This document shows, piece by piece, positions 1-64,000 of a stretch of DNA of 64,000 bases. This DNA comes from Gammaproteobacteria bacterium (GTDB lineage: Bacteria; Pseudomonadota; Gammaproteobacteria; Ga0077536), in NCBI GenBank assembly GCA_963662545.2, contig CAXXLL010000003.1, positions 2,400,001 to 2,464,000 on the forward strand, given 5' to 3'. How positions within the stretch are numbered: position 1 is the stretch's first letter; every line of letters begins with the position of its first letter. The notes beneath the pieces are model-generated. The model searched no databases, was not told the origin of the DNA, and saw nothing but the letters and a program-made list of their open reading frames with translations. A program made the translations under genes and the position numbers.

Positions 1-366
1 TGGCAGCTCTTCGGCGAAGGCGACGCCGCTTGGCGGCCCGGCGGCTATCAGTACGCGACCATCAATACCGCGCACTCGGAGCTCTACGTACTCGTTCATG
101 AAGGCGGGAAGTGGACGCATAAGGATCCGGGTAAGGACGTTTGGGTTTACGATCTGAAAACGAACAAGCGCGTCCGCAAGATAAAACTAGACCACAAGGC
201 CGGATCGATCGAGGTCAGCCAGGACGCGGAACCGGTGCTTTTGACCGCGTATGCCGGCTCGTCTGACGTACATATCTATGACGCGCGTTCGGGCAAATAC
301 TTACGCGGCCTGAAAGAGATCGGGTTTTCTCCCATCCTTCTCCAATCCGTTCCGATGGTGAAATGA
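1..366 (+). CDS. mauB: TTQ amine dehydrogenase heavy (beta-propeller) chain, 3' end (partial)
   Basis: Frame 1 reads WRPGGYQ...LYVLVHEGGKWTHKDPGKDVWVYDL to TGA at 364-366. These are MauB/AauB C-terminal motifs, directly upstream of mauE/D/A. Confidence 0.88.
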   Translation, partial: WQLFGEGDAAWRPGGYQYATINTAHSELYVLVHEGGKWTHKDPGKDVWVYDLKTNKRVRKIKLDHKAGSIEVSQDAEPVLLTAYAGSSDVHIYDARSGKYLRGLKEIGFSPILLQSVPMVK

Positions 367-381
367 ACCGCGGCCAGTAAG

Positions 382-936
382 GTGCCCGAATTGGACCCCG
401 TCATTGTTCTCTCCGCACGCTACGGCCTGGCGCTTCTGCTGCTGTCGGCGGCGGTCGGAAAACTTCGCGGCTTAACGTATTTCCGCGGCAATCTACGGGA
501 GTACGCCCTGCTCCCCGATCCAATCGTTCCCATGGCAGCCGTCCTCATTCCGCTGGTCGAATTGATGATCGCGGCGGCGGCCGTGAATACCGCCACGGGC
601 GCGCACGCCATGATCGCAGGCGGCACCCTGCTCGGTGTCTATGCGTTTGCGATAGGTATCAATCTTCTGCGCGGACGCAGCGATATCGACTGCGGTTGCA
701 CGGGACCCGCCGCACGGCAGACGCTGAACGGATGGTTGGTGCTGCGTAATATCGCTTTGATCGCGGTTGCGGCGTGCGGCGCCGCAGCGCCCGCGACGCG
801 CCCGCTCGGCGCGCTGGACTTCGCCGTGCTACTCCTCGCTGTTGGCAGTGGTTCGGTTCTTTACGCGGCGGTCAATCAGTTGACGGCCAACGCGCCTCAC
901 CTCGACGCGATGGACGCCTACATGGAGCAACCCTAA
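382..936 (+). CDS. mauE: MauE membrane protein (amine dehydrogenase maturation)
   Basis: Hydrophobic protein with the GR.DIDCGC motif; position in the operon. Confidence 0.92.
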   Translation: MPELDPVIVLSARYGLALLLLSAAVGKLRGLTYFRGNLREYALLPDPIVPMAAVLIPLVELMIAAAAVNTATGAHAMIAGGTLLGVYAFAIGINLLRGRSDIDCGCTGPAARQTLNGWLVLRNIALIAVAACGAAAPATRPLGALDFAVLLLAVGSGSVLYAAVNQLTANAPHLDAMDAYMEQP

Positions 937-1565
937 TGGAAAGCGCGCTGACCGTCTCCAATCTCATCTTGTGGATCGTCGTTATCGTGCTGGGTGTAAC
1001 CGTGCTGGCGCTGGCGCGACAGGTCGGCGTGATCTTCGAACGGATCGCACCGGCCGGAGCGCTCACGATCGGCGCCGGTCCGGGTGCCGGCGACGAAGCC
1101 CCGATCATGGATTTAGAAACCCTGGACGGAAAGCCGATACGGCTCGGCGGACCGAGTGAGGCGTCGCGCACGACCCTGATATTCTTCCTGTCGCCGACCT
1201 GCCCGATCTGCGACACCCTGCTGCCGGTGTTGCGTTCACTCAAGAAAGACGAATCGGGCTGGCTCGATATCGTCCTTGCCAGCGACGGCGAACTCGCCGA
1301 GCAACGCGCGTTCCACGAGCGCAAACGCCTTGCCGATTTTCCCTATATCGTTTCCACCCAGCTCGGGCTGACCTACCAAGTCGGTAAGCTGCCCTTCGCC
1401 GTGCTGATCGATGAGGCGGGCGTGGTCTGCGCCAAGGGGCTCACCAACAACCGTGAACACCTAGAAAGCCTGTTCGAAGCGAAGGAGCGGGGAGTATCAT
1501 CCATTCAGGAATACGTCGCCCAACAGCATGCAGGCGGCGCCGACGGCAAGCGGGACGTCGCCTGA
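936..1565 (+). CDS. mauD: MauD thioredoxin-like amine dehydrogenase accessory protein
   Basis: ATG overlaps the mauE stop (TAATG). Motifs LARQVG..ERIAPAGAL, SPTCPIC, KGL.N.REHLESL. Confidence 0.93.
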   Translation: MESALTVSNLILWIVVIVLGVTVLALARQVGVIFERIAPAGALTIGAGPGAGDEAPIMDLETLDGKPIRLGGPSEASRTTLIFFLSPTCPICDTLLPVLRSLKKDESGWLDIVLASDGELAEQRAFHERKRLADFPYIVSTQLGLTYQVGKLPFAVLIDEAGVVCAKGLTNNREHLESLFEAKERGVSSIQEYVAQQHAGGADGKRDVA

Positions 1566-1600
1566 AGGCGGTCAATGTCTTAAATCAAGGATCTGAACTC

Positions 1601-2140
1601 ATGAAATGGTTGGATAAGTATTCGGAACTCGGCACACGGAACCTGGCGCGACACGCCGCCCGGCGCAGCTTTCTGACCCGCTTCGGGGCCGTTCTCGTCG
1701 GCGCCGCCGCCTTTCCGACCTTGCCGGTGGCCCGCGCTGATTCCCATCGGATGCCGGCACCGGATGAATCCGGGATCGAGGGCGATCCGGGCAATCCGCA
1801 AAGCTGCGATTACTGGCGTTACTGCAGCATGGACGGATTTTTGTGCTCGTGCTGTGGCGGCACGATGAATTCCTGTCCGCCGGGAACCGAGCCCTCGCCC
1901 ATTACATGGATCGGTACCTGCCGCAATCCCACCGATGGCAAGGATTACATCATTTCCTACAACGACTGCTGCGGCAAGAGCGGTTGCGGGCGGTGCTTTT
2001 GTAACACCAACGTCGGCGACGCACCGATATTCAGGCCCTCGCTCGATAACGACATCAACTGGTGCATCGGCACGAAGAGCAACGCCTATCACTGCTCCGT
2101 GGGTGCGGTCATTGGGGTCGCGACCGAAAAGAAGGCCTGA
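1601..2140 (+). CDS. mauA: TTQ amine dehydrogenase light chain (aromatic amine dehydrogenase-like)
   Basis: Tat leader (ARRSFL). Cys-rich CDYWRYC..DG; two TTQ-forming Trp residues (SPITWIGTC, DINWC). Confidence 0.95.
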   Translation: MKWLDKYSELGTRNLARHAARRSFLTRFGAVLVGAAAFPTLPVARADSHRMPAPDESGIEGDPGNPQSCDYWRYCSMDGFLCSCCGGTMNSCPPGTEPSPITWIGTCRNPTDGKDYIISYNDCCGKSGCGRCFCNTNVGDAPIFRPSLDNDINWCIGTKSNAYHCSVGAVIGVATEKKA

Positions 2141-2156
2141 CGGACGGGTTCTCCAG

Positions 2157-2630
2157 ATGGCGGTCCGCACCGCTTTAAGTTGTCCAGGAACGGTGGCCGG
2201 CGCGCTCCTCCTCGGCGCTTGTATCTCACTCAGCGCGGTGTCGACGGCCGCCGCCGAGGTCAATTCACCTCGTGTCGACTTCATGCTCGAATGCCAGGGC
2301 TGCCATCTGCCCGGGGGCATCGGAATAACCGAGATCGGGGTACCCCGCCTGAAGGGTCATGTGTCCAAGTTTCTGCATTCGGCCGAGGGGCGGGCGTTTC
2401 TCTTGCGCGTACCCGGCGTCGCCCAGTCCGCCCTCTCCGATGGTCGCCTGGCGGCGGTCATGAACTGGATGGTGCGGGAGTTCGATCCGGACAACCTGCC
2501 GGTCGATTTCGAAGACTATCAGGTCGATGAAGTGAGCCGGTGGCGCATACAGATCCTGCGAAACGTCAATCAGCTACGCGGCCCGATTCTCGAGGCGTCG
2601 GGATTCGATCCGAACGACGGGTATCGGTAA
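2157..2630 (+). CDS. Monoheme c-type cytochrome, probable electron acceptor of the amine dehydrogenase
   Basis: Signal peptide and CQGCH heme motif; starts 16 nt after mauA. Confidence 0.82.
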   Translation: MAVRTALSCPGTVAGALLLGACISLSAVSTAAAEVNSPRVDFMLECQGCHLPGGIGITEIGVPRLKGHVSKFLHSAEGRAFLLRVPGVAQSALSDGRLAAVMNWMVREFDPDNLPVDFEDYQVDEVSRWRIQILRNVNQLRGPILEASGFDPNDGYR

Positions 2631-2647
2631 CGGTCGCCTACGGCTCG

Positions 2648-2670
2648 TTCGCCCGCAAGCGGGCTCCTAG
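2648..2670. repeat. GTAG-type REP, single copy
   Basis: TTCGCCCGCAAGCGGGCTCCTA, matching copies at 7257, 32489 and 51289. Confidence 0.8.
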
Positions 2671-2827
2671 TGTGCCGTCCCGTAAATATATTTCATAAGT
2701 CGCGCAGGGATTTTTGTTCCTGGCAAGGCGCGAGGACGCCGTGTAGTGGGCTCTACACTCCGACGAGCAACGCCGCCAGGGGCAAAAAGAACCAGCGAAT
2801 TGTGGAATATATTTACGGGACGGCACA

Positions 2828-3283
2828 CTAGAAGACGGGCTCCGGCAAGCCCACCCTTTCCCGAAATTCATTCATCCATCGATCCGCCGACCAGTTGGCA
2901 TTGGCCTCGGTATTGCGCTCGACGACCTGCCCGGAATCGGCGAGAAAATGGAAGCATTCGTGCGCCAGGGTATGAATGGCGCATTCGGCGAGATCGGCGA
3001 AACGAAATTCCTGTTCACCGGAGACCCAGCCGCGCAGATTGCGCGTCGATTTGACGCGGCCCCAGTGCACATAGGTAAAGGGCGGAGCCTGCTCGATGTT
3101 GACGCTGGCCCGGATGCGGTAGCCGTGGTCCCAGCTCTCAGACACTGGGTCTTTGCGGTAGGGAAAATCGCAGGCCCCATGCAACAGGGTCTTGTGATTG
3201 AGCGGCAGGAGCTTGATCCAGTCAAGCCTCTTCGTGTCGTAGGCCGCGAGCTTTGCGGTGATGAAATTCAACACGTGCGGCAT
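2828..3283 (-). CDS. Hypothetical protein with HExxH motif (putative zincin-like metallopeptidase)
   Basis: TLAHECFH followed by E..AN; start chosen at MPHVLN. Confidence 0.6.
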   Translation of the reverse strand: MPHVLNFITAKLAAYDTKRLDWIKLLPLNHKTLLHGACDFPYRKDPVSESWDHGYRIRASVNIEQAPPFTYVHWGRVKSTRNLRGWVSGEQEFRFADLAECAIHTLAHECFHFLADSGQVVERNTEANANWSADRWMNEFRERVGLPEPVF

Positions 3284-3553
3284 GCCGACTTTGTCGATGA
3301 GCCTGTACTCGGTTTCGCGCAGGAGCTCCACGTGAAATAGCTTACCCGTCACAAGGTATTTAGCCAACACAAACGTGACGAACATTTTCGCAAAGATTGA
3401 ACGCAATACGAATTCAAGAATCGAAATTAGCGACCGCTAGATCTGTGAGGCCGCCCGTGGTGTTTATCGGTCGACCGTCGTAGAATTACGCGTCGAATTT
3501 ATTTATCGACACGCTGGAGAAGGTGTAGACCATCCCCAGCGAAGGAGTGGCGC

Positions 3554-5362
3554 TTGGAGCCCACCGATATCGGTAACCCCGATTACTTTCACAAAGTCGT
3601 CGATTGCCAGTGGGCCTGCCCGGCCCATACACCCGTTCCGGAATACATCCGCATGGTCGCCGACGGGCGCTACGCCGACGCCTATATGCTCAATTGGGAG
3701 TCGAACGTCTTCCCGGGCATTCTGGGGCGCACCTGCGACCGGCCTTGTGAACCGGCCTGCCGCCGCGGCCGGGTGGAAAAGGCCCCGGTCGCCATCTGTC
3801 GTTTGAAGCGCGTTGCGGCCGATTACAAGGGCGATATTACGCATCGCCTGCCGCAGCCCGCCAAGCAGAAAAACGGCCGGCGCATCGCCTGCATCGGCGC
3901 CGGGCCGGCATCACTGACCCTGGCGCGCGACCTCGCGCCGCTCGGCTACGAGGTCGTGATCTTCGACGGCGAGGATCGCGCCGGCGGCATGATTCGAAGT
4001 CAGATCCCGAAATTCCGGCTGCCCGAGGAAATCATCGACGAGGAAATCGCTTACATCCTCGACTTAGGCGTGGAATTTCGCGGCGAAGTCTGGATCGATT
4101 CGATGAAGGATATACTCGCACAGGATTATGACGCCGTTTTCGTCGGTACCGGCGCGCCGCGCGGTCGCGACCTGATAATCCCGGGTCGCGAAGAAGCGGG
4201 GAAACACATTTACATCGGCGTCGACTGGCTGTCCTCGGTTTCCTTCGAGCATATCTCATCGATCGGCAAACGCGTGATCATTCTCGGTGGCGGCAACACT
4301 GCGATGGATTGCTGCCGTTCTTCCAAGCGCCTGGGCGGCGAGGAAGTCACCGTCATCGTGCGCTCCGGATTCGACCAGATGAAAGCCTCGTCATGGGAAA
4401 AGGAGGACGCCATGCACGAGGAGATCCCGATTCTCAATTTTCTCGTGCCGAAGGAATTTCTGCACAAAAAGGGCCGGCTGACCGGCATGCGCTTCGAACC
4501 GGTACGTGCGGAATATGATGAAAACGGCCGCCGATCCCTGATTTCAACCGGCGAACCCGATCGGGAATTCGCCTGTGACGACGTGCTGATCGCCATCGGT
4601 CAGGACAACGCCGTGCCCTGGATCGAGCGCGATATCGGGATCGAATTCGACCAGTGGGACCGGCCGATCCTGAACAAGACGACACTGCAATCGACGATCC
4701 CCAATGTATTTTTCGGCGGCGACGCCGCAATCGGACCCGAAAATATCATCTGGGCAGTCGCACACGGCCACGACGCGGCGATTTCGATCGACAAGTATCT
4801 CAATGGGGATGACATCAACGTGCGCCCGCCCCCCAATGTGAATCTCATTTCACAGAAAATGGGCATCCACGAGTGGAGTTACGATAACGATATCTCCAAT
4901 GACGTTCGCTACAACGTCCCGCTCAAGGATCTCAAGCAAGCGTTAAAGAATATCAAAGTCGAAGTCGAACTCGGCTATGATCAAAAGCTTGCGCTCGCCG
5001 AAGCCGAGCGTTGCCTCAATTGCGACGTGCAGACAATATTCACCGACAAGCTCTGCATCGAGTGCGATGCCTGCGTCGACATCTGCCCGACCGATTGCAT
5101 CAACTTCACCTTTAACGGTGACGAACCGGATTTACGCGCGCGGCTTCGCGTGCCCGCCGATGACGCCTCCCAGGATTTGTACGTCTCCGGACAGCTTGCG
5201 ACCAGCCGCATCATGGTCAAGGACGAAAACATGTGCCTGCATTGCGGCCTGTGCGCAGAACGCTGTCCGACCGGCGCATGGGACATGCAAAAGTTCCTCC
5301 TGGAACCGCAGCAGGTCGGCCCAGCCTGTCGGGGCCCGGCAGCCGATTCGCGTGCTGCCTGA
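3554..5362 (+). CDS. GltD-like FAD/NAD(P)-dependent oxidoreductase with 4Fe-4S domains (KorC-like subunit)
   Basis: CQWACP/CDRPCEPAC Fe-S motifs, GAGPA and GGGNTAMD Rossmann motifs, two C-terminal CxxCxxCxxxCP ferredoxin motifs. Confidence 0.9.
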   Translation: MEPTDIGNPDYFHKVVDCQWACPAHTPVPEYIRMVADGRYADAYMLNWESNVFPGILGRTCDRPCEPACRRGRVEKAPVAICRLKRVAADYKGDITHRLPQPAKQKNGRRIACIGAGPASLTLARDLAPLGYEVVIFDGEDRAGGMIRSQIPKFRLPEEIIDEEIAYILDLGVEFRGEVWIDSMKDILAQDYDAVFVGTGAPRGRDLIIPGREEAGKHIYIGVDWLSSVSFEHISSIGKRVIILGGGNTAMDCCRSSKRLGGEEVTVIVRSGFDQMKASSWEKEDAMHEEIPILNFLVPKEFLHKKGRLTGMRFEPVRAEYDENGRRSLISTGEPDREFACDDVLIAIGQDNAVPWIERDIGIEFDQWDRPILNKTTLQSTIPNVFFGGDAAIGPENIIWAVAHGHDAAISIDKYLNGDDINVRPPPNVNLISQKMGIHEWSYDNDISNDVRYNVPLKDLKQALKNIKVEVELGYDQKLALAEAERCLNCDVQTIFTDKLCIECDACVDICPTDCINFTFNGDEPDLRARLRVPADDASQDLYVSGQLATSRIMVKDENMCLHCGLCAERCPTGAWDMQKFLLEPQQVGPACRGPAADSRAA

Positions 5363-5377
5363 CGGAACTTTCATTCA

Positions 5378-7219
5378 ATGAAACCCATCGCGGCGATCAA
5401 CGACTTCGTTGTCAAGTTCGCCAACGTCAACGGCTCGGGCTCGGCCTCCGCCAACGCTTTATTCGCGAAATCGATTTTGAAGATGGGGATCCCGGTCAGC
5501 CCGCGCAACATCTTCCCGTCGAACATCCAGGGGCTGCCCACCTGGTACGAAGTCCGCGTTTCCGCCGACGGTTGGCTGGGACGCCGCGGCGGCATCGATT
5601 TCATGGTCGCGATGAACCCTGAGACCTGGGACCAGGACCTCGCCGAAATCGAGCCGGGCGGATATTTGTTCTACGATTCAACAAAACCGCTGCCGCCGTC
5701 GAAATTCCGCGATGACATTCAAGTCATCGGCATGCCAGTCATGGAAATTTGCAACCAGCATTACACCGATGCGCGGCAGCGGCAGCTGTTCAAGAACATC
5801 ATTTATGTCGGCGCCTTGGCCGCCCTGCTCGACATTGATATCGAGGTGATGCAAAACCTCGTCGGCGAGCAGTTCAAGGGCAAGGAAGCGTTAATGGAAT
5901 CCAACATTCGCGCCCTGCAGACGGGGCGGGATTATGCGATTTCCAGATTAGAATGCCCGCTGGAACTGCGCGTACAACCCTGCGACACAGTCGGCGACCG
6001 AATTTTCATCGAAGGCAACAGCGCCGCCGCGCTCGGCGCGGTCTACGGCGGCGCGACGGTCGCCGCCTGGTATCCGATCACGCCATCCTCGTCGCTGGCC
6101 GAGGCCTTCGAGCGCCATTGCAAACGCTATCGGCACGATCCGGACACGGGGGCTGCGCGCTACGCGATTCTGCAGGCGGAAGATGAGCTCGCGGCCATCG
6201 GCATGGTCATCGGTGCCGGCTGGAACGGCGCACGCGCGTTCACCGCAACGTCGGGCCCCGGTATCTCTCTCATGCAGGAATTCATCGGCTTCGCATATTT
6301 CGCCGAGATCCCCGCGGTCATTTTCGACGTCCAGCGCGGCGGACCATCGACGGGCATGCCGACGCGGACCCAGCAATCAGACATCTTATTGTGTGCCTAT
6401 GCCTCGCACGGCGACACCAAGCACGTCCTTTTGTTTCCCGAAGATCCCAAGGAAGCTTTCGAGATGAGCGCGGCCGCGTTCGATCTCGCCGACCGGTTGC
6501 AGACGCCGGTGTTCGTCATGCTCGATCTCGACATCGGCATGAACGAACGCCTCACCGACCCGCTCGAATGGGACGACGGCCGGCACCTCGACCGAGGCAA
6601 GGTAATGACCCACGAGATGTTCGAGCGCGGCGAGGAATTCGCCCGTTATCTCGACGTCGAGAACGACGGGATCTCTTACCGCACCTACCCCGGCACACAC
6701 CCCACCGAAGGCGCGTATCTCACCCGCGGAACGACCAAGGACAGCTATGCCAAGTACAGTGAAGCGGGACCGGATTACGTCGAGAATATGCAGCGTTTGC
6801 TGCGCAAATTCGAAACCTCGAAGGAACTCGTGCCAGAGCCGGTCAGTATGTGGAACGAACCCCTGGCGAAATTCGGTGTGATCTTTTACGGCTCGACCTC
6901 CCCGGCTATTGCGGAAGCCTTCGAGGCCCTGAAGTCGGGGGGCATCAACGTCAATGCGCTGCGCATACGCGCGTTCCCGTTTGTCGACGAAGTGGCCGAT
7001 TTCATGGCCGCACACGAGCAGGTATTCGTCGTCGAACAAAACCGGGATGCACAAATGCGGAGTCTTTTGATCAATGAATGCAACATCGATCCGCAGAAAC
7101 TGATTTCGATACTGCATTACGACGGCACGCCGATTACGGCGCGTTTCATCGCGATGGAGATCGCCCAGCAACTCGTGTCGAGCGTCGGTAACCTGGCCCG
7201 TGGCGCTGCGACGAATTAG
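5378..7219 (+). CDS. korA: 2-oxoacid:acceptor oxidoreductase subunit alpha
   Basis: YPITP, QAEDE, TATSGPG and QRGGPSTGMPT motifs. Confidence 0.92.
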   Translation: MKPIAAINDFVVKFANVNGSGSASANALFAKSILKMGIPVSPRNIFPSNIQGLPTWYEVRVSADGWLGRRGGIDFMVAMNPETWDQDLAEIEPGGYLFYDSTKPLPPSKFRDDIQVIGMPVMEICNQHYTDARQRQLFKNIIYVGALAALLDIDIEVMQNLVGEQFKGKEALMESNIRALQTGRDYAISRLECPLELRVQPCDTVGDRIFIEGNSAAALGAVYGGATVAAWYPITPSSSLAEAFERHCKRYRHDPDTGAARYAILQAEDELAAIGMVIGAGWNGARAFTATSGPGISLMQEFIGFAYFAEIPAVIFDVQRGGPSTGMPTRTQQSDILLCAYASHGDTKHVLLFPEDPKEAFEMSAAAFDLADRLQTPVFVMLDLDIGMNERLTDPLEWDDGRHLDRGKVMTHEMFERGEEFARYLDVENDGISYRTYPGTHPTEGAYLTRGTTKDSYAKYSEAGPDYVENMQRLLRKFETSKELVPEPVSMWNEPLAKFGVIFYGSTSPAIAEAFEALKSGGINVNALRIRAFPFVDEVADFMAAHEQVFVVEQNRDAQMRSLLINECNIDPQKLISILHYDGTPITARFIAMEIAQQLVSSVGNLARGAATN

Positions 7220-7256
7220 ATCGGCATTCATTTTTATGGATGTTTTGACAATTGTC

Positions 7257-7319
7257 ATTCGCCCGCAAGCGGGCTCCTACGGAAGCCTCCTCGATGCAGG
7301 AGCCCGCTTGCGGGCGAAT
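7257..7319. repeat. REP doublet (inverted pair)
   Basis: ATTCGCCCGCAAGCGGGCTCCTAC ... GCAGGAGCCCGCTTGCGGGCGAAT. Confidence 0.85.
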
Positions 7320-7375
7320 CAATACCGACTTGAAAACCTAACTGAGGCGCGAATCGCGCGTCCTATGGACCCGAC

Positions 7376-8431
7376 ATGACCTACATCACCAAGCCCGAGC
7401 TTCATCATCCCAAGCTGCCGGTTAACCAACTCGGTTATACCCGTCGCTATTATGAAGGCATGGTATCGACGCTTTGCGCCGGTTGCGGACACGATTCGAT
7501 CAGCGCTGCGATCGTTCAAGCATTTTTCGATCTCGCGATCGAGCCGCACTGCGTTGCCAAGCTCTCTGGAATCGGTTGCTCATCCAAAACCCCGACCTAT
7601 TTTCTCGGCAGCTCGCATGGGCTAAACGCCGTCCACGGCCGCATGCCTTCGGTGCTCACGGGTGCCAATCTCGCGAACCGCGACCTCATCTATCTCGGCG
7701 TGTCGGGAGACGGCGATTCGGCTTCTATTGGTCTGGGTCAGTTCGTGCATTCCTTGAGGCGCGGCGTCAATATGGTCTACATCGTCGAGAACAACGGCGT
7801 CTACGGATTGACCAAGGGTCAGTTTTCCGCGACCGCGGATACCGGTTCGAAATCCAAGCGCGGGGTGGTCAACCGCGATAGCTCGGTCGACCTCATCGGT
7901 CTCGCGCTCCAGGTCGGCGCAACGTTCGTCGCACGCAGTTTTTCAGGCGACAAGGAGCAACTCGTGCCCTTGCTCAAGGCCGCGATCGAACACTCAGGCG
8001 CCGCTTTTCTGGACGTCATCAGCCCCTGTGTTGCGTTCAACAATCACCCGGGTTCGACCAAGAGCTACGACTATGTCCGTGCGCATAACGAGGTCGTCAA
8101 TCGCCTTGATTTCATACCAAAGCGCGAAGCGATCACGGCCACATACCAAGCCGGGGCGCTCGAGGAAGTCTTGCAGCACGACGGCAGCGTTTTGAAATTC
8201 AGGAAAATCGCCGACGATTACGATCCGCAGGATCGCACCGCCGCGATGACCTACCTGCAGCACCGGGCCAAACAAGGTGAGATCGTCACGGGGCTCTTGT
8301 ACGTCGAACGCGAACCCGAAGACCTGCACACCCACCTCGGCACGGTCAAGGCGCCACTGAATTCCCTCACCGAACGCGAGTTATGCCCCGGTGTCGCGAC
8401 GCTCAATGACATCAACGACAGCTTGCGCTGA
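7376..8431 (+). CDS. korB: 2-oxoacid:ferredoxin oxidoreductase subunit beta (TPP-binding)
   Basis: CAGCGH, SGIGCSS, HGR, GDGD..SIG and YGLTKGQ motifs. Confidence 0.92.
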   Translation: MTYITKPELHHPKLPVNQLGYTRRYYEGMVSTLCAGCGHDSISAAIVQAFFDLAIEPHCVAKLSGIGCSSKTPTYFLGSSHGLNAVHGRMPSVLTGANLANRDLIYLGVSGDGDSASIGLGQFVHSLRRGVNMVYIVENNGVYGLTKGQFSATADTGSKSKRGVVNRDSSVDLIGLALQVGATFVARSFSGDKEQLVPLLKAAIEHSGAAFLDVISPCVAFNNHPGSTKSYDYVRAHNEVVNRLDFIPKREAITATYQAGALEEVLQHDGSVLKFRKIADDYDPQDRTAAMTYLQHRAKQGEIVTGLLYVEREPEDLHTHLGTVKAPLNSLTERELCPGVATLNDINDSLR

Positions 8432-8517
8432 CACGAGGTCAAGCTCGCCGCAGCGAGTACGCTGCCTCGCCTCCTGTCGATTGACGCTGACAGCAAGAGG
8501 GCAGTGAAAACGGCAGG

Positions 8518-9280
8518 CTAACGGCCGGCTGAGTGCTGTTCCTTAAGCGCGCGCGCTTCATCGTGGCGCCCCGCCGCTTCCATAACGCCGATAGTGGCAT
8601 CCAACCAATCCATGAATCGCGTGTGGTCACCCAGCTTGTGAAAAATTTCGGCCAAGTTGCCACTGTAGGCGATGATGCCGTCGGTGTCCTTGCGCTTGAC
8701 GCATAACTCATAGGCCGAGTACGTCCATTTCAATGCTTTTTCTTGATCGCCGAGCTTTGCATGGCAGAGCCCGAGGATGCCGTGAACGCGCGCCGCGAGC
8801 GGTTCTATGGGAGTACCGGCCCAGACCGGCGTGTCGTCGACGATCGGTTCGAGGACGGCGATCGCTTCGGCGCAACGATTCTGATCAACCAACAACTCGG
8901 CGTCGTTGTAGATCCGTCCCCAGTTCATGATCTTGTTGCGCTCGGCTCTGCCTTCCAGAAGGCCGATCAGGGTGCGATCACCCTCGCTTTCGAAGTGCGA
9001 TGCAATGGCAAACAACGCCTCCCCGTAACGCTTCATTTGTTCCTCATCGCCGCGAAATTCTTCAGGCATTCGCCGCCAGGCTTCAAAATGGTTGACCACC
9101 GTATCCTTGTATTGCCGGCAAAGCTGATCCAGTAGCTTGCGGTCATTGGCCGCGGCATCGACGAGTGCGGCGCGCAGCGCGTCGGGATCCCGGTCGTAGT
9201 GTGAAGCGCTGATGGCGTTGGGCTCGGCCAAGATGAGAACCGCGAGAAGCAGTATTTTCGCCTTATTACGATGCCACTTC
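8518..9280 (-). CDS. Exported TPR-like helical repeat protein (start uncertain)
   Basis: Signal-like KAKILLLAVLILA segment, then helical repeats (LGLCHAKLGDQEKALK; LAEIFHKLGD). Confidence 0.55.
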
Positions 9281-9685
9281 GTCGGCCATGAGCTGCGTTG
9301 AAGATGAACGGGTGCTGTGACGGCGCCCGGGCTTGGTATTCGACCGTAACGCTCAAGCGGCATTCGTGTCATTTCGTTATCGAAAACCTGGTCGAAGCGA
9401 TGTCGTTCTTCATGGCCGCTGCAAACCGAGCGCGGATTATAGGGATCGATAACGCGAATGCAACGTTTTCGCGGCGAACGCCACAATGCGGAGGCCCCAT
9501 GTGCACCCCGGGCGGTTGGATTCGCTCTCGACGCTGGACTTTCGAATCGTTTCGCTACGTTATCCCATTTGAACCGGCGATAAGGGCCATTCAATCGCCT
9601 TCAAAATGTCGCAGTATGGTGAATTATAAATAATTAATGCGATTTCAAGAAAATTATCATGTATTTTTGACTTATTTCTCCATAA

Positions 9686-11230
9686 ATGTATTATTGCGAC
9701 ACTTTTATGAGCAATCTTGGGGTGCAGAAGGTGTTAACACTCCCGCCTGAGGTCCTAGCAAACCGCTTCACGGAATCCGGTGATTTGACCCATTGGGATA
9801 CCGCGGCTGTTCACGACCTGATCACGCGGGACGGCCCGCAACAAAGCCAGCGTTCAACTGAACGGCTCATCGAAAAATCCGCCCTCTTACCTGCTGCCGT
9901 AAAGCTCCACGAGGTCGCTGATGAGCTGGACCGTGCCCCTATAAAGAGCGTGGTGGAGAGTCTCGAGGGCGAGGCCAAACGTCGGCGGTGGCTGTCCCTA
10001 GTCCTCCAGGAGCATCGCTCGGATACCGGGGCCACCCTGCTTTTTTGCAACGACGGACGGCGCGGGCGGCGGTGGGTGTTTATTGACCCGAATTCCGCGG
10101 AACCGGAATCGCTGCTGAAAGCGCTCGATGCGCTCGCGGACGACAAGCCATTGATGATCTGGCCACACGGTTCGATCACGGAACGGATTCGCGCCCTCGC
10201 AGGGGCGCTTGGATCGCATGACATCAAGCTGCCGTCTGGGCGGCGCGTGCGCCTCGGTACCGTTGCCTATCAACACGTTTCGACGACCGCGCACGTCCCG
10301 CCGACGACGATGCGCGATCGCCAGCAGGCCGACCGCCTTTCTCATCTCGACCGCCTCGAAGCCGACAGCATTCACATCATTCGCGAAGTCATGGCGCAGG
10401 CCGAAAATCCCGTGATGCTTTATTCGGTAGGCAAGGACAGCTCCGTGATGCTGCACCTGGCGCGCAAGGCATTTTACCCAAGCGTGCCGCCGTTCCCGTT
10501 AATGCATATTGATACGCGTTGGAAATTCCAGGCGATGTATCAGTTCCGTGACCAGATGGCGCGCGACAGTGGCATGGAGCTGATCACTTACGTCAACCCG
10601 GAAGGTGTCGAGAAGAATATCAATCCGTTCGACCACGGCAGCGCCTTACACACCGACATCATGAAGACAGAGGGGCTCAAGCAAGCATTGACTCTACATG
10701 GCTTCGATGTAGCGTTTGGTGGCGCGCGACGCGACGAAGAAAAGAGTCGGGCTAAAGAACGGGTGTTCTCGTTTCGAACCTCGACCCATCGCTGGGACCC
10801 GAAAAACCAGCGCCCCGAACTATGGAATCTCTATAACGGCTACAAGAACAAGGGCGAGAGTATTCGAGTGTTCCCGTTGTCGAACTGGACCGAACTGGAT
10901 GTATGGCAGTATACCTATCGAGAGCAAATTCCGATCGTGCCACTTTACTTTGCGGCAGAAAGACCGGTCATCGAACGCGACGGGCTTCTGATTTTAGTCG
11001 ATGACGATCGCCTCCGCCTCTTCACCGACGAGCGGGTACAGATTAAGCGTGTGCGATTTCGCACCCTGGGTTGCTATCCGCTGACCGGCGCCGTCGAATC
11101 AGACGCCGATGACCTTCCCTCGATCATTCTCGAACTCCTGCAGAGTCGCACGAGTGAACGTCAGGGCAGAGCGATTGATTCAGATTCCTCCTCTTCGATG
11201 GAAAAGAAAAAGCAGGAGGGATACTTCTGA
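9686..11230 (+). CDS. cysD: Sulfate adenylyltransferase subunit 2 with ~215-aa N-terminal extension
   Basis: [42 protein letters not shown] and [10 protein letters not shown] motifs. The true start is uncertain. Confidence 0.93.
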
Positions 11231-13131
11231 TGAACGCTGCCGTTGAAACCATTCGCGAACGCGTCGACGCCTACATCGATAACCAGTCGCAGCTGGATCT
11301 GTTGCGTTTCATTACGTGTGGAAGCGTCGATGACGGCAAGAGTACGCTCATCGGCCGCATGCTGTACGAAGCACAGATGATTTTCGAGGATCAGGTGGCG
11401 TCGCTGAAAGCCGATTCCAAGCGGCACGGGACTCAGGCTGGTGAGATCGACTTTGCCTTGCTGGTAGACGGTCTGGCCGCCGAACGCGAGCAGGGCATTA
11501 CCATCGACGTGGCGTATCGGTACTTCAACACGGACCGGCGCAAGTTCATCGTGGCGGACACCCCGGGTCACGAACAATACACCCGTAATATGGTGACCGG
11601 TGCGTCGACGGCCGATGTCGCCGTCATTCTCGTCGACGCAACGCAGGGCGTACTCACGCAGACCTGCAGACACTCGTTCATCGCGTCCTTGCTCGGTATC
11701 AAGCATGTCGTACTGGCCGTGAACAAGATGGATCTGGTGAATTTCGATCGCGCGGTGTTCGACGACATCGTTGAAACGTATAGGGAGTTCTCCGATCGCC
11801 TCGATTTTAGTTCGATCACGCCGATTCCCGTGTCGGCCCTGCAGGGAGACAATGTGGTGCAACCGTCCGCACGGACACCCTGGCATTCCGGTCCAAGCTT
11901 GCTGGGATTTCTCGAGATGGTCGAAGTACGGCAATCGCAGTTAAATCACCCCTTTCGGTTTCCGGTGCAGTGGGTGAACCGGGGGAATTCGGATTTCCGT
12001 GGTTACGCAGGAACCGTCGTATCGGGCTCAATCGCCACAGGGCAGCAACTTCACGTCTTGCCGTCAGGCGAAATCGCATCGGTAGCGGATATCGTGTTGT
12101 ACCGAGACCGCCTCGACAAGGCCGTGGTCGATCAGGCGGTGACCATTACGCTCGATCGGGACGTGGACGTATCCCGCGGTGACGTACTCGTTGCTACCGA
12201 CACCCCTTGCGAAGTCTCGGACCAGTTCGACGTATCACTCGTGTGGATGAACGAGGAACCGGGCTTTGCCGGTCGCACCTATTGGTTGAAATTGGGCAAT
12301 TCCCGGCTCAACGCTACGCTTTCAGACATCAAATTCAAATACAACGTCAACACACTCGAGCAGTTGTCTTCTCATGGCTTGGAACTCAACGAAATCGGCC
12401 GCGCAACGCTGAGCCTGGACAAGGCCGTACCCTTCGAGGCTTACCGCGACTGTCGGACAATGGGTTCGTTTGTGCTGATTGATCGCTACAGCTATGCCAC
12501 CGTTGCCGCAGGCATGATCAATTTCGCGTTGCGCAGAGCGCAGAACGTACATCGGCAGGCGTTGACCGTGGACAAACGCGCGCGCGCCAAGCTGAACGGA
12601 CATCGCGGCCGGGTATTGTGGTTCACCGGATTGAGTGGTGCCGGCAAATCGACGATCGCCAATGCCCTGGAACAGGTACTGCACTCGCAAGGAATTCGCA
12701 CCTACCTCCTCGATGGTGATAACGTCCGTCACGGACTCAACAAGGACCTCGGGTTCACCGATGCCGACCGCGTCGAGAACGTGCGACGGGTTGCCGAGGT
12801 CGCCAAACTCATGGTCGATGCCGGTCTGGTCGTGTCCGTCGCCTTCATCTCACCATTCCGCTCTGAACGCGATATGGCGCGAGCGCTATTCGATGAAGGC
12901 GAATTCCTCGAGATCCATGCCGACGTTCCGCTCGAAACGGCAGAGGCGCGTGACGCCAAGGGCTTGTATAAAAAGGCGCGTAAAGGCGAGCTACCTCACT
13001 TTACCGGCATTGATAGCGCCTACGAGCCACCCGAATCTGCGGAAATCGTACTACCTACCGCTGAACTGGGCGTTGACGCATGTGTCGCGCGCATTCTGGA
13101 AGTAATGGAGCACACGAAAATCGACTCATGA
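11230..13131 (+). CDS. cysNC: Bifunctional sulfate adenylyltransferase subunit 1 / APS kinase
   Basis: [26 protein letters not shown] and NKMD GTPase motifs; C-terminal [12 protein letters not shown] and LDGDNVR kinase motifs. Confidence 0.95.
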
Positions 13132-13361
13132 ATACAGTAACCTACGATCGGGAATCCCGTTTACGGAGCCTGCTAAAGGCCTTCTCGTGGCGTATCTTCG
13201 CGACGTTGACCACGGTGCTGATCGCCTGGGCCATTACCGGGGAAATCGATGCTGCCATCCTGATCGGCAGCGTCGAATTCGTGCTGAAGTTTTTCATCTA
13301 TTACCTGCACGAACGGGCTTGGCAACTGGTTCCGCGGGGCACAATCCGCAACTTGTTTTAG
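13128..13361 (+). CDS. DUF2061 membrane protein
   Basis: [10 protein letters not shown]...YYLHERAW signature; overlaps the cysNC stop (ATGA). Confidence 0.85.
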
Positions 13362-13813
13362 TTCAGCGGTCCGATCGCCGCGATTCTTCGCGCCATCTCG
13401 CATCTAGAGCAGATGCGATCATGGTGCGATACCAGTGCTAATTTCACAAAGGTCTTGTCATCGAAAGCTCACCTATGCCGAATCATGAGGGTCGTGATCC
13501 GTGACGCCGCGCCTGCGCCATCACGAATCGCGTCACGTCGCGATGAACCGATCGGAATATGATCCCGTGGGGGCATTGCACTGAACAACGAAGGAACCTG
13601 GCGTTTCATAAGCGACAAGCCCGAACTGCGTGAATTCTTCCGCGCGTATTTCGAAGATCGCAAAATGCAGGAAATGATCGAATGAACGGTGCCGGGGCTG
13701 ACTTATTGAACCATTGGTCCGAGTAACAGCGAGATTATTGAATCGGGAGTCTTTTTTCGGGCGTCCACACACCCCATAAGCAGAAGCGAAGCTCACCTGC
13801 CCGATGGTGGTTA

Positions 13814-13890
13814 TGGCGCGCCCAGAGGGACTCGAACCCCCGACCACCTGGTTCGAAGCCAGGTACTCTATCCAGCTGAGCTATGGGCGC
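13814..13890 (-). tRNA. tRNA-Arg, anticodon TCG
   Basis: GCGCCCATAGCTCAGCTGGATAGAGTACCTGGCTTCGAACCAGGTGGTCGGGGGTTCGAGTCCCTCTGGGCGCGCCA forms a full cloverleaf. Stem CCTGG/CCAGG, loop CT-TCG-AA, encoded CCA. Confidence 0.95.
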
Positions 13891-13980
13891 ATAGGCGGCA
13901 AGCAAGGCGTATGTTATCCGAAAATTCGATACCCCGAATTGAGGTAGAGACGACCACGGTCAATACCGTTCCACACCGCG

Positions 13981-15648
13981 CTAGTGCGCCACCGCGCCGT
14001 CGGCGCCCAGACCGGTCATGGAACGAACGTACTGCTTGTCGAACGCCGCCGACTCTTGCATCGCCCGCTGGCTGCGGTCGAGCAAGGACACCGCGACGAT
14101 CACCACGATCGCGGCCGTCATCGAAAATAATGCCGGGTATTTGTAGGGAAAGATCGCCTCCGCATTGCCCAGGACTTCAACCCAGACAGTGGGCCCCAGT
14201 ACCACAAAGGCGGTGGCCGTGATGAGGCCCACCGACCCGCCCAGTACGGCGCCGAGCGTCGTCAGCCGCCGCCAGTAGATCGAAAGAAAGAGAATGGGGA
14301 AATTGACGCTCGCGGCGACGGCGAAAGCGAGCAATACCATGTAGGCGACGTTCTGTCCCTGAAAGGCGATCCCCAGAAATACGGCGATCAAACCCAAGCC
14401 CAGCGACGCGATGCGCGATACATCTACGATTTCTCTCTCCGTCGCTCGGCCCTCGCGGATGACATTGGCGTACAGATCGTGGGCGATCGCCGAAGCTCCG
14501 GACAGCGTCAGGCCGGCGACGACTGCGAGGATGGTCGCGAAAGCAACGGCTGAGATGAAGCCCAGGAAAAAATCTCCCGCCGTCGCATGCGCCAGGTGAA
14601 TGGCCGCCATGTTGTCGCCGCCACGCAGGGCGTCACCCGTCGCCACGAGGTATGCCGGATTCTGTGATACCAAAACGACTGCCCCGAATCCGAGGATGAA
14701 CGTGAGCAGATAGAAGTAGCCGATGAGCCCCGTGGCAACGAAGACCGACTTGCGCGCTTCGCGCGCGTCGGGAACGGTAAAAAAACGCATCAGGATGTGC
14801 GGCAGGCCGGCCGTACCGAACATCAGCGCGACGCCAAGCGAAATGGCCGAGATGGGATCCGGCACCAGCCCCCCGGGAAGCAGGGCGTCGCGGCCGGCCG
14901 CATGGACGTCGATCGCTTGAGCGAATAAGGCTTCGAGCGAAAAATCTAACCGCGATAGCACTAGGAATGCGAGTATCGTCGCGCCGAACAGCAGCAGGGC
15001 CGCCTTGATGATCTGCACCCAGGTCGTTGCGATCATGCCGCCGAAACTGACGTAGACCACCATCAATACGCCGACGAGTAGAACGGCCGCGTGGTAGGGC
15101 AGGCCGAACAGAATCTGGATGAGGGTGCCCGCGCCCACGAGTTGCGCGATGAGATATAGGAGGACGACCGCAAGCGTGCCGCAGGCCGAGAGTATTCGAA
15201 TCGGTTTTGCGCTAAGCCTGTAACTCACGACGTCCGCAAAGGTGTATTTACCGAGGTTCCGCAGGCGCTCGGCGAGCAGAAAAAGCACGATCGGCCAGCC
15301 GGCAAGCGCCCCGACCGCGTAGATCAGGCCATCGAAACCGCTGGTGTAGACCAGACCCGATATGCCTAGAAACGAGGCCGCCGACATGTAGTCTCCGGCG
15401 ATCGCAAATCCGTTCTGCGTCCCGGTAATGGTGCTTCCTGCCGCGTAGTAATCCTTGGTCGTGCGAGTATGTTTGGCGGCCCACCAGGTGATCCCGAGTG
15501 TGGCAAGGACGAAGACGAGGAACATCGCGATCGCGGTAAAGTTCACCGCGCCGGCGCCCTCTTCGAGTTTCCCGGCGCCTGTGGCGGCCGCGGCGCTCGA
15601 CAAGGCGAGCCCGGCCGCGATGGCGGCTGTCTTCATGCCGAAGGCCAC
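13981..15648 (-). CDS. actP: Cation/acetate symporter (SSS family)
   Basis: [17 protein letters not shown] and [15 protein letters not shown] motifs. Confidence 0.92.
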
Positions 15649-15652
15649 GGGA

Positions 15653-15970
15653 TCAGCGGCTGCGCTCCAGGCGCTTGATGATGGCTTCGTTGTCGCGATC
15701 GAATTCGCCGTTGGCGCGATGCACGTAGATAGCAGTGAGGATGAAACCGAGCACGATGATCGAAACGCCGGCGGGGATGCCCCAGGTGATCACGGTGTCT
15801 GGTCCGAGGGGGATTGCGAAAACCCGGGGTGCGAAGGCGATCACCCCAATGAACGCGAAATAAACCGTAAACATGATTGCCGCCAGCGTCCAACTGAAGC
15901 GGCTGCGCCGGCGTTGCAAAGCCTGGAACTCCGCGTCCTCGAAGATCTTCTCGTAGAAGTCGTCCATCAT
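15653..15970 (-). CDS. DUF485 (YjcH-like) membrane protein
   Basis: FQALQRRR..., [10 protein letters not shown]; canonical partner upstream of actP. Confidence 0.88.
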
Positions 15971-16040
15971 CGTGAGTCGACAGTTCGATCGAACCAGTGG
16001 CCGGTTCAGTTGCGAAACGCGTTTGGCAGTTGCGGCTTTA

Positions 16041-17198
16041 TTACCAGAGCCTGGCACTCGCGAGGCGTGCGCCCGCAGCCAGGGACTCGAATTTCTTCCA
16101 CACGACCGATTCGGCCACCATCTCCCAACCGGCAAATGTGCCGAATCCGCAATCGGCGCCTGCGATCACTCGCTCTTTGTCCCCGGCGGCATCGACCGCT
16201 TCGAGGATCCGGTTGCAAATGACCTGTGGATGTTCGATGTAATTGACGGTGGAGTCGATCACTCCCGGTATGAGCAGCGTGTCCGGCGGGACGGGGCACT
16301 CCTTGAGGGCGGCATATTCGTGCTGATGGCGGGGATTGGCAAATTCGATAGAAAAAGCACCGACCCTGGCTTCCCGGATGATCGGAAAGATGTCGGCCAG
16401 CGGTACATCTCGGTCGTGCGGCCCGTCGTAGTTGCCCCAGCATACGTGTAAACGGATGCGATCAGGTGGAATATTCTCGCAAGCCTCGTTGATCGCGTCG
16501 ATGTGGATAGCAATGGCATCTTGAAATTCTTTCAGTGTGTGGTGCTGAAACATTCCATGCCATTCCATTGCGAGATCCGGGCAATCCAGTTGCAGCAGGT
16601 AGCCCCGTTCGTAGATCAGTTCGTATTCCTTCTTCATTTCTCGCCCCACGGCGCGAACGTAAGCTTCATGAGAATCGTAATACTGATTACCCATCGTAGT
16701 GCACACGATGCCAGGGCATGCGGCGGTCATGAACGGTTCGACATATTTTCCGCTCACGTCTGCGAGCGCCGCGTCGAACATGTCGCACTCGCGTTTTGCC
16801 GGCTCCAGATCGGAGTACCGAACCTCGGCGTCCGCCGCAGGCGCATCGAACACTTTCGACATCACCATGCCACGGTTTGACCAGATTTCTGCAAAATCTG
16901 GAAAATTTGCGAAATCGGTAAACGGATCGCGCGCACTGATCCCGCCGAAGCCTTCGAGTCGTTGCCCGACATAGGTTTGAAATCCAACCCGCGGTTGCTC
17001 GCCGTCGTTGATAACGTCAAGGTGCGCATCCGTCTGCTTGCGGACGCTGTTTTTGACACCCTGATCGGCGAGTTGATCGAGGCGCGCCGCGTCGACGGGG
17101 CGTCCATCCTCGGCTGCGATCAGAAGATCCGACAGCTCGCGGATCCTCGGCAGACTGCCGACGTGCGTAGTCAGAATTCGGTCTTGGCTGGATTTCAT
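16041..17198 (-). CDS. Cobalamin-independent methionine synthase II family (MetE catalytic-domain-only) protein
   Basis: TTHVGSLPR, NDGEQ, LQLDCPD; Zn ligands HVCWGN / E / ADCGF. Confidence 0.88.
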   Translation of the reverse strand: MKSSQDRILTTHVGSLPRIRELSDLLIAAEDGRPVDAARLDQLADQGVKNSVRKQTDAHLDVINDGEQPRVGFQTYVGQRLEGFGGISARDPFTDFANFPDFAEIWSNRGMVMSKVFDAPAADAEVRYSDLEPAKRECDMFDAALADVSGKYVEPFMTAACPGIVCTTMGNQYYDSHEAYVRAVGREMKKEYELIYERGYLLQLDCPDLAMEWHGMFQHHTLKEFQDAIAIHIDAINEACENIPPDRIRLHVCWGNYDGPHDRDVPLADIFPIIREARVGAFSIEFANPRHQHEYAALKECPVPPDTLLIPGVIDSTVNYIEHPQVICNRILEAVDAAGDKERVIAGADCGFGTFAGWEMVAESVVWKKFESLAAGARLASARLW

Positions 17199-17418
17199 GG
17201 GTCCCCCAATCGGGGCGGCTGCCGCGGCCCCCGGCGCTTGTGAGCGCTCGTTTCCCTCTAGCGCTCGCGGTCGCTAAGTGTACACGCTCGTTACTGCCAG
17301 GCACATCACGCAGAGACCCGCCCAATGCCGATAAAGCCCGGGAATTTCCGGCCGATAAAAGGGAACTGATACCGATTTGGAAACGCCCTAGCACGCGTGA
17401 AGCCCAGGAGCAAAGCCC

Positions 17419-20196
17419 TTGCCCGACCCGACGACGACCGCGCCCATCGATGACCGAATGCAGAAATCGCGGGCCGATCTTCTAGCCCGCTCGGCGCCCG
17501 GCGCCCTGCTGTTCACGATTGCGCTGACCGCCTTGATCAGCGCGGTCCTTTGGCCGCTGGTTGCGCACACGTGGATCCTCGCATGGGCACTCTACATGGG
17601 CGGCGTGAGCCTGGCGCGCTACCTGCAGATACGCTCCTATGCCGCTGCCACCGCCGACGCGGACGCTGTGCGGTCGTTCAACAAGTGGTTCGTCGTTGGC
17701 GTGCTAAGCGCAGGCGTCGGCTGGGGCGCCGCCGGCGCCTTCTTGTTTCCACCTGATGACCTCGTTTATCAAAGTTTTCTCTCCTTTATCCTCGCCGGAA
17801 TAACGGCAGCATCGGTCACGGTTTACGGTCCCGTCAAACGCGCACTGCGCCTCTTCGTGCTGGTCGCTCTCCTGCCGCTGGCCGCGAGTCATTTCGTAGG
17901 TGCCGACCAGATACACATCGTGATGGGTGCGGCCGTTACGTGTTACATGATCTTTCTTTACCATCTTGCTTCCATCATGCACGAGTCATTGATGCGGTCA
18001 CTGACCCGGCGCTTCGAAAATGAAGATCTGATCAACGAGCTTCAAGTCGCGAAACATTTAGCGGAAGACACAAATCAAAAATTGAAAGCCGAAATCTCCA
18101 TACGCAACAGGAGTGCAAGCGAACTCATGGAAGCGCGGGACAAAGCGCAGCAGGCTACTCGGGTAAAAAGCGATTTTCTCGCGACCATGAGCCACGAAAT
18201 AAGAACGCCGATGAATGGCGTGCTGGGGATGACCGAACTGTTGATGAATACCGAACTGACCGCTAAGCAGTATCGGTTCGCCGATACCATCCGGCGGTCC
18301 GGCGAAGCGCTGCTGGCCATCATCAACGATATCCTGGACTTCTCCAAAATCGAGGCGGGCAAGCTTGAAATTCAGCATACGGTGTTCGATCTGCGCCAGC
18401 TCGTCGAGGACACGATGGCCTTTTTCGCCGAATCCGCCCATCGCAAGAAGATCGAGCTCGTTACAATGTATCCGCCCGAAGAACACGCCGCCTATCGCGG
18501 TGATCCGCAACGTATTCGGCAGATCCTGATGAATCTGATCGCCAATGCGATCAAATTCACGGACCGCGGCGAGATTGTCGTCAAGGTCGCGACCCTTCAG
18601 CAAAGTGAAGAAAGCAGCACCCTTAAATTCGAGGTCGCCGATACCGGCGTCGGTATCAAGAATGACCATCAAGGACGCATCTTCGACTCGTTTCAGCAGG
18701 CCGACGGCTCGACCACCCGAAAATTCGGCGGCACAGGGCTTGGTCTCGCCATCTGCCGCCGCCTGGTTGAGTTGATGCATGGCTCGATTGGCGTAGAAAG
18801 CCGGGAGAACGTCGGTTCGACATTCTGGTTTTCGATCGAGCTCAGCACGATGCCGGAGTCGAGCATCAGCGGCCAGATCAAACCCGACCTCGATCTGAGC
18901 GGGATTCGCGTACTTGTCGTCGACGGTAACGAGACGAGTCGCGACATCCTCAAACACCAACTGAGTAACTGGGACATGAAATTCCATGCCGCGAGTTCCG
19001 CCGCGCATGCCATGAAATACTTGAAGAAGGGTGCAGATCTCGGCAAGACGTTCGATCTGACCATCATCGATCACCAGCTCCCCGACAGCGACGGCGTTGA
19101 CCTCGCGAGGCGAATCAAAAGCGATTCCGCGATCGCCGACACTCGGTTGATCATGTTGAGCTCGATCGATCAACTTGATCAGACCGGGCAATGGTATCTG
19201 GCCGGAATCGAGGTCTACATCAACAAACCCATACGCCAGGTCGAGCTCTACGACGCTGTCTCGAATGCGTTGAGCGAATGTGGACCAGGCTCGACAAGCC
19301 AGCCGCAGCGACGAACGAGCAAAAAGGCGCTCGCCGAAAAACAGAGCCACGAAATCGGTGCCCACGTACTCCTCGCGGAAGACAATCCGGTCAACAAAGA
19401 ACTGGCGAGAGCCATGCTCGAGGATCTCGGCTGCACCATCGTAGTGGTCGGCGATGGCCGCGAGGCAGTCGAAGCCATCGCCGAAGCGCCTCTGGACCGT
19501 AAACAACGGCGCTATGACGTAGTATTGATGGACTGTCAGATGCCCCGGATGGACGGCTTCGAGGCGACGCTCGCGATCCGACAGTGGGAAGCGGACAACG
19601 GCGAGGACACGCCGCTGCCCATCGTCGCCGTGACCGCCAACGCAATGGAAGGCGATCGGGACCGGTGTCTGGCCGCGGGCATGAGCGACTACCTGAGCAA
19701 ACCGTTTGGCCGGGAGCAGCTCGCCAAGATCGTCAAACGCTGGATGACGGTCGACGTCGAGATGACCCATCTCGCAAAACAGCGGGAACAAAAGAGATCC
19801 GCGTTGCCGGTACGCGAAAATTCGAGCGCCGATGTGCTGGCGGATCTCGACCATGCCGCATTGAACAATATTCGCGCTCTGCTGAGGGACGGTTCGAATG
19901 CAATACTCGCCAAAATCATCGGCATGTATCTGACCAATTCACCGATACTTCTGGGAAAGCTTCAGGAAGCCGCCGTCTCCGGCAACGGCGAATTGATGCG
20001 TGCGTCCGCGCACAGTCTTAAATCGGCCAGCGCCAACCTCGGTGCGTCCCGGCTCGCCGAATTATGCGAGGAACTCGAAGACTTTGGCCGTAATGACAAT
20101 GCAATCAGTTCGCTTGCTACCTTGGGTATCGTCGAGTTCGAGTTCGAAGCGGTCTGCAATGCCTTGAGCCTGGAGCTGGATGACAAGGCCGCTTGA
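17419..20196 (+). CDS. Hybrid sensor histidine kinase (TM-HisKA-HATPase-REC-REC-HPt)
   Basis: [22 protein letters not shown] and GGTGLGL motifs; two receiver domains; AHSLKSAS HPt motif. Confidence 0.95.
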
Positions 20197-20269
20197 GGCT
20201 GAACTGATTCGCTAGGGTAGTATCCATCGCAGGCTGAACCTCTTCAGCGGCCATGGGTCCAAAGTCGCA

Positions 20270-20848
20270 ATGCTCGCCCGCTCGCCGTCAAGAATGAATG
20301 CTCTTCGCGTCGCCACCGTTGTCGGCCTTCTCGGCCTCGCAGCCGCGCTCGTGACCGCAACCGGGGCGCCTGCGCTCGGCCAACAGATCGGGATCCCGGC
20401 GCCCGAATTCACCCAAACCGAGCCCGACTCGTGGTTGAACAGCGCGCCGCTAACGCTTAGCGATCTCCAGGGCCAGGTTGTGCTGGTCGATTTCTGGACG
20501 TTTGACTGTTGGAACTGCTATCGCTCGATTCCCTGGCTGAAAGCGCTCGAAGAACGGTTCAAGGCCGATCCCTTCACGGTGATCGGTATCCATACGCCCG
20601 AGTTCGATCACGAACGCAAGCTTGGCAACGTACGCGCCAAGGTGGCCGAATTCGAACTCACCCATCCCGTCATGATCGACAATGATTTTTCATACTGGCG
20701 TGCGATGGGTAATCGGTACTGGCCGGCGTTTTACCTGATCGACAAGCAGGGCGTGGTACGTAAGGCGTTCGTCGGGGAAACCCATGTCGGGGATTCCCAG
20801 GCCCGGCGAATTCAACATGCCGTATCCGAATTGTTGACTGAAAAATAG
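20270..20848 (+). CDS. Exported redoxin (DipZ/TlpA-like thioredoxin)
   Basis: DFWTFDCWNC, IGIHTPEF and NRYWPA motifs. Confidence 0.88.
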   Translation: MLARSPSRMNALRVATVVGLLGLAAALVTATGAPALGQQIGIPAPEFTQTEPDSWLNSAPLTLSDLQGQVVLVDFWTFDCWNCYRSIPWLKALEERFKADPFTVIGIHTPEFDHERKLGNVRAKVAEFELTHPVMIDNDFSYWRAMGNRYWPAFYLIDKQGVVRKAFVGETHVGDSQARRIQHAVSELLTEK

Positions 20849-21300
20849 AATCCTACGGAATTGTCCGACGCTATCGACACTGTTAGCTCGCGACGCAGGG
20901 TCCTACTACTCCGCATACTGCCCCGTATCGACGCCCGGTCGCTTGACTTGTCACCCTGGTTTGGTGACTCTCGCCCCGTTTCGCTGATCCTGCCGTAGAC
21001 GCAGGGCGTCGAATATTGCGAACACGGGAGGGCTAGCCCGCCTATTGCATAAAGGCGGCCGCGGCGCTCAGAGAAGTTGTTGAGCAAACAGGATTATTTA
21101 GGCCATTTGGCAATGTTCGAGCCAATCGCAACTTGTACCGCCGCTTGCGGCCTACGACGGCGCCGGCTGGTCCATGCGCGCCTGGACTCAGGTCAAGCTC
21201 TCGCCATAGCTACAGCTCAGACTCGAGCTCCAGACTGGCGTCCAGACGCTCCTGTCCTGCGCCAGCACCGCCGTCCTTCATGCAATAGGCGGGCTCTCTA

Positions 21301-23004
21301 ATGACCGGACTGTTGTCCAAATCACGCATCGTCGCGAAACCCGGTTTCAATCGCTGGCTGATAGCACCCGCGGCGCTGGGTATTCACTTGTGTATTGGTT
21401 CGGTCTACGCCTGGAGCCTGTTCAACCCCGCATTGGTCAAACGAATCGGCGTCGTCACCAGTGCTGCAGACGATTGGTCGCTAAAGAGCGTTGTCTGGAT
21501 CTTCACCGTGGCGATCGTTTTCCTGGGCCTGTCCGCGGCGATCGCGGGTAAGTGGCTGGAGCAGGTCGGTCCGCGCATGGTCGGCGTCGTGTCCGCGTGT
21601 TGCTGGGGCGGCGGTTTCATCGTCGGTGGCGTCGGGATCATTACCGGACAATTGTGGCTGATCTACTTCGGCTACGGGGTGATCGGCGGCTGCGGTCTGG
21701 GTCTCGGATATGTGTCCCCGGTCGGCACGTTGATCCGCTGGTTTCCGGACCGGCGCGGCATGGCCACCGGCATCGCCATCATGGGCTTTGGCGGCGGTGC
21801 CATGCTCGGCAAGCCGATGATCGACGGCTTTCTACGCCTCTACTACGAAGCCCCTCAGTATCTCGGGACCGTCGATACCCTGAACCTCGTCACCGAAGCC
21901 GGGCGGCGCATGGCCGAAGTTGGCGGCCAGCTTCGAGAAGTCGTCGTCGTCGGCGCCAACGACACGGCGAATATGATTGTCGAAGGGCCTGCGGGCGTAT
22001 ACCTCGTCGATTCCGGTACGGTTGGCGCCGCGCAGACGTTCTTTACCCTGGGCGGCATCTATTTCGTAATCATGCTCATCGCCGCCTTTTCGTACCGCCT
22101 GCCAGCTGCCGGATGGAAGCCCGCGCATTGGGAACCACCGAGTGAAGATGCCGAGCAGAGCGCAATGATCACGCGCCACGATGTGGACATCGACCAAGCG
22201 CTGAAAACACCCCAGTTCTACCAGCTCTGGATCGTATTGTGTTTCAACGTGACCGCCGGCATCGGCGTGCTGGCGGTGGCGAAGACCATGATGACCGAGA
22301 TCTTTGGGACCACCCTTCCCGGTAGAGTCGATCTGGAGTTTGCCGCAACCTACGTGCTGATGATCAGCCTGTTCAACATGATCGGGCGCTTCCTGTGGGC
22401 GAGCGCTTCAGACTACATGGGCCGGAAGAATACCTACCATATTTTTTTCGGATTGGGGATCCTGCTCTACTGCTCGATCCCGTATTTTGCGCAGCAGGTC
22501 AGCGTAAACCCCTCTGTGGTCTGGCTGGTGGGATTCTACGCGGCGACGATGCTCATCTTCACCATGTACGGCGGCGGTTTCGCGACGATCCCCGCCTACC
22601 TCGCGGACGTCTTCGGCACGCGTTACGTCGGCGGCATCCACGGGCGCTTGTTAACCGCCTGGAGCACGGCCGGCGTGCTCGGCCCGCTGGCGATTACAAG
22701 CTTGCGTGAGAACGCCGTCACCAAAGCCCTGTCGGATCTCTCAGCCCGCGTCGAACCGGAACAGTTTCGCGCGAGCTTTGGCGCCGGCGTCGATCAGCTC
22801 GAGCAGTTGGTAGCGGCCAAGACCGTCACGATCTCGAACCTCATGGAGATTGCGCCGCCCGGCACGACAGATCCGACGTCGGGTTTGTACAACCAGACCA
22901 TGTACCTGATGGCCTTCCTGTTGTTGCTCGCTTTGATCGCTAACGCTCTGATGAAGCCGGTCAATGCGAAACATCACATGGCTGAGACGCCCGCCAACAC
23001 CTGA
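21301..23004 (+). CDS. OFA/OxlT-family MFS transporter
   Basis: CIGSVYAWS, WFPDRRGMATG and YGGGFATIPAY motifs. Confidence 0.9.
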   Translation: MTGLLSKSRIVAKPGFNRWLIAPAALGIHLCIGSVYAWSLFNPALVKRIGVVTSAADDWSLKSVVWIFTVAIVFLGLSAAIAGKWLEQVGPRMVGVVSACCWGGGFIVGGVGIITGQLWLIYFGYGVIGGCGLGLGYVSPVGTLIRWFPDRRGMATGIAIMGFGGGAMLGKPMIDGFLRLYYEAPQYLGTVDTLNLVTEAGRRMAEVGGQLREVVVVGANDTANMIVEGPAGVYLVDSGTVGAAQTFFTLGGIYFVIMLIAAFSYRLPAAGWKPAHWEPPSEDAEQSAMITRHDVDIDQALKTPQFYQLWIVLCFNVTAGIGVLAVAKTMMTEIFGTTLPGRVDLEFAATYVLMISLFNMIGRFLWASASDYMGRKNTYHIFFGLGILLYCSIPYFAQQVSVNPSVVWLVGFYAATMLIFTMYGGGFATIPAYLADVFGTRYVGGIHGRLLTAWSTAGVLGPLAITSLRENAVTKALSDLSARVEPEQFRASFGAGVDQLEQLVAAKTVTISNLMEIAPPGTTDPTSGLYNQTMYLMAFLLLLALIANALMKPVNAKHHMAETPANT

Positions 23005-23271
23005 GGAACCCCCGGATCGCCAAGATCGGTCCGCCGAGGTCGGCGTCCGGGCGGTTGCTGGTAGCGCTGAAGTCTCTGAATTAGATTCAATAGTTTGCAA
23101 CGACGTCGGACACCCGCTTCGTAACACATCGTTAAATGAACCCGAATTGGTAATCCGTCACGGGCCGGCGCGGACCGCCGAACTAAGGTCCACCTCCAGA
23201 TTTATCGTCTCAGCAAGGTTCGCCGCGCGCTGGGAATACTCAGCTTCGTTAAATTTCGGGATAGACCTTCG

Positions 23272-23979
23272 ATGATAAACAAAATCAGATGCCTCGCCTT
23301 ATTGGCCGGCCTGCTCACGATGGGCAGCGCCCACGCGACGCTGTGGGACATCGTGGGCGTCCTCGGTTGCAGCAGTGGATTCTGCGCCTCCCTGTTTCAC
23401 GAATCTTCGGGCGGCAATCCGATGTCGGGAGCGAATGTCGGTGACATCACCGGCGTTTCGGGAACAACCGGCGCCTTGAATCAGTATGATGATTCGACCA
23501 AGAGTTTCGACGGCGGATTCACCCTTTCGAACGCCGGCGGCAACACCACCGTTAGAATGACCGGCAGCCTGTCCTTCGATGCCGGGACCGGCCTGATGAA
23601 TGTCGTGTCGAGCCTGAAGACGATCTTTGACGTAACCCCCTTGTATTCGGCGACGCCTGGATTTACGCCGCCTGAAGGCGATACGCTCTTTTTCGACCTG
23701 GGATGGCAGTGTTGCGGTGGAACCGATTTCGACCCAAATTCGTTCAAGGTATCGGGCTCTCCCTTTCCCGTCGGCGGCATGGTGATGACGATCTGGGGCG
23801 CCAATGGCTGGGACGGCAGCGGCTGGCCGGGTTCTAATCTGGGCGTCGATCTGAGACTGTTGCTGGTCGAAAATCCGACCCAGCCGCCGAGCACCGGCGT
23901 CCCCGAGCCCAGCAGCCTGGCCTTGATGGCCCTCGGCATGGCAGGCATCGGTCTGCAACGCTTCCGCGTGCGGGTTTGA
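23272..23979 (+). CDS. PEP-CTERM sorting domain surface protein
   Basis: Signal peptide, Gly/Ser/Thr-rich body, C-terminal VPEPSSLALMALG + TM helix + basic tail. Confidence 0.92.
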   Translation: MINKIRCLALLAGLLTMGSAHATLWDIVGVLGCSSGFCASLFHESSGGNPMSGANVGDITGVSGTTGALNQYDDSTKSFDGGFTLSNAGGNTTVRMTGSLSFDAGTGLMNVVSSLKTIFDVTPLYSATPGFTPPEGDTLFFDLGWQCCGGTDFDPNSFKVSGSPFPVGGMVMTIWGANGWDGSGWPGSNLGVDLRLLLVENPTQPPSTGVPEPSSLALMALGMAGIGLQRFRVRV

Positions 23980-24109
23980 CCCGGCACGGAATCGTCCCGG
24001 TGGGTCGCGCGTACGGCGCGCGGCCCGTCAACTTTTTTTGTAGCCCAGAATTCTCATTATCCTCCCGCGGCGCGCGCCTTTTCGCTCGCCCGCCGATGCG
24101 ATCCCGCGG

Positions 24110-24964
24110 TCAAGGGGAACCCGCCCCCGGCACCTCGACCCGGCAGGTTTCAACCCGGGCTTTCTTCGCGCCGGACGCGACCTCTTCGATTTCGCCTTCG
24201 TAAGTCAACGCGAACAGGGTGCGGCCGTCCGCGCCACCCAGATTGCAGGCCACCGCGCGCTTGCCCGGGACTTCGATACGATGGGAGACGTCCCCGCCCT
24301 CCATGACGCGAATGAATTCACCGCTCATGAAGCAGGCGACCCAGATCGCACCCTCCTGGTCGAGGCAGATGCCGTCCGGTGTCCGCTCACCGAGGTCGGC
24401 CCATACGCGCCGGTTCGTCAGGCGGCCGTCGCCCGCGCGGTCGAATGCTGTCAGCACGTTGCCGAAGGTCTCGGCACAGATCAGCGTTTTACCGTCGCCG
24501 GTAATGACGGTGCCGTTCGGAAAATTCATATCGGACGCAGCGATCCGAATCGCACGCTCCGGCGTGACCAGAACCAGGTTGGCGAGGGCCGGATCGGCGC
24601 CGTTCATGAGATCGAACCCGAAATTTCCGACGTAGATATTGCCGTCGCCATCGACGATCGAGTCATTGATATCCGCCGACACCAGCGACGACAGATCAGC
24701 ATAGTCCGAGAGCACGCCTTCGCCATCGACTTTCACCAGCTTACGGTCGCCCATTGAAACCACCACGAGGGTTCCATCCGGGAGAAAATTGAGGCCTGAG
24801 GGGCGCTCCGGAATTTCTGCGATGACCGTGCGCTCGCCCGCCTCGGTAAGCGTGTAAATGGTGTGTCCCCACATGTCCGACACCCACAATTTGCCATCGT
24901 GCCAGCGCGGCCCTTCGAGAAAAACAAAACCTTCGGCCAGTATTTCGAGCTCGGCGTTGCCCAT
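24110..24964 (-). CDS. SMP-30/gluconolactonase/LRE family protein
   Basis: FLEGPRW, FPNG and PDGICLD motifs. Confidence 0.9.
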   Translation of the reverse strand: MGNAELEILAEGFVFLEGPRWHDGKLWVSDMWGHTIYTLTEAGERTVIAEIPERPSGLNFLPDGTLVVVSMGDRKLVKVDGEGVLSDYADLSSLVSADINDSIVDGDGNIYVGNFGFDLMNGADPALANLVLVTPERAIRIAASDMNFPNGTVITGDGKTLICAETFGNVLTAFDRAGDGRLTNRRVWADLGERTPDGICLDQEGAIWVACFMSGEFIRVMEGGDVSHRIEVPGKRAVACNLGGADGRTLFALTYEGEIEEVASGAKKARVETCRVEVPGAGSP

Positions 24965-24979
24965 AATTCCTCCTCGTGG

Positions 24980-25348
24980 TCAATCGTCATCCAGGCCGAA
25001 CAGCTGATCGAGTTCGGCGCGTCCGGCATCCCCGTCTGTTGCGGCGGTAGAATCCGATTCGGTACCGAACAGTAGGTCGAGTTCGGCTCGCGACCTGGTG
25101 GCTTCGTCGTTCGACTTCGCCCGGTAGGCGTTCGGCGATGGCTTGAAATAATCGCAGAAGTTCGCGCGTATCTTGTTCGTTACCTGGGCGGCGATGGGCT
25201 CGTCACACGCGTCCGCAACCGAAGGGTTATAGAACACGCACAGCTTGCATACATGCAGGTCTGCGTCGCACTCACCGCACACTTCCTCGCGCTGCAACGG
25301 GAAAAGATCGTCGTCAAGATCCGCACCGCAGCGCCAACATGAGATCAC
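24980..25348 (-). CDS. Conserved Cys-rich (putative Zn-binding) hypothetical protein
   Basis: CWRC..CGEC..CKLC..C..RANFCDYF; probable GTG start. Confidence 0.7.
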   Translation of the reverse strand: MISCWRCGADLDDDLFPLQREEVCGECDADLHVCKLCVFYNPSVADACDEPIAAQVTNKIRANFCDYFKPSPNAYRAKSNDEATRSRAELDLLFGTESDSTAATDGDAGRAELDQLFGLDDD

Positions 25349-25364
25349 ACCATCCACGAGATTT

Positions 25365-26624
25365 TCAATAGCGGTCCAATGAGTATTCCGCAAGATTCAT
25401 TTCGCCGGTGCCCAAAGCGATCCGATCGGCGACCAATTTACCGGCACCGGGGGCCATCGTCCATCCGAGATGTCCGTGTCCAGTGTTGACGAACAGCCCT
25501 TCAACCGGCGTGTCCCCCATGATCCCCACGCCATCGGGGGTCATCGGCCTGAACCCCGTCCAGTGCGCCGATTGCCTGCGGTCGATCTTTTTTGCACCCC
25601 CGGGATAGACGCGACGCACCAGTTCGTAGAGATTTTCTATCCGCCCGGGCGTCAAGGCATCATCGAATCCAGCGAACTCGGCGGTGCCGGCAACGCGCAG
25701 GCGATCACCGAGGGGACACATGGCGGCATGAAAATGATCGTCGATGACCGGGATCTGGGGCTTCGACGTCCAGTCGGACAGGGGTAGGGTGATAGAGTAC
25801 CCCTTGACCGGCTGCACCGGGAGTTTTACCCCGACGCCTGCGGCCAGGCGCGTGCTGTGACTGCCGGCTGCAAGGACACAGGACTCGGCCGATATCACCT
25901 CAGCGTCGACGATCAAAGCGCGGAATTGACCATTCGTAACGAGGAGTTCGGACACCTCGGATTCGAGCATAAACGAGACACCGTCGTCGGTGCACCGTTG
26001 CATCAACTCGCGGCAGAATTTGTGCGCATCACCCGACACGTCGTCCGGGAAATGGATGCCTCCACTGAGTTCGCTCTCAATCCCTTGCAGCGCGGGTTCG
26101 AGCGACGCGACTTCCGATCGGGTTAGCGTAGTATAGCGAACATCCCATTGGCGACAGCGCTCCGCGATGGCGACAGCATTGTCGAGCTCTTTTTCGGTGC
26201 GGAATATCTTGAGCGTGCCCAGATCGGCACGGTCGAAGTCAAAATTAAGCGAGGCGTAATGCTCGTTGAGTACTGACAATGAATAATCAGCGAGCCGGGT
26301 GTTTTTTTCGAGGTTAGAGTAGAAAATCCGCTCGCTGGAATTTCTGAAGAACGCGAACGACCAGGCCAGCATGCGCGGCAGGGCACGCGGCCTGATCAGG
26401 AGCGCGGAATCTTCGCGTCCCAACATCTTAAGCGCGTCCCATAGCACCCCGGGCGCATTCCAGGGGCTCGCCTGGCTGGCGTGCAGCATGCCCCCATTGG
26501 CAAAGCTCGTTTCTAGTCCGGCGCCGGGTTGACGATCGATCACTAGGACTTCTGCGCCGTGTTGGCGTAGAAAATACGCTGTGGTCAGGCCCAGCAAGCC
26601 GGCGCCGATTACGACGGTACGCAT
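25365..26624 (-). CDS. dadA: D-amino acid dehydrogenase-like FAD oxidoreductase
   Basis: GAGLLG, ETSFANGG, PVKGYS, RVAGTAE and GHGHLGWT motifs. Confidence 0.88.
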   Translation of the reverse strand: MRTVVIGAGLLGLTTAYFLRQHGAEVLVIDRQPGAGLETSFANGGMLHASQASPWNAPGVLWDALKMLGREDSALLIRPRALPRMLAWSFAFFRNSSERIFYSNLEKNTRLADYSLSVLNEHYASLNFDFDRADLGTLKIFRTEKELDNAVAIAERCRQWDVRYTTLTRSEVASLEPALQGIESELSGGIHFPDDVSGDAHKFCRELMQRCTDDGVSFMLESEVSELLVTNGQFRALIVDAEVISAESCVLAAGSHSTRLAAGVGVKLPVQPVKGYSITLPLSDWTSKPQIPVIDDHFHAAMCPLGDRLRVAGTAEFAGFDDALTPGRIENLYELVRRVYPGGAKKIDRRQSAHWTGFRPMTPDGVGIMGDTPVEGLFVNTGHGHLGWTMAPGAGKLVADRIALGTGEMNLAEYSLDRY

Positions 26625-26713
26625 CCGCGAAGATTCCTGGTCATTCAGTTAGCCCGTATCTTCGCTATCGACCCCAATATTTGCAATCACCTGCGGCCGC
26701 ACCGGCCGTGTAG

Positions 26714-28624
26714 TCATTCGCTCCTGGTCGTGATGCGCACGCCGGAAAATCCCGCGATTCCGGGTTGGGCGAACCCCAGCGCTTCTTCGTAATTTTCGTC
26801 GAGCAGGTTATCGACGCGTAGGAATAATCGAACGTGCCGATTCACTTGATATCCCGCCGAAACTCCAACCGAGGCAGTTCCGCCAAGGGGTACGCGTGAG
26901 CGTGGAAAGCTTGAAAAATCAAAATCGTCCCGATTGCCGACGATGTTGACGCGCAAATTGATATCGCCGCGCCCATCGAATACGAAATAGCTGGCGTCAA
27001 TAGAACCCTGGTGGGTTGGAATGCGCACCTTGGTGAGCCGTGGGCCGTCGAGTAAATCCGTAGCCTTGACGTAGGTGTAGCCGCCAGTCGCTTCAAATGC
27101 GTCGCCGACCCTGGCTCGAACGCTGATCTCGATTCCGCGCCGCCGCGTGATCCCAGGCAGATTGATCGCGGTGAACGCCCCGCCACCCGCGGAGAAGAAG
27201 CCGTTGATCTCTTTCTCGGTACGCTCATTAAAGTAACTCACGTCCAGAAGGCTGGCGAACGGCTCGAAGCGCTGCCGAAAACTGACCTCCCAACCCGTCG
27301 ATTTTTCCGGTTGCAGGCCGGCATTACCAATAAACGTGATCCCGAAACCCGGACTGAAGCCGAATCGCTCGAAAAACGTCGGATCCTTTTGGCCGGTGCC
27401 GTAGACGAGTGTAATCCGTCCGAGATCGAACGGCATATCGTAGGCACCCGCCGCCCGGAATGTGGTAACGTTTTTGAAATCACTATTACGGTCGTAGCGC
27501 ACACTGGCGCTTACGCCAAACGCATCGAACCAGCGTGAAGCATATTCTACAACGTAGCCCGTGACGTCGAGGTTGCGGCCGAATCCCCGCTGGTTGAATT
27601 CCTCCAATTCGTGATCCAGCGCGAATACTAGCGCATGATCATCAACCCACCAGCCTTCGGTCCTGAACCGCCAGGTCGATTGATAACTGAACGCATACTT
27701 GTCGCCGCTTAGGCTGCTGTCGAGAAACGCTGCGGGATCGAACGAACTGTTTTTCGTAGACGTCCAGCGCCCATAGAGTTGCTGCATCCACACCCCGTCC
27801 CATAACGCCAGGGTCAGTCCCGCACTCGCATAACTCTGATTGGTATCCGAGACACCCGCTGAGTCGATCGGCAGGCTGGTTACGAAATCGAAACTGTCTA
27901 TCTGGGAATTGGTGCTGGTATGGCGGATACTGGCATCGAGTCTTAATGCGTCATTAAGCTGTAAGCGACTTTTGATGTTAACGGTTTGCTGGTGATAAGC
28001 ATCGTCTTCATCGCCTTCGCGTGAGATATTGGTTCCGCCCGTATCGGTACGATTCACTGCGGCTCTTACCGACAGTTTGTCGATACTCCCACCGACGCTC
28101 GCGCTGATCCGGTTGGTCGCGAAACTGCCGCCTTCGAGCACGAAATCCGCCGAGAACGCCTCGTCTCCACCGCGCGTGATGATATTGATGACGCCCGCCA
28201 CGGCTTCGCTTCCCCACAGTGAACTGTGCGGGCCGCGGACGATTTCGATTCGCTCGATATTATCGCTCGTAAGACTGGCGAAATCGAAACCATCGGTCGT
28301 CGACAGATCGTTCGCTTCAATACCATCGATAAGGACGAGCACGTGGTTCGCTTCCGCGCCGCGTACGCGTATCTGGGTCATCTTTCCGACGCCGCCCGAG
28401 TTGCTGACTGCCAGGCCCGGCACAGTACGCAGTAAATCGGAGACGAAAGTGATGTGCCGTCTTTCAATTTCGGCGCGGGTGATGACCGAAACGGAACTCG
28501 TCACCTCGGCGATGGATTGCGGCATACGCGAGGCCGTGACGATCATGGTTTCGAGATATTCCCGCTCGCCGGCAGACGCGACGACCGCTGCCAAGGTGGC
28601 TACGAAAAGACAGATAATGGGCAT
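26714..28624 (-). CDS. btuB: TonB-dependent receptor, probable cobalamin transporter
   Basis: TonB box (ETMIVTASR) and plug motifs (IERIEIVRGP.S.LWG); lies downstream of a cobalamin riboswitch. Confidence 0.85.
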   Translation of the reverse strand: MPIICLFVATLAAVVASAGEREYLETMIVTASRMPQSIAEVTSSVSVITRAEIERRHITFVSDLLRTVPGLAVSNSGGVGKMTQIRVRGAEANHVLVLIDGIEANDLSTTDGFDFASLTSDNIERIEIVRGPHSSLWGSEAVAGVINIITRGGDEAFSADFVLEGGSFATNRISASVGGSIDKLSVRAAVNRTDTGGTNISREGDEDDAYHQQTVNIKSRLQLNDALRLDASIRHTSTNSQIDSFDFVTSLPIDSAGVSDTNQSYASAGLTLALWDGVWMQQLYGRWTSTKNSSFDPAAFLDSSLSGDKYAFSYQSTWRFRTEGWWVDDHALVFALDHELEEFNQRGFGRNLDVTGYVVEYASRWFDAFGVSASVRYDRNSDFKNVTTFRAAGAYDMPFDLGRITLVYGTGQKDPTFFERFGFSPGFGITFIGNAGLQPEKSTGWEVSFRQRFEPFASLLDVSYFNERTEKEINGFFSAGGGAFTAINLPGITRRRGIEISVRARVGDAFEATGGYTYVKATDLLDGPRLTKVRIPTHQGSIDASYFVFDGRGDINLRVNIVGNRDDFDFSSFPRSRVPLGGTASVGVSAGYQVNRHVRLFLRVDNLLDENYEEALGFAQPGIAGFSGVRITTRSE

Positions 28625-28779
28625 GTCAGACTCCCGCTGCGACCCACACCCGGGTAGCAGTTAACGGCTGATCGCCGCGGAACGGGAAACGTGCGGAAAA
28701 TCTGACGGGAGATTTCGCGCCGACTCGACCCACCGCGATTCGGTTGAGGAAACCGCTCCAGGGTTTCCCAATCAGCGCG

Positions 28780-28985
28780 CGGCCGGTCTCCGGACTCGCG
28801 AGTGACGAGGATTAGAATCTCGCCGCAATCTCCGCCTTCCCGTGCCGAGGCACAGTGGCATATCGAAGATTGTTTACTCGCCTACCGTTGCGGGGGCAGC
28901 GCCGGATTTGCATCGATTGTAAAAATCGTGCGCACCGGCTTCCCGTTTAACCCGTCCGCGGGATTCGCGGACAGGAACCTGCACG
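28780..28985 (-). promoter_or_regulatory. Cobalamin (B12) riboswitch
   Basis: Minus strand reads AGGTT...TTAAACGGGAAGCCGGTG...AAATCCGGCGCTGCCCCCGCAACGGTA...GCCACTG...GGGAAGG...GAGTCCGGAGACCGGCC (B12 box). Confidence 0.93.
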
Positions 28986-29279
28986 CCAGGTTAAGTAACA
29001 GGCTAACGGACGCGTTTCGCGATCACAAGCGCCTAGCTCGCAGCCTGCGGATTTTCAAATAAGGATCGAGCGGTTGGATTTCACCGCGGCCCCGGTTATT
29101 CACCCGGGGCTCTGCCGTTTAGCGGGCGCTCATACCTGGTGGAATGCTCGCGGCCCGGAACAGAAGTTCAGGCCGCACTACATTCATATAACGGTTACAG
29201 ACTGTCGGAAAACGCCATTCTTGAACAGCCTGCCAACCCGTTGCACGCGTTTCGCCCGCGCTCCGTCGTTGCCGACTTA

Positions 29280-29615
29280 TCAGGCGACGACGTCCTTGAT
29301 GGCTTTCATGGCCGTGGCGCGCACCGAGAGGCTGGCCGGCCGTGCGTCCACCTTGACCATTTCACCCGTGAACGGGTTGCGCGCCATGCCGGCCTTACGT
29401 GCGGCCTTTTGTGCGCGGCGAAATTTCACGCCGAGGTCAGGGACCGTAAATTCACCTGACCCCTTCTTCACCAAGTGCCTGGCAGCAAGATCCTTTGTCG
29501 CTAAAAATACGGCTTGCACTTCTTTTTTGGTCAGACCCGTTTCTTCTGAAAGCGCGCTCAGGATCTGCGACTTGGTTTGCTTGTCGTTAATGGCGCGTGG
29601 TTTAGCTTGGCTCAT
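29280..29615 (-). CDS. HU/IHF-family histone-like DNA-binding protein (atypical HU)
   Basis: TKSQILSALSEETGLTKK... and ARNPFTGE motif; basic protein. Confidence 0.88.
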   Translation of the reverse strand: MSQAKPRAINDKQTKSQILSALSEETGLTKKEVQAVFLATKDLAARHLVKKGSGEFTVPDLGVKFRRAQKAARKAGMARNPFTGEMVKVDARPASLSVRATAMKAIKDVVA

Positions 29616-29922
29616 AGTTTCTCCCTTACCAGGTGGTAGCGTTATTCTCCCAGCGAAGTCCGTGGTTCGATCCTTCGCAAATACAAGTTCGTCGCTGACG
29701 CCTAATCATCGAAGCAGATTTCTCCAGTGAACTCGATGCGTCTGTCCCCAAAGTTCACGGCCCTCTTTCGCGCGATGCGTTCGATGGCCAAACCGATCAG
29801 GATGGTACCGGCGCCGCAGGTCTGAATCGACCGCGTTAATATAATGCCCGCCACGAAAATTGGAAGCCTTGACACGCAGAAATATGGATTTATTCGCGAA
29901 GAAATGTTGAATCCCGTGCATC

Positions 29923-31533
29923 TCAATCGGGCCGGGCGTCGTCCCCATCGAACCTGACCCTCCCCAACATTGTCAGAACTGTACCCTTGGTTGCGGTTTT
30001 ATCCCACATGCTTACCTCGACGACTTCAAGTCGATCCTTAATTCGCTCATAGGGATACATCGGGGGAAATTCATGTCCCGGCCACTGCGTGGCGGCCATC
30101 ATGAAGACATAGGGGCAATCCCGAAGCCGCGCAAAAAAACGCTCGTCGTTGGTCGAAACACCCGCAAGCGGCTGGCCGCGCCTGCGGCCGTACAGCGGAA
30201 TATAGGAATAGGCCGCGGACGATACGCAGGCTCCGGCCGGTAGATGCTCGTCGATTCCGCGCATAGCATCAAGCACGCGCGTCACGCCGTTCATCACGGC
30301 CGTTGCCCGGAGGGGTGTATCGTACATATACCATTGCGGGGAGCGCACGAAATTTTCGGCTGCGGTGCCCTCCGATGCGATCACCTGCCGCACCATGACG
30401 AGCGTGCTTGGCGCGAGCACCAGCATGATGATTACGATCTGAGCCATGCCTGCTACCTGGCGGATCGAGGGTGCGCAATAGCTAGCCAGAAAATTGACGC
30501 CGACATAACTGTAGAACAGAAAGATCGGGAGCAGAACCTGCAGGAACCGGCGCATATGATCGGGGTACGGCCACACGGCGATGAGCGCGAGATAAAAGGC
30601 GAGGTAGAGGCTTTCGATTTCAAAACGCCGCGCCCGTAAGATCCAGCCGACAAAGAACAGCAACGACAACAATCCCACTGCATAGCTTGCATGCGGCGTC
30701 CCGATCAAATCGAAGCCGCGAACGAGTCCTAGCCAAATGGCCGGCAGATTAATTGCGAGCTGATCCGCCAGGTAGGCAAAAGTCGCCGGTAGGGATTCCC
30801 GTGCCACAGAATCGATGTAGCTCGACTCCATGCCGTTGATGGTTTTCACGAGAGTCCATGCCGTGATCGGCACCAATGCCAGGATCAGGATTGTCAACCG
30901 TTTGCTACGGGTCGCATCAGACAGCCAATGGATCAGCAGAGCCGCGATGCTGGTAATGCCGACCATTCTTACCAGCGCGCTCATCCCGATCAGAACCGCG
31001 CCGATGGCGTGCGCCGGAGACCCGGCCCGTTCGACTCGCCACAATGTGAACCCTGCGAACACCATAGCCACGTACAGCGGTTCGCTCTGTATCGAAATAG
31101 CCGTGAGCATGGTCGCGGGCGACAAGGCAAAAATCAACGTGATGCCCAGCGCTTCCGCCAGCAACAATCGTTGCGTCCGCAGCCACAGGTACACAGCACA
31201 AACGGCGCCCGCCGACATGCATGATGTCGCTGCATAGCTCGCCACCGGATAGTCACTGCCGCCACCCATGAACGCCAGCAACAGCGGATAGAGCGGCGGA
31301 AAAGTGAAATCGTAGAACATCGAAACGCCTAACTCATGAAGCGCCGGCCGGTACGGCGAGAGATAGTCCGCAATCGTGAGGTAGACACCGGAGTCCGTGA
31401 TATTTCCGATATATCCGTCCCGGACCGACAACCAGGTGTAGAAAACGGCGGAGAGCAAGAACAGGGGACCCGCTTCGATCAAACACTGGCGTGCCGTCAA
31501 CGCCGCGCCGTTCGCAGGTTGGTTAGACCACAT
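29923..31533 (-). CDS. Polytopic membrane protein, GT-C/ArnT-like glycosyltransferase
   Basis: DSGVY, FPPLYPLL and SEPLY motifs; many TM segments. Confidence 0.65.
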   Translation of the reverse strand: MWSNQPANGAALTARQCLIEAGPLFLLSAVFYTWLSVRDGYIGNITDSGVYLTIADYLSPYRPALHELGVSMFYDFTFPPLYPLLLAFMGGGSDYPVASYAATSCMSAGAVCAVYLWLRTQRLLLAEALGITLIFALSPATMLTAISIQSEPLYVAMVFAGFTLWRVERAGSPAHAIGAVLIGMSALVRMVGITSIAALLIHWLSDATRSKRLTILILALVPITAWTLVKTINGMESSYIDSVARESLPATFAYLADQLAINLPAIWLGLVRGFDLIGTPHASYAVGLLSLLFFVGWILRARRFEIESLYLAFYLALIAVWPYPDHMRRFLQVLLPIFLFYSYVGVNFLASYCAPSIRQVAGMAQIVIIMLVLAPSTLVMVRQVIASEGTAAENFVRSPQWYMYDTPLRATAVMNGVTRVLDAMRGIDEHLPAGACVSSAAYSYIPLYGRRRGQPLAGVSTNDERFFARLRDCPYVFMMAATQWPGHEFPPMYPYERIKDRLEVVEVSMWDKTATKGTVLTMLGRVRFDGDDARPD

Positions 31534-31562
31534 ATTGCACCGGAATTCTACCGCGTCTATGT

Positions 31563-32333
31563 TCAGCAGGTTTTCAAAGCCTGGTCGATCGCTTCCAGCG
31601 CCGTCAAAGCGCCGGATACGATCCGGTGGCTTACATGGTCGGACAGATCGGTCCGATCCGGGTTTATTTCGACCGTTATGCAACCCCTCGTGGTCGCTTC
31701 GGCGACGGGGCTGTAAATGTAGGGGAAACCAGCGGTCGTACCGATGGCAAATAGTACGTCGAAGCCGCGATCAATTTCGCGTTCGTAGGTTTTCGTCGCC
31801 GCACTCGGCAAGCTTTCTCCGAAAAGAACGACATCGGGTCGCACCAGGCCGTCGCATTTGTCGCACCTCGGCGGCATTGCGAGCAGCTCGAAATCCTCGA
31901 CATCGAATGCTGCCCGACAATCACAACAGAACAGATGTCGCAAATTGCCGTGCAGCTCGATGACGTTGGCGCTGCCGGCCGCTTGATGAAACCCGTCGAC
32001 GTTTTGGGTGATCACCCATAGGTCAAAATGCGCGTCCCATTGAGCAAGCAGATAATGACCGTTGTTGGGTTGCGCGCCACGACAGGCGTGTTCGATTTGG
32101 GCGAGGTATTTCCAGGTCAACGCGGAATTACACGCAAAGGTATAGGCGTGCAGGATCTCTTCGATCGGCATCCCTTCCTCGACGCTCATATCGTTATACA
32201 GGCCGCCGATACCGCGGTAAGTCGGTAGACCCGATTCTGCGGACATTCCCGCCCCGGTAATGACGGCGACACGCTTCGCGCTGCGCAGCGCTGTGGCAAT
32301 CTGTTCGATGTTGCCGCGTTCGGGATTGCTCAC
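31563..32333 (-). CDS. cobB: NAD-dependent protein deacylase (sirtuin)
   Basis: TGAGMSAESG, TQNVDGFH, ELHG, CxxC..CxxC and RPDVVLFGE motifs. Confidence 0.92.
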   Translation of the reverse strand: MSNPERGNIEQIATALRSAKRVAVITGAGMSAESGLPTYRGIGGLYNDMSVEEGMPIEEILHAYTFACNSALTWKYLAQIEHACRGAQPNNGHYLLAQWDAHFDLWVITQNVDGFHQAAGSANVIELHGNLRHLFCCDCRAAFDVEDFELLAMPPRCDKCDGLVRPDVVLFGESLPSAATKTYEREIDRGFDVLFAIGTTAGFPYIYSPVAEATTRGCITVEINPDRTDLSDHVSHRIVSGALTALEAIDQALKTC

Positions 32334-32488
32334 GCGTTACCTCACTCGCTCAAGCCGCGGTTTCGGCTACGCTATCGGCACCGGCTGCCACCAGAGAATG
32401 GCATTACGCGCCCGACCTCCCGAGGCGCCGGTCACGAGCGCTGTACGATGTTCCTAAGCACGGTTCAATACGGTGTCTTCAGGTATCG

Positions 32489-32568
32489 ATTCGCCCGCAA
32501 GCGGGCTCCTACGAGTGCCGGTGGTTTATATCCGGGGCATTGTTGTAGGACCCCGCCTGCGGGCGATT
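32489..32568. repeat. REP doublet (inverted pair)
   Basis: ATTCGCCCGCAAGCGGGCTCCTAC ... GTAGGACCCCGCCTGCGGGCGATT. Confidence 0.82.
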
Positions 32569-32580
32569 CATTCGTAACAC

Positions 32581-34287
32581 CTATTGGACCCGGGCCAGCG
32601 GCCCCCGGACCAGGCGTCCTGGCAGGTTACCGCTGTGTTCATTATTTTCGAGCAGGATTTCGCCGTTGACGACGGTCGCGCTGATACCGGTCGCGGTCTG
32701 TTTTAACCGGGGAGCTCCGGAAGGTAGATCGTTAAGTAGTTCCGGCATGTTCTGAACGATCGTGTCCGGATCGAACACGACGAGATCAGCGTTCATGCCT
32801 TCACGGATCAGGCCGCGGTCATGGAGCCCCCACGCTGTGGATGTATCGTAGGTGATCAAACGCACCGCCTCTTCAAGCGTGAATTCCTGCCTGTCCCTGA
32901 CCCAGTGACTCAGCAAATGCGTTTGCAGCGAAGAATCCATGATCTGGGCGACATGAGCGCCTGAATCGGAAAACGTCACGACGCTGCGCGGGTGCTTCAT
33001 CATCTCGAGAACGTGGTCCTGGTTCTCGTTTGCCAGCGGCTGGCGGAAGAACACCTCGAAATCGCGCTCGATGGCGATATCGATCATCGCTTCAACTGGA
33101 TGGACACCGCGAGCTCTCGCGACGTCCGCCATGACTTCCTCATCGCCGATATCATTAAATAAATATACCCAGTCCCATTCGGGCGGGCGCGGTTCCGCGC
33201 CGACGATGCGCGGACCTTCGTACGGACGGCTCGCCACTTCGACCAGCTTCCGTTTGAATTCAGGATCACGCAGCAGATCTTTTTGTTCATCGAGCGGCTT
33301 CACTCGAAGGTCGCGCCAGACGTCCCAATCATCGAACGGGATATGCGATTTGAACGACAACAAGGTCGAAATCGAACGGCTGTGCGACTGCAGAAACATA
33401 CGGCCGCCCGCATCTGCTACTTCATTGGCAAGTTCGTAAAATAGTGGCCAGACTTCGGGCGCAATGCGCATGCTCGGCATGCCGAAAGTCACCGGTCGTC
33501 CCGACTCGACGGCGAGGTTCTTGAGACGGTCGAAGTATTCCCGCTGCCGTTTGGGATTGCGACCGGGCGCCTCGCTGGCAATTTCGAAAATCCCGGCGCC
33601 AAGATCACCCATGGCGTTGACGATGGCCCGAACCTCTTCCCAGTCGGCGACGCGGCTCGCCACGGGTCGATCATCAGAGGTCAGATGGTTATAGGTACGC
33701 GAGGTCGAAAAGCCGATGGCGCCGGCCCGCACGGCATCCTGCACTTCGCGCTGCATGCGCTCCAGTTCGTCGGGCGTAGCCTGCTCAATGAAGGCGCGTT
33801 CACCCATGACGTAAGTCCTGAGCGCCGAGTGCCCGATGTATCCGCCGTAGTTGATACCCTTCGGCAGTGCGTCGATAACGTCGAGATACTCGGGGAAGGT
33901 CTCCCAACGCCATTCGATGCCCGCCAACATTGCGTCGCGCGACAGGTCTTCGGCGCGCTCCAGGTTGCGGAACACCAGATCCGCGTCCTGCTCGGCACAA
34001 GGTGCCAGAGTAAAGCCGCAGTTGCCCATGATGACGGTCGTCACGCCGTGGTAGCAGGAAGACGAACCCAGGGGATCCCAGAAAATCTGCGCATCCATGT
34101 GGGTGTGGCCATCGACGAATCCAGGAGTTACCACCTGCCCGTCCGCATCGATCGTGCGCCGGGCCCCGCCTTTGATGCGCCCGATATTGACGATCTTGCC
34201 ACCGGCGATACCGACGTCGGCGGGAAAGCGCGCGGCGCCGGAGCCGTCGATTACATAGCCGTTTTTGATGACGAGATCGTATTGCAT
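32581..34287 (-). CDS. N-acyl-D-amino-acid deacylase family amidohydrolase
   Basis: PGFVDGHTHMD, GVTTVIMGNCG, SDSGAH and ADLVVFDP motifs. Confidence 0.9.
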   Translation of the reverse strand: MQYDLVIKNGYVIDGSGAARFPADVGIAGGKIVNIGRIKGGARRTIDADGQVVTPGFVDGHTHMDAQIFWDPLGSSSCYHGVTTVIMGNCGFTLAPCAEQDADLVFRNLERAEDLSRDAMLAGIEWRWETFPEYLDVIDALPKGINYGGYIGHSALRTYVMGERAFIEQATPDELERMQREVQDAVRAGAIGFSTSRTYNHLTSDDRPVASRVADWEEVRAIVNAMGDLGAGIFEIASEAPGRNPKRQREYFDRLKNLAVESGRPVTFGMPSMRIAPEVWPLFYELANEVADAGGRMFLQSHSRSISTLLSFKSHIPFDDWDVWRDLRVKPLDEQKDLLRDPEFKRKLVEVASRPYEGPRIVGAEPRPPEWDWVYLFNDIGDEEVMADVARARGVHPVEAMIDIAIERDFEVFFRQPLANENQDHVLEMMKHPRSVVTFSDSGAHVAQIMDSSLQTHLLSHWVRDRQEFTLEEAVRLITYDTSTAWGLHDRGLIREGMNADLVVFDPDTIVQNMPELLNDLPSGAPRLKQTATGISATVVNGEILLENNEHSGNLPGRLVRGPLARVQ

Positions 34288-34485
34288 TGGCGTTGCCGAC
34301 TAGGTCAGGGAGTCTTCGCAGAGTACCAAGGTTCCGGATTTTCGCAAATTACGGGCGTTGAGGACGGATCGCGATGTCGCAGCCGGACGACCGCGGGCTT
34401 GCGCGTTACGGCGGTTCCGCGTGCAATACGTGCGGAATACGGCGAAAATTCCCAGTGGACCATCCGACCCTTGAAGGTGAGGCAG

Positions 34486-35658
34486 ATGACGGCTTATTCG
34501 ATCATTGACGTCGACACCCATGTCACCGAGGCGCCCGATCTGTGGACGAGCCGGGTACCGGCGCACATGCGCGATGCCGTGCCGCAGATCCGGATCGACA
34601 AACGCGGCCGCAACATGTGGTACATCGGCGACCAAGTGATCGCCAAACTCGGGCTGAGCGCGACAGCCGGTGTCGGCGATATGAAGAAGCCACCCAACGG
34701 TTACGACGAAATGCATCCCGGCGCTTACGATGCCGATGCGCGGCTCGCGTACATGGACGAGATTGGGATCTGGGCGATGGTTATGTACCCCAACGTTGGT
34801 GGATTCGGTAATCAGGCATTCCTCAAACTCGGCGATGCCGAATTGATGTTGACCTGCGTTCAGGCTTACAACGACTGGCAGACGGAATGGTCGTCCGCCG
34901 ATCCGCGACGCTTGCTGCCGATTACATCGACGCCATTCTGGGACGTGGACGCAGCGGCCGCGGAAGTCCGTCGCTGCGCGGCGATGGGACACAAGGGCAT
35001 TCTGTTCACGGGCGAACCGCAATCTCTGGGACAACCCGTGCTCGGCGACCCGCATTGGAATCCCTTGTGGGAGGTGGCTGTCGAGTACGATCTGCCGATC
35101 AGTTTTCATATCGGTTCCGGCAATATGGAGAGCGGAATCAATCGTGAAAAGATAAAGATTTACGGGCGTATGGCGGCTTTTACCGAAGTGTCGGTGGAAG
35201 TCTTCATGCGCAACGGCGTCCACCTGAGCGATCTGCTGCTTTGCGGTGTGCTGGCTCGTTATCCGGACATCAAGTTTGTGTCCGTCGAGAGTGGCATCGG
35301 CTGGATCCCGTTCGTTCTGGAAGCCCTTGATTATCAGTTTACTGACAACCGCGTCGCCGAAGAACGGCCGGATCTGGACATGCTGCCGTCCGCATACTTT
35401 GCGCGTAACGTCTACGGGTGTTACTGGTTCGAACAGATCGCACCACGGCGCCTGATCGACAAGATCGGGGAGGACAACATTCTGTTCGAAACTGATTTCC
35501 CCCACCCGACGTCCTTGTTCGGAGAAGACGTACACGACCGCATCCGCACCGGTTTGAGCGAATGTGACGAGGGCGTGAAACACAAGATTCTTTGGGAGAA
35601 TGCGCGGCGCCTGTACAAGGTCGAACAACCCGAAGCTGCGGTACAGACCATTGACTGA
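34486..35658 (+). CDS. Amidohydrolase_2 family protein
   Basis: IIDVDTHVTE, FHIG, VESGIGW and FETDFPH motifs; ATG after a GAAGG/GAGG SD. Confidence 0.9.
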   Translation: MTAYSIIDVDTHVTEAPDLWTSRVPAHMRDAVPQIRIDKRGRNMWYIGDQVIAKLGLSATAGVGDMKKPPNGYDEMHPGAYDADARLAYMDEIGIWAMVMYPNVGGFGNQAFLKLGDAELMLTCVQAYNDWQTEWSSADPRRLLPITSTPFWDVDAAAAEVRRCAAMGHKGILFTGEPQSLGQPVLGDPHWNPLWEVAVEYDLPISFHIGSGNMESGINREKIKIYGRMAAFTEVSVEVFMRNGVHLSDLLLCGVLARYPDIKFVSVESGIGWIPFVLEALDYQFTDNRVAEERPDLDMLPSAYFARNVYGCYWFEQIAPRRLIDKIGEDNILFETDFPHPTSLFGEDVHDRIRTGLSECDEGVKHKILWENARRLYKVEQPEAAVQTID

Positions 35659-35669
35659 TCAGGCTCGAT

Positions 35670-35966
35670 ATGACCGAAATCCAGACCCCCTTCCTGGAAT
35701 TTCGCGAAATTCTTGCGCTTCATATCAAAGAAATTGAAGCACAGTATGTCGAACGCCATTCGATTGACTGGTATTTTTTAAGCTATCTGAAACGGGTATC
35801 GAAAAGCGCCATATCGACATCCTCCCCTCACGAAGTGAGCGGTGCCGTACGTGGTCTCACCCGATTTTACGTGGATTCAGTCGATGCGGGTTCGACCCTC
35901 GGCCGGCGCTTTGAAGAGGTCGTCAGTTTTCACCGACGCGCGGTCCGCCTCTATCGGCGTGAATGA
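35670..35966 (+). CDS. Hypothetical protein
   Basis: 98-aa ORF 11 nt after the amidohydrolase, same strand. Confidence 0.55.
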   Translation: MTEIQTPFLEFREILALHIKEIEAQYVERHSIDWYFLSYLKRVSKSAISTSSPHEVSGAVRGLTRFYVDSVDAGSTLGRRFEEVVSFHRRAVRLYRRE

Positions 35967-36120
35967 CTGATCCTGTGTAGTGGGTGCTGAACCCCCACAC
36001 TATCAGTATCTTGCTCGGCCTGGGCATCGGGTTAAGCGCTAAGTCGACTGTTCGTGCGGGTTGTCCCTGCGATGGGAAAATCCCTATAATTTTTGCCATT
36101 CATCGGCCCGGGAGTTCGAG

Positions 36121-37944
36121 ATGAAACGACGGCTCACAGCGTTTTCGATTGCGCGTATCGCAGCCTTATCGATGGCCGTTAGTGCCGCCGCGGACGAGGC
36201 GTGGGAGGGCGATCTGTCGCCAATCGATCCGGCCGGCTGGAATCAGGCGACGGCGCGCCACCTGATTGAACGGGAGGGATTGGGCGGCACGCCCGCGGAT
36301 ATCGATGCGCTCGCCGCAATGACACCCACCCAAGCGGTTCGCCACATGGTTCACTTCGAGGGTGCGATACCTGCCGAACTGCAATCATTCGATCATTCCG
36401 GCATCTTCGAGGAAGGCCTCGATCCTTTTCCGCCGAGCCGGCCGGCAACCACGGCGCTGGCGCAAGAACACGGTGAAGCGCTCGGTATCAAGGTGAAGCC
36501 ATCGGGCAACCGTCCGATGCAGGCGATCGTCGACAAGTTCTTCTACTGGCTGCGCGCCAGCCGCCTGGAAACGGATCGGGTGGCGTACTGGTGGGCGAAC
36601 CGGATGCTGGTAACGCCTTATCCTCTGCAGGAAAAGACGGTACTGTTCTGGCACGGTCATTTCGCGACGAACGAGGACAAGATCCGCGATTACCGCAAGC
36701 TATTAAAGCAGCTCGAGCTGTTTCAACGCGAAGGACTGGGTAATTTCCACACCCTGTTGATCGGTGTCGCCCAGGATCCGGCCATGCTCGCGTTTCTCGA
36801 TGCCGGGGTCAACGTAAAAGGCTCGCCCAACGAGAACTTTGCGCGAGAGATCATGGAATTGTTCACCATGGGCGTCGGTAACTACACCGAGCGTGACATT
36901 CGTGAAGGTGCTCGTGCCTTTACCGGGTGGAATTAATCAGGGCTCGAATTCCGGGTCGACCCTGCCAAGCACGATGACGATGAAAAGGAATTTCTCGGCC
37001 GCAAGGGCGATTTCGACGGTATCGACGTCATCGACATCATTCTCGAACAGGAGGTCACGGCCGAGTTCATCGCGGCCAAGCTCTATCGCTTCTTCGTACG
37101 CGAAGACATCACGCCGGAATTCAAAGCACGTCTCGGTAAGCTGCTCAAGGACGCCGATTGCGAAATCGCGCCCTGGCTAGAAACCGTTTTTCTGTCGCGC
37201 GATTTCTACGCCGCATCTTCAATCGGCACACGGATCAAAAGCCCCGTCGAACTGGTCATTTCAACCTATCGCAAGCTTGGTCTGGACGTCGTACCGGGAG
37301 CGCCCGATTTCAACCTCGTCACTGGCGCCCTGGGACAGCGCCTGATGCATCCGCCCACGGTCGCGGGCTGGAGTTATGGCCGCAGCTGGATCACGCCGAG
37401 TCTGTTGATCGAACGGGGTAATTTTGCGCTGGACGTGGTGTTTCCCGATATCGTCTTCGTGCCCAATGACCGCTATCCGGAATACCCGAGCGGCCCCGAG
37501 ATACGGGCAGTCCACAGGCGTCTGCGCGATGGCGAAGACATCGCTTCGGCCACCCGCCCCGTCGATGCCGTCCAGGTCGACGGCATGATGTCGATGTCCA
37601 ACACCGTCGATCGCGATGAAGCCTTCAACACCCGCTACGGGAGCTACCGCGGCTGGCAAACTGCCATCGAACGCGTCAAGCCCATCGTGCGCCACCTGGC
37701 GAACTTCAACCTGGCGAAGATGGTGATGGCACGGGAACTGGCGACGCCCGTCGCGGTGGTGGACTATTTCATGCACCGGTTTTTCTCGGTCCCGCTGGAC
37801 TTAACGACCCAATCCATGCTCGCCGACGCGCTCGAGCATGATCTCGGCACAGGTGCGGTTTTGTCCGCGGAAACGTACATGGAAGGGCCCTTGCGGGTGT
37901 TGCTGCACCTGATGCTGAGCCGGCCCGAATATCAATTAGGCTGA
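36121..37944 (+). pseudogene. DUF1800 family protein interrupted by an in-frame TAA at 36934-36936
   Basis: FWHGHFAT, PNENFAREIMELFTMG and ARAFTGW motifs precede the stop. The same frame stays open afterwards (HD...K.FLG, IKSPVE, PPTVAGW, PEYQLG). Confidence 0.85.
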
Positions 37945-37948
37945 CATC

Positions 37949-39157
37949 ATGTTGAATCGACGCACGCTTCTCAAACGTACCGCCCAGGGGCTTGGCGGCT
38001 TGGGTCTCTTCTCCGGCAGCCTTTTATCGCCAGTCGCGCGCGCCTTCGCGGCCGAGGCGGCACGCGAAGATCGGATCCTGGTCGTGTTCGAGCTATCCGG
38101 CGGCAACGATGGTCTGAATACGGTCGTCCCTTTCTCTGACGACACCTATTACCGACTACGACCGCAGATCGGCATCAGGCCGGCTGATTTACTGAAACTG
38201 GACGATGACTGGGGATTCAACCCCGGACTGTTGGGCCTCCAGCGCCTTTGGAATGACGGACAGCTCGCGATCGTACACGGCTGTGGTTACGAGCGGCCGT
38301 CTTTTTCACACTTCACGTCCATGGCTTACTGGCATACCGCCTCGCCTAACAGCGGTGACGAGTACGGCTGGTACGGGCGTCTGGCTGATGCGATGGCGAG
38401 TGAAGCGCGGGCGAATTTTCTGATCAACATCGACACCGCACAGTCCCTGGCGGTCAAGAGCCGTATTCATACGCCCGTGGTGTTCGACGATCCGGAGCGC
38501 TTCAAGCGCAATGCGCTTTTGCAGGAAAAAGCCATTCTCGATTACGTCGACGACCAGTTCGGAAAAAACGCAACCCTCGACTACCTCAACCTCGTCGCAC
38601 GCGGCGCGCGCGAAGCCTCTGCGCTGATTCGCCAGGCTTGGGCGAACTACCGCTCACCGATCGACTACGGCATCGCCCCATCTCAATTCCGCAAGGTGGC
38701 GGCGTGTATCGCCGCGGGCCTGCCCACCCGGCTCTACTACATTGCGTTTCCCAACAACGCTTTCGATACCCACGTGCAGCAACCCGATCTGCACCGGCGT
38801 CTGTTGAGCTATGCGAGCGACGCGGTACACGGTTTCCTGCACGATATGGAGCGCATCGGATACGCAGACCGCGTATGCGTCATGATGTTTTCGGAGTTCG
38901 GACGGCGTGCGCCGGAAAACGCGAATCTGGGCACCGATCACGGCGCCGCCAACCTAATGATGCTGGCGGGCAAAGCCGTGCACGGTGGCCATTACGGCGA
39001 GCCGCCGAGCCTGGTGGACCTGGATGACGGGGACAATCTGATCTACACGACGGATTTCCGGCGCGTCTACGCGACGGCTATCGACGGCTGGCTCAAAGTT
39101 GGCGCGGCAGACACCGTACTCAAAGGGCGGTTCGATCCGTTCCCGATCTTCGCCTGA
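37949..39157 (+). CDS. DUF1501 family Tat-exported protein
   Basis: NRRTLLK Tat leader; LSGGNDGLNTVVP, FDTH, SEFGR and GTDHG motifs. Confidence 0.92.
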   Translation: MLNRRTLLKRTAQGLGGLGLFSGSLLSPVARAFAAEAAREDRILVVFELSGGNDGLNTVVPFSDDTYYRLRPQIGIRPADLLKLDDDWGFNPGLLGLQRLWNDGQLAIVHGCGYERPSFSHFTSMAYWHTASPNSGDEYGWYGRLADAMASEARANFLINIDTAQSLAVKSRIHTPVVFDDPERFKRNALLQEKAILDYVDDQFGKNATLDYLNLVARGAREASALIRQAWANYRSPIDYGIAPSQFRKVAACIAAGLPTRLYYIAFPNNAFDTHVQQPDLHRRLLSYASDAVHGFLHDMERIGYADRVCVMMFSEFGRRAPENANLGTDHGAANLMMLAGKAVHGGHYGEPPSLVDLDDGDNLIYTTDFRRVYATAIDGWLKVGAADTVLKGRFDPFPIFA

Positions 39158-39269
39158 GCGCTTGCGGTAAGGAGTTTGACCGGCGCGGCAAGGAACGGCA
39201 TGTCTCCTTGAACCGAAGATCCCCGGGATGTGTCCAAACCCCGCCTGAATCATCGGTAAATCCAAGCTC

Positions 39270-39977
39270 ATGACCCGCCAGGTTCTCATCGTCGTTCACC
39301 AGAAGGCGTCGAATCCAGGACGCATTGGCGAGTTTCTGGTCGAACGGGGTTACACCCTCGAGCAATGCTGCCCGAACCTCGGGGATCCCCTGCCGCAGGA
39401 TCTGGTGGGATACGCGGCCATCGTCGTCTTCGGCGGACCGCAGAGTGCAAACGACAACCACCTGCCCGGCATCCGGGCCGAGCTCGACTGGCTCGAAGCA
39501 CGCGCGGTGCCTAGCGGACGTCCTCTGCTCGGGATCTGCCTCGGCGCCCAGGAGATCGCCCGCGTGCTGGGCGCGCGGGTTGCACCGCACGACGAAGGCC
39601 TGGTCGAGATCGGATACTGTGAGGTGTCGCCGACCCCCGCAGGCGGCGAATTCCTGAAACGCCCGACGATGTTCTATCAGTGGCACACCGAGACCTTCGA
39701 CATTCCGGCAGGTGCCGTTCATCTGGCTGAAAGCGAGCGCTTCCCGGGCCAGGCTTTTTGTTACGACGGACATGTTTACGGTATCGAATTTCACCCCGAG
39801 ATGACCGGCGACATGATCGAACGCTGGTGCGCTACGAAGAAAGGCCGCCAGAGAATCAAACGGTACGGCGCGCAACCGCCCCAAGTTCAAATGGAAAACT
39901 ACCGGCGCTACGCCACCGAAACGGACCGGTGGCTCGGCTGGTTTCTCGACGAGCTGCTGCTGGCCGGCGCAGAGTAG
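39270..39977 (+). CDS. Class I glutamine amidotransferase-like protein
   Basis: GGPQSAND, GICLGAQ and FHPE triad motifs. Confidence 0.9.
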   Translation: MTRQVLIVVHQKASNPGRIGEFLVERGYTLEQCCPNLGDPLPQDLVGYAAIVVFGGPQSANDNHLPGIRAELDWLEARAVPSGRPLLGICLGAQEIARVLGARVAPHDEGLVEIGYCEVSPTPAGGEFLKRPTMFYQWHTETFDIPAGAVHLAESERFPGQAFCYDGHVYGIEFHPEMTGDMIERWCATKKGRQRIKRYGAQPPQVQMENYRRYATETDRWLGWFLDELLLAGAE

Positions 39978-40066
39978 ACGTCCGGCATACGGTCAGCTTG
40001 GCTTGGCCCGCACTGTTGAATGTCCGTGCCGGACTCAATCCAGTCCCCTATCGCATTCGATCCAGC

Positions 40067-41383
40067 TCAACTTTCAGCCGGCAGTACCGTGCCCTTGGCC
40101 TCCCCGAATCCGATACGCACCGCAGAGGCGGCCTCACACCAGGCACGCAGGATCACCGTATCACCGTCTTCGAGAAACGTACGTGTCTCTCCATTGTCGA
40201 GGGTGATCGACTGCTTCCCACCTTCGCTGAGCTCGAGCATCGATCCCGCTTCTTGGGGTTCGGGGCCCGATTGTGTACCGCTGCCGAACAGGTCCCCGAC
40301 CCGCAGCTGGCAGCCGTTGATCGTGTGGTGCGCCAGCATCTGCGCAACCGTCCAATAGGCATGCCGGTAATTGGATCTCGAAACGCGGCTTGGCGGCTGC
40401 GCCTTGTCGCGCATGCTTTCACTTTGCAGGGACACCGCGAGATTGATATCGAAAGCACCGGTAGTGCGATTCCGCGCCGAATCGAGATACGGCAGCGGCT
40501 GTGGATCGCTCACCGGCCGCGTCCACGATGTTCGAAACGGCGCGAGAGCCTCCAAGGTGACACACCAGGGTGACACCGTCGAGGCGAAACTCTTTGACAA
40601 AAAGGGGCCGAGGGGGCGGTATTCCCAGGCCTGGACGTCGCGTGCCGACCAATCGTTCAGCAGACACAAGCCGAACACGTAATCGTCGGCGTCGTCGAGC
40701 TTGATCGCGTGCCCCGGCTCATTGCCCTGCCCAATGTAGATACCGATCTCGAGCTCGTAATCGAGGCGTCGTGATGGGCCAACTACCGGTTGATCGGCAT
40801 CGGGCGCCTTGAGTTGTCCACGGGGCCGCTTGAATGCCTGCCCCGACACGTCGATTGAGGAGCTGCGTCCGTGGTAGGCGATGGGGATCCATTTGTAATT
40901 CGGCGGCAGCGGAACATCGGGGCGAAACAAGGCGCCTACGGCCATTGCGTGGTAGATGGACGTGAAGAAATCAGTGTAGTCGCCGATCGAAACAGGCAGA
41001 CCCAGTTCAACGGAATCTTGCGGCAGCAGGCACGAGGAGACCAGGTCGCGCGATGTGGAATCCGGTCTCAGCGCGCGCGATAGTGCGAGGCGCAGTTCCG
41101 ACCAGGTCTCCCTGCCCATGGCCATGAATTCGTTCAGTGCGGGCGCACCGCAGGCCATGGCGCCGCGGGCGGCCAGGCCGCTCAAGACATCGGTTGCGGA
41201 AAGCGCGGCGAGGTCGACGATCGCCTCTCCGATCGCAACACAGCCACGCAAGGCGTCCTTGCTCCCGCGCCGCCGGAAGACCGAGAACGGAAGATTCTGA
41301 ATCGGAAAATCCGCTTCATTCCGATTAGCGCTTTCCACCCAGCTTTCCAAAGCCGGATCATGCGTTTCATTCAATCCGGTCAT
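40067..41383 (-). CDS. fahA: Fumarylacetoacetase
   Basis: DFPIQNLPF, GDYTDFF, YHGRSSS, DYELE, NDWSARD and GSGTQSG motifs. Confidence 0.93.
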   Translation of the reverse strand: MTGLNETHDPALESWVESANRNEADFPIQNLPFSVFRRRGSKDALRGCVAIGEAIVDLAALSATDVLSGLAARGAMACGAPALNEFMAMGRETWSELRLALSRALRPDSTSRDLVSSCLLPQDSVELGLPVSIGDYTDFFTSIYHAMAVGALFRPDVPLPPNYKWIPIAYHGRSSSIDVSGQAFKRPRGQLKAPDADQPVVGPSRRLDYELEIGIYIGQGNEPGHAIKLDDADDYVFGLCLLNDWSARDVQAWEYRPLGPFLSKSFASTVSPWCVTLEALAPFRTSWTRPVSDPQPLPYLDSARNRTTGAFDINLAVSLQSESMRDKAQPPSRVSRSNYRHAYWTVAQMLAHHTINGCQLRVGDLFGSGTQSGPEPQEAGSMLELSEGGKQSITLDNGETRTFLEDGDTVILRAWCEAASAVRIGFGEAKGTVLPAES

Positions 41384-41396
41384 CGCGGGAACGCCT

Positions 41397-42359
41397 TCAT
41401 CGTCCGTCGCTGCCGGACGCCCCGGTCGCACGGTCATAGGCGAGCGCCGCCAGGGCCAGATCGCCCAGGGCCAGTCCGCGAAAAACGAAGGCCGTGCGTT
41501 CCTCTTCAGCGGTGCGGCCGGACACCGTCTGCGCTACGAGACCGGAAAGATCGCCATCGATCGTTTCGATGGGCATTAATGGCTGGTCACTCTTCAGTTC
41601 CTGCTCCATGTCGTCGATGAAGACGCGGTCGAACGCCGACATCCCACCCGGCTCCCAGGACATTGCCAGATCGGTGATGGCCGCAAAAGCACCGACGTCC
41701 AGCCAGTGCGCGTCTATAAATGGTTTCACATCGCGAGACAGGGTGACGGAACTTACGACGATATCGGCCCCGGCAAGTGCTTCCCTGGCGGACGTGCTCT
41801 TGACGGCTTCTAGACCCATTGCCGCCGCCGCGTTGCACAAGGCGTCGCGGTTTGCCTGGCCGCGTCCAAATGCACGCATTTCGCTCAACGGGAAAAGCTC
41901 TTTGAACAGGCGCAGATGACTGTGTGCCTGAACACCGCAGCCGATGAGCGCCAGAACCTTGGAGTCGAGTCGCGCGAGCCGCGTTGCGGCGACCGCGCTG
42001 AGTCCGGCAGTCCGCACGCCCGTGATCCAGTTGCCGTCCAGCACCGCGAGCGGGACGCCGGTGGTGCTGTCCGACAAGGTAACCGAGGCATTGATTCCCG
42101 GCATGCCGTGCGCGGCGTTGCCGGGGTTTACGATCAGCGATTTCATCACCATATAGGGCGGGTCGTCGGCGACGGCCAGGGTTCCCATGACGTAGCGGCC
42201 ATCCGGCGGGAGTATCACGGCCTTCGGTGCGTTCCAGACTTCGGCCCGTGCCTGGCCACCTATGAGGTGCTCGATACTTGCAATGACGTCCTGCGCGGTG
42301 ATTCCCAGCACATCCAGACTCGCACCTGACAGGTAAAGCGGTGCCCCAGTGTCGTCCAC
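41397..42359 (-). CDS. Ornithine cyclodeaminase / mu-crystallin (imine reductase) family
   Basis: ITGVRTAG, IGCGVQA and G.ALGDLA motifs; GTG start estimated. Confidence 0.87.
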   Translation of the reverse strand: MDDTGAPLYLSGASLDVLGITAQDVIASIEHLIGGQARAEVWNAPKAVILPPDGRYVMGTLAVADDPPYMVMKSLIVNPGNAAHGMPGINASVTLSDSTTGVPLAVLDGNWITGVRTAGLSAVAATRLARLDSKVLALIGCGVQAHSHLRLFKELFPLSEMRAFGRGQANRDALCNAAAAMGLEAVKSTSAREALAGADIVVSSVTLSRDVKPFIDAHWLDVGAFAAITDLAMSWEPGGMSAFDRVFIDDMEQELKSDQPLMPIETIDGDLSGLVAQTVSGRTAEEERTAFVFRGLALGDLALAALAYDRATGASGSDGR

Positions 42360-42390
42360 GGTGACGCGGATTCCGTCGGGTAAGGTGAGT

Positions 42391-43227
42391 TTACAGCGTC
42401 GGACGCACCCGGTCCGCGTCCTTGAACAGGATATCACGGAAGGCACTGGCCGCTTTTTCGTGAAACCGCATCGCCTCCGCGTCCAGGTCATGGGCGGGCC
42501 GGGGCGCGCGTGCGAAATGTTCAAAGCGGTCCTCGCCACGTACCAGGGATGCGCTGTCCCAGTCGACGGCAAGTTGCTTCGTGTAGGTCGGAATGTAATG
42601 CATCGAAAGACCGATGCGCCGATCGGCTGATCGATTGGGCGCCGAGGCGTGTGCAAGACGAATATTGTGTAAAGATGCCTGGCCCGGATCCAGTTCCACG
42701 GCGACGGTTTTCGATTCGTCAATGGGCACTGAAATTTTCTGTCCCCGAGTCAGCATGTTGTCGTTCTCGTATTCGTCGGTATGGGGAAGCACCTCGCCCT
42801 TGTGGCTGCCCGGCAGCAACCGCATGCAGCCGCTTTCCAGCGCCGCCGGCGAAAGGGCCAACCACACCGTGACGAGCTCACTCGTGTCGAGCCCCCAGTA
42901 GCGCACGTCCTGATGCCAAGACACGTAGGCGTCGCTCCCGGCCTCCTTGATCCACCAAACCGTGGTCCAGCACAGAATGTCGGGGCCGATCAAGTCTTCG
43001 ACGGCGTCGAGGATGCGGGGATGACGTATGAGTTCGTCGACCCAAGTAAAGATCAAATGGGATTTGCCGCGTTCCGCGCCCGAAATCGGGTGACCTTGCG
43101 AGGCCTCGTAGGCTTCCAGTTTCCCGCGCGCGGCCGTGATTTGATCCGCAGACAAAACATCGATCGGGAAATAGTAGCCTTCCCGTTCGTACTGCTTGCG
43201 AGCCTCTTCGTTCAGAATCTTGGCCAT
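42391..43227 (-). CDS. Phytanoyl-CoA dioxygenase (PhyH) family Fe/2OG dioxygenase
   Basis: WHQD...H.S.PN.S..RR facial-triad motifs. Confidence 0.9.
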   Translation of the reverse strand: MAKILNEEARKQYEREGYYFPIDVLSADQITAARGKLEAYEASQGHPISGAERGKSHLIFTWVDELIRHPRILDAVEDLIGPDILCWTTVWWIKEAGSDAYVSWHQDVRYWGLDTSELVTVWLALSPAALESGCMRLLPGSHKGEVLPHTDEYENDNMLTRGQKISVPIDESKTVAVELDPGQASLHNIRLAHASAPNRSADRRIGLSMHYIPTYTKQLAVDWDSASLVRGEDRFEHFARAPRPAHDLDAEAMRFHEKAASAFRDILFKDADRVRPTL

Positions 43228-43422
43228 ATGATCCATCCTCTCACAACATGGTGAAAACGTCTTGCTAACAAGAACCAAGATTGCCGTCGCGGTTCAGTCT
43301 GCGCGGACGTCTGTGTTCGCTGTGTGCCGGCAAAAGTCACCTACCCACTCGCTGCCGTCGCCGCGGTCATGGTGTAAACTGCCGTTCGCATCTCTCGCGC
43401 AGAATGGCGAATTGGGGGCATT

Positions 43423-43929
43423 ATGAATCCGGAAGAATTGAAAGCACTGCAGGCGCCGATCAAGGATCAATACAAGGAAACGCCTGAAGCCGCGCTCATT
43501 ACATTGCGCGCGGAATCCAACGGCGCCGAAGGTGTCGCTTGCAAGCTCGAAACTTCCAAGGGCATGCTTGAAGCCGGTCTCCATCCCGCGACCGGAGGCG
43601 ATGGTACACAAGCCTGCTCGGGCGACATGTTGCTGGAAGCGCTGACGGCTTGTGCCGGGGTGACCCTGCAAGCGGTCGCAACCACATTCGGCGTTGAACT
43701 CACCAAATCGAGAATCATCGCCGAAGGCGACCTCGATTTCCGCGGAACGCTCGGCGTGGCCAAGGATGCGCTGGTCGGTTTCCGGGACATCCGGCTGACC
43801 TTCGATATCGATGCCGATGCGCCCGTTGAAACACTCGCCAAGATCGCGCAGTTGACTGAACGTTATTGCGTGGTGCTGCAGACCATTCAGCAGAAGCCGA
43901 ACATCGAGGTCATCACGGCCGGCAGTTAA
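43423..43929 (+). CDS. OsmC/Ohr family protein
   Basis: AGLHPATGG, LEAL.ACAG and TERYCVV motifs. Confidence 0.88.
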   Translation: MNPEELKALQAPIKDQYKETPEAALITLRAESNGAEGVACKLETSKGMLEAGLHPATGGDGTQACSGDMLLEALTACAGVTLQAVATTFGVELTKSRIIAEGDLDFRGTLGVAKDALVGFRDIRLTFDIDADAPVETLAKIAQLTERYCVVLQTIQQKPNIEVITAGS

Positions 43930-44097
43930 AAACGGCGGGTACTGACGTATCCGACTTGCAGGCTGCTACCCGCCCGCATATTTCACCAGCCGTTTACCGC
44001 GGCGGCTTCATCGATGAGTGTTCCCGCCCGTTCCGGCATTGCATTGCGGCTTGCAACATGATGTCGAGATTGCCAACCATATCTATGCCAATCGCCA

Positions 44098-45204
44098 TCA
44101 CGCCGCGGAAATTTCCAGGGGCGACGGTTCAACCAGCAGATTGGTGTCCCACTTCTTCAATTCGGGCAATACGTGCTGTGCGAAGCACCGCATGTTGCGC
44201 TCGGCTTCATGGTACGGCATGCCCGCATAGCTGAAATTACCCATGATGCCGTTCATGTCGATCTGGTCCCTCATGTAGGCGATTTTCTCGAGCACCTGCT
44301 CCGGCGTACCCCAGGGCATTAATTTCACGAAATCCTCGGCCGCGCCGTCCAGACCTTGCTTTTCGATGTATTTGCCGACGTTTTTGTAGAACTCGTACCC
44401 TTCGTGGCTGCCAAATTTCTCCGAGGTCATCTCGTAGTGTTTCATCGCCGAGTGGTAATACCGGCCGATCCATTTGTACGCCATCTCCTCGGCCCGGTCC
44501 TGATCCTCGTCAACAAAGTAGAAACCGCCGCAGAGCGGCTGCGGCGGCTCGCAACCATTTGTGTTCAGGAAAACGTCCCGATAGACCGCGAAATCCTGTT
44601 GCACGACGTCCCAGGGTTTTTGCGGGATCACGAGCAGGCCGATACCCAGCTTCGCCATGATGGGCATGGATTCCGGCGACACGGCGGCCGCGTACGTTCT
44701 GCCCTTGAATGACTTGAAAGGGAACGGACGGATGTCCCGCCGCGGTTGATTGAGCGTGTCGCCGCCCTCCAGGTACCCGCGCTCCAACCCCTCGATCAAC
44801 AGTTCTGCGTACTCTACGAATCGCTGTCGGCCAGTTCCCTGATCGATTCGGAATCCCTCGAATTCGACGTTTCCCAAGCCGCGGCCAAGCCCGAGGATCA
44901 TGCGCCCGCCCGACAGGTGATCCAGCAGCGAAATCTGCTCAGCGACCCGCATCGGATCGTGCCACGGCAGAACGATAACCATGGTGCCCAATTTTACGTG
45001 CCGTGTCTTGCCTGCCATATAAGTCAGGAACTGCACGACGTCCGGACACATCGTGTAATCGGTGAAGTGATGTTCGACCGACCATATCGAATCAAAGCCC
45101 AAGGGTTCGGCCATTTCGGCAAGACGTACCTCCTCGCGATATACCTCGGTATCCGGCAGTCTGTTTTCCGGATTTTGAAATACGGGTGCATAGCCTACGT
45201 GCAT
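44098..45204 (-). CDS. Luciferase-like (LLM) flavin-dependent oxidoreductase
   Basis: AEPLGFDSIWSVEHHF, LDHLSGGR..LGLGRG and GTPEQV motifs. Confidence 0.92.
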   Translation of the reverse strand: MHVGYAPVFQNPENRLPDTEVYREEVRLAEMAEPLGFDSIWSVEHHFTDYTMCPDVVQFLTYMAGKTRHVKLGTMVIVLPWHDPMRVAEQISLLDHLSGGRMILGLGRGLGNVEFEGFRIDQGTGRQRFVEYAELLIEGLERGYLEGGDTLNQPRRDIRPFPFKSFKGRTYAAAVSPESMPIMAKLGIGLLVIPQKPWDVVQQDFAVYRDVFLNTNGCEPPQPLCGGFYFVDEDQDRAEEMAYKWIGRYYHSAMKHYEMTSEKFGSHEGYEFYKNVGKYIEKQGLDGAAEDFVKLMPWGTPEQVLEKIAYMRDQIDMNGIMGNFSYAGMPYHEAERNMRCFAQHVLPELKKWDTNLLVEPSPLEISAA

Positions 45205-45243
45205 GACACACTCCTCGGGATTGAAATTTTCAAAGATTTGAAA

Positions 45244-45774
45244 CTATACCGGCACCGCATTGACGAGTACCGCCGCGAGCAGGCAGGGTTCGTCCGTGCG
45301 CACGCTCCAGGAATGTTTCGTGCCGCGTTGAATCATGACGTCCCCCTGCTTGAGACAGACTTCACCTTCATCCAGGATTGCCCAGATTTCTCCGCGAAGT
45401 ACGACGAGGTAATCGATCGTCGCAGTCGTGTGCATCATGGGATCGTCGGAAACGCCGTCCGCGGCGTGGCCGGCCCCGATTGAATCAAAGGCTTCTGCGG
45501 CGTCGCCTTGCCCGCGCCACGCTGAATCGGGTGGAAATTCGACGATGCGAAATATCGTGCCATTGGCAGGCGGTTCGAGTACCACCGGACGATCCGCTGC
45601 ATCGTCGGTACCGCCGTTGTCTACGGGCATGGTGTTCGTTTCCCACAGATCGGTCAACGCAAGCCCCGGCATCGATTCCATCCCCTGAACGTTCCCCGCA
45701 TCGCCGTCCATGATGAAAACCGATCTGCCTTGATCGTCATGTCCCGTAACGACTCGGCGTATTTTTTGAACCAT
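45244..45774 (-). CDS. Cupin domain protein
   Basis: RRVVTGHD, MHTTATIDY and QRGTKHSW motifs. Confidence 0.88.
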   Translation of the reverse strand: MVQKIRRVVTGHDDQGRSVFIMDGDAGNVQGMESMPGLALTDLWETNTMPVDNGGTDDAADRPVVLEPPANGTIFRIVEFPPDSAWRGQGDAAEAFDSIGAGHAADGVSDDPMMHTTATIDYLVVLRGEIWAILDEGEVCLKQGDVMIQRGTKHSWSVRTDEPCLLAAVLVNAVPV

Positions 45775-46110
45775 CAGGGTGTCTCTTCGCTGGGGTTAAA
45801 AGTTATGCGGTATCTATAGTACCCAATTCAGAAACGGTTATTTGCCACCAGAAGAATGGGGTTCGGCTTAGCCTATGATAAACTCGTAACACGACGTGCT
45901 GAGGGGATCATTACGTGGAATTCTCGCTTGTTTTTAGCAATAGCTCGTCAAAATCCGGGTGGGTCTCAGGGACTACGAATCCGACGGATATCTCAAGGAC
46001 CTGACAGGTTTGGATCATCCGCCTAAGGATGCGAAATTCGAGGACCTCGCAGCACACGCGTTTATCGTGACCACCGAACCCATCACTACGATTCCGCTCG
46101 CGCCTGCGCC

Positions 46111-46779
46111 GTGCTGACAGCACGATCCGTGGTGGTGACCGGCGCAAGCGGCGTCCTGGGACAGGTCGTGGCCGAAACCGCCCGCCTGCAGGGCGCCTCG
46201 GTGTCGGCGCTGGACCTCCACGAAGGTCCCGGCCACGAAGACATTCGAAAATTTGCCGTCGACCTGATCGATGCGCCAGCGACCATGGAATGCATCCGGC
46301 AGATCGGTGACATCGACGTGGTTTTCAACATTGCCGGCGGATTTGCCATGGGTCCGGCAGTCCATGAGACGACGGCTGATCAATGGGACCACATGTTTCG
46401 CATGAACGTCGTGACGATGCGCAACACCGTCAACGCCGCTATCCCGCAAATGATGGCCCGCGGCTACGGCAGTATTGTCAATGTCGGTGCGATGTCCGCG
46501 CGCGAAGGCCAGGCCAACATGGGCGCTTATTGCGTCGCCAAGAGCGCCGTCATGCGACTGACCGAAAGCCTGTCGAAGGAATTAAGGCAGCAGGGCATTA
46601 ACGTCAACGCCGTTCTACCCAGCATCATCGACACCCCCGCCAATCGCGCGGACATGCCCGACGCGGATTTCTCGAATTGGGTACGGCCGCAGGATCTGGC
46701 GAACGTCATCTGCTTTCTGGGTTCCGAGGCGGCTCGCGCCGTGCACGGCGTGTTGCTGCCGGTTCAGGCGCTTGCTTGA
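46111..46779 (+). CDS. Short-chain dehydrogenase/reductase
   Basis: TGASGVLG, NIAGG and YCVAK motifs. Confidence 0.9.
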   Translation: MLTARSVVVTGASGVLGQVVAETARLQGASVSALDLHEGPGHEDIRKFAVDLIDAPATMECIRQIGDIDVVFNIAGGFAMGPAVHETTADQWDHMFRMNVVTMRNTVNAAIPQMMARGYGSIVNVGAMSAREGQANMGAYCVAKSAVMRLTESLSKELRQQGINVNAVLPSIIDTPANRADMPDADFSNWVRPQDLANVICFLGSEAARAVHGVLLPVQALA

Positions 46780-46845
46780 ATTCGGACGCCGGAATCTGCC
46801 ACGATTTTCTCCTCTAACTTCGCCACTGAATACGTTCGCTTAAAA

Positions 46846-47607
46846 TCACGCGACCCGCTCAGGTCCTTTTGGCAGGGTTGGCCAAAATTCCGGGTCGTGT
46901 CCATAGATGATCTGCGCGCCGCGCGCCTGCAGTTCGCGGAATTTATTGAGCGATGCGATCGTTTGTTCGCGGTCGTGCATGACTCCCGGTAAAGCGAGCT
47001 CTTCCAGGGTCTTGCGCAGGTAACAGGCATCACCCGTCAGCACGTATTCGCCTTTCGCGGTTTGAATCTTGAGCGATTGGTGGCCCGGGGTATGGCCGTA
47101 GGTGGGAATGCACACGACGCTGCCGTCCCCGAAGAGATCGTATTCACCCTCTATGATTTTGATGTCCTGCCCGGTGTCGTAATCCGACCGGACGTATCCG
47201 CCGTCGGGCTCCGGCTTGGTGGCCCAGTCCCATTCGCGTTTCTGGATGATGACAGGCGCATTGACAACCTTGTCATTGCATCCGCAATGGTCGAAATGCA
47301 GGTGCGAGTTGACGACGAAATCTATCCGCGCGATATCGATATCCACGGTTTCCAGCCGCGACGCGATCTCTTCTCCATCGCTGAAGTGGACCTCCGTCAT
47401 GCCCGCCAGCCGTTCTCCCATATATCCAACCGGATCCGTTCGTATCACCTCGTTCAGTCCGGTATCAAACAACACTGTCCCTTTAGGATGCTTGATCAAA
47501 AACGACGGGATCGGTGCGCGCATCGTGCCGTCTTCGGCGTTTTCGAAAAATATTGCGAGCGGCATCGTGAGTTGGCCGCACTCAAAAGCGTAGATTTCGG
47601 CAGTCAT
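46846..47607 (-). CDS. N-acyl homoserine lactonase-like metallo-beta-lactamase fold hydrolase
   Basis: SHLHFDH, GHTPGHQS, GDA and GHD motifs. Confidence 0.88.
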   Translation of the reverse strand: MTAEIYAFECGQLTMPLAIFFENAEDGTMRAPIPSFLIKHPKGTVLFDTGLNEVIRTDPVGYMGERLAGMTEVHFSDGEEIASRLETVDIDIARIDFVVNSHLHFDHCGCNDKVVNAPVIIQKREWDWATKPEPDGGYVRSDYDTGQDIKIIEGEYDLFGDGSVVCIPTYGHTPGHQSLKIQTAKGEYVLTGDACYLRKTLEELALPGVMHDREQTIASLNKFRELQARGAQIIYGHDPEFWPTLPKGPERVA

Positions 47608-47812
47608 GGTGATTCCTTAAAGGTTTGTACCATCAGGGGAACGTGAGATTGATCAGAATCGATGTTAATTGCGGCCGAGGGAAGGAGCAAGGAGCGCCGG
47701 CCTTGTAGATGGTATCCACGTTTTTGGCGACCCGTTTTAAGCTGTCGGCATATTCGCCAACGTAAATCCATCCGGTATTGCCATGACGTTCGGGGCGGGT
47801 GACACTGCATGA

Positions 47813-48415
47813 ATGACCCGTTCACCGCGCTTTGACAGCAGATGCTGCGTCCGGCGCCGCACATTTCTTGCCGGTATGCTGGGCAGCACCTTATTCGGAA
47901 TCGGCACTTTCGCCGCCACGAACGCTGGAACGCGTTCAAAAGACCCTCGGAAATTGCCGCCACAAATCGGCGACGAACTGGTACGTCCCTCTTGGGAAGA
48001 TGAAGGTCGCATCATTTCAATCGACGACCTCCCGTTGAACGGCCCGCCGCTTCTCGCCTACCCGCGCGATCCTGCTGCGGGAATCGCGCGCGAACGGTCC
48101 CGATTGAATCAGATCCTGCTCGTGCGTCTCGAGTACACCGAAATGAGCGAGCAGACTCGTGCAGTCGCGGATGCAGGCATCGTCGCCTATTCCGGGATTT
48201 GCACACACGAAGCCTGCGGCGTGTCGGAATGGAACGCGGCCGACCGGTATTTCATCTGTCCCTGTCACGCCTCCGAGTTCGACCCCAGGAATCGCGCGGC
48301 AGTGGTGGGCGGACCCGCTCGGCGTGCCCTCCCCGCCTTACCGATCAAACGCGTCGGCCGGAACATCGTCGTAGCCGGAAAATTTACGAACCGTGTTGGC
48401 GCAAAAAGAAAGTGA
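47813..48415 (+). CDS. Tat-exported Rieske [2Fe-2S] protein
   Basis: RRRTFL leader; CTHEAC and CPCHASEF boxes; GPARRALP. Confidence 0.9.
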   Translation: MTRSPRFDSRCCVRRRTFLAGMLGSTLFGIGTFAATNAGTRSKDPRKLPPQIGDELVRPSWEDEGRIISIDDLPLNGPPLLAYPRDPAAGIARERSRLNQILLVRLEYTEMSEQTRAVADAGIVAYSGICTHEACGVSEWNAADRYFICPCHASEFDPRNRAAVVGGPARRALPALPIKRVGRNIVVAGKFTNRVGAKRK

Positions 48416-48423
48416 ATCAAACC

Positions 48424-50142
48424 ATGAAACGATCGATGAGATTCTTCGCGCTTGCGTGCATAAATACCTTAGTTTCACTCGCCGTAGATGCAGAACCCAT
48501 TGACTATAATCCGGTCACCGCCGATCGCCTAATCGAGCCGGAGCCCCGGAATTGGCTGATGTACCGCGGCACTTATGACAGCTGGGGATACAGCCCGCTC
48601 GACCAGATCACACCCGACAACGTGGCTGGTCTCATCCCCGTCTGGACCTTTTCCACCGGCGTCGAGGAAGCGCACCAGTCGCCGCCCATCGTCAACGATG
48701 GGATCATGTTCATCACGACGCCTGAAAACCAGGTCTTGGCGCTCGACGCCCGCACGGGCGATTTGATCTGGCGTTACCGGCGCGAATTGCCGGACGATCT
48801 TATGCAACTCCACCCGACCAATCGCGGTGTCGCCTTGTGGAGCGATCGTGTCTATCTCGCAACCGTCGACGCTTACCTGATCGCGCTCGATGCCCGCACT
48901 GGAGAAGTGATATGGGAGCGCGAGGTCGAGGATTATCTCGGGGGTTATTACATGACTCTTGCGCCGCTGGTAGTCGACGGCAAGGTAATGGTCGGCATGT
49001 CGGGCGGCGACCTCGGCATCCGCGGTTTCATCCAGGCTTTCTCGGCGGATGCCGGCGAGCCGCTGTGGAAGACTTACATGGTGCCGGGACCCGGCGAGCC
49101 AGGCCACGATACCTGGCCCGGTGATACCTGGAAGCGGGGCGGCGTTTCGATTTGGGTAACGGGCAGTTACGATCCGGACACCCAGCTCGCCTACTGGGGC
49201 ACCGGCAACGCGGGGCCTTGGATCGGAGATCAACGGTCGGGCGACAATCTCTACGCGACTTCGGTGCTTGCGCTCGATATCGCCACCGGCGAGGTGCGCG
49301 CACATCATCAATATCACTGGAATGATTCGTGGGACTGGGACGAAGTCTCAGCACCTCTGCTCGTCGATATCGAGCGCGGCGGCAGAAAGATCAAGACCCT
49401 CGTTCACGCGGGACGCAATGGCTATCTATGGCTGCTCGAACGAAGCGCTGAGGACATTCGTTTCGTCGATGCGACCCCGTTCGTACGTCAGAACGTCTTC
49501 ACTCGGCTCGACCCGGAGTCCGGCCGTCCGGAATACGACCCGACCAAGGTTCCGCGGACCGGTTCGCGCGTCGAGTTCTGCCCCAGCATCTGGGGCGGTA
49601 AGGACTGGCCACCGTCCGCTTACAATCCCAAGACCGGCTACCTCTACATTCCGGCGAACGAGAATCTTTGCGGCGCATTTACAGGTGAACCGGCGAAATA
49701 CCGGCGCGGAGAGCTTTATCTGGGCATGCAGTTTTCGACGATCGAAGTTTTTCCGCACGAGGACGCCGCGCATCACATCGGCGAATTGCAGGCCTGGGAT
49801 CTGACCGCAGGGAAAAAAGTCTGGACGGTTGAGTTTCCGTTTCACAACTGGGGTCCGGTTCTGACCACCGGTGGCGGTCTGGTGTTCTCCGGCGGGACCA
49901 ACGACCGCTATTTCCGCGCCTTCGACGCCAAGACCGGCGAAACACTGTGGAAACAACGGACCAACTCGGGCATCGTCGGCGTCCCGACCAGCTACAAAAT
50001 CGACGGCGTGCAATACGTCGCTGTGCAGTCAGGCTGGGGTGTCGACGCTCAACGCAAGCAGGAATATTTGGACAAGGCTTTCGGCACGAAGACGCACGTA
50101 CCGCAAGGTGGCGTGCTGTGGGTGTTCGCGCTGGGCAATTGA
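48424..50142 (+). CDS. PQQ-dependent dehydrogenase (alcohol-type), atypical active site
   Basis: YSPLDQI, TNRG, GTGN, WDWD and GRNG motifs plus W-docking repeats. An alternative GTG at 48412 overlaps the Rieske stop. Confidence 0.92.
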   Translation: MKRSMRFFALACINTLVSLAVDAEPIDYNPVTADRLIEPEPRNWLMYRGTYDSWGYSPLDQITPDNVAGLIPVWTFSTGVEEAHQSPPIVNDGIMFITTPENQVLALDARTGDLIWRYRRELPDDLMQLHPTNRGVALWSDRVYLATVDAYLIALDARTGEVIWEREVEDYLGGYYMTLAPLVVDGKVMVGMSGGDLGIRGFIQAFSADAGEPLWKTYMVPGPGEPGHDTWPGDTWKRGGVSIWVTGSYDPDTQLAYWGTGNAGPWIGDQRSGDNLYATSVLALDIATGEVRAHHQYHWNDSWDWDEVSAPLLVDIERGGRKIKTLVHAGRNGYLWLLERSAEDIRFVDATPFVRQNVFTRLDPESGRPEYDPTKVPRTGSRVEFCPSIWGGKDWPPSAYNPKTGYLYIPANENLCGAFTGEPAKYRRGELYLGMQFSTIEVFPHEDAAHHIGELQAWDLTAGKKVWTVEFPFHNWGPVLTTGGGLVFSGGTNDRYFRAFDAKTGETLWKQRTNSGIVGVPTSYKIDGVQYVAVQSGWGVDAQRKQEYLDKAFGTKTHVPQGGVLWVFALGN

Positions 50143-50209
50143 TCGACCGTCGCGTCCGGACGCTGCGCCGGGATCGAAATCGAAAGACGTCACAGCCGAT
50201 AGTTGCTTA

Positions 50210-51274
50210 CTACCGGCCCGGGGTATGACTGCGGTCGATAAACTTGTCGAAGTAAATATCGCGGCCTCGTACGCCGGCATTCATGAGGATCGGCAGTGCG
50301 GCATCTATCATCCCGGGGGGGCCGCACAAATAAGTCTGACAGCCTTGGAGCTTGAACTCATTCACTGCCTCGATGAAGTCGGTGACTAAGCCGCGCGCAC
50401 CCTGCCAGTCGCTGTCTTCGGGTTCTTCGGATAACACCGGAAGAAAGCGGATCGGCCCGGCCCATCCCTTCGTGAGCGTTTCCACGAACGCATCCTCGTA
50501 GAGGTCGGCACGCGTGCGCGCACCGTAGAGATAAACCACGCGACGAGACAGACCGACCTGGCGACCCACCTCCAGCATGGCTTTGATCGGCGCCATGCCG
50601 CTGCCGCCGGCAATACACAAGATCGGCGCGTCCGATTCGCGCAGCCGGAACACACCGAATGGGCCTTCGACTCCAAGGGTCGCGCCCACGCAGTCGCCCG
50701 CGGCAAACCAACCCGACACTTCGCCGTCTGGGATCAGGCGTACATGGAAGGAGAGATCATCGCTGCCGTCACTTCTCGGCGCCTGCGCAAAGGAATACGA
50801 CCGGCTCCCCTCTACTCCCGGCACGCTGAGGTTCGCGTATTGGCCAGCGTAGTAGTCCATAGGCCCGTCGAGGGAGATGCGTACATGTAGGATATCGCGC
50901 GTCAGATTGGAGACCGACGTCAAACTACCGTTGAAGTTTCGCGCCGGAATCATATCGAGGCCATCGTCGAGCGAGGTGACTCGGATTTTGAGATCGCTCT
51001 TGGCCAGCGATTGGCAGGCGAGAATATATCCGCCGCGCATTTCCGCCACGTCGAGCGTGTAGGCGAAATCGGTCAGCGGCTTGATGTCGCCTTCGAGCAG
51101 TAGTGTCTTGCAGGATGAACAGGCGCCGACCTGGCATTCGTGGGGATAAGCGAGCCCGGCCTTGAGCGCGGCTTTGAGGATCGTTTCGCGGGCGTCGACC
51201 GTCAAGCTTATGCCGAAAGGCTCAACGTAGACCTGATGGGTTTTAGGCGTGCGGCTGAATATGCGCTTAAGCAT
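50210..51274 (-). CDS. 2Fe-2S/FAD/NAD reductase component (XylA-like)
   Basis: CQVGACSSC...ACQ plant-type Fe-S motif; RSYS, GGSGMAP and CGPP motifs. Confidence 0.9.
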   Translation of the reverse strand: MLKRIFSRTPKTHQVYVEPFGISLTVDARETILKAALKAGLAYPHECQVGACSSCKTLLLEGDIKPLTDFAYTLDVAEMRGGYILACQSLAKSDLKIRVTSLDDGLDMIPARNFNGSLTSVSNLTRDILHVRISLDGPMDYYAGQYANLSVPGVEGSRSYSFAQAPRSDGSDDLSFHVRLIPDGEVSGWFAAGDCVGATLGVEGPFGVFRLRESDAPILCIAGGSGMAPIKAMLEVGRQVGLSRRVVYLYGARTRADLYEDAFVETLTKGWAGPIRFLPVLSEEPEDSDWQGARGLVTDFIEAVNEFKLQGCQTYLCGPPGMIDAALPILMNAGVRGRDIYFDKFIDRSHTPGR

Positions 51275-51288
51275 GAAGACAGGCGATG

Positions 51289-51353
51289 TTCGCCCGCAAG
51301 CAGGCTCTTACAGGGGTTTTTTCACGCCCGTAGGAGCTCGCTTGCAGGTGAAT
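51289..51353. repeat. Degenerate REP doublet between the monooxygenase and reductase genes
   Basis: TTCGCCCGCAAGCAGGCTCTTAC ... GTAGGAGCTCGCTTGCAGGTGAAT. Confidence 0.75.
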
Positions 51354-51382
51354 GAAAGATAGTTTTCGCTCGTGCAGTACCT

Positions 51383-52558
51383 TTATTGAGGGGCCGTCGC
51401 AGCCCGGGTATACACGGAAATACCACTCCCCGCGTTTTGCTCGACGGCAATCTGTCGCTCCTGCGCCGTCGCGAATTCCTCGTCCCACTTGAGTATCTGG
51501 GGCCCTGTTACCCAGCGGAACACGGGCGGGAAGTAGGCCAAGAAGGCATTCGTAACGCAGCCGGTTTTCAGTATGGGCACATTGCCCGCTTTGGCCTTGG
51601 ACAATTCGTGAAAAGGCCGGTTCGGGTGCGTATGGTGTTCGGAGTGTTTGCTCACGTTGAACAACACGACTTGAGAGCAGAGGCGGTTGCAGTTCCACGA
51701 ATGCCGCGTGCCATAGGTCTCACCGGGCGACAACACCAGCCCGTGATGGAACATGTAGCCGATCGCCTCGTACATCATCTTGCTCATCCAGAATGCGATC
51801 GTATACATGCCGACCGCGAGCCAGCCGCCTAGGAGGAACACCGCGGTCCACACGACGCCGATACGCAGCCCGCATCGGATCATCTTGTTGCCGATCGAAA
51901 TGACCCCGTGCCCGTGTTTCGCCAGGCGTTTTGTTTCAACGTCCCAGGCATAGAGGATTTGCTTGAAGGGCGCGGTCGAATAAAACGCCCAATAACTGTC
52001 CCCGCGCAGCGACAGTGATGCGTCGTACGGTTGCCCGAGCGTGTGGTGATGGCCGTAGACGTGTTCGGTCTCGAACGGAATACCGCCGGACATCGCAAAG
52101 AACCAACGCCCGAAGAACATCGCGACCGGATCCCAGGTCCGGTGAATGAGCTCGTGGCCCATAATGGTGTTAATAATTGCAAGCATTAAACCGAGGCCCA
52201 AGGCACCGCCCACGTAATCAATGATCCCGTTGCTGGCCTTCGCGGCCAGTGCGTCGTAGCCAGTCAGAGCCGCGACTGCGCTACCGATACCGAATAAATC
52301 GCCCGGCGCTATGGTCCAGATAAAGATCACCGCGGTGCCCACTATCACCGGAAAGTAGCTGTACAGAATCAAGTTCAGGATCTGTGGGTAGCTGTATTCA
52401 GGTGCTTCGCCATGATCACCGAACAGAAAATCACCGCCGACGGTGCCCACGATCGTGAATACGTATCCGAGCCACAGCCAGTGGCCGCCGAGTATGAATC
52501 CGAACACCGTTACGCCGATGAGAATATCGTTCGATAAATACTTGAGGTATTTCAGCAT
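51383..52558 (-). CDS. Membrane di-iron monooxygenase (AlkB/XylM/CymAa family)
   Basis: His boxes HELIH, EHVYGHH and HSEHH; HSWN; N-terminal TM helices. Confidence 0.9.
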   Translation of the reverse strand: MLKYLKYLSNDILIGVTVFGFILGGHWLWLGYVFTIVGTVGGDFLFGDHGEAPEYSYPQILNLILYSYFPVIVGTAVIFIWTIAPGDLFGIGSAVAALTGYDALAAKASNGIIDYVGGALGLGLMLAIINTIMGHELIHRTWDPVAMFFGRWFFAMSGGIPFETEHVYGHHHTLGQPYDASLSLRGDSYWAFYSTAPFKQILYAWDVETKRLAKHGHGVISIGNKMIRCGLRIGVVWTAVFLLGGWLAVGMYTIAFWMSKMMYEAIGYMFHHGLVLSPGETYGTRHSWNCNRLCSQVVLFNVSKHSEHHTHPNRPFHELSKAKAGNVPILKTGCVTNAFLAYFPPVFRWVTGPQILKWDEEFATAQERQIAVEQNAGSGISVYTRAATAPQ

Positions 52559-52896
52559 TTCAATGCCTCCCTGTGACCGCTCGGCAGCGAAGGCCGAGAG
52601 GTCCGCTACCTGGGAACGCCTGAGGTAATTGTCACATGATCCGGCGGCGAAATATCCTATTTCGACGAAATCACGGTTGGTATTCGGGCCAATACCCGCC
52701 CGCCGGACTGCGCTAAGCCCCTAATTTATCGGAACATTCTGCGAGGGCCGTAGATCCGACCCGCGGAGGACAGACGTATTGCCGGAGAATGCGTTTGCTC
52801 GTTCAGGAACACTCATAATCCGCTTACCATAAACGCCTGAATCGAAAAGATGCTAGGGCTTCGGGTTCATAAAGGTTCCAAAATGCGCGTCTTTGA

Positions 52897-53541
52897 TCAT
52901 TCCACGCTGGCGGCAAAAACACTCAAATCCTGCGGCCCGCCACGCTCAAGCGCCCGTTTATAAGCGTCGCGCGAGCGCAAACCGTCGAGATATTTCTGCA
53001 AGCCGGGGAAACTCTTCAAGCGTCCGCGGCATTCCGAAAATTCAAGTGTCCAGCCGAGGTTAGTGTCCGCCGCCGAGAAGCCCGAGGCCAGCACGAACTC
53101 GCGCCCGTCGAGACTGTCCTGCAGAAACTGGTGATTCTTCGTGATCTCAACGTCGAAAAAACCCATCAGCGTGTCGTTGCCACCACCGGTCCACGCGTAC
53201 AGAAGATCGACGATTAAGCCCGGAAACAAGGTGCCTTCCGAATAGGCCGACCATTGCAGGTATTCGCCGTATTCCGGTGAGTCGGAACTGCGGCTCAGGC
53301 GGCCGCCACCCAGCTTGTTGCAGACGTATTCGGTGATGGCTTCGGATTCAACAATGAGTTTGCCATCGTGCTCGATCGTCGGCGCTTTGCCGAGCGGATG
53401 CACCTGGTTCAGTGAGTCGGGCGAACGTTGTGTTTCGGCATCGCGTTGATGCTTGACGATGTCGTAGGTAATTTCGAGCTCTTCGCACAGGAACAAGATG
53501 CGCTGCGAGCGGGAATTGTTCAAATGATGGACGGTGAGCAT
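52897..53541 (-). CDS. Glutathione S-transferase
   Basis: HHLNNSRSQRI, HPLGKAP and ESEAI motifs. Confidence 0.92.
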   Translation of the reverse strand: MLTVHHLNNSRSQRILFLCEELEITYDIVKHQRDAETQRSPDSLNQVHPLGKAPTIEHDGKLIVESEAITEYVCNKLGGGRLSRSSDSPEYGEYLQWSAYSEGTLFPGLIVDLLYAWTGGGNDTLMGFFDVEITKNHQFLQDSLDGREFVLASGFSAADTNLGWTLEFSECRGRLKSFPGLQKYLDGLRSRDAYKRALERGGPQDLSVFAASVE

Positions 53542-53555
53542 GGGTATTTCTCCTT

Positions 53556-53585
53556 AGGTCGAGGTCGAGGTCGAGGTCGAGGTCG
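53556..53585. repeat. Hexamer tandem repeat (AGGTCG)x5
   Basis: Seen directly, immediately upstream of the GST Shine-Dalgarno. Confidence 0.85.
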
Positions 53586-53689
53586 GGGTATGGGCATCAG
53601 CATTGCGCCGACCACATTAGTGTAATTGATTTTCCATGAAGGCCCATCGCACCGTGTGAATCGGAAAGGCAATGGCGGCGGACCGGATT

Positions 53690-53805
53690 CGCGCATCTGA
53701 AAAAAGTCGATGTATCGCCGCACTGAGCGCGCTGCGTTTTCATTCTGGGTCCAGTGGCCGACCTGACCGATCACGTGCTGCTGCGAGCGCGCGATTAATA
53801 TTTTA
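53690..53805 (-). pseudogene. C-terminal remnant of an alpha/beta hydrolase (meta-cleavage product hydrolase-like)
   Basis: Minus frame reads LIARSQQHVIGQVGHWTQNENAAR...DFF, resembling the catalytic-His motif (HVFG.CGHW.Q.E) of XylF/TodF/BphD-type enzymes. No upstream body is present. Confidence 0.55.
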
Positions 53806-53905
53806 TCCGTTCACCTGACAACGATAACAAGTGACCAATGAATAACCCCTTCGTGCCCTTCTCCGTTTTCATCGCTATCATTACCTATTCGTTTTATATT
53901 CGCGT

Positions 53906-55048
53906 GTGAGCAAGCTTGGACAAAGGATCGCAATGCAATTCTTCAATCCAACACCGCTTCAACGAAGAAACATTGGAAAAATCGTCCCGTTCGGATTCAT
54001 CTGGTTTGGTTTTGCACTGATCTATTTGATTCTTGAACGGGGGCTTCTTGGTGATTTGACCGAATATCCCTCGACCGGAAACCCCTATGAATTCGGCAGC
54101 GCATTCGTAGTAACGTCTATCAGCTCATTATTCTTGGGGTGGGTACTTGGTGCCCTTGAGATCTTGGTGATCAACCGGCTTTTCGCCCGTCGGTCATTCG
54201 GTGCCAAGATTGCTATTAAAACCGTGCTGTATCTAATGCTGATCTGCACCTTCATTGTGCTCGTAGCAATGCTCGTGAACGCCGTTGAAATGAGAGTGAT
54301 GCCGCTTGATCCAGATGTCTTACGGTATACCTTCGTCTTCTTCACCGATTTAGCTTTCTGGGCCATCGTTCTTTACGCAGGATCTGTCATCGGTCTGACC
54401 CTGTTCATCTCAGAAGTGAGCGACAACCTTGGACAGGGGGTATTGAAGAATTTCCTGACCGGGAAATATCATCAACCGAGAGAGGAGGAGCGGGTATTTA
54501 TGTTTCTGGATATGAAGTCATCAACAACGATCGCAGAGCAATTAGGCCATGTCCGATATTTCCAAATGCTTAATACATATTACGCGGACATCACGGACGC
54601 CGTATTGCGGACGTTTGGAGAAATCTATCAATATGTCGGCGATGAAATCATTATTTCCTGGAATATGAATAAGGGGTTACGGAATAGCAATTGCCTCCGC
54701 TGCTTTTTTCTCGTCAAGGACATTCTTGCAGCAGAAAAGCTCAAATACGAGGAATCATTCGGACTCGTACCGGAGTTTAAGGCAGGGTTGCACTACGGCA
54801 GAGTGTCTACCGGAGAAATTGGAGTAATCAAAAAAGAGATCATATTTTCGGGCGACGTATTGAACACGACGGCCCGAATACAAAGTGCATGCAAGGTCTA
54901 TGATGTGGAGTTCCTGGTTTCGAATGACCTCCTTTCTTTGCTACAACCGGACGATCTGTATGATTCAACAGAAATCGGTCATTGTGATTTACGTGGAAAG
55001 GATACGAAGATAGCGCTTTCAACCGTTGTGCAACGACGGCCAGCCTGA
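53906..55048 (+). CDS. Membrane-bound class III adenylate/guanylate cyclase
   Basis: Four TM helices; FLDMKSST, YVGDE and GDVLNTTARI motifs. Confidence 0.9.
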   Translation: MSKLGQRIAMQFFNPTPLQRRNIGKIVPFGFIWFGFALIYLILERGLLGDLTEYPSTGNPYEFGSAFVVTSISSLFLGWVLGALEILVINRLFARRSFGAKIAIKTVLYLMLICTFIVLVAMLVNAVEMRVMPLDPDVLRYTFVFFTDLAFWAIVLYAGSVIGLTLFISEVSDNLGQGVLKNFLTGKYHQPREEERVFMFLDMKSSTTIAEQLGHVRYFQMLNTYYADITDAVLRTFGEIYQYVGDEIIISWNMNKGLRNSNCLRCFFLVKDILAAEKLKYEESFGLVPEFKAGLHYGRVSTGEIGVIKKEIIFSGDVLNTTARIQSACKVYDVEFLVSNDLLSLLQPDDLYDSTEIGHCDLRGKDTKIALSTVVQRRPA

Positions 55049-55224
55049 ACTACTCTATCGTTTATATCGCTACTTCTTCATCATGAAACAATGCCTGGCG
55101 CATCATCGCGCCATATTAAAGGTGTCTACTAAACCGAGGCCGGTCTAAAAGCGATCACGACAACTCTAGGCAATTTATACCGGGTCTTCCCGATCGACGC
55201 GGTGAGCGAATTAGAATAAACCCC

Positions 55225-55908
55225 TTACTTCCCCTTCTTTGCGTTTTTACGAAGTGCGGCCGCTCGCCACAAATACCAGCTCGCAACGGTCCGGTAGGGC
55301 CGCCATCGTTCACCGCGATTTTGCACGCGTGCGCGATCCGGCATCGCCGACTGCCGCATGGTATAAGCGTAGCCTTGGCGAATACCCAGATCATCGACCG
55401 GTAGTACGTCCGGGCGGCCCAAGCGGAACATGAGCAACATCTGCGCTGTCCAGCGACCGATGCCACGCACGGCCACGAGACGCTCGATAATGGCCTCGTC
55501 GTCCATGCCTTCCATTTCTTTCAGGGTCGGGATCTCACCAGCGAGTGTTCTACGGGCCAGATCGCGCAGTGCCAGAGTCTTGGCTTGCGAGAGACCGGCT
55601 CCGCGAAGTTTCTCTGCGGAAATACGCAGAATCTGCTTTTCACTGGGCGCACCCACGGTGCGCGGGAACAGCGCGCATACGCGCGCGAAAATCGTGGCCG
55701 CGGCTTTGCCACTCAGCTGCTGATTGACGATCGCCTCGGTCAGCGCGCCAAAGATACTGACAGTGTGCTTGAGTTCCATGCGGCAAGGTCCGACTCTATC
55801 TATCATGCGCGCGAGTGACTTGTCGGCGCGCCGTAGATGCGCAATCGCAGAGTTGGGTTCGACCCTGAATGAGGTCGTATACGATGCGGGTTTACGCGCG
55901 GTAGCCAC
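55225..55908 (-). CDS. alkA: DNA-3-methyladenine glycosylase II (HhH-GPD)
   Basis: QQLSGKAA, RGIGRWTA, PVDDLG and WRPYRT motifs. Confidence 0.9.
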   Translation of the reverse strand: MATARKPASYTTSFRVEPNSAIAHLRRADKSLARMIDRVGPCRMELKHTVSIFGALTEAIVNQQLSGKAAATIFARVCALFPRTVGAPSEKQILRISAEKLRGAGLSQAKTLALRDLARRTLAGEIPTLKEMEGMDDEAIIERLVAVRGIGRWTAQMLLMFRLGRPDVLPVDDLGIRQGYAYTMRQSAMPDRARVQNRGERWRPYRTVASWYLWRAAALRKNAKKGK

Positions 55909-56042
55909 TTTCTCTATCCGGTAGTGCCAACTTAAGGTAGAACTTAAAGTATTTGCGGCGAAATGAGCCGGCCCCTACCGCGAATTGATCTGCTTAAAAT
56001 GGAAGTTCGCAATCGGCGCCCCTCTTTTTCTTCTTCTGATTG

Positions 56043-56837
56043 CTAAACCTTTCTTGCCCGGCTCATCAGAAAATCCTGGCGCAGGGCGTTATTGTCAAAG
56101 TAATTCGAGATTAGACTTTCGAATTCCGCGCGGAACCGAGTGAGACGATCGGCGTCATCTGCCAGGGATTCGACCAGACGAGATACCGGGCCCGCGTTTG
56201 CTTCCATGAAAAGGCGTACATGCGCCGGGCTCAGCGCAGGAAACAACAAAGTGCCGCTGTCGAACGCAAGGTCGGTGACGGCATCGCCAAGCCGTTGGCG
56301 CACGATATTCGGATCGCCCCATGCAGTCGGCGGCGGGACGCCTTCTGGGGGCGGCGGTGCGTAGCGGCCAATCAGCTTGAACATCAGCCCGATATAGAAC
56401 TCGGGCGGCCAGGTCGAAAAAGCAATGATGCCGCCCGGCTTCAACACGCGCAGCATCTCGCTTACCGTGATAGCAGGACGCGGGCCGAACATGTGGCCGA
56501 ACTGACTGACGACGTGATCGAAGCTTGCGTCGTCGAACGGAAGGTTCTCGACATCGCCCTCCCGGAACTCGATGGTCACACCGGCCAGAGCAGCATTCTC
56601 CGCGGCGCGACCAAGCAACGCCGGTGTGAGATCAAGACCGGTAACCTCGGCACCGACTCGCGCCATACTCAGAGCGACTACGCCGGTGCCGCAGGCGACG
56701 TCCAACACGCAGTCGCCTTGGTTGACGCCGGCAAACTTGACGAGCATTGGCGCAACGGATCCCGTCATCGTCTCGAAAGGTGCGAACGTCGACCAGCCCT
56801 CACGGGCCGCCTCTTTCATCTTGGCAATGGGATCCAT
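56043..56837 (-). CDS. Class I SAM-dependent methyltransferase
   Basis: VLDVACGTG, LPFDDASFD and RVLKPGG motifs. Confidence 0.9.
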   Translation of the reverse strand: MDPIAKMKEAAREGWSTFAPFETMTGSVAPMLVKFAGVNQGDCVLDVACGTGVVALSMARVGAEVTGLDLTPALLGRAAENAALAGVTIEFREGDVENLPFDDASFDHVVSQFGHMFGPRPAITVSEMLRVLKPGGIIAFSTWPPEFYIGLMFKLIGRYAPPPPEGVPPPTAWGDPNIVRQRLGDAVTDLAFDSGTLLFPALSPAHVRLFMEANAGPVSRLVESLADDADRLTRFRAEFESLISNYFDNNALRQDFLMSRARKV

Positions 56838-57295
56838 TGGGAATTCTCCAAATAAATTGAATTAGGCTTTACACGCGTGTGCGGTGTCCAGGATTTCTGC
56901 GCAAGGTGATGACGATACGTTGGTTACGATACTCACTGGCGTCCGTGCACATTCGGTATCACAATATTGCTGATAAAGAAACCGATGGGTAGAGTCGAAT
57001 CAATCATGCACACGTATTCGAAATGTGATTATACGACTCGCAATTACGACATCCGAATATTCATTTTGGGAGCGCATAAAGTTGCCAGATTGATCACTAT
57101 GGAGCACCAGGTGAATCGGCCTGACCCCTTTATCACTTCTCCGGCCAAGAACGGCCCCAGATGAGCGCGTATGACGACAGTTAATTGAGAATGGAAAGGA
57201 CAAAATTTGGCGGGCGCAGCAGGGAATACCCACGATCCGTTTGACCATAACCACTTGAATGGAACGACTTTCATCGCCTTGGGTTTATGGGTGTC

Positions 57296-57332
57296 CCGAA
57301 ATTCCCCCGAAATTCCCCCGAAATTTCCCCCG
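57296..57332. repeat. Short tandem repeat (CCGAAATTCCC-like)x3
   Basis: gtgtcccgaaattcccccgaaattcccccgaaatttccccc. Confidence 0.7.
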
Positions 57333-57540
57333 TGGGATTGCTACCTTGTACGATGACGGTCGCGAACGAGCGGACCGGGCGAATTTCCCTGACTCGCGTC
57401 CCGCTGGGCACGGCTCACTAGATATAGAATGAAAATATAAGAAATATGGTCAGATATTATTCGTTACCGTAGCTGAATATCGTTACACTCGGCCATTCGA
57501 ATCCTGTCGGCCCAATCCCAATCCCAATCCGGAGGAATCC

Positions 57541-58767
57541 ATGGCGTTACCCAAAGTCATCGTGCAACTCTATCCCATGATTCCCGCGGGCGGCGAGGAA
57601 GGCCGCAAGGCCAAAAGGCCGGTCGGGGCCGACAACGAAGCCTACCACCGGATCATTCACGAATGGACGGATATCGCCAAGGAAGCGGACGCCATGGGGG
57701 TGTGGGGATTGTCGACCATCGAGCATCACCTGCATTCCGAGGGCTACGAAGTAGGCCCCAATCCCGGCGTACTAAACGCCTACTGGGCCGCGCACGTCAA
57801 GAATGCCCACGTCGGCGCGCTCGGCTACGTCGCCGCGACACAGGATCCGATCCGGATCGCCGAGGAAACAGCGATCCTCGACCACCTCACCAACGGCAAG
57901 TACTTCGTTGGATTCGCGCGCGGTTACCAGTCGCGCTGGACGAACATTCTCGGGCAATTCACCGGTACGCCGGCGACGGTCTCCGATGGCAGTAAAGAAG
58001 ACGACTTGAACCGCGAGATCTTCGAAGAACGGGTCGAGATGGTGCTCGAATGCTGGCAGACCGAATCGACCATCCTGAACGGCAAGTACTACCAGGCGCC
58101 CTATCCGCTCGAGACCGGCGTTCAGAACTACCCCGCGGCCGCCATCGCGCGCGAAGCGGGACTCCCGGGCGAGATCGACGAAAATGACAGCGTCCGCAAG
58201 ATCTGCGTACTGCCCAAGCCATACCAGAAACCCTATCCACCCGTCTTCGTAGCGGCCAGCAAAAGCCGAGCATCGATAGAATTCTGCGCGAAGCATGGTT
58301 TTCGCCCGGTTTACTTCATGCCGAATCAGGGCATGTTCGACCTGTCGAAAGTCTACGTCGAAGAGGCCGCCAGGCACGGCCACGATTTCGCCCTCGGCGA
58401 GCGCCAGGCGCTGGTCCGCTGGCCGCATATCACCAAGACCCAGGAGGAATTCGACCGCAAACTGCGTCTCTATGACCTCGACGTCTACAAGAATTTCTAC
58501 GGACCGTTCTTTCCGCAGTTCCCACAGGGCGACGAGAGCACCATGATTCAGAGCATGAAGGATTCGGGGATCTTCATCGGCGGCACCATCGAGGAGTCCA
58601 TCCGCCAGTGGCGGGTGATCTACGACGAAGTGCCGGTCGAATACATCACCCTGATCTGGCATTGGGCGGAACAGCCCAAAGATGACATGCTTGAAGAGAT
58701 GCGGCTGTTCATGGAAAAGGTGCTTCCCGAACTCGAATTTCCGGATTATTCGAGGAAAGCCGCTTGA
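57541..58767 (+). CDS. Luciferase-like (LLM) flavin-dependent oxidoreductase
   Basis: IEHHLHSEG, DPIRIAEE.A.LDHL, GFARGY and PKPYQKPYPP motifs. Confidence 0.9.
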   Translation: MALPKVIVQLYPMIPAGGEEGRKAKRPVGADNEAYHRIIHEWTDIAKEADAMGVWGLSTIEHHLHSEGYEVGPNPGVLNAYWAAHVKNAHVGALGYVAATQDPIRIAEETAILDHLTNGKYFVGFARGYQSRWTNILGQFTGTPATVSDGSKEDDLNREIFEERVEMVLECWQTESTILNGKYYQAPYPLETGVQNYPAAAIAREAGLPGEIDENDSVRKICVLPKPYQKPYPPVFVAASKSRASIEFCAKHGFRPVYFMPNQGMFDLSKVYVEEAARHGHDFALGERQALVRWPHITKTQEEFDRKLRLYDLDVYKNFYGPFFPQFPQGDESTMIQSMKDSGIFIGGTIEESIRQWRVIYDEVPVEYITLIWHWAEQPKDDMLEEMRLFMEKVLPELEFPDYSRKAA

Positions 58768-59085
58768 GTTGATGCCCTGATCGCACGCGCCAACGAGTTC
58801 CGACCGTCTTTTCCTCGTAACCCGCTTGCGGACGAGCCCCGTCCTCTCGAACATTATTGAACCTAAGGAATCTCTGAATAAGTCATGGCACATCTGCCTT
58901 GACCATGAAATGGCGGAGCCGTACGTTACTAACCTTGCCCATAGTCCCCGCTATGGCCTGCGTTCGTGCCTTGACCTGCACCATTGCATGAACCATTCAG
59001 ACGTTCCATGGCTTATTCAGAGGTTCCCTAATCAAACGCTATAGCGTTTCCGCACCTCCCCCGACGATGGTTCACGGAGCGCACC

Positions 59086-60117
59086 ATGCCGAATAACCCT
59101 ATCGAACAATTCACCGTTAGTAAGGACGACTTCCGCTTCGTCGGCGAACGGCTGCAACGCCCCGAATGCATCCTCGCCGAAAAGGACGGTACTCTGTGGT
59201 CAGCGGACGCCCGCGGCGGCGTCGTCAGGATCGATGCCGACGGGACGCAAACCATCATTACACAATCCCATGCGGCCGACGCCTTCAGTTCCAGTAAAGA
59301 CGAGGCCCAGAAATTCGTTGCGGGCACTTTGCCTAACGGTCTCGCGTTCGCCGATAACGGTGACATCTGGATTTCGAACTTCGGTACCGACTGCCTCGAG
59401 CGTATGAAGCGTACGGGCGAGACGGAGGTAATCCTCGATAGTGTTGACGGGGAACCCATCGGCAAGGTCAACTTCATCGCCCGCGATACGCGGAACCGGA
59501 TCTGGATCACAATCTCGACCATGTTTTCCGATTGGCCGAAGGCGCTTTGCAAAAACGTCGTCGACGGGCGCGTGCTGTTGTTCGAGGAAAGCAAGGGCGT
59601 TCGCATCGTTGCGGACAACCTGCATTTCACCAACGAGTGCAAGCTCGATGCCCGAGAGGAGCATCTCTATGTCGTGCAGACCTGCGGCCGCAACGTCGTG
59701 CGCTACCGGATTGGGTCAAACGGAGATTTATCGGGCCGGGAAGTCTTTGGTCCAGAAGACCACGGCCGTTTCATCGACGGAATCGCCTTCGACAGCTACG
59801 GCAACTTGTGGGGCACGTACATCATGAACGACGGGATCTTCGCCATCACGCCGGAAGGCGAGCGGAAAACGATCTTTGATGATTCGACACCGGAGGAAGT
59901 CGCGAAGATCGATCGTGCGTTCCAGACGGGCGATCCGCTCGACATCGAGATGCTGATGGAGTGCGGCGGCACGGTCGCGCCCTGGTGTGCTTCGGTCACC
60001 TTCGGTGGGGCGGATTTGAAGACCGTGTACGTCGGCAGCCTGCGCGGAACGACGATTCCGTATTGTTCCTCACCTGTCGCAGGGCTGCCAATGGTGCACT
60101 GGGACGCGACGTTCTGA
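59086..60117 (+). CDS. SMP-30/gluconolactonase/LRE family protein
   Basis: RPEC, PNG, FTNE and DGIAFD motifs. Confidence 0.88.
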   Translation: MPNNPIEQFTVSKDDFRFVGERLQRPECILAEKDGTLWSADARGGVVRIDADGTQTIITQSHAADAFSSSKDEAQKFVAGTLPNGLAFADNGDIWISNFGTDCLERMKRTGETEVILDSVDGEPIGKVNFIARDTRNRIWITISTMFSDWPKALCKNVVDGRVLLFEESKGVRIVADNLHFTNECKLDAREEHLYVVQTCGRNVVRYRIGSNGDLSGREVFGPEDHGRFIDGIAFDSYGNLWGTYIMNDGIFAITPEGERKTIFDDSTPEEVAKIDRAFQTGDPLDIEMLMECGGTVAPWCASVTFGGADLKTVYVGSLRGTTIPYCSSPVAGLPMVHWDATF

Positions 60118-60241
60118 ATTCCGTAAAAAATGAGGGAGGGATTAAAGGAGCCTCTGTAAAAGAGGACGTAGATCATTTGACTCACATACGCGGGGAAGCG
60201 ACCATGCTTTCCTATTAGCAATATGATTTAACGAGGTAGCA

Positions 60242-60508
60242 ATGGCTGGTGGCTGGGCAAAAGACGGGGCTGTTCAGGATCAAATTGACGCCAGCGTTGA
60301 AGACGCCGTTAGACGAGCTCGGGGCCAGATAGCGCACGGCGAAAGCGTGGCTGAATGTGAAGAGTGTGGGGCGACCATTCCGGAAGCGCGTCGCCAGGCT
60401 GTTCCTGGTGTGCGCCGGTGCGTGCCCTGCCAAGAGGCGGAAGACTCGGAGCAACGGCACATAGGTCCGATCAACCGGCGCGGGAGTAAAGACAGCCAGT
60501 TAAGATGA
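60242..60508 (+). CDS. ybiI: DksA/TraR family C4-type zinc finger protein
   Basis: MAGGWAKDGAVQDQID; CEEC..IPEARR..CVPC; NRRGSKDSQLR. Confidence 0.92.
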   Translation: MAGGWAKDGAVQDQIDASVEDAVRRARGQIAHGESVAECEECGATIPEARRQAVPGVRRCVPCQEAEDSEQRHIGPINRRGSKDSQLR

Positions 60509-60639
60509 GACGGTGGTGGACTGGTCCGTTTATTTCTGGAAAGTTAATCCGTGCGTTGCGGGCGCCGCACGTTCCGCATCACTCATGCCAACACGGATCC
60601 GCAAACAACCCTAAAAAACCCGCCGGCAGAAAAAGGGGC

Positions 60640-60706
60640 AGAAAAAGGTGACGGAGGGATTAATCTTTAATTCCTCCGTCACCTTTTTCTCCGTCACCTT
60701 TTTCTG
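60640..60706. repeat. Hairpin repeat element, copy 1
   Basis: GAAAAAGGTGACGGAGGGATTAA-TCT-TTAATTCCTCCGTCACCTTTTTC, followed by a partial duplicated arm. Confidence 0.85.
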
Positions 60707-60797
60707 CACGGGAATTTCGACCAAAAAGATTCATACGCACTATGGCGTAAGGTCGAAATCTGATTCCATATAAAGCTGACGCCTTAGGAATCCTAAA

Positions 60798-61199
60798 ATG
60801 AAAGCCATAAAAATAATCGCGATTATGTTGCTCGTTTATATGGGAATAGTCGCAGCGTTCGAGTCATTGCTCGGGTATTTCCAGCCCACGAGTCAGAGTA
60901 CGCTAATCATCACCACCACAGATGAGGATGGGACCACAAAAGATCGCGTCTTAGCTCGCCTTGAAAGCAATGGCCGGCTTTACGTAGCAGCCAACCACTG
61001 GCCTCGAGCCTGGTATAACCAGGCGTTAGAGAATCCGAATGTGCAAGTCGCTTTGGATGGTGAGAAAGGCGCCTACCTGGCAGTACCTGTCACTAGTGAG
61101 GAGCACGATCGCGTAGATGACGAATACAGCCTTGGTTTGGGATTTCGAATTTTAACTGGGTTTCCTCCGAGATACTTTGTTCGGCTAGATCCCAAATAG
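60798..61199 (+). CDS. Membrane-anchored split beta-barrel protein (deazaflavin-dependent nitroreductase/DUF385-like)
   Basis: N-terminal TM helix; LIITT..G and AWYNQALENPNV motifs. Confidence 0.65.
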   Translation: MKAIKIIAIMLLVYMGIVAAFESLLGYFQPTSQSTLIITTTDEDGTTKDRVLARLESNGRLYVAANHWPRAWYNQALENPNVQVALDGEKGAYLAVPVTSEEHDRVDDEYSLGLGFRILTGFPPRYFVRLDPK

Positions 61200-61357
61200 G
61201 GGCCTTTGACAGCGGAGAGAAGTGTCGCCCATGAAACGCCGTCAGGCTTTGTATGTAGCTAAGCTACTACTCACCAAACGGCGAATGTCTCTTGATGCCC
61301 GGGAGTCGGACTCGGCCCCGTGGTGAGCCACTAGGCGAGACCGAGCTAAAAAACAAT

Positions 61358-61408
61358 GGTAAAAGGTGACGGAGGGATTAATCTTTAATCCCTCCGTCAC
61401 CTTTTACC
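61358..61408. repeat. Hairpin repeat element, copy 2
   Basis: GGTAAAAGGTGACGGAGGGATTAA-TCT-TTAATCCCTCCGTCACCTTTTACC, a perfect inverted repeat. Confidence 0.85.
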
Positions 61409-61449
61409 TTTCCTTTTACCTTTTTCTCTTATGGAACAGGGAATGAGTA

Positions 61450-61815
61450 ATGCTCGAAGAAGAAGCCCAAATCGAATGCATCAGTGCCGTCACTATGTAC
61501 ACGGCTGATATGGCGCGTGCCGTCCGCTTTTACCAGGCGATGGGATTTCAATTGCGATACGGAGGTGAGGACGCTCGTTTCACCAGCTTTCATGTGGGTT
61601 CAGGATATTTAAATCTGATGGCCGGCGGCCCGCCTAAGGCTCATTGGGGGCGGGTTATTCTCTATGTCTCTGATGTGGAAGCCATGTACCAACGGGCGAT
61701 AGCCGCAGGATTTGAGTCGGAAGGGTCACCTGCGGATGCGCCTTGGGGAGAGCGTTATTTTCACCTGCGAGATCCCGACGGTAACGAGCTGAGCTTTGCT
61801 CGGCCGATCGTCTAG
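61450..61815 (+). CDS. VOC/glyoxalase family protein
   Basis: DMARAVRFY and PWGERYF..RDPDGNEL motifs. Confidence 0.9.
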   Translation: MLEEEAQIECISAVTMYTADMARAVRFYQAMGFQLRYGGEDARFTSFHVGSGYLNLMAGGPPKAHWGRVILYVSDVEAMYQRAIAAGFESEGSPADAPWGERYFHLRDPDGNELSFARPIV

Positions 61816-62504
61816 CTGGAGCTACCAGTAACGCTAGAGTCGTCACTAAAAGACCAAACTTGCCGCCCTCGCACGGCTTTTCTGTGCAGTGATCTACTCT
61901 GAATTGAGAGGCCAGGAGGACCATAAGCATGGAGAGGCTTGTGACAGAGGCTACCTCCTCTGATTTGAAGGCGACGGTTGAGAGTCTGCACAAATGCGTG
62001 GCCGCATTCGTTTACGACATCGCCGTAATCGTCTCAGCGTCAGAACCTATAGCGAAGTGATGTTTCTTATTGATTGCCTGCCGCCCTGCAGGCGCGGTAG
62101 TGGACTTTGTCGTATGCGGGCATAGTTAGATCTCCGCGCAGACTTTTTAGTCTTACCCTTTACAGATCCTTATTCACTTGGTCCATTTTTTTTTGCCAGA
62201 TCTGGTTTGTGACGACCGTCACAGATAACGACGGCCGCTGTGCGCTGTATCACAAACATTATTTCGAATCGTAAAGTCGAAATCATTTGCGGACGATCTC
62301 CCGTCAGGCTTATGACTCGGTCGACACGATCACGGAATACCAACATGCAACGATCGCGACAGCTATAGACGGATCGAGTCCATACGATCGCATCGCTCGT
62401 GTTTACCGCGAAGCGGGTTGGGTAATGAGGTAGTCAATATTTCGCTAGGTGCGTAGCCGTTGATAGACCATCGGCTATTGGTCCTCGAGGTGAGGTGAGG
62501 TGAG

Positions 62505-62768
62505 ATGGATTTAGATACTACACAGCAGCTTTATTGCGGCTATGACAACGAAGACGGGCTGTCGTTGAGCGGCTGCATTTTTTGGGCGGCTCAACATCTT
62601 CGATTGGTGTCGTCGGATGAGACCGGATTCCGTTGGAGTAACGCAGAAATCTGCGATTTGGCTGATAGGGTAAGGGTCAGCATTGAATACGATCCGGGCG
62701 TTCTTGATGATCTACCGCAGAACGTGAAGGATACATTGTTAAACGGTTTGAATATCTCGCTCGCCTGA
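62505..62768 (+). CDS. Hypothetical protein
   Basis: 87-aa ORF with a GAGGT SD. Confidence 0.5.
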   Translation: MDLDTTQQLYCGYDNEDGLSLSGCIFWAAQHLRLVSSDETGFRWSNAEICDLADRVRVSIEYDPGVLDDLPQNVKDTLLNGLNISLA

Positions 62769-62795
62769 TCTCAGGTGCAGCTCTCATCTAACTCA

Positions 62796-62851
62796 TCTCT
62801 CCGCCAATTAAATAGGCCCGCGAAAGCGGGCCTATTTAATTGGCGGAGAGA
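62796..62851. mobile_element. Putative att site: 26-bp perfect inverted repeat containing a tRNA-Ser-like 3' end (CTCTCCGCCA)
   Basis: TCTCTCCGCCAATTAAATAGGCCCGC-GAAA-GCGGGCCTATTTAATTGGCGGAGAGA, ~170 bp upstream of the integrase. Confidence 0.7.
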
Positions 62852-63023
62852 GAGTCCGCTATAATATAGTTCTACCAAGTCCAGAGTAGTCCATAAGATT
62901 CGAATATTCATGTACTTGTTATCCTATACTATCCAGAGCCAACTGCTATAATCCATACATATCGGGGGACCGTTTGGGGGACTTACCCAATGGAGCTCCA
63001 CCGACAAGAACAGGATTTATGGC

Positions 63024-64000
63024 ATGCCGATACACAAGCTCAACCCGCGCAAAGTTACAACCGTAGGCCCCGGCAAGTATGAGGACGGCGGCGGGCTTCG
63101 CCTGGTGGTTGCCGGTTCGGGAGCGAAGAAATGGGTGCTGCGCTTCACCATCGACGGCAAGCGTCGGGAGATGGGCCTGGGCAGCTTCCCGGATGTAGGA
63201 TTGGCCGAAGCACGGGACCAAGCTGCGGCCTACCGGAAACAGGCCAAGGCCGGGGTTGATCCGATCGAGGCGCGGCAGACCGGGATCGAGACAGCGCCCA
63301 CCTTCACCACCTGCGCGGCCCGCTATATCCAGACCCATCGACGCGCCTGGAAGAACGCCAAACACGCCCGACAGTGGGTGCGCACGCTCAAGACCTACGC
63401 CCGGCCGGTGATGGGCTCGAAGCGGGTGGACATCATCGTTACGGAGGATGTTTTGAAAATCCTCAAACCCATCTGGACCACCAAGACCGAGACCGCCAAG
63501 CGGGTCCAGGGGCGGGTCGAAAACATCCTCGACTATGCGGCCGCGCATAAGTACCGCGATCCCTTGAACCCCGCCCGCTGGCGCGGCCATCTGGACAAAC
63601 TGTTACCGAAGCCGGCACGGGTGAAGCAGGTTACCCACCATCCGGCCATGCCCCACACCGAAGTCCCCGCCTTCATGGCGGAGTTGTCGGACAACAGCAG
63701 TGTTTCCGCGTTGGCGCTGCGGTTTCTGATCTTGACGGCCACCCGCACCAATGAGGTGCTACACGCGCAATGGCAAGAGGTTGACCGCGAGGCCGCTGTC
63801 TGGACCATCCCCGCCGACCGGATGAAGACCCGGCGCGAACACCGGGTGCCGTTGTCAGACGCGGCTATAGCGGTTCTGCAGGCGCTACCCTGCCTCGAAG
63901 GCAATCCCTATCTCTTTCCCGGTGCCCGGCATGGCCACCCTCTGTCGAACATGGCCCTGCTGCTGCTGATGCGCGGCATGGGGTACGGGGCCAGTGACGA
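63024..64000 (+). CDS. P4-like tyrosine integrase (arm-binding domain), runs off the window
   Basis: MPIHKL...YEDGGGLRL...KKWVLRFTIDGKRREMGLGSFPDVGLAEAR, LTATR.NE, MKTRREHRVPLS. Absent from the ORF track because there is no stop in the window. Confidence 0.93.
   Translation, partial: MPIHKLNPRKVTTVGPGKYEDGGGLRLVVAGSGAKKWVLRFTIDGKRREMGLGSFPDVGLAEARDQAAAYRKQAKAGVDPIEARQTGIETAPTFTTCAARYIQTHRRAWKNAKHARQWVRTLKTYARPVMGSKRVDIIVTEDVLKILKPIWTTKTETAKRVQGRVENILDYAAAHKYRDPLNPARWRGHLDKLLPKPARVKQVTHHPAMPHTEVPAFMAELSDNSSVSALALRFLILTATRTNEVLHAQWQEVDREAAVWTIPADRMKTRREHRVPLSDAAIAVLQALPCLEGNPYLFPGARHGHPLSNMALLLLMRGMGYGASD

Follow-up and report, generated by a model that had tools for sequence, protein, structure and literature searches.

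Within the window (i.e., the whole 64,000-nucleotide stretch of gammaproteobacterial DNA that was analyzed), two consecutive genes on the forward strand encode a Rieske [2Fe-2S] protein and a PQQ-dependent dehydrogenase of the methanol/ethanol family (Table 1). The Rieske ORF matched PF00355 in the Pfam scan (1.2e-09). The dehydrogenase matched PF01011 (1.9e-83) and scored 587 bits against TIGR03075, above the cut-off of 480.05; its best solved relative was PedH (6zcv; E value, 5.7e-110). As an earlier note on this DNA had pointed out, a GTG in the dehydrogenase frame (48412 to 48414) overlaps the TGA stop of the Rieske gene (48413 to 48415), forming GTGA. An alternative ATG at 48424 (MKRSMRFFALAC...), which opens a Sec-like signal, may be as good a start or a better one. 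Either start places the genes at most 8 nt apart. Dehydrogenase residues are numbered here from the ATG (572 aa).

Table 1. Positions in the window of the two genes and of their signals, motifs, and ligand residues.
Feature	Position	Strand	Remarks
Rieske [2Fe-2S] protein gene	47813..48415	+	200 aa; proposed small redox subunit/electron acceptor
Tat signal peptide of the Rieske protein	47813..47926	+	Residues 1-38; read from sequence
Twin-arginine motif RRRTFL	47852-47869	+	Rieske residues 14-19
Rieske box I, CTHEAC	48200..48217	+	C130, H132, C135; invariant in 67/67
Rieske box II, CPCHASEF	48257..48280	+	C149, C151, H152, S154, F156
PQQ-dependent dehydrogenase gene, methanol/ethanol family	48412..50142 (GTG) or from ATG 48424	+	TIGR03075, PF01011
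Sec-type signal peptide of the dehydrogenase (MKRSMRFFALACINTLVSLAVDA)	48424..48492	+	Read from sequence; putative cleavage site
Loop DDLMQLHPTNRG	48793..48828	+	Residues 124-135; replaces the Cys-Cys ring; predicted docking site of the Rieske cluster tip
GGDLGIRG	49003..49026	+	Asp196 in place of the metal-ligand Glu (PedH Glu199, MxaF Glu177)
Asn262, metal ligand (PedH Asn281)	49207..49209	+	Invariant in 67/67
WDWDE	49330..49344	+	Asp304, catalytic base and metal ligand; Asp306, extra Asp of lanthanide enzymes; invariant in 67/67

The closest solved relative of the Rieske protein was 1NYK, the Rieske protein of Thermus thermophilus (E value, 1.2e-27), and actinobacterial QcrA was the other top relative. 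An AF2 model (pLDDT, 88.4) matched 1nyk_A in fold (TMt, 0.97; rmsd, 1.2 Å; 35% identity), while the match to AioB was much weaker (E value, 1.7e-11; TMt, about 0.7). The protein scored below the cut-offs of the AioB profile TIGR02694 (48.6 bits; cut-off, 95.65), the bc Rieske profile NF050121 (84.2 bits; cut-off, 275), and TIGR01416 (32.6 bits; cut-off, 97.4), and its neighbor is a PQQ propeller, not AioA. Judged by sequence and fold, the protein is of the Thermus/actinobacterial bc type by descent and not of the AioB type. The cluster ligands and both disulfide cysteines of the Rieske domain were kept in all 67 aligned sequences, with C149, C151, H152, and S154 invariant. The S-x-F remarked on earlier is present (CTHEAC...CPCHASEFD), but it is not a family trait: among the 67 sequences, 46 had Phe at position 156 and the other 21 had Tyr. 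The Tat signal is likely cleaved after ATNA. At related loci, a twin-arginine motif was found in 70 of the 76 upstream Rieske genes, and three of the six misses were cut at the locus end.

The comparison with lanthanide enzymes that the earlier note had proposed was made by HMMER alignment to PedH (6zcv), which placed MQL-HPTNRG opposite RPCCDVINRG. L129 aligned with PedH Cys131, a gap with Cys132, and H130 with Asp133; the dehydrogenase thus lacks the vicinal Cys-Cys disulfide ring, as had been claimed, and the loop that replaces it is one residue shorter than that of PedH. In MxaF, XoxF, ExaA, and PedH, this ring overlies PQQ, and the transfer of electrons to cytochrome c depends on it. Residues H130, P131, T132, N133, and R134 of the replacement loop were invariant in the 67 sequences, and the HPTNRG dehydrogenases formed a separate clade among 50% representatives in a tree built without named reference sequences. 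Loss of the ring was not confined to this clade, in that many other PQQ dehydrogenase clusters lacked it and had no known Rieske partner.

The lanthanide-type Asp named in the earlier note was borne out as well, D304 and D306 lying opposite PedH Asp323 and Asp325 (ligand numbers of PedH as given in an excerpt of PMC11845868). WDWDE recurred in 80 of 80 related loci (the best 80 of 523 related stretches), and N262, D304, D306, R134, R331, and W476 were invariant in the 67 aligned dehydrogenases. The metal-ligand set is of the lanthanide type and suggests that a lanthanide may be used. The Asp in GGDLGIRG, previously reported in place of the usual Glu, is present but does not extend to the family: position 196 was Glu in 66 of the 67 sequences of the alignment (A1) and Asp in the window sequence alone, and a 93% identical relative outside A1 (L009) likewise had Asp. 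The change is lineage specific and might weaken metal binding in the window copy. The same genome encodes PqqC and PqqE, which indirectly supports a PQQ-binding, probably alcohol-oxidizing enzyme. As for expression, contigs of four sequencing runs were compared; one 180-nt contig from a metatranscriptome run (X20) matched 48650 to 48827 with one differing letter and hints only weakly, if at all, at transcription. The other short pieces, on 48577 to 48626, ended in unrelated sequence and were set aside as coming from paralogues of other organisms.

The statement that no cytochrome c gene adjoins the pair held throughout the window, in that none of the 45 ORFs scanned with Pfam contained a cytochrome c domain. 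CxxCH occurred in open frames of at least 60 aa at only three positions (2292, 45004, and 58198), and the frame at 45004 runs antisense to a luciferase-like gene. Among the scanned ORFs, neither a cytochrome b gene nor a cytochrome c1 gene was found near the pair. Clustering of the neighbors of 82 loci likewise gave no conserved cytochrome c near related pairs and no general third gene (SDR, 10 loci; TonB-dependent receptor, 8; others, fewer). Elsewhere in the same genome there is a second copy of the pair, flanked by transposase-like ORFs. The genome carries nine methanol/ethanol-family PQQ dehydrogenase genes in all (eight above the TIGR03075 cut-off and one below). Only the two HPTNRG genes have a Rieske motif within 3 kb, and neither has CxxCH; the other seven have no Rieske motif (0/7), and five of them have CxxCH inside or nearby. 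The paralogues include enzymes that bear both Cys-Cys and D-x-D, and one of these enzymes has XoxF-like motifs.

A survey of whether HPTNRG homologs lie beside Rieske genes had also been proposed, and it gave a positive answer in both directions. In 76 of the 80 loci compared (the top-ranked of 523 related stretches), the gene immediately upstream, in the same orientation, was this Rieske gene. Two of the remaining loci (L064 and L073) had no upstream DNA, one (L022) had transposase-like ORFs upstream, and one (L034) had a different gene, i.e., the Rieske gene was absent from 2 of 78 informative loci. The intergenic distance had a median of 26 nt and was at most 100 nt in 63 of 74 loci (heuristic starts). 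By record titles, the loci came from Gammaproteobacteria, Acetobacteraceae, Bryobacterales, Binatia, Rokuibacteriota, and Myxococcota; named carriers were Roseicella sp. DB1501 (L030), Pseudoroseomonas ludipueritiae DSM 14915 (L042), and Dankookia sp. (L046), and most of the carriers found were uncultured bacteria. Conversely, 400 genomes of the class contained strong matches to the Rieske protein (E value below 1e-28) at six places in five genomes, with an HPT[NS]RG dehydrogenase directly following at all six. Members of the dehydrogenase clade (at least 59% identity) occurred at exactly those six places. Four weak Rieske matches in these genomes had different box motifs and no PQQ neighbor. 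The recurrence of these features in related loci indicates that they are not due to chance, and the pair is a conserved module found in several phyla. Rieske and dehydrogenase distances were correlated in a mirror-tree comparison (r = 0.74; maximum of 0.08 in 500 permutations), which reflects the co-inheritance expected of neighbors and is not evidence of binding. A search for proteins exceeding the Rieske query in length yielded no Rieske-PQQ fusion, a result that carries little weight. In the sole long match (P0271), the Rieske part follows a MoCoBD_2 protein and retains a Tat signal (at residue 449); this match was judged to be a gene-calling read-through and rejected.

The two proteins were also co-folded, as had been suggested earlier. 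The predicted complex had an ipSAE of 0.78 (0.78, 0.72, and 0.79 in the individual runs), with the best of three controls at 0.00. This score is the model's own confidence; of 80 solved complexes, 58 reached the mark set for it, as did 2 of 110 mismatched pairs, counts that are only a rough guide here because custom alignments were used for the prediction. Agreement in contacts between the runs was 93% or higher, and the partner pLDDT was at least 89. We know of no solved complex between a PQQ dehydrogenase and a Rieske protein, and it therefore seems unlikely that the score comes from model memory.

On the Rieske side, the predicted interface comprises the cluster loops (residues 132 to 136 and 148 to 153, with residues 148 and 150 to 153 at box II), the conserved SRLN (96 to 98), and an invariant Gly-Pro (167 and 168). 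On the dehydrogenase side, it comprises residues 124 to 129 and 131, 172, 427 to 438, and 540 to 547. The lowest-error contacts were made by dehydrogenase residues 124 to 129 and 131, i.e., by the loop that replaces Cys-Cys. Sixteen Rieske residues were invariant. Of these, the cluster ligands and disulfide cysteines (C130, H132, C135, C149, C151, and H152), together with R97, G167, P168, and G196, coincide with a position of the predicted interface or are at most one residue away. The prediction supports a docking of the Rieske cluster loops on dehydrogenase loop 124 to 131, where the Cys-Cys ring is missing. Together with the synteny, it points to association of the two proteins, not to the direction in which electrons flow.

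From the computed gene structure, motifs, conserved and exclusive pairing, and predicted docking geometry, we infer that the pair is probably a two-component periplasmic quinoprotein dehydrogenase with a dedicated Rieske electron acceptor instead of cytochrome c. The dehydrogenase would be exported unfolded via Sec and, once in the periplasm, bind PQQ and a metal; the metal would be held by Asn262, Asp304, the extra Asp306, and Asp196 (Glu in relatives), and the substrate may be alcohol-like. The lost Cys-Cys ring would have given way to the shorter loop with its invariant His-Pro-Thr. The partner would be a Tat-exported, disulfide-bearing Rieske [2Fe-2S] protein of the respiratory Thermus/QcrA-like type, the cluster-bearing tip of which would sit on the replacement loop and accept single electrons from reduced PQQ, filling the role played elsewhere by cytochrome cL, XoxG, or c550. 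Reduced Rieske protein would presumably be re-oxidized by a periplasmic or membrane acceptor encoded elsewhere. The earlier note had already proposed a periplasmic, possibly lanthanide-using quinoprotein that passes electrons to a Rieske subunit. That proposal is supported by the operon, the reciprocal co-occurrence, the second pair, and the complex prediction; its suggestion of an AioB-like subunit does not hold as regards descent.

Three other explanations were weighed against the Rieske-acceptor reading. The genes may be merely co-transcribed, with the dehydrogenase using a cytochrome c or cupredoxin from elsewhere and the Rieske protein acting further down the chain or serving another enzyme. 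Relatives give this view some footing: an HPTNRG-type representative of 1,075 aa (P0122) has a cytochrome c domain fused N-terminally to the PQQ domain, so that cytochrome c is possibly the direct partner in some HPTNRG members, and a sister cluster (P0124) has both Cys-Cys and an N-terminal cytochrome c domain. Moreover, the conserved neighbors at the 82 loci include no candidate for the next acceptor of the Rieske protein. However, separate acceptors would leave unaccounted for a pairing that is exclusive both ways in the 400 genomes of the class, a predicted interface that sets the cluster loops on the active-site loop (controls, 0.00), and the location of the most conserved Rieske residues in that interface. 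We consider this explanation unlikely.

Rather improbable, in our view, is that the Rieske protein binds the dehydrogenase in a non-respiratory role (i.e., activation, redox regulation, or electron donation to the PQQ site). The predicted complex and the synteny fit such an association equally, since they do not give the direction of electrons, but the protein keeps all the features of respiratory high-potential Rieske proteins (disulfide cysteines, invariant Ser154, and a fold near that of 1NYK). Electron transfer from PQQH2 to a Rieske cluster is downhill by their potentials, and we know of no precedent for a non-respiratory Rieske role with a PQQ dehydrogenase. It is very improbable that the quinoprotein is inactive, whether as an "empty" PQQ-like propeller or as a copy disabled by Glu196Asp, and that the pair is unrelated to alcohol oxidation. 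The dehydrogenase does score 378.9 bits against the acido-empty-quinoprotein group A profile (TIGR04528), although under the cut-off of 650, and the Glu ligand is replaced by Asp in the window copy only among the 67 aligned sequences. Against inactivity stand the TIGR03075 score above cut-off, the invariant active-site residues listed above, and the capacity of the genome to make PQQ; in addition, relatives from several phyla (by record titles) are 61 to 78% identical to the window dehydrogenase, which argues for selection on its function.

The Rieske-acceptor reading can be set beside several known systems. The window enzyme shares family TIGR03075 and a periplasmic location with PedH/ExaF and XoxF (6ZCV/6ZCW, 6DAM, and 4MAE). 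Like PedH, it has the catalytic Asp, an Asn metal ligand, and the additional +2 Asp, a mark of rare-earth enzymes. It differs from them in having no Cys-Cys, a loop one residue shorter with an invariant HPT, and Asp for the Glu ligand, and in being adjacent to a Rieske gene, whereas enzymes of the PedH/XoxF class have a dedicated cytochrome c (XoxG or ExaB type). AioAB is similar in that the first acceptor of a periplasmic oxidoreductase is a Tat-exported Rieske subunit with bc-type motifs. Its catalytic subunit, however, is a molybdopterin protein and not a PQQ propeller, and AioA is exported by hitch-hiking on the Tat signal of the Rieske subunit. Because the window dehydrogenase has its own Sec-like signal, unlike AioA, the analogy is functional only. 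Thermus 1NYK and actinobacterial QcrA, the closest proteins in sequence and fold, have the same CxHxxC...CxCH motifs with disulfide cysteines; the window protein differs in its probably cleavable Tat signal, which takes the place of a membrane anchor, and in its partner, a quinoprotein with bound PQQ and not a membrane quinol site.

Among PQQ alcohol dehydrogenases, an iron-sulfur center has been reported for the membrane quinohemoprotein alcohol dehydrogenase of Gluconacetobacter diazotrophicus (excerpt of PMC4307304, citing Gomez-Manzo 2010). According to that excerpt, the [2Fe-2S] cluster is assigned to subunit I, which holds PQQ and heme, has EPR g values of 2.003, 1.934, and 1.919, and belongs to a membrane complex that reduces ubiquinone (PMC4307304). 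As described there, the enzyme has no separate Rieske subunit, unlike the window pair. Such g values are ferredoxin-like rather than Rieske-like. The parts of the literature searched mentioned no other PQQ alcohol dehydrogenase with an iron-sulfur center, and no PQQ dehydrogenase with a Rieske partner was described in them (subscription journals lay outside the scope; excerpts of PMC11697101, PMC10875860, PMC11845868, PMC4307304, and PMC10715153 were included). In our reading, the pair is a novel variant among PQQ dehydrogenases, one in which a Rieske protein would serve as electron acceptor.

A further-reaching proposal, possible but in our judgment still doubtful, is that the module represents an unrecognized class of periplasmic respiratory dehydrogenase in several bacterial phyla, in which lanthanide-adjacent PQQH2 would be oxidized directly by a histidine-ligated Rieske tip. 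Such a module would be the counterpart, made of two soluble proteins, of the Qo site in bc complexes, and loss of the Cys-Cys lid with gain of the His-Pro-Thr loop would be the adaptation that gives the cluster access to PQQ. To our knowledge, all characterized soluble PQQ dehydrogenases of the methanol/ethanol family, whether Ca or lanthanide dependent, pass electrons to a c-type cytochrome, an internal heme, or a cupredoxin, by a route in which the Cys-Cys ring is considered to take part. At present, the genes of the pair are annotated as "alcohol dehydrogenase (cytochrome c)" and "ubiquinol-cytochrome c reductase iron-sulfur subunit." A widespread clade in which a Rieske protein has taken the place of both ring and cytochrome would extend periplasmic electron transfer and lanthanide biochemistry by a new branch, and metagenomic "XoxF-like" genes would have to be read differently.

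The Rieske gene and the PQQ dehydrogenase gene (see table) lie next to each other in the window (G000:C3:2400001-2464000), which belongs to a genome of 5.58 Mb in 3 contigs. The Rieske N terminus has a twin-arginine motif (RRRTFL, residues 14 to 19) followed by a hydrophobic stretch and ATNA, and CTHEAC...CPCHASEFD contains the four cluster ligands plus two extra cysteines; in respiratory Rieske proteins, the two extra cysteines form a disulfide. The Rieske stop (TGA, 48413 to 48415) overlaps an in-frame GTG (48412) of the dehydrogenase ORF, and an alternative start, ATG 48424 (from which residues are numbered here), opens a typical Sec-type signal, MKRSMRFFALACINTLVSLAVDA. With either start, the two genes are contiguous.

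Features of the gene pair, its neighbours, and the second copy (window positions, except for G000, the own genome, contig C3)
Feature	Position	Strand	Remarks
Rieske [2Fe-2S] gene, 200 aa	47813-48415	+	PF00355 1.2e-09
PQQ dehydrogenase gene, methanol/ethanol family	to 50142	+	TIGR03075 587 bits (cut-off 480); PF01011 1.9e-83
AlkB/XylM-like membrane hydroxylase (FA_desaturase family), 391 aa	within 50210-52558	-	convergent with the pair
BenC/XylA-like ferredoxin-FAD-NAD reductase, 354 aa	within 50210-52558	-	convergent with the pair
Second module copy	G000:C3:2717608-2719964, outside the window	-	Rieske gene directly upstream of HPTNRG/WDWDE dehydrogenase gene

Sequence nearly identical to window positions 47700 to 50200 occurs in public sequencing runs (20 listed, 8 studies), some labelled sponge metagenome, and one 180-nt metatranscriptome contig from public runs maps to the dehydrogenase gene. 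Elsewhere in the window, the DUF1800 part of a DUF1800/DUF1501 gene pair (36061 to 39157) is divided into two ORFs (36061 to 36936 and 37345 to 37944), suggesting a frameshift, an insertion, or faulty assembly, and a short (GR)n/(RP)n-coding simple repeat (approximately 53520 to 53630) lies between a GST gene and an adenylate/guanylate cyclase gene.

The closest solved structure to the dehydrogenase was the lanthanide enzyme PedH (6zcv; E = 5.7e-110), and the chain numbering of the alignment agreed with the published ligand numbers. According to a review (PMC11845868), the metal ligands of PedH are Glu199, Asn281, Asp323, and Asp325, the last being the extra Asp that is a signature of rare-earth enzymes. 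These residues align with Asp196, Asn262, Asp304, and Asp306, respectively. Against RPCCDVINRG of PedH, the window enzyme reads MQL-HPTNRG (Leu129 opposite Cys131, a gap opposite Cys132, and His130 opposite Asp133); thus, the vicinal disulfide (Cys-Cys ring) is missing from a loop shortened by one residue. In this residue-level check, every sequence statement of the earlier note was correct, including the GTGA overlap at 48412 to 48415, QLHPTNRG in place of the ring, and WDWD with a second Asp at +2. The Asp in place of the metal-ligand Glu (GGDLG) is also present, but it does not hold as a family mechanism, because Glu is kept in 66 of the 67 sequences of our alignment of relatives (A1), the window sequence being the sole exception. 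A 93% identical locus outside A1 (L009) also has Asp. The substitution is a lineage peculiarity, and Asp196 could weaken metal binding in the window copy.

In a one-genome-per-species scan (GTDB set), 523 stretches encoding relatives of the dehydrogenase were found, and the best 80 of these (61 to 93% identical; each with at most 4 kb of flank) were compared. As labelled, these 80 loci belong to Gammaproteobacteria (including Porticoccaceae), Acetobacteraceae (including Roseicella sp. DB1501, Pseudoroseomonas ludipueritiae DSM 14915, and Dankookia sp.), Bryobacterales, Binatia, Rokuibacteriota, Myxococcota, and others. The proposed synteny was evident: a Rieske homologue was located directly upstream on the same strand in 76 of the best 80 loci, while two of the others (L064 and L073) have no upstream DNA, one (L022) has transposase-like ORFs there, and one (L034) has a different 482-aa ORF. 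On the basis of heuristic start codons, the spacing from Rieske stop to dehydrogenase start had a median of 26 nt, being ≤100 nt in 63 of 74 loci and ≤0 (overlapping or abutting) in 7 of 74. WDWDE occurred in all 80 loci and HPTNRG, by pattern, in 79; the exception (L062) has HPTNR in A1, in which H130 to R134 are invariant (67/67). A twin-arginine motif preceded the Rieske domain in 70 of 76 loci, and three of the six misses were cut by the locus end. Among the 82 loci compared around the pair, we found neither a third conserved neighbour gene nor a conserved cytochrome c; the commonest other neighbours were an SDR (10 loci) and a TonB-dependent receptor (8 loci). The Rieske-dehydrogenase pair is a conserved module. 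The receptor gene (approximately 720 aa) is divergent and upstream of the pair in L023, L079, L081, and L084 to L088, which are labelled Porticoccaceae, Candidatus Reddybacter, or unclassified Gammaproteobacteria, and it may serve metal or substrate uptake.

In about 400 genomes sampled across the class, strong Rieske matches (E below 1e-28) were present at six places (own genome, two; G129, G058, G088, and G361, one each), all six with an HPT[NS]RG dehydrogenase downstream. Four weaker matches (E = 1e-9 to 1e-11) had other box motifs and no PQQ neighbour. Conversely, when three dehydrogenase candidates per genome were scored (further copies are possible), those with at least 59% identity were at the same six places, adjoining the Rieske matches, and the next best (44 to 45%) were Cys-Cys enzymes in the own genome, G129, and G302 with no Rieske match. 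Within this sample and these three candidates per genome, the pairing is exclusive both ways. One Rieske match (L095; G088:C1:432157-432648) has an internal TAA stop, which may reflect a sequencing error or a decaying copy; its downstream dehydrogenase is intact.

Nine methanol/ethanol-family PQQ dehydrogenase genes were found in the own genome, eight above the TIGR03075 cut-off and one below, and the HPTNRG-type absence of Cys-Cys was limited to the window gene and one paralogue (C3:2717608-2719395). The paralogue is 59% identical to the window gene and keeps the Glu ligand (GAEFG), its immediately upstream Rieske gene product is 40% identical (CTHEAC...CECHLSRF), and this second copy is flanked by transposase-like ORFs. 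Within 3 kb, a Rieske motif was present beside both HPTNRG genes and none of the seven others, and CxxCH was inside or near five of the seven others and near neither HPTNRG gene. Three quinohaemoprotein-type dehydrogenases without the ring (G000:C3:1357597-1359681, C2:1766032-1768137, and C2:2207202-2209319) have a C-terminal CxxCH domain, LWDWNRG or similar, and D-Y/F-N, not D-x-D; they are another Cys-Cys-less lineage, with an internal haem.

The earlier note had proposed that electrons pass to the Rieske subunit and not to cytochrome c. At E = 0.001 or better, there were 42,746 matching proteins in the set of 50%-identity cluster representatives. In a FastTree phylogeny of 107 full-length representatives and the own paralogues (midpoint-rooted, no named references, support values not considered), the HPTNRG proteins (P0121, P0122, P0123, P0259, and the two own copies) formed one clade, sister to a Cys-Cys group with TWDYDE (P0124 and P0129). 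Cys-Cys is also absent from many other clusters; thus, its loss alone is not unique to this clade. The main hint that some members can use cytochrome c is P0122 (1,075 aa), an HPTNRG protein whose PQQ domain follows a cytochrome c domain (391 to 459), itself preceded by a propeller-like N-terminal stretch and an acidic linker; this fusion, if real, would make cytochrome c a partner in some members. For the Rieske protein as the electron acceptor of the HPTNRG dehydrogenase, independent lines of computational evidence agree, and we consider this reading probable.

The suggested co-folding was performed with the mature parts (dehydrogenase 24 to 572 and Rieske 45 to 200, each with a 67-row alignment). 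The ipSAE values, which are the model's own confidence and not a measurement, were 0.78, 0.72, and 0.79 (median, 0.78), whereas the best-scoring of three controls gave 0.00. Of 80 solved complexes, 58 reach the ipSAE mark, as do 2 of 110 mismatched pairs; these counts apply only approximately here because custom alignments were used. The runs had at least 93% contact agreement and a partner pLDDT of at least 89. On the Rieske side, the predicted interface comprises the cluster loops (132 to 136, 148, and 150 to 153, including His132 and His152), 96 to 98 (the conserved SRLN motif), 167 to 168 (an invariant Gly-Pro), and 196 to 197; on the dehydrogenase side, it comprises 124 to 129, 131, 172, 427 to 438, and 540 to 547. 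The lowest-error contacts join dehydrogenase 127 to 129 and 131 with Rieske 133 to 134. Since dehydrogenase 124 to 131 is the loop standing where the Cys-Cys ring would be, the model places the iron-sulfur cluster above the PQQ-site entrance. To our knowledge, no PQQ dehydrogenase-Rieske complex has been solved, and the score is therefore unlikely to reflect a memorised structure.

The likeness to AioB suggested earlier stands as a functional analogy but not as descent. The best solved relatives of the Rieske protein were the Thermus thermophilus Rieske protein (1NYK/3FOU; E = 1.2e-27) and then actinobacterial QcrA, with AioB behind both (E = 1.7e-11), and no NCBIfam Rieske model scored the protein above its cut-off (QcrA, 84 versus 275; AioB, 48.6 versus 95.65). 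An AlphaFold2 model built from the 67-sequence alignment (mean pLDDT, 88.4; pTM, 0.78) matched 1nyk_A with a TMt of 0.97 (rmsd, 1.2 Å; 35% identity), compared with 0.63 to 0.73 for AioB chains. The Rieske protein is thus bc-type, not AioB-type. Two positions beyond the invariant Ser154, 46 of the 67 A1 sequences have Phe and 21 have Tyr; a potential lowered via S-x-F is thus not a family trait, contrary to the original suggestion.

We propose that substrate oxidation would reduce PQQ at the metal site, as expected from family membership, and that the Rieske tip on the 124-131 loop would take the two electrons singly, as the pairing and predicted interface suggest; a further acceptor would then re-oxidise the Rieske protein. 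With PQQ/PQQH2 near +90 mV and respiratory Rieske centres between about +150 and +300 mV, this direction would be downhill. Genes for PqqC (348 bits; cut-off, 240) and PqqE (565 bits; cut-off, 381) are adjacent on contig 2, and the genome also has Cys-Cys paralogues with the D-x-D motif, one with XoxF-like motifs; thus, PQQ supply is plausible and lanthanide use by the window dehydrogenase is possible. The convergent hydroxylase and reductase could supply an alcohol substrate, but this arrangement is not conserved among the other loci compared.

Public annotation names the dehydrogenase genes "alcohol dehydrogenase (cytochrome c)" and the Rieske genes "Rieske Fe-S protein" or "ubiquinol-cytochrome c reductase iron-sulfur subunit." In the full-text literature searched, which does not extend to subscription journals, no PQQ dehydrogenase is described as having a Rieske partner. 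Closest is a reported [2Fe-2S] signal in the membrane-bound quinohaemoprotein alcohol dehydrogenase of Gluconacetobacter diazotrophicus (PMC4307304), which differs in architecture. The observation in the earlier note is confirmed, several of its details are corrected, and its main interpretation draws support from independent computational lines. We rate the pair as a known kind of enzyme with a new type of redox partner.
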